Below are positions 1 through 22,728 of a stretch of 22,728 nucleotides of DNA, piece after piece. Numbering within the stretch: the first letter of the stretch is position 1; every line of letters begins with the position of its first letter. The notes under the pieces were generated by a model. That model was not told the origin of the DNA, made no database searches, and was given only the letters and a program-made list of their open reading frames with translations. Source of the DNA: Catajapyx aquilonaris (lineage: Eukaryota); assembly GCA_000934665.2 (NCBI GenBank), contig KZ538312.1, forward strand, positions 62,001 through 84,728, written 5' to 3'. The translations under genes and the position numbers were made by a program.

Positions 1-266
1 AGTGTTGCCAGACACCCGGCACCATGGCCACCGAATTTCTTGTTGTTGACAACATTGTTGGGCTCTGTTTGCAACCCTTTCCCATCTTATCAACCTAGTC
101 AGGGGCCAATCCCCGACGGGGTTCGCCCTCGTTCCACAAAAAATATTAATATATATTTTATATATAAAAAAAGATTTTACCATTTCCCCCCCCCCCCCCT
201 CCCTCCCCTTCCCCTCGCCACCACCACCAGCCAGGGATGAAAAAAGCTTGAGCTGGTTCCACTTGA

Positions 267-296
267 GTGACGTCACGCCAGCAGCAGCGCCATTGG
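267..296. promoter_or_regulatory. Proximal promoter elements of the UBE2R gene: perfect CRE palindrome (GTGACGTCAC, 267-276) and inverted CCAAT box (ATTGG, 292-296)
   Basis: Both motifs are read directly, about 30-55 bp upstream of the putative initiator at 321-326. Function is inferred from the motifs only. Confidence 0.5.
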
Positions 297-320
297 CCCT
301 AGGTGCGGAGGATTCTCCCA

Positions 321-354
321 TCATTCGAGTTCGGGTCGCGTCAGGAGGAGGATC
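321..354 (+). promoter_or_regulatory. Inr + DPE core promoter (putative TSS at A323)
   Basis: TCATTC at 321-326 matches the Drosophila Inr TCAKTY. GGATC at 350-354 matches the DPE RGWYV at exactly +28 to +32 from A323. No TATA box at -30. Confidence 0.5.
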
Positions 355-568
355 GAACGTTTTTGCAAGTGAGAGAGAGGTGAGGTGGACTCTTACTTCA
401 CCCTAGGCTCTCTTTGTGTGTGTGCGTGTGGATTGTGTGGAGCCTTGTGCTGTTGTTGTTTCCAGCGCAGTGTATAAAGTGGGGTGCAGCCCAGAGACAA
501 AAGAGGAGGATACACACGCACAAACAAAAAAAGAGCTGAGAGATTCAGATAGAGAGAGAGAGAGGATT

Positions 569-751
569 ATGTCGGGGGCGGGTCAGCCGTCGAGCAGCGC
601 TCTGAGGGCGCTGGCCCTGGAGTACAAGGGAGTTCAGGAGGAGCCAGTCGAGGGCTTCCGGGTCAGGCTCATCTCGGAGGAGAACCTGTTCGAGTGGGAG
701 GTGGCCATCTTCGGACCTCCAGACACCCTCTACCAAGGAGGATACTTCAAG
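569..751 (+). CDS. UBE2R2: UBE2R/CDC34 coding exon 1 ([20 protein letters not shown]...[13 protein letters not shown])
   Basis: ATG at 569, 61 codons, donor AAG|GTATTG at 752, phase 0. Contains the E2 N-terminal motif W.VAIFGPP.T.Y.GG.F. Confidence 0.95.
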
Positions 752-3700
752 GTATTGTATATATCTACCGGATGAGAAAGAAAGAAAGGGGGGAAAAAAA
801 AGAAAGGGAGGAGGGGGGGTTGGTAAAACTGGGGACTGTTGGCTGCACTGGGGGGTATAGTTGGAGCCACACTTACCTTTAAAAAAGGCCAGTTGGCACC
901 CCTGTGGTTGGAAGGACTGGTGAGAGTACTGTTGGCTATNNNNNNNNNNNNNNNNNNNNNNNNNNNNNNNNNNNNNNNNNNNNNNNNNNNNNNNNNNNNN
1001 NNNNNNNNNNNNNNNNNNNNNNNNNNNNNNNNNNNNNNNNNNNNNNNNNNNNNNNNNNNNNNNNNNNNNNNNNNNNNNNNNNNNNNNNNNNNNNNNNNNN
1101 NNNNNNNNNNNNNNNNNNNNNNNNNNNNNNNNNNNNNNNNNNNNNNNNNNNNNNNNNNNNNNNNNNNNNNNNNNNNNNNNNNNNNNNNNNNNNNNNNNNN
1201 NNNNNNNGGGGGGGGATATAGTTGGAGAGTTGGACAAAAAAAAGTCTGAAGTGTTTGTTTTTTTGTTTGTCCAGGTTTGGTTGCCATTTCCTGGTGATAC
1301 AAGAGGACGAACAAAGGAGCAGATGAAACTTGAATTTTGTCTATTGTTATAAAAGACTTTGTCCACGGTTTGGTGTGTCGTACCTGCTTAGTTAGTACTC
1401 ATGCAAGAGGAGGAACAATCATTGCCTTCTATTTCATGGCCATATGAAGACAAACAAACAAACAAACAAACAAACAAACAAACAAACAAACAGTACCATC
1501 TCTTCATAACACTGGACAGTGCAGCAAGTTTCCGCTGCATCGAGCAATGGCTGGACTGAGGTTGTGCCTAATTTGTTTGTTTGTTTGTCCAGGTTTCACG
1601 ACTGCTTCATACTCAATACATGAGGACGAACAAACATTGCCTTTTAAAACAGCTCGTGGCCAAACAAAGAAACATACCGTCTTTTGTAACGCTAGGCAAT
1701 ATTACAATCGGACAACGGCTGTACTATGAAATTGTGCCTAATTTGTTTCTTTGTTTGTCCAGGGTTGGTTTTATGCACATGTCGTACCCATTTATACAGA
1801 GCACAAACAGGCAGACAAATGGTAAAGCCGTTGCCCGATGCAGCGGAAACTTAATATTGTCTTAGTGTTATAAAAAACGGTATGTTTCTTTGTTTGTCCA
1901 GGATTTTTTTCTGCACGCTTTGTACCTATTCCATGCTCATGCACAGGACAAACAAATGCAGCATAATTTTCCATGACATATGCGCGTGTAACATGTCGAG
2001 CAGAAACTTGTAGTTTAGCGATTAGTTTGTAAATTCTGTTTGATGTCTGTGCGTGGCGGGGCACGTCTGTTCCAAGACATGCTCAAGCCAGGCGTGCGGT
2101 TGGGGAATTATTGCTTGGCCCAAGCGCAATTGTTGCACACCTTTTTCTTTGACTCGATGGTTTTTTGCCTGAATTTCTCCTTGCCCAATTTTTTTGGGGG
2201 GGTTTTTAATTGTTGCCAGGAGTGTGCCCCCCCCCCCCCCCCCNGCAGGTTTCCTTTCCAAACCACACAACAGGGGTAAAGGATACCAGTCAGGGCCAGC
2301 TGGCAAGTGTTTTGCATTGCGGCACAAGGTCTTGACCACCGCACCTTGCCAAAAAAGTAAACTCTCAGGAAAACCTTTTGCAGGCTGCGAGCTGTAACCT
2401 GCCACAAACAAAGCTGTGTCGCACTAGATTGGGAAATTGATCAAGCGTTATACAACTTGGATTAATAAATAAGATTTTTTTGCAGCAGCCCAGAAGCAAA
2501 ATGCCAGGAAATTAAATGTAGGTTGCACGGTTGTGTGTGTGTGGAAAGTTTGGAAAAATTGAGGCAAGCCGTGCGAACGAAATAGGGAAGAGTAACTTGG
2601 GTGTTGCGGGAGGGTGTTATTCAGGTGTTGGTTTCAAGGTGGCATGGCTTGCGTTGGAGAGAGAGAGAATGTCCTTGATGATCACCTGTTTTGTGTGGGT
2701 AAAACACTTTTAGGGGGGGGAAGCAAACTGCCTCCCACTTCTTATCACCTGACTTCTCTTTTTTTTCCATTTCCTTCTTGATAGCGGAGGGCGCTTCAGG
2801 GGGAGAAAAACTTTGGAAGCTAATTTACCTAAATGTCTCACAGTGCATGTCAGCTTCTTTTTTTTGGGGGGGGGGGGNNNNNNNNNNNNNNGGGATTTGA
2901 GTAAAACTGACAAAAATTAGATTGCCAGATGTAATGAGCCTGTTTCTTGTTTTATATGTACAGTTATTTTTTAACCAATTTGTACAGTTAAATATGAAAA
3001 TGTACAGATGTACTATGTCGCTCAAAAAGAGAGACGATTTTGCATTGAAAGCAAAATGCAAAATGGTCTCCCACCTTTTTGAGCGATATAGTACATATTG
3101 TTCACTAAAGCTGCTGTACCTTTAATGCGTATTCACTACTTGCTGCCCTATTGTACAACCTGATTTGAATGAGAATGCAATGAGTAAAGAGCAATTGATC
3201 AATGTAGCTTCAATGAACAATAAGCAATCTTGACAATTTGATATCATTGCCATAAAAAAATGCAATATCCAGTTTATAGATTTTTTTAATTTAAAAAAAG
3301 CACGTTGTTAGGGTCGATCCCATTATTTTATCAGCTGTGGCGGATTTGAACCTATAGAAGTGATGCGGATTTAACAAGTTGTTGTTGTTTTTTTTTGTCG
3401 CCCCAGTTTTGGGCGAGCAGGAAGAGAGAGAAAACTAAGGTTGACCTGGAAAAATTTCTGGATTCCCCCAACCAACTCACATGTTTTTTTTTTTTTAGTA
3501 TTATTAATTCGCCCTNTTGGTCCGTTGTGTGACCCCCAAAAAGCAGGTCCTACACGGTATTTTTAAAAGTGGAAAAGGTCAGTTGATAGTCAAGAGCAGA
3601 ATTTTTTTTTAGCATAAAAAAAAGAGAAAGGGTTGATTTTTATATACATAGTATATAAATGGCGATGGGATTTGTGGGTCGCAGAGAGTGAAAAAATAAA

Positions 3701-6700
3701 TCGTGCGAGCCATTTTCTCCGCTCTCGTTATTCCGACTGCTTGTTACTGGTTCATACCCAAGAATTTAATGGAGAGGTTTGTTGAGTGCAAGTACACCAC
3801 AAAATGGCTGCTCTCTGCCTTGACTCGTTTGCGGAAAATTTTTTGGCAACACTGTTTGGACGTAGGCGCTCTGACCACTACTGCTGCTCTCAGTGCAGGG
3901 AAAAGTAGTACTACATGCACGTTGGTGATGTTGCGCGGACAAAGCCCACCCTGGTGCTATAACCTCCATTGTGACCGCTATGTCCTCTTAATGTATTGTT
4001 GAACTGGGAAAGTGAAGACTATAGGGTATAGGCGATGAGTCAACACGGACAAATAAGCGGACAGACAGAATAAGGGGATAAATAGTATCTGAGATTAGTC
4101 AAAAGAAATGGGGGTCGCTTTTTCTTCAGCAATGTTTGCGATAAATGAAATCATGTGTTTTTTCCTTTAGAATCGAGTTTTTTTTTTACGATTCAATTCA
4201 CTTGCATTGCGATGAAATAGAGCGATAAAAATGTGTAATTATTTTGTTGGGGGGGTGTGCTGCGCTTCGAAATGCTTCCCCCTCCCCTGGCAGCCCATTG
4301 TACGCCTCCAACTCGAGGTGACATATTTCGCAGGCTCGTGATCACGGAGGCGTTGCAATGTGGTTGTGGAAGCGCGCGAGAGCAATGTGTCACACTTTTA
4401 CTCCTTTGTTGTTGTTGTTTGCACCTTCCTCTCACTTGGCTTCGCAATTTGCAATAAAAGGAAATCAAGGGCGGAAAGACAAAGGAAGATCTCCTTTGTG
4501 TCGACCAACTCTTCAACAAACAAACAAAAATGTGTGTCTGTGTAAACCCATGTGGGGGTTGTTCCAGCAGTATGAGTCAGAAGACATTGCATGGGAATTA
4601 TGATCTGAGCGCACAATTTTTTTCGTCTGTTTGGTGCTTGTCGTGACTAGACGTCACAATGATGAGTATAACAATGTGTGACGGTCTCTACTTAGAAGGC
4701 ATTATACAATATATATGTCGAGCAGGATAGAATGTTGGCCACGTGCCCACACGTGATACGATGTGCGTTGCTTGCTATTCGGTTAACGCAAAACATCCTG
4801 TGTACACACACATACACATTTATTGCGCAGGGGGTCCTTTGCGTCGTGTTGTAGCAGGTACAATGTATGTCGACACTGTTCGTCACAACGACGTCAGAAG
4901 CCAGGTTCCATTTTTTTTTTTTTTAACCTTTTAAGAGGCGTGAATGACTTTCTTTGTTGTTGTGAAGGCCCGATAAGGTGATGCACCTTGTACAGTATAT
5001 ACTCTTCTCGGTATACAGCAGGACAATCGCATCGATGACAATGGAAACTGAGCGAGAGAGGACGTCACACCATGTACTCATTCAGTATACTTCGATCATT
5101 GACTTTTTAATAAGTGGAAAATTGGTCTGGTGTCGCGCGCAGTTTTATTTTAAGTCGAATTGGTGTCGGGGTCGCGATTTTTTTTTTGTTATAAACATTT
5201 TGCGCAACTTTGTTCGGCCAGCTCCAATCTTTTATCTCTCCAAACCTACATAGAGAGGAAACAACAACAGTGAGAGACAAACAAGAAAAGTGCGTGTGTG
5301 CACATTATGTATTGTGTAACAGATAAGGGAGCTCGTGGCAATATTTTTAAAAATGTAAATGCAGATGGCCTTTTATTTTTGTGTGTGTGTGTGTAAAGTT
5401 GCGTTATTTACACGTACTGTACATAGTGTTGGTACACGTTCAATGCAATGTTGGCCTTGGGGTGTTCAGGAAGAAGGTTGAAGGGATGGGTCCTTGGAAG
5501 AAGTTAGAAGGTCACTTGTGTGGTTGTGTGAGGCCAAACCCTCCTTTTTTTGCATGTTTTTTTATAATTGTCTATTTTTTTATTTTTGCACGATTATGAC
5601 CTTTTCCGATTTATTTATTTTTTTCAGGCACATTTGAAGTTCCCTCCAGACTACCCTTACTCTCCACCCAGCGTACGGTTCCTCACGAAAGTATGGCATC
5701 CCAACGTTTACGAGGTGAGTGCACAATTATTCATCTCTATTTGGAATTTTTTTTGCGCGAACTGCAGTGTGCCAAATATTTGGCACGCGCAAAAACCAGT
5801 CGATTTGCATGACGTAACTATATTATTTGCATTTTATATAGTCAGCGATTATTTACACGGCATATCTGAGCTGCCGATATGGATGAGCAAATTTTTTCCA
5901 GACTAGCCTTTTCCAGCTGTTTTTTTTTTTGCGAATTTGTTGATCGCACGTGGTTGTTTCTCTTGCAAAAAAAAATAACTAATAAACGAACCTTTTTTCA
6001 GTATCGATTTCGGATTGTTGTGTGCGTTTTTTTGGCAAAATGTTGCGTAGGTAATTGTTGAGACAACATTTGCAAAAAAAATAGGGGGGTATTTTTGGCA
6101 CCATTTTTTTTTTTCTGCGAAGGGTACGAGGGGTTATTGATCTCTCTTGGAAGCGACCCCGTATATTCCGGGACCGGATTATCTCTACTTGTTATAAACC
6201 AGGTCGAGCAAGTTTTAGACCCAAGCTTGTTGAAATAATAATGAAAACTGTGGTTTTTAAATTGTTTTTTTTTTTCTGCATCTGCGCATGTCCACTTGAT
6301 TGTTCGGACTAGCAACCAAGCAACAATTTTCTCCCTTGGGTTTGTTGTTTCTGTTTAGCACTGGTAGCTAAATGAAAGTCGGCGATTAACTGCAGATTAA
6401 CCGATATTGTTGGAAAGTAATTGGTGGTTTTTTTTATACCGTTTGTTTTTAAATACCCCGCAAGTGCGACGCCCTATATTTTTTTGCGGTTATAAAAAAA
6501 AAGCACGCGGGGCATGACCAGCACAATTGCACGTTTTTTTTGTGCGCATGTTTTTTAGTTACGTCACATATACACACACACGGTATTATAATCAGATTAA
6601 AAAATGTGTTGTTGTACACTTTCAACAACACATTTTTTAATCTGATTATAATTAAAAATGTGTTGTTGTACACTTTCACAACACCGCCCGGTGAGATAGA

Positions 6701-7755
6701 GTCTGCCTGGGGGATTGGTTGTTTACGTCGCCCCTGTCAACACTCCAGTCAGTGACCAGCTGCCCGTCTGAACAGTCGCAAGTTCTGGGTGTTCCTGCTT
6801 CATCATGGCCAATACACCGTCGCCTGCGTTCAGCTGCTTACTAGTTGTTTACATTGTATGATTGTACGTTTTGTGTATATGTGTTCATATCATTTATATC
6901 ATATTCATCCCTTTCATTAACCTCTGCGTGGCCTGACCATCCACCAGAGTGTCATTTTGTAGGTCATACGAGGGGGACAGGGGCAACCTGTACTCCGCTG
7001 GCTACCCCTCTATGGGATTATTTTGCCGTGAAGTAAATGAAAATAAATGAAATGTTGTTGTACACTTTCGAAACAATTAGATTCCGGCGCATGGCAACCG
7101 GCCGCTTAGCAACAAGATTTTCGCACAGCTCTATTTTGCCATGTGTCGACTTTTTTTCGCATAAAAATTAATAAACATGAAAACGGGCTCTGTCCGTCTG
7201 TCTGTGAGCAGGTATAGTAGGGCCAAAGTAGGGCCTTAAACCGCAAGGGATATCAAACAAACGGGTTTTCGGATTCAATTTGAGAGAGAGAAAAAGTCGA
7301 CTCGAATCGTGATTGTGCCAAACTCGTAGAGTCCGTTCACCTGGCGCATGCGTGGTGCGACCCCCATTGCGTTTTCTTGCCCGGATTGTTCCGGCACGTT
7401 CCGGATTCGTTTACCTGGAGGCTATGTCCTGATGAGTGTTTCGTTTTTTTGTTTTGTTTTGCGAAAGCACCCAGTAAGTGCTTATGGATGTTTTGGTAGT
7501 TTCCCCAGCTCCCCGTTTTGTTTCCCATGAAGGTCTGAACTGGGGGGGTTTGTGTCGTGTGGGGAGAGAGAGGTTGCCAGTTCGTTGCCCTTCAAAACCC
7601 TGCGGGGGAGTTGAGGTGGGTGATGGGGGGGCGGGACTGGGTATGGTACACTCGGTACCGCTCAGAAGTGTTTTGAGACATATTGTACCCTGCAACACTT
7701 CCTGTGAATATAGAATCCCGTTCAATGTCGGAATATGACCGTGAAGGAACCTTGG

Positions 7756-7804
<49 letters not shown>

Positions 7805-10800
7805 CGATACAAAAACCACAGTTGATATTTCTGACTCTCCTTTTTTTTGTTAAATAGTGTGAATGTCAGGTACTGTGCACAAGAACCGGTTTTAAAGAGA
7901 AGCAACCGCAATGCTGCACCCTGGGAGAACAATGCCAACTGAATTTTAATCGTTGTTGACAATTTATGATCGACAATCGTGGCACGTAGGAACCTGGAAC
8001 CAAAAAAACAACAACCAAGGGATTTCTCAATAATAATTGCAAACGTGCCGAATGTGTACTGTACCCATATCGGCACTTTTTTTTTTTTTTTAAGAGAGAA
8101 ATCAAGAGAGATCGTGGAAATCAGAGAGACATTTCTTTGAAAGTGATTGCACTGCGTGCATGGGTAGATAACGGTGACCTTCCAGTCGTCTGATAACGGA
8201 ATGCGTCGTTTTTTTTTTTTCGGTGCAATTTTAGGTGCGTGTTGCGTCAATTTCGCTGCGTAAAATTTCCGCCAAAATTTAGGCGATGACGTCAGAAAGT
8301 GCAAAGAGGATTTATTTTATTTTTTAAAAGGCGTTTTATCGGTAACTCGAGGTAATCCCTCCCCACGGTTTTTTGGTGCTAAGACTGAGGGATTTAACGC
8401 TTATGGTTTTAAATGGGATTTAACGCCCGAGTTTTGTTTTCCTACATAATATATAGGAGGGCGGGCCATCAGGGATTTAACAGAAACTGCGTGAAATTCT
8501 TCGTCTGGTATATGGTACAGTACTGGCCAATATTAATCGAGGCAACGACTAGCGACATTTTCCCCGAAGCGGCAGAAGAAGGAATCTTGCTCGCCCAGCT
8601 TGTAGCATGCTTATCTTCGATTCCTTCTTCTGCCGCTTCGGGGAAAATGTCGCTATAGTCGTTGCCTCGATTAATTGGCCAGTACTGTACAACTAAAAAG
8701 GCATGTCTGCTGGGCAAAACAGGCCTTTTAACCCTCAAGAGAGACCGGAGAGCCGATACATCGGTGGCTGTTCTGTATATAATATTTTTAGGTCGACCCC
8801 ACGTGCTTCTTGATGAAAATGTAGGCATTTTTTTTTTCTGACAAAGATGTCCGTAGACTGTGGTTTTCCCTGGGCTTGCTGTAGACTTTTTGTCAAAATG
8901 CTCTCTTGAGGCGGGTTTTAAAAAATCATCGCGGAATGCGACGGACCGTGCCTGGCAGGGCCACAAGTACTGGTGCGGTCACTCCAAGGCCATACACCAT
9001 GGCGCACTGCTTTTCATACGTACTGTATGTGATATCTGCGGGTAGGTGACGCACGTATTTTCCAGGTAACGTTGGTGAGTTTCGAACCCCCACGTGACGT
9101 GCAATGACGCTGCCAGATACGATTTTTGCCCTTGTCGAGACACAGAGAGAGAGAGAGAGAGTCCAATAGTGAGAAGCCGTTGACCCCTTTTGCTTAATTT
9201 TCCATGGTGTGCTTTTTTTCACAACGGTACTTCTTTTTTTCTCTCTCTCTGGGCCTTGCCCTGTGCCTGCCTCAAGGTTAACTGTTGGTAGTGGGGGGGG
9301 GGGGGNGGGGGGGGGTTATAGTGACGTGACCTCTCTCTCTCTCTCTTTGAAACGGATTTATTTGAATGGGGGTGCGCGCATGCAGCAATGAGAGAGAGGT
9401 CATGACCTCGGGAGGCTCTGTCGTGCCTTGGCATTCGGGTTGGTCTATTTTAGGTTGTTGCCAAACCCCCCCTTCCCTTCCTCCCTCCGCGAGATAGAAA
9501 TCTAGTGACGTCACGGGTCAATATTTTTATTTTTTAAATATATCAAATTTGTGGTTTGCAGTGCTCTGTATTTTTAGCTTTTTGTATGTACACCTCCCAG
9601 AGCGGACCATCGGAGCGCCGAATTTTTTCCTTGTCTTGTACAGCTCAAGTTCGACGCAGGTCGATTCATCAGACGCCCCCCCACCACCACCAACCATCAC
9701 CAACCAGACTGCGACGCGTCGCGATATTTATAGCAAAAGGCGTCTCTTGCTGAATTTTGCGTAACTTTTGNCCCCCCCCCCCCCATTGCATGGCCCCGGT
9801 TGTAGTGTTGTCTGGGCCTGCAACAATGTGCAAGGCCATTGCCACGCATTCGGTTGCACAACCCAAGATCGATTTGTGTGTATATATACCCGCGGGTTTT
9901 CAGCATGCCGAATAGTATAGTTACGACACAAAAAGCGCCCTTGAATATTGGCAACGTCATTTTTTTTTTGCGGATCTAGAGACGTCAGAGGTCGTTACCT
10001 GTGGTCAAAGTGTGACCTTCTGTATTTTTTTTAAAATGGCTATAATTTATTGCACCTTGCGGGTTTCTCCTAATAGGCTTATTCTCTCTTTGCTGATGTT
10101 TGTCCGACCCTGACAGTGCCGCCGTCTCTCGCACGACGCGTGGCAGGAGTGTCCGGAGGGAGCTTGCGCCATCTGTGCCTGAAAAATAGTACCGTGTGGT
10201 AAAACCGGCGGGCGATCTCATTTTCACCGTGCTAAACCCGGTTTTTGTGTGTGTTTTTTATTGCGAAAAATCCTCAGTTTTCATTGTTGGCGACAATGGT
10301 TTTTGCAATGGCAATTTCTTGTTATAATATAACCGAGGTTAAGAAGTCATGCTGATGGGCTCGGTGAAACTGGCTCTAAAAGTCGTTTTGATTTGTCACT
10401 CTCGCACTGATTATTATTAGTGCCAATTTTTTTTTTTTGGCAATGAGTTTTTATAGTTTGAATAGATTTGTGCAAATTTGATGTTTGAATTGACCCGGAC
10501 CCAATAAATTTGGGGCAAAATGTGGGGTGCGCAGTGAACCTACATAACACTGAAAAGGGCGCGCGCGTTCCCAAATTTAGGCCAAGGTTGGACCCCCCCA
10601 TCCTCCACACCCACAGCTCGTAACCCTAGAGTTGCGAAACCCCCCCGATTGGCGATCCAACTTTTTGGGGGGCGGATGGGTTTTTTTAAAAAAATGTGGA
10701 AGGACAGAGATTTGAGATGTAAGTCCAAATTGCAATGTTTGCCTCCTTTTTTTTTTGGCAATGTCCCTCCCAAAATAATTTTTTTTTTTAAATTGACAAA

Positions 10801-13800
10801 ATTCTCTGAGGCCTTGAACTTTGCTGACGCTGCAGTGCGGTGTTTACACTGGTGGCGAATAGCAGGCTGGCAAAACTTACCAAATTTGTGCCAAATTGAC
10901 TTTGATTTTAAAATTTTTGGGCAAAATTAGCAATTTGGCCTTGGCCTATAGTAGCAATCAGCTGGGATGGCCCTTTTTTTTTTCTCTCTCTCTAGGATGA
11001 TAATCGTTCTGTGCTATCGATTTCGCCAGCAATGATCTCCTCCAAACTTTTTGCACACTGAAGCTGGAATGAAATACATGGTTGCAACTTGCAAAGTTTA
11101 GTTGGAAGAAATTTTTTTTGGTGGGCCGTCCACAGTCTCCTTTGTGCACCTTTTATGGGATTTGGCGAAGATTATTATTTTGGGGGGGTGCATTGCGTTT
11201 GTCGTTGCAGAGCAAGTTTGCGTCGCAGGTAGCAAAAGCACATCGGAATGATCTGCGGGAACTAAATTGTAGTGATTGACACCCTGACGAACGCAGTGTT
11301 TTTAAATTAATAATTTTTATCCCCCCAGTAAGTTGTGCATTGTGAGGGATACGCAGTGTTCAATTAATAATAAATAATTTTTATATCCGGCAAGTTATGT
11401 GTTGTGAGGGATGCGCAGTGTTAATTGCGAGTAAGTAAATAAATAAAATGCCAAGGAGACTAGAGCATGCGTCCTTTCCGGCCGTGAATTTGAAATAAAA
11501 GTTGTAATTGGCGTCATGCTGCGGCCCGTAATTATCATTAGATGAGGGTTTTTTTCCCCCCCTAATGCTAGGTTTTGCATTTTAAAAAAAGTGAAACTCT
11601 CTCTCTCCCACCATTCCATCCGCTATTCTCATAGCTTATGAAAAATCAAGTTGCAATTTTTATGCAAAAGTGCTTGTGGGAGAGAAGGAACTTTCACTTC
11701 TTACTCTTTACGGTGCTTCAATTTTTATGCCAGGTATAGCCTTGCATGTTGCCGTGTTGCATTGTAACGTCTCCGCAGTCCGTCACACGCATTCGTGAAA
11801 GTTCAGGCTTGGTTTGACCGAGCTCTTGTTACAAGTGTAGGTAAGAGTCAGACATCCGGAACTCTCAAAAAAATGTCCATCGCACGCACTTTTAAAACAT
11901 AAGCCGACTTGCCCCCCTCGCATGCAAATAACTTCATTTTGGTGCCAGTTTTCACCTGACGTTGCGCAATTCGAAAGTTATGAAAACTCTTTGCCGGACA
12001 GTGCTGCGAATATTGAAACAAAAGCGTGCTGCAATCGCTTGGAATTAGAGTAATTTTTTTTTTGGCGATTGTTATGTTTCGTGAGTAAACATATTTTTTT
12101 CCAGGCACGCTTCATTTTTTTTTTAGAGTTGCAGATTTCTCCCCAGCATGTTTTCTGCTATTGTGCCGGCTGCAACTTGGAGCACCGTGTTGTGCATTGG
12201 TTGCCATGGTGTCCGTTACCTGTCATGTACTGTCAGAACTATTTTAATGATGTGAACCAGACCGCACTAAACTTGGGGACCGGCCATTTGTTTTTCTGCA
12301 GTGCCTTTCAAAAAAAATGAATGCGCAAACACTGCCTGCCGTTGTTTTCCCGGTCAATTTTAAAAAACCGGCGTGCCCACGAACTTCCAAGAATTTTTGC
12401 CTGCCATTTGCCATTTGATGCTCTGCAGAAAGTGTATGTTTCCCCCCCCCCCGGTGCCATGGGAACGTCTTTAACATCAAAAGCACTGTACGCATTTTTT
12501 CTGATCCGACTCTTTTTTTTCTTTCTTGCAGAATGGTGACCTCTGCATCTCGATACTCCACCCACCAGTGGACGATCCTCAGAGTGGCGAGCTGCCCTGC
12601 GAGAGATGGAATCCAACCCAGACTGTTCGGTGAGGCGTTTACGAAAAAGACGTCAAAAAATTCTTTGCGTGCCACTTTTTCCTACCTGTTGGACGAGGGA
12701 GGGCAGGATATATCTATGCAAGGCGACGGATAAGGATCCGGCCAGTTTTGTGTCTGTTGCCATGGAGGCGCTGGGATTAAATGTCGCAGCCTCATTTTTG
12801 CGGGACCAAAACGTGGGATGCTTCTGAGCTGTTTGGCCAAAGGATCGGGTTGATAATGGGTGCTGCTGGTTCCCATGACGACTTGTGTCGCTGTGGGGGG
12901 AGATTTGATTTCTCTTTTCTTTTTTTGTCTCGTGGAATTGCTCATGCCGGCTGGATTCACTTTTTCGTGGAGGCCAAATAACTTGCTCAGAGGGTAAAGC
13001 AAGCAGACGCTCTGTATCGGGCTGTATTATTAATGCCCTTGCGAGAGTTGGTTTCGGAGCCAGAAATAGAAACCGCTATACGTGTCTATACGTGTAAGTG
13101 GATCCCCTAAAAGTGCTTCGGCCGCATTGGGGGGGGAGCTTCCAGGCTAATTGAGACAGCCCGTGTGCATGATTGCGTTATGTCGCAGTCCGCACTCTTC
13201 CAATCTTAAATTAATTGGCAGCATTTTAAAAGTCGTTGAATAATACGCAGACCTTTGCTTTCATTATTTTCACCTTGCATTTGCAAGGGAAGGCCCTGCT
13301 TGTGCCCTTCCTCTCCCAATGCGGACTCTATTTTGGGACTAGATCATTATTCCAATAGTTTTCGTAAGGGTCACGTTCAGGTGTGCTGCTTTGATAGTGG
13401 GCGCAGCGTGTTTATGCTATTGCAAAGTACTCTTAAGTGTTTGTTTAATTCGGCGGATTCTGATCAGTGCGGGTTCACTGTCGTAGAACTTTGCTCCTGA
13501 CAATAACCCTCCCGCCCATTCATGATCTATTGCTGGAACCGTTGACATGGCGACGACCTCTACTGCGGACTCTCCTGGACCGCGTTTTTTCCTCCCCCCC
13601 ACATTGCGTAACCTTTTCGCTGCTCAGGTTGGCACATCCAATAGCGAAATGTGCAATGAAACGAGAGTAGGGAACGTCTCATGTGAAAAGGACTTAACCA
13701 GCCCGTGCCATCTGAATCCGCCTCAGCAGTTGCCATAGGGATCTGCTGACGTCTTGTACTTACATCTGAGCCGTTGCCATACTAGGCCGTCCCAACGCAA

Positions 13801-14454
13801 TTCACTCTCGCACACACGCATATTTATTTATTCATTTAATACCCCGTCATGTGGTCTTACACCTCGTTACGCATTGTCATAATAGGCCGACAGACCTGTC
13901 GTAACATACTTATTGATGGTGCTAATGTACGCGTTTTCTTCCCCTTTTGGTTTGACCTGGACAATGGGGACGATGCAGCACCATCCTGTTGTCTGTGATC
14001 TCCCTCCTGAACGAGCCCAACACATTCAGTCCGGCGAACGTGGATGCGTCGGTCATGTACCGCCGGTTTAAGGACTCCAAGGGGAAGGACAAGGAGTACG
14101 AGAACATCATCAGGTTTGTGTGCGGCTCGGGGTTGAGTTTGCGGACTTTGGAACTTGACATTTTTTTTCTTCTGGATTCGCAGGAAGCAGGTCCAGGCGT
14201 CGCTTCAGGAGGCGGAGAAGGACGGAGTGGTCGTCCCCACCACCTTAGAGGACTATGTGGTGAAGACCCAGGTCAAGCCGCCGGAGAACTCGCTGGACAT
14301 GACGGACTTTTACGACGATGACTACGACCTGGACGATGACGACGAGGACGAGGACGACAGCAGCAACAACAACACTGGTGATGATGGAGGGGACGCCGCT
14401 TCGGAGGAGGGCGAGTACGAGGACGCAGATGATAGTGGGAACGGGGAGTCGTGA
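569..14454 (+). CDS. UBE2R2: Ubiquitin-conjugating enzyme E2 R (CDC34/UBE2R family), whole spliced CDS, 5 exons, 774 nt, 257 aa
   Basis: Exons of 183+87+98+135+271 nt join in frame through GT-AG introns. The protein has the UBC fold with HPN motif, the catalytic Cys in [10 protein letters not shown], the Cdc34 acidic loop ([16 protein letters not shown]) and an acidic tail ending DDSGNGES. It is probably a single invertebrate co-ortholog of CDC34 and UBE2R2. Confidence 0.96.
940..1207. other. Assembly gap (268 N); a second gap of 14 N at 2878-2891
   Basis: Run of N. A similar GGGGG(A)TATAGTTGGAG motif occurs on both sides, which suggests an unresolved repeat. Confidence 0.99.
1250..1960. repeat. 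Nest of degenerate direct and inverted repeats with TTTGTTTGTCC...GGAC(A/G)AACAAA hairpin cassettes
   Basis: Cassettes at about 1262-1315, 1358-1419, 1572-1635, 1750-1809 and 1889-1956. Inverted pairs: 1658-1697 with 1861-1899, and 1526-1551 with 1827-1852. Confidence 0.75.
1451..1492. repeat. (CAAA)n microsatellite, about 10 units
   Basis: Read directly. Confidence 0.95.
5628..5714 (+). CDS. UBE2R2: UBE2R/CDC34 coding exon 2 ([29 protein letters not shown])
   Basis: Acceptor TTTTTTTCAG|, donor GAG|GTGAGT, 87 nt, phase 0/0. Contains the FP.DYP..PP and HPN motifs. Confidence 0.96.
6585..6684. repeat. Perfect 30-bp inverted repeat (6585-6614 / 6623-6652, 8-nt loop) followed by a partial direct copy
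   Basis: ATTATAATCAGATTAAAAAATGTGTTGTTG-tacacttt-CAACAACACATTTTTTAATCTGATTATAAT. The core TGTTGTTGTACACTTTC recurs at about 6661 and 7053. Confidence 0.9.
7759..7802. repeat. (GA)22 microsatellite
   Basis: Read directly. Confidence 0.97.
8518..8687. mobile_element. 170-bp palindromic non-autonomous Tc1/mariner-type element (MITE) with TA target-site duplication
   Basis: TA|CAGTACTGGCCAA...TTGGCCAGTACTG|TA. Arms of about 69 bp (8518-8586 / 8619-8687) differ only by two 2-nt indels, with a 32-nt spacer. The terminus resembles the Tc1 TIR start CAGTGCTGGCCAA. Confidence 0.8.
11291..11425. repeat. Degenerate tandem repeat, unit about 60 bp, about 2.3 copies
   Basis: CGCAGTGTT...TAATTTTTAT...AAGTT.TG..TTGTGAGGGAT units start at about 11291, 11350 and 11413. 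Confidence 0.8.
12532..12629 (+). CDS. UBE2R2: UBE2R/CDC34 coding exon 3 with the catalytic Cys (TGC 12544-12546) and acidic loop
   Basis: Acceptor TTTCTTGCAG|, translation [32 protein letters not shown](R), donor CG|GTGAGG, 98 nt, phase 0/2. This frame is absent from the ORF track. Confidence 0.96.
13979..14113 (+). CDS. UBE2R2: UBE2R/CDC34 coding exon 4 ([44 protein letters not shown])
   Basis: Acceptor ATGCAG|, donor AG|GTTTGT, 135 nt, phase 2/2. Contains the conserved SLL.EPN..SPAN motif. Confidence 0.95.
14184..14454 (+). CDS. UBE2R2: UBE2R/CDC34 terminal coding exon 5 ([24 protein letters not shown]...acidic tail...DDSGNGES*)
   Basis: 70-nt intron, acceptor TTCGCAG|. Encodes the Cdc34-type VPTTL.EY extension and acidic tail; TGA at 14452-14454. 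Confidence 0.95.
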
Positions 14455-15768
14455 CGCCCCCTCTTCCGCCCCCTTCCTTCCTCCTCCTCCTCCCCCTCCT
14501 CCTCTTCCCGCGCACCTGTGGTTGTATCGAGAGTGTCTAGAGCCAGGAATGACGGGCAGGCTTGATTATTTCGCACTCCCTTCTTGAATGCCTTGTCGCC
14601 GCGGCAGCCCAGCTCGCCTCAAGTTGTTAGGGGCGTCAACAACTGACTCGCATCTAATAAGAGGAGCTTGGACTTTTTTTTAAACGCCGGTGGACAAACC
14701 CGAGGCATTTGAGCAGGGCCAGGTGCTTTCTGTTTAGAGTCATCATTATTCTTTTTTACAATTTATTGCTTTTGAGAGGAGCTATGCCATGCACGCAAAA
14801 CACCCGAGAAATTTAAAAAGTTCTTCGAGTCGTACTAGTGGGATGTGGTCGCCATTGTTGAACGGGCGACTTGAGCGACTATTCGTATTCTCTGCTCAAA
14901 AGCGAGAACTAGCATAGCGAGTTGACAGCATGGACTGATGCGCTGTTGGTTCAGCAAGTACGTCTTGGCGACAGCAGCGCATAGCACGAAACGTTAATTT
15001 CATTTGTTCGTTAACATTGTTGGATGTTTTTGTACGATACACTTGCACATTTTGTTCGTCGTTTTGTAATTAAATTCGTAAGCTGGCATTTTTTTCGAGT
15101 TTGAATTTTGTGCCGTGGGCGACGTTGGATTGTCGTCGGTTCATGCTGTCATCTTCCGTGATTCACGTTACTTTTTTTTTTCCGGGTTCGTTTCTAGTAG
15201 AATGTGGGAATGCTGCTGGTAAATTAGGAGTGATGGAAAAGTTTGTGGGCTCCTAATCACACTGTTCTTTACAATCACCATCCCCTATCCCCCCCTGATG
15301 TACCAAAACCCTGATTTAAACGACAGAAGAAAAAAATATTCATGTGTAAAGCCCCCCCCCCCCCCGACTGGACAAGTGATGGACAATGAAAATATCACGG
15401 ACAGTTTTTCGGCCAGTCGAGTTGCGGGGAGACATTTCATTTCTTTTTTTTAAAACCAACCCCCCCCTTTCCTGTGCATGTGTCATCACCGATTGAAAAC
15501 ACGACCCTCCCCACGATATTTTACAAAGTGAAAGCGAAGAGGAGAAGGGGAGGGGGCAAAAAAAGGGGGGGGGGGACTAAGATTTTATTTCATGCCCCCC
15601 CTTCCTTTCCCCCCCTTTTTATTCTTGTGTGTGCGAAGTGCGATTTTTGTGAACATGAAAAATCCTGCGCGTACTCCCCCATCTCCACGCAAACATCCCC
15701 CGCCCCCACACTTCCATCCATTTTTTTCAAATCAGGGGCGGGGGGGGATGCGGATGGATGTATTTAAA

Positions 15769-15774
15769 AATAAA
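15769..15774 (+). terminator. Candidate poly(A) signal for the canonical UBE2R mRNA (alternatives: ATTAAA about 15069, AATAAA 16368)
   Basis: AATAAA motif only; which site is used cannot be determined here. Confidence 0.3.
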
Positions 15775-17135
15775 TGAGGATTTTTTTTTAAAAAAAAAGG
15801 AGGAACATTGTTCAAGCGAGAGAGAAAACAAGTGGGTATGTGTGATAAAAAGACTTCATGATAAATGTCAGTGTTGTTAACGAAATGTTTGGGGAGGGGT
15901 TTTTTTTCCCCGTTGATTAATTTTATCTGTGCTAATTATCGTGGGGGGCAGGGAGGGGAGCGTCACCATAACTACAGTTAATTTTTTAAATGGATGTGTT
16001 GTTGTTGTTGTTTTTTTTTTGTTTAAATGCGGAGGGAGTTTTGTACCAATCGGACTATCCCGCAAAGAGAAGAAAAAAAAAACTTTTGCCATCCACAAGT
16101 GTTTTTTCTTTTTCTTTTAAAAAGTGTTTCCCCCATCAGAATTGTGATGCACTCGTATATGTAAAAAAAATAAGCTCATTTTTTTGGGGTGATATTAATT
16201 ATTATTATTTTTTTTTTTTGCCTTTTCGCCCACCCACATTTTTTTTTTTTTTTTATGAATGAAAAGTATTGTTGAGTAGTGTTTCGGAGGGAGAAAATTT
16301 CGAAGCAAGAAGTGCACGGTAGATAATCGACTGATCTTTGGGAGACAGCTAAGGATTTTTTTTTTTAAATAAAAAAAAGGATATATATTTGCTCTTTAAA
16401 TGTCACAACTATAGTAGTCGGTTGGTGCCAAGTGAAATTTTTTTGAAGAAAAGAAAAGGAAAAAAAATTTGCTAACCAGTCGAATAGCTTTTTTTTCCCC
16501 CCCCCTGGGAATGTTGTTTGCTATAGGTTGTACTTGGTGTAAATTTTAATTATTCTTTTGAAAAGCTCATAACAGGGTGTGTGTGTCGTCTCGTTAAAAA
16601 AAAACGAAAGGGAGTGATTTGATATACCAACCTGTGTCCCCCCCGCCCCATCTGCCCGACACCTTTTTTATACGATCGTGCCACCCTGAGAAGCCGCTTT
16701 TGAGCTCTTTAATAATTACAGTTTGTTTTTTTTCCTAAGGGACTTAAAGACGACATTTCCAATTGTGTGTGCTTAACAAGCGTCGCCCAAAGAATGTATC
16801 TTCTTTGTTGTGTCATTTCGAAATGCAAGTTGGTGATTTTTCGACTTTCCCTCCCCCCCCCCATCGTCACATGCGTCCCCCACAAATATGAAGACTTCAA
16901 AGTAACATACCCTCCCGCCCCAAAAGACAAAAGTCATCAAAAAAAAAAAACTCGTCCAGACGTTGTTTCATCACATTTTTTTTTTTTTGATCAGTGTATA
17001 AAAAAAACATGACTAGAGCAAAAAATAGTACAGTGTGTTGAATTATTTCTTGTGAGCCAAGTGTCCGAACCTTTTTTCCTTACTGTACCTTTTCCCTCCC
17101 TCTTTCCCCCCCCGTTTCCTTCCCGCTGCGGACAG

Positions 17136-17347
17136 GAAGCCGGTCGACGTCTGCGGCGACCACTGCGAGCTCAAAGATGAGACGAAAGCACTCCTGCAAG
17201 TCCGCCGGCCTAGGTCAAACCAACACAAAAGTGCCCGTCCGCAGCTCACCCCATCCTCCACCTCCTCCGCCGTCACAGAGCGTCCATCCACAACCCATAC
17301 CTGCCGCCACCAACAACTGCCATCCGCAGGTTCAAGTACTTCTGCCG
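17136..17347 (+). CDS. Putative alternative exon 5b of UBE2R (KPVDVCGDHCELKDETKALLQVRRPRS...SAGSSTSA)
   Basis: About 55-nt polypyrimidine tract, then GACAG|GAAGCCGGTC. Open in the phase-2 frame left by UBE2R exon 4. Donor G|GTAAGG at 17348. Confidence 0.55.
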
Positions 17348-17416
17348 GTAAGGGATTGTGCGGGCAGCTGGAGTTAACGGAGCATGACAAAATCTTTTTT
17401 TTTATTTGAACGTTAG

Positions 17417-17718
17417 GATCAAGCAGAATCCCAGGAGCCCCCGCCGGATCCCTCGCGGACAGGTCAACCGTAGACCTAAGCAGCTCGTCCCTCAGGGGAA
17501 GGAAAAGGCCGTCCTCGGGCGGTCCGACCATTGCAACCGTCGCCACCGAGAGTGCCGCCAGCCCCTTGTCGTCATCCACCTCCAGCCTTACCTCCGACCC
17601 CGTGAATACCCCAAGCCCTTCCGCTGAAGCCGCCTTAGACAGTTCCGACACCGGCTCAGACGAGTCCATACCCGACACCGCCAAGAAGGTGAGTCGGCCC
17701 AAGCAGCAGCGGATGTGA
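17417..17718 (+). CDS. Putative alternative terminal exon 6b of UBE2R (Ser/Pro-rich; ...LRGRKRPSSG...DSSDTGSDES...KQQRM*)
   Basis: 69-nt intron containing an in-frame TGA, acceptor TTAG|. The frame stays open for 100 codons to TGA 17716-17718, followed by an AATAAA cluster. Confidence 0.55.
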
Positions 17719-17843
17719 AGAAGTTCTCCCCGTTTAAATTTTTTTTTTTTTTTTTCGAGACCAAAAAAAAAGTTTGTCCCTTCACTTTTTGGACGCTCAG
17801 GATTCAATGAAGTTGGTTAAAACCCCATAGTAACAATTACGCT

Positions 17844-17904
17844 AATAAAATAATAAAATAAAAAAAAGGAGGGCTGCATGACATGTGTGTTTCCATTCAA
17901 TAAA
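17844..17904 (+). terminator. Cluster of poly(A) signals (AATAAA at 17844, 17852, 17857, 17899)
   Basis: Read directly, 125-185 nt after the stop at 17718. Confidence 0.55.
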
Positions 17905-17960
17905 TTCATTTTTCCAACAATTATTATTATCGACAACACTTATTGTCGGTTGGTATCGCT

Positions 17961-18078
17961 TCATGATGCCCACCAGCGCTCTACTTTGGGTACGCTCTTG
18001 GGTTGCGGGACGTCCAGGGTAACCATCTTTCTTCGCCTCTGAGCCGCAGGTAGTTGCCTTCCTTTTTTCACGCATGCC
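17961..18078 (-). CDS. Discoidin gene probable exon 7 (ACVKKGRQLPAAQRRRK...VERWWAS*)
   Basis: Acceptor CCCCCTGCAG|, phase 2, matching a weak donor AG|GTCTCG at 18155. The alternative is read-through to TAA at 18140. Confidence 0.5.
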
Positions 18079-20984
18079 CTGCAGGGGGGGTTCAAATACA
18101 TTGTTTTCAGATGCAATGCTAACAATTTCCCGGAGGGATTTAAATCAAGCGAGACCTGTGTGCCAGCCTGTGCCGGATCATGAAGAACTTGTCGAGGTCC
18201 CCGCCGCTCTTCTGCTCGGCCACCATCGCCTTCTGCTTGGTCCTCTGCATCCTGGCCTCCTTGGGCTCCGGGACGTCGTACATCCGCATGTACGTCTTCT
18301 GGGTGTCCGGAAGGCAGCCCCTCAGCTCGGCGCGAAGGACGGGCACCGAGGATCCGACCCACTCCTTCGGGATTATGTGGAGGCGAGTGGTGGTGACCGG
18401 ACGGGGAAGAATAGTCACGTACTCCACGTTCGAGTCAGGTTTGGCTGTGTGGGTTGTCGTGTAGAAGGTTGCGTCCTGGCCGCGATGGTCCTGCAAATAC
18501 CATTTAGTGTCCGTACTTTCAGGTGTCGTTGTTAGCGATAAGTACCTTGTACACATGGTTTTGTCCGGAGTCTTCATAGTGAAGCTGGAATCTGGTGACG
18601 AGGGAGACGTTTCCTGCCGGGAGCTGACCACCCTTGAGGACCACCGTTGTGACCACATGCGGACCAGAGAGGAAGCGGAAGTGCAGGCCATTCGTCTTGA
18701 CCACCGCACCATGGCCGTCCATCATTCCCTCCAGGTCACTCACACGCACACGGGTCAAGTTCTGCCTGGATACAATGTGATGTATGGGAGCATACCTTTA
18801 GTGACATGTGACATACCTTATCAGTTTCGGTGGAGTCAGAGTGAGGGTAGTGCCGCAGTGTGGAGCCGAGTCGTCAAATGGGAAGGCGCGGCAGAGGTCG
18901 AGGTCAACCTTGATGAACGGAAGCTTGGACCAACTCTGCGGGTAGATCCTGATTGCGGTGGTCACCAGCGGGGAGGACAACTCAAAGATGACCATCCTGG
19001 ACGTTGACGTCTTTGGAAGCCTCCCGGAGTCAAACACCGCCTTCTGCAAAATTGCATGTTCACAAACATGTCCAGTGTCACACACACCATGACCTTTACC
19101 TGTCCTCCTCTGAACTGGTCGGTGACCCACACCCACTTTCCTGCGCTATAAATGTCCCTGGCTTGAACCCTGAACCTGATGGTCATCCCAAGCTTCTCGG
19201 ACTCCACAATCTTGATCCGGAAGATCAGTACGACTCCATGGAAGTCAGCCTCCAGGAAGTGACTCAGGTTCTCGTCTTTGCCTTGAAGGTCATCCGGCAT
19301 GGCCACACCATGCTCCAGGACAGTGGACTGGAGCAGTTCATCCGGAGAGTCAGACTGGGTGAACTTCACTTTGCCTATGTCTGGGAGAAGTGAGTGTGAG
19401 TCAAAAGTTGAGTACAATTTGACTGAACTAACCATCTTCTGAGAGCCATGAGTTTGGGTATCTGCACGTATGAAAGTCCTTGTAGTGCGGATTGAAGTGG
19501 AGGGTGTCGAACCTGTTGTATCCGACAGCCTTGCAGCCTGACACTTGTAGCTGTACCTGCGGGGCAAACCCTACCAGCTCTTTCGGACATACCCGTAGCG
19601 CCGAAGCCAACACCGGACTCTTCAGGACCACTTCAGACCAACTGTCCCGGACAGTTCCTTTGATGTCAAACAGCCTTGTCCGGCCCGTCGTTTCCTCCCT
19701 GACATACCGCCACCATCCTCCTGGAGACTCATGCTGGACGCTGTACCGCTTGACTGTCCCTCCGGAGCTGCCTCGGATCCTCCAGCCGGTGATGACCGCC
19801 AAGGATTCAGGTCCTCTGAAGTCAGCCCGGATACAGTAGACATGTCCAGAGTCCGGCCTGTACACAAACCGCTCAGCACCCGTGTCATCCACTGTCCACT
19901 CTCCGCCTTCTTCTTCCGGAGCACTCAGCATCACATAAGGAGGGGCAAGCCATTGAACCACTTCTGGATGGCATCTGAACCACGGAGCATCCCGATCTGG
20001 AAAGGTCAACAATGGTCTTCAACAGTACCCATTCAACAGTCATTGTCCTTCAATGCTTCTTCAAAGGTCATTGACCTTTAATGTGTCTCGTAATGGGTCG
20101 TTGACATTCTTTTACCTATGTGTCTTCAGAGGTCATTGACATTCTACTTTTACCGAGGTGTCTTCAAAGGTCATTGACCTATAGTGTGTCTCGTCAGAGG
20201 TCATTGGCATTCTTTTACCTAGGTGGTTTCAAAGGTCACTGACCTTTAATGGGTCTCGTCAAAGGTCATTGACATTCTTTTACCTAGGTGGTTTCAAAGG
20301 TCACTGACCTTTAATGGGTGTCGTCAAAGGTCATTGACATTCTTTTACCTAGGGGTCTTCAAAGGTCATTGACCTTTAATGAGTCTCGTCAAAGGTCATT
20401 GACATTCTTTTACCTAGGGGTCTTAAAAGGTCATTGACCTTCAATGTGTCTCGTCAAAGGTCATTGACATTCTTTTACCTATGTGTCTTCAGAGGTCATT
20501 GACATTCTACTTTTACCGAGGTGTCTTCAAAGGTCATTGACCTATAGTGTCTCGTCAGAGGTCATTGACCTTTTCCCCATGTGTCTTCAAAGGTCACTAA
20601 CCTCAATGTGTCTCGTCAGAGGTCATTGACATTCTTTTACCTAGGTGTCTTCAAAGGTCATTGACCTTTAATGTGTCTCGTCAAAGGTCATTGACATTCT
20701 TTTACCTAGGTGTCTTCGAAGGTCATTGACCTTCTTTTATCAATGTTTGTCTTCAACAGTCATGTTGAAGAAGGTCAATGGACTTCGAAGAAGGACAATT
20801 TCAATTGAAGTTTCGTACCGTCCAGTACAACAGAGTAGTTGACCACTCGGACAGGCTCCTCCTGGACAATCTCAGATCCTCTTCTGACCAGATACATCCT
20901 GGCGCACCTCCTACGGGACAGTCCACGAACGCCATATCCGGACGCCACCAGCCAGGCCACTACCAACGCCAAAATCGTCCTCAT
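17961..20984 (-). CDS. Secreted protein with three tandem discoidin (coagulation factor 5/8 type C) domains, 7 exons, about 636 aa (602 aa if exon 6 reads to its own stop at 18140)
   Basis: Exons 20984-20819, 19996-19433, 19380-19100, 19043-18817, 18765-18546, 18490-18156 and 18078-17961 join in frame via GT-AG introns (822, 52, 56, 51, 55, 77 nt). There is a signal peptide (MRTILALVVAWLVASGYG). Three Cys-bracketed repeats end PVLASALRVCP...QLQVSGC, PLVTTAIRIYPQSW...KVDLDLC and PVTTTRLHIIPKEW...LRAELRGC. Confidence 0.85.
18156..18490 (-). CDS. Discoidin gene exon 6 (end of domain 3 and basic tail)
   Basis: Acceptor TTTGCAG|GAC. Encodes LPRPVTTTRLHIIPKEWVGSSVPVLRAELRGC, a typical F5/8C C-terminus. 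Confidence 0.85.
18546..18765 (-). CDS. Discoidin gene exon 5
   Basis: Acceptor ATCCAG|, donor AAG|GTACTT, phase 2/0. Encodes LHFRFLSGPHVVTTVVLKGG...VTRFQLHY. Confidence 0.8.
18817..19043 (-). CDS. Discoidin gene exon 4
   Basis: Acceptor TTTTGCAG|, donor AG|GTATGT, phase 0/2. Encodes LSSPLVTTAIRIYPQSW. Confidence 0.85.
19100..19380 (-). CDS. Discoidin gene exon 3
   Basis: Acceptor TTCTCCCAG|, donor CAG|GTAAAG, phase 1/0. Encodes FLEADFHGVVLIFRI...FRVQ...W.WV. Confidence 0.82.
19433..19996 (-). CDS. Discoidin gene exon 2 (domain 1)
   Basis: Acceptor CCTTTCCAG|, donor G|GTTAGT, phase 1/1. Encodes IRADF...VITGWRIRG...VKRYSVQH...W.YV...LF...PVLASALRVCP...GC. Confidence 0.85.
20060..20735. repeat. 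65-bp (30+35) minisatellite built from 21 AGGTCA-N-TGAC(C/A)T IR1 palindromes
   Basis: Unit consensus TCAAAGGTCATTGACCTTTAATGTGTCTCG + TCAAAGGTCATTGACATTCTTTTACCTAGGTGTCT. Degenerate copies extend to about 20001 and 20786. Confidence 0.95.
20819..20984 (-). CDS. Discoidin gene exon 1 (signal peptide)
   Basis: ATG at 20984, hydrophobic ILALVVAWLVA, donor G|GTACGA at 20818, phase 1 matching exon 2. Confidence 0.72.
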
Positions 20985-21148
20985 CGTGTCCTCAACAATG
21001 GAGGTCGCCAACAATAGCAATGCTTTCCATGGCGACGAGTTGACATTTTTTTTGGACACAGAGAGTTCGATTTTTTAATTATTATTTGGATCTGGTCTTG
21101 AGGTCGATTTGTCTGTTGTGAGGTCGAGGAAGATGAAGGAGATTGCAC

Positions 21149-21253
21149 ATGGCAATAGCTGGACTTCGAGGCATCTTCTGGGTGATTGTCTCCTTGCTTG
21201 TGATGTCAACACCTGCGTGGTTGGCCCCCGCTTTAGTCAGCATCCCTCTTCAG
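21149..21253 (+). CDS. Exon 1 of an uncharacterised secreted protein (MAIAGLRGIFWVIVSLLVMSTPAWLAPALVSIPLQ)
   Basis: ATG at 21149, signal-peptide-like sequence, consensus donor CAG|GTAAGT at 21254, phase 0. Too short for the ORF track. Confidence 0.65.
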
Positions 21254-21314
21254 GTAAGTTCATCCTCCTGATGGAATAAGGTGGGGTATATTGATGTTGT
21301 GTGTTCATCGACAG

Positions 21315-21785
21315 AGTGTGTTGAGCAACCAGCAGGAGAGGACGGCTGTGTCCGGACTATTGCCTGCAGCATCATCAGGGATGGACTACGAGGACACCAG
21401 GGTGGATCCGGACGACTACACGTACGAGGAGATGATGGAAGGACTGGAGCAGTTGCAGTCGATGGACGACACGGACCTGCAGCATGCCCCAACAGGGGAG
21501 ACGTCGGCCATGTTGTCGCAGAAAATGGTGGCACTGGAGGAGGAGATGGGTCGGGTGACCAAGCTGATGCGGGCAGAGAAGGAGGCCATCCAGAAGAGGA
21601 CGCTCAACCTGTACGAGGTGGTGCGTAAGATGATGGGGACCATGGAGGTGCTCAAGGAAGCCGCCAGCAAGGAGGAGCACGCGTCAATCCACGTCGTCGA
21701 CGCAGGCAGACGGAGGAGGGACAGCGACGTTGTGGCCGACGACTTCAAAGACAAGAGCGTCTGGATGGATGCCAAGCAGCAGTAG
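21315..21785 (+). CDS. Exon 2 of an uncharacterised secreted acidic/helical protein (191 aa total) with KR and G-RRRR sites
   Basis: 61-nt intron, acceptor CGACAG| in phase 0. Strong GC3 codon bias, TAG at 21783-21785, AATAAA 35 nt downstream. The exact acceptor is uncertain (other AGs at 21332, 21335, 21369). Confidence 0.75.
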   Translation, partial: SVLSNQQERTAVSGLLPAASSGMDYEDTRVDPDDYTYEEMMEGLEQLQSMDDTDLQHAPTGETSAMLSQKMVALEEEMGRVTKLMRAEKEAIQKRTLNLYEVVRKMMGTMEVLKEAASKEEHASIHVVDAGRRRRDSDVVADDFKDKSVWMDAKQQ

Positions 21786-21819
21786 GGCACTCACCACTGT
21801 TTATATACTTAACACGAGC

Positions 21820-21825
21820 AATAAA
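21820..21825 (+). terminator. Poly(A) signal of the 21149-21785 gene
   Basis: AATAAA shortly after the stop. Confidence 0.65.
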
Positions 21826-21949
21826 ATGCACGCTTTTATACATTTCAAATACATTTTTCAACAAACATCCATCATGAGCAACATCTCGGCTGTACTGTCG
21901 TCATCCAAAATGCAATTAATTCGTATGTGCAAAGAAATTAGAACAAATT

Positions 21950-21955
21950 TTTATT
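21950..21955 (-). terminator. Candidate poly(A) signal of the - strand LRR gene
   Basis: TTTATT on + (AATAAA on -), about 195 nt after the stop at 22149. Confidence 0.5.
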
Positions 21956-22148
21956 GGACATTCCTTACATTACTCCCAGCTGCAATAGCCTAGTCACAGA
22001 AGTTCATTATTGTAACGCACATTGCAGTTTAACTCGTGTGTTCATACCACATGTTATGTAATCATAATTAGAGTATTTAAAAAAACAACGCAAGACACTG
22101 TTTACATATTACAAAAAAAAGTTGTTGGCAATTATCCAGTGCTTATTC

Positions 22149-22668
22149 TTACTCTGTGAGTTGGCTCAGCGAAGTGTACTTGACTCCATTAAGCTCAACT
22201 GATTCGAGTTTTTGGCATTTTGAAAAGAGGCTTGCCAGTCCATTCTTGGTGACTCGGCGAGAGGCTCTCAAGGAAATGCAGGTCAGCTGGGGACAGTTGG
22301 ATGTTAGCATGCCATCCAATCTGACTTTACGAATATTTCCTGCAGCAGCAACACACACAGCCTGTATTTCTCGGTCACAATTACTACCAGAAAACATTAC
22401 GTCTGTCAGTTTAGGCCAATTCCTTTCAATGGAAATGTCTAGAGCCACGCATGGATCATTTGCTGGGTCATAGAAATCCTCTTCATCATAGTGATAATAT
22501 CCTCTATACCAATAATATACTGTACGTAGATCACGTGCTAAATATGGATCAATTTCTAAACTCATAGTGATCTTCTCAAGGGTTGAACTTTGTGCGAACA
22601 CATCCAAGGGATGGGGTATATCAGCTGTGATGTACAAAGTCAGATTCAGCTCCTTAATTTCTTTGCAC
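22149..22668 (-). CDS. Terminal exon of a leucine-rich-repeat (RNI-like, FBXL-type) protein; 5' part lies outside the window
   Basis: Acceptor CTTACACTTACAG| (phase 2). Cys-containing LRRs: CKEIKELNL, WPKLTDVMF, CPQLTCISLRASRRVTKNGLASLFSKCQKLESVEL. No F-box is visible in the window. Confidence 0.7.
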
Positions 22669-22728
22669 CTGTAAGTGTAAGGGATCAATCAGAAATGCAA
22701 TTTGCCCGTAACATCAATAATTAACTCA

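Follow-up and report, generated by a model that had tools for sequence, protein, structure and literature searches.

A single-locus minisatellite of inverted AGGTCA palindromes in a predicted intron as a candidate natural ecdysone-response array in Catajapyx aquilonaris

Does a predicted intron filled with palindromes that match the preferred DNA site of the ecdysone receptor (EcR/USP) act as a natural hormone-responsive element, or is it an ordinary minisatellite that happened to start from a striking unit? This question is raised by a stretch of 22,728 nucleotides from Catajapyx aquilonaris (contig KZ538312.1, positions 62,001 to 84,728; hereafter called the window), in which the original prediction saw a tandemly amplified, multimerised ecdysone-response element (EcRE) that could serve as a copy-number-tunable enhancer of the surrounding gene or as a receptor sink.

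Inverted AGGTCA-type half-sites separated by 1 bp (IR1), the arrangement that defines an EcRE at the level of sequence, are indeed present in the array. All of the ten perfect AGGTCA-N-TGACCT sites that had been predicted were found (20065, 20168, 20233, 20298, 20363, 20428, 20531, 20559, 20655, and 20720), and listing the monomers one by one confirmed eight AGGTCA-T-TGACAT sites with one mismatch (20130, 20263, 20328, 20393, 20458, 20493, 20620, and 20685) and three degenerate ones (20095, 20198, and 20591). The predicted total of 21 sites (20065-20732) and the spacing of about 30/35 bp thus hold, the full range of spacing being 28-38 bp, and 19 of the 21 deviate from the palindrome by at most one mismatch (10 perfect and nine one-mismatch sites). 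Two extra worn IR1 sites lie outside the core array, at 20037 and 20772. When the half-sites were paired with RGKTCA as the half and spacers of 0-8 bp, ten IR1 pairs were obtained, but no direct repeats (DR0-8), everted repeats (ER0-8), or other inverted repeats. Furthermore, AGGTCANTGACCT with up to two mismatches was matched 21 times in the window, every time within 20065-20784, against 0.82 matches expected from shuffled sequences, and none of 100 shuffles reached 21; this test nonetheless exaggerates the significance, because the tandem copies derive from one amplified unit and hence represent one event.

The array is also a minisatellite in the usual sense, namely a unit of 10-100 bp repeated head to tail, with variants among the copies, and TRF gives a period of 65 bp. 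It takes up 81% of the predicted intron (19997-20818), in line with the claim that it accounts for most of these 822 nt, and stops close all six reading frames across it, which leaves no coding role. Its monomers fall into two types that alternate along the core: nine A-type monomers of about 30 bp, eight of which carry a perfect IR1, and twelve B-type monomers of about 35 bp, with TGACAT in eight, a perfect site in two, and further changes in the remaining two. A block of about 103 bp (Table 1) comes back at 20458-20558, 363 bp downstream in coordinates, a recurrence suggestive of turnover by unequal exchange in blocks. The left flank of the core (19997-20059) aligned with the 65-mer at a local score of 32.5, which none of 1000 shuffles equalled, and the reverse complement of the right flank at 31.5, equalled by one of 1000; the best score among 523 comparison tiles of the window was 27.0. 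Judged from these scores, the remainder of the predicted intron is made of worn monomers at both ends, and the inverted repeat at 20713-20791, which is predicted to fold as a stable hairpin (z about -5.7 on both strands), is the product of an inverted worn monomer. The unit sequences show the tandem amplification originally proposed: a unit of about 30 bp with a perfect palindrome was amplified in place and diverged into 30-bp and 35-bp variants, and the 65-bp dimer and larger blocks are its present units of turnover. As for the indels, all of them are outside the IR1 cores but within T-runs and TG repeats, and they carry no weight as evidence of constraint.

Table 1. Features of the array and of the two genes that face each other beside it (positions within the window)
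Feature	Position	Strand	Description and basis
Exons 2-6 of the discoidin-domain gene	19996-19433, 19380-19100, 19043-18817, 18765-18546, 18490-18140	-	Gene model and homology
Predicted intron 1 of the discoidin-domain gene	19997..20818	-	822 nt, GT..AG, phase 1
Worn monomers up to the predicted 3' splice site	19997..20059	.	Local score against the 65-mer
Core minisatellite	20064..20756	.	21 monomers with one IR1 core each; higher-order unit, 65-bp dimer
Block of about 103 bp	20095..20197	.	B, B with a 3-nt insertion, A variant; unit listing
Terminal inverted repeat	20713..20791	.	24-bp arms, 92%, inner palindrome
Predicted exon 1 of the discoidin-domain gene	20819..20984	-	55 codons, hydrophobic signal-peptide-like start, ATG at 20984
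Gap between the head-to-head genes, presumed shared promoter region	20985..21080	.	Bounded by the ATG (20984) and by the 5' end of the X5 contig (21081)
Divergent transcribed gene	21081..21831	+	X5 contig, spliced intron

Four of the five runs listed for the locus were used, and copy number was judged from Logan contigs of the three DNA runs among them, which come from one sample, perhaps the source of the assembly; contigs were matched at a threshold of 80%, and copies more diverged than this escape detection. Among the 41 contigs obtained, 39 were at least 99% alike to the locus, two were 95-99% alike, none fell below 95%, and at the same threshold none extended from the array into foreign DNA. 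The depth, divided by the 31-mer multiplicity in the assembly, was 11-44 in the 18 listed pieces of the array versus 20-41 in the flanks, while a piece at 118x is accounted for by its 3.6 assembled copies; from the holes in cover over the array in runs X1, X3, and X2, no inference is drawn. A second copy was not found in the window, and an exact 20-mer scan of metagenome contigs hit only four loci, each with one unrelated single site. The array is real, about as large as assembled, and confined to a single locus, with no close copies (at least 80% alike) elsewhere.

How often such an array might arise by chance depends on the number of minisatellites in a genome, for which we assumed rather than counted a background of 1,000-10,000 arrays with a 32-bp unit. 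A perfect IR1 has a probability of 4.8e-8 per position at this base composition, and with the assumed array number 0.002-0.015 arrays per genome are expected to contain a perfect IR1; for an RGKTCA-type IR1 the expectation is 0.03-0.26. As a control, we searched viral contigs and prokaryotic genome contigs for paired IR1-like sites 12-26 bp apart, since phages, giant viruses, and bacteria have no EcR. Three loci were found in the viral contigs and five in the prokaryotic ones (phage, giant-virus, and bacterial records); they were mostly short tandem repeats, one of them being a 15-bp unit in four copies, and two longer arrays, made of mismatched sites, were on MAG contigs. Perfect sites numbered two in three of these eight loci and never more. 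Repeat units bearing IR1 thus do arise without EcR, but rarely, and a chance origin of the present array is plausible, because the enrichment of sites amounts to one amplification event.

The receptor that could read the array follows from the source of the DNA. The first exon of UBE2R2 is present in the window and has arthropod proteins as its closest named matches (up to 88%, among the 120 listed of 257); EcR/USP is therefore probably the relevant receptor, rather than FXR, which the original prediction had named beside it. That IR1 is the optimal site for EcR/USP is supported by the binding data, in which a symmetric IR-1 exceeds the natural hsp27 element (hsp27pal) in affinity (PMC1885670, in part). 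Judging from this published affinity, the ten perfect and nine one-mismatch sites would bind EcR/USP in an arthropod nucleus, although 10 of the 12 B units are mismatched, which counts against such a reading.

If the palindromes are read by a protein, they should change more slowly than the spacers, as had been proposed for a check. The hexamers are indeed less variable, with five distinct substitution alleles in 24 consensus sites versus 21 in 41 for the rest of the unit, but the significance is borderline. With all 21 units, a binomial test gives p 0.043, a base-stratified permutation 0.032, and Fisher's test on variable sites 0.075; when the alleles are counted in five ways and each count is put through the three tests, p ranges from 0.016 to 0.076. 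In the variants of the count, either one class of units (those at the edges, the hybrids, or those of the duplicated block) is dropped, or the allele that restores a perfect site is deemed harmless. These numbers are small and the units related, hence non-independent. Among sliding 6-1-6 windows (n = 65), the lowest allele count, one, belongs to the A-type IR1, while the B-type IR1, with four, is unremarkable. Also, the centre base of IR1 and the positions right outside the hexamers vary freely; positions of the extended palindrome have five alleles in six sites (p 0.033, post hoc). Such variation at the centre base and at the hexamer edges is more readily explained by a protein that reads the hexamers than by a hairpin. 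The old divergence between the A and B consensus adds little to the case, because their spacers are alignable too. We thus take the pattern as a weak, borderline hint that purifying selection may keep the hexamers less variable than the spacers.

The array lies in the first predicted intron of a minus-strand gene, 252-919 bp from its ATG. The model protein (six exons, 602 aa) contains three F5/8 type C (discoidin) domains, all of them divergent (E 3e-12, 1e-7, and 6e-9 with our own profile). The best discoidin matches come from Branchiostoma, at 25-30% identity, but an amphioxus host was rejected because UBE2R2 is closest to arthropods; a word-indexed search with exon 2 found no homologues, and a single-sequence fold of this exon (pLDDT 35.5) was unusable. 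Homology begins only at residue 83, with none across the exon 1-2 junction, and the prediction of exon 1 hence rests on its signal-like start (hydropathy 3.0 over 11 residues from residue 4), splice sites, and frame. The introns in the model are 822, 52, 56, 51, and 55 nt long, the small ones having been chosen by splice consensus out of many frame-compatible sets; they are short as had been claimed, but the range of 51-77 nt is not reproduced. A run that behaves as RNA (X5) yields a contig of 254 nt at 20716-20969 (depth 2), the sole RNA-type contig there, which runs across the donor at 20818 unspliced and could stem from pre-mRNA, from transcription on the promoter side, or from DNA; absence of X5 cover over exons 2-6 says nothing on expression. 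Six recursive-splice-like words (AG/GTAA) occur on the gene strand of the intron. Recursive splicing was set aside, the upstream tract being pyrimidine-poor by eye.

On the other side of the presumed promoter region, the array is 349-1016 bp upstream of a plus-strand gene, whose 61-nt GT..AG intron (21254-21314) is seen spliced. Its longest frame (ATG at 21149) encodes 191 aa with a hydrophobic signal-peptide-like start, a pI of 4.75, no Cys, and a GRRRR site. For the exon-2 part, a word-indexed search gave no homologues and the Atlas only unnamed leads below 0.9; in Pfam, an LHH match stayed below the cut-off, and no confident family was obtained. Both of these head-to-head genes probably encode secreted proteins, as suggested by their predicted N termini. 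While the proximity of the array to its host gene is as predicted, the host is not the sole candidate target, and the plus-strand gene is an equally good one. Neither neighbour is recognised as an ecdysone target by family and homologue searches, which counts against the EcR/USP reading.

Taken as a regulatory element, the array would work in the manner of engineered EcRE multimers: it would repress at low hormone and activate at an ecdysteroid peak, and its likely target would be the head-to-head gene pair at a distance of 250-1020 bp, both members of which have signal-peptide-like starts; one or both would respond if the array is accessible. Our preferred reading, to which we nonetheless give slightly less than an even chance, is that the minisatellite is local and functions as an EcR/USP element in multimerised form. 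A stronger version, in which the array is a natural, selected, and copy-number-tunable ecdysteroid enhancer that brings a lineage-specific pair of secreted-protein genes under moult control, and in which the dose response is shaped by strong sites alternating with weak ones, seems rather unlikely. Moreover, an EcR motif is a poor predictor of the response, because in the silkworm it occurs in 41% of the hormone-responsive enhancers versus 25% of the non-responsive ones (PMC6109983, in part).

The most serious competitor is a neutral local minisatellite, whose seed held IR1 by chance and was copied by slippage and unequal exchange, possibly with inconsequential binding of a receptor; we regard this as quite possible, though not favoured. 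Block-wise turnover is typical of minisatellites, the conservation of the hexamers is borderline, and the control loci show that IR1 repeats, three of them with two perfect sites, exist where there is no EcR; with many genomes and many famous motifs to be flagged, furthermore, the expectation for RGKTCA-type arrays is not negligible. What argues against neutrality is the far lower expectation for a perfect IR1, the fact that no control locus (0/8) has more than two perfect sites, the position of the array beside two gene starts, and variation that follows the hexamer edges. A dispersed satellite, a transposon-internal (foldback or MITE-like) repeat, or a receptor sink is, in contrast, very hard to sustain. 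The two intron ends are alike in inverted orientation (score 34.5, reached by none of 1000 shuffles), as in elements with internally repeated ends, but this similarity is explained by the worn monomers that make up both ends. The many copies elsewhere that would mark a dispersed element were not found at the 80% threshold; the three DNA runs have single-copy depth and no loose ends with foreign flanks, which makes a dispersed satellite and a sink unlikely and removes the case that would have overturned the original prediction. Its receptor sink is implausible also on numbers, since 21 sites at one locus would not titrate a receptor with many genomic sites.

The remaining alternatives keep a function for the palindromes but assign it differently. 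The array might be read by another nuclear receptor, such as an NR4A/HR38-type monomer, a COUP-TF/Seven-up dimer, or a USP homodimer, and would then mediate competition or repression instead of direct activation by ecdysone. The AGGTCA half-site is common to nuclear receptors, and the extended half-site AAAGGTCA (8 bp), which we take to be the NR4A monomer element, occurs 21 times in the array when both strands are counted; the base directly 5' of the hexamer, which this 8-bp element requires, is however altered in six of the 12 B units, and neither FTZ-F1-type nor ROR-type extensions nor direct repeats were found in the array. We consider such a reading improbable. Slightly less probable still is a structural constraint, in which neighbouring palindromes pair and the long intron folds, either as an aid to splicing or so that the hairpin at 20713-20791 gives rise to a small RNA, or in which hairpin-templated repair keeps the cores uniform. 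The intron folds well beyond shuffles (z -11.1 as RNA and -14.2 as DNA), the terminal hairpin stands out on its own, and the other predicted introns are merely 51-56 nt, but the same folding is expected of any array of palindromes, and a single unit, its spacer being 1 nt long, is poorly suited to form a hairpin. The extended-palindrome positions, which could pair as well, are variable, and all six Rfam matches are far under threshold (29 bits for the best one, whose cut-off is 100; 26 for mir-192, whose cut-off is 54), so that no known microRNA family is matched at its gathering score.

How does the preferred reading, a multimerised EcR/USP element, compare with known systems? The IR-1 used with EcR/Usp is described as an idealised, non-natural element, whereas natural ones such as hsp27pal are degenerate, deviating at five of 15 bp (PMC1885670, in part; PDB 1R0O cited there). 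The array has ten perfect copies of the same identical, inverted AGGTCA halves with a 1-bp spacer (PDB 1R0O, PMC1885670, in part), but unlike the idealised IR-1 its perfect sites are genomic and tandem, and their binding is predicted from the sequence. Engineered EcREs are a closer parallel. The multimerised reporters 7xEcRE-GFP and EcRE-lacZ turn from repression to activation as the hormone rises (10.1101/2022.04.07.487542, in part), and in a study of synthetic promoters a block in which 17-bp spacers separate three EcR/USP sites is stated by the authors to be their strongest configuration (PMC8842121, in part). The array resembles them in having tandem EcR/USP-type sites near a promoter (10.1101/2022.04.07.487542 and PMC8842121, both in part), and the period of the A monomer, 13 + 17 bp (30 bp), is that of the three-site block (PMC8842121, in part). 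In contrast to these synthetic elements with demonstrated activity, the array is natural and evolving, comprises 21 sites, alternates perfect with one-mismatch cores, and is known at the level of DNA sequence.

Regulatory minisatellites are known in mammals; for example, the 72-bp VNTR enhancer in SIRT3 intron 5 and the SLC6A4 VNTRs show length polymorphism and allele-specific activity (PMC12776774, in part). The array shares with these VNTRs an intronic or promoter-near location, a binding site within the unit, and a copy number that could set the output, whereas none of those described in that part of PMC12776774 is a steroid-receptor palindrome and the array is known from one sample. Repeats can also multiply a consensus nuclear-receptor element, as do Alu elements that carry DR2 retinoic-acid response elements (PMC1785376, in part); the Alu copies, however, are dispersed with one site each, while the array is a tandem, single-locus repeat of IR1. 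We found no precedent for a natural minisatellite of ecdysone elements in the literature covered, most subscription journals and older EcRE papers being outside this coverage.

In conclusion, the array of IR1 palindromes in C. aquilonaris is a real, single-locus minisatellite, and its role as a natural hormone switch is suggestive but unproven. If the array does not work as an element, then only its striking seed sets it apart from other minisatellites. If it does work, it would show that steroid control can be extended to new genes in one step, by amplification of one perfect site beside a promoter; the locus would then offer a natural system for relating the number, strength, and spacing of sites to the hormone dose response, and would allow a test of whether variation in repeat length tunes expression linked to the moult.

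The introns of the discoidin gene, which carries the array of IR1 palindromes, are very small (51-56 nt, the array-bearing predicted intron 1 apart), and the closest relatives of its protein share just 25-32% identity. Converging with its 3' end are reading frames rich in Ser/Thr/Pro (17042-17720, plus strand), interrupted by short intron-like gaps; a Pfam search with one piece of these frames gave no match. The introns of the neighboring UBE2R2/CDC34 gene (~4.9 kb, ~6.8 kb, ~1.3 kb and ~70 nt) contrast with such tiny ones. The nested repeats in its intron 1 (40-48-nt arms, and also 27-nt arms at 93%) are MITE- or foldback-like, and the two inverted repeats in intron 2 are possibly small MITEs.

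Features along the window (window coordinates)
Feature	Position	Strand	Remark
UBE2R2/CDC34 gene	569-14454	+	five exons
Nested direct and inverted repeats	1239-1910		UBE2R2 intron 1; flank ACAA microsatellite
Perfect inverted repeat	6585-6652		UBE2R2 intron 2; 30-bp arms
Perfect inverted repeat	8532-8675		UBE2R2 intron 2; 37-bp and 20-bp arms
Discoidin gene	18140-20984	-	secreted-type protein; three divergent discoidin domains
Hairpin at array end	20713-20791		24-bp; inner palindrome
Spliced gene	21081-21831	+	191-aa product
Leucine-rich-repeat exon	22152-22728	-	weak LRR_4 match

Within the array, the word AG/GTAA, which has a likeness to recursive splice sites, occurs six times in the spacers of the ~35-bp monomers (20223-20710, minus strand). 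The terminal hairpin lies within the cover of the unspliced RNA-type contig, and only sub-threshold matches to it were found in Rfam. Long arrays of IR1-like units (26 and 43 bp) were also found at two control loci from the viral/prokaryotic contig search, L008 (1-2048) and L011 (958-1138); their contigs are assigned to bacterial MAGs and may be misfiled eukaryotic DNA.

The leucine-rich-repeat exon, which converges on the divergent plus-strand gene, probably forms the terminal part of an F-box/LRR-type gene. No family was found for the exon-2 part of the 191-aa product. This protein is acidic, has no cysteine, and contains a GRRRR site and a signal-peptide-like N-terminus, resembling a peptide precursor or gland secretion.
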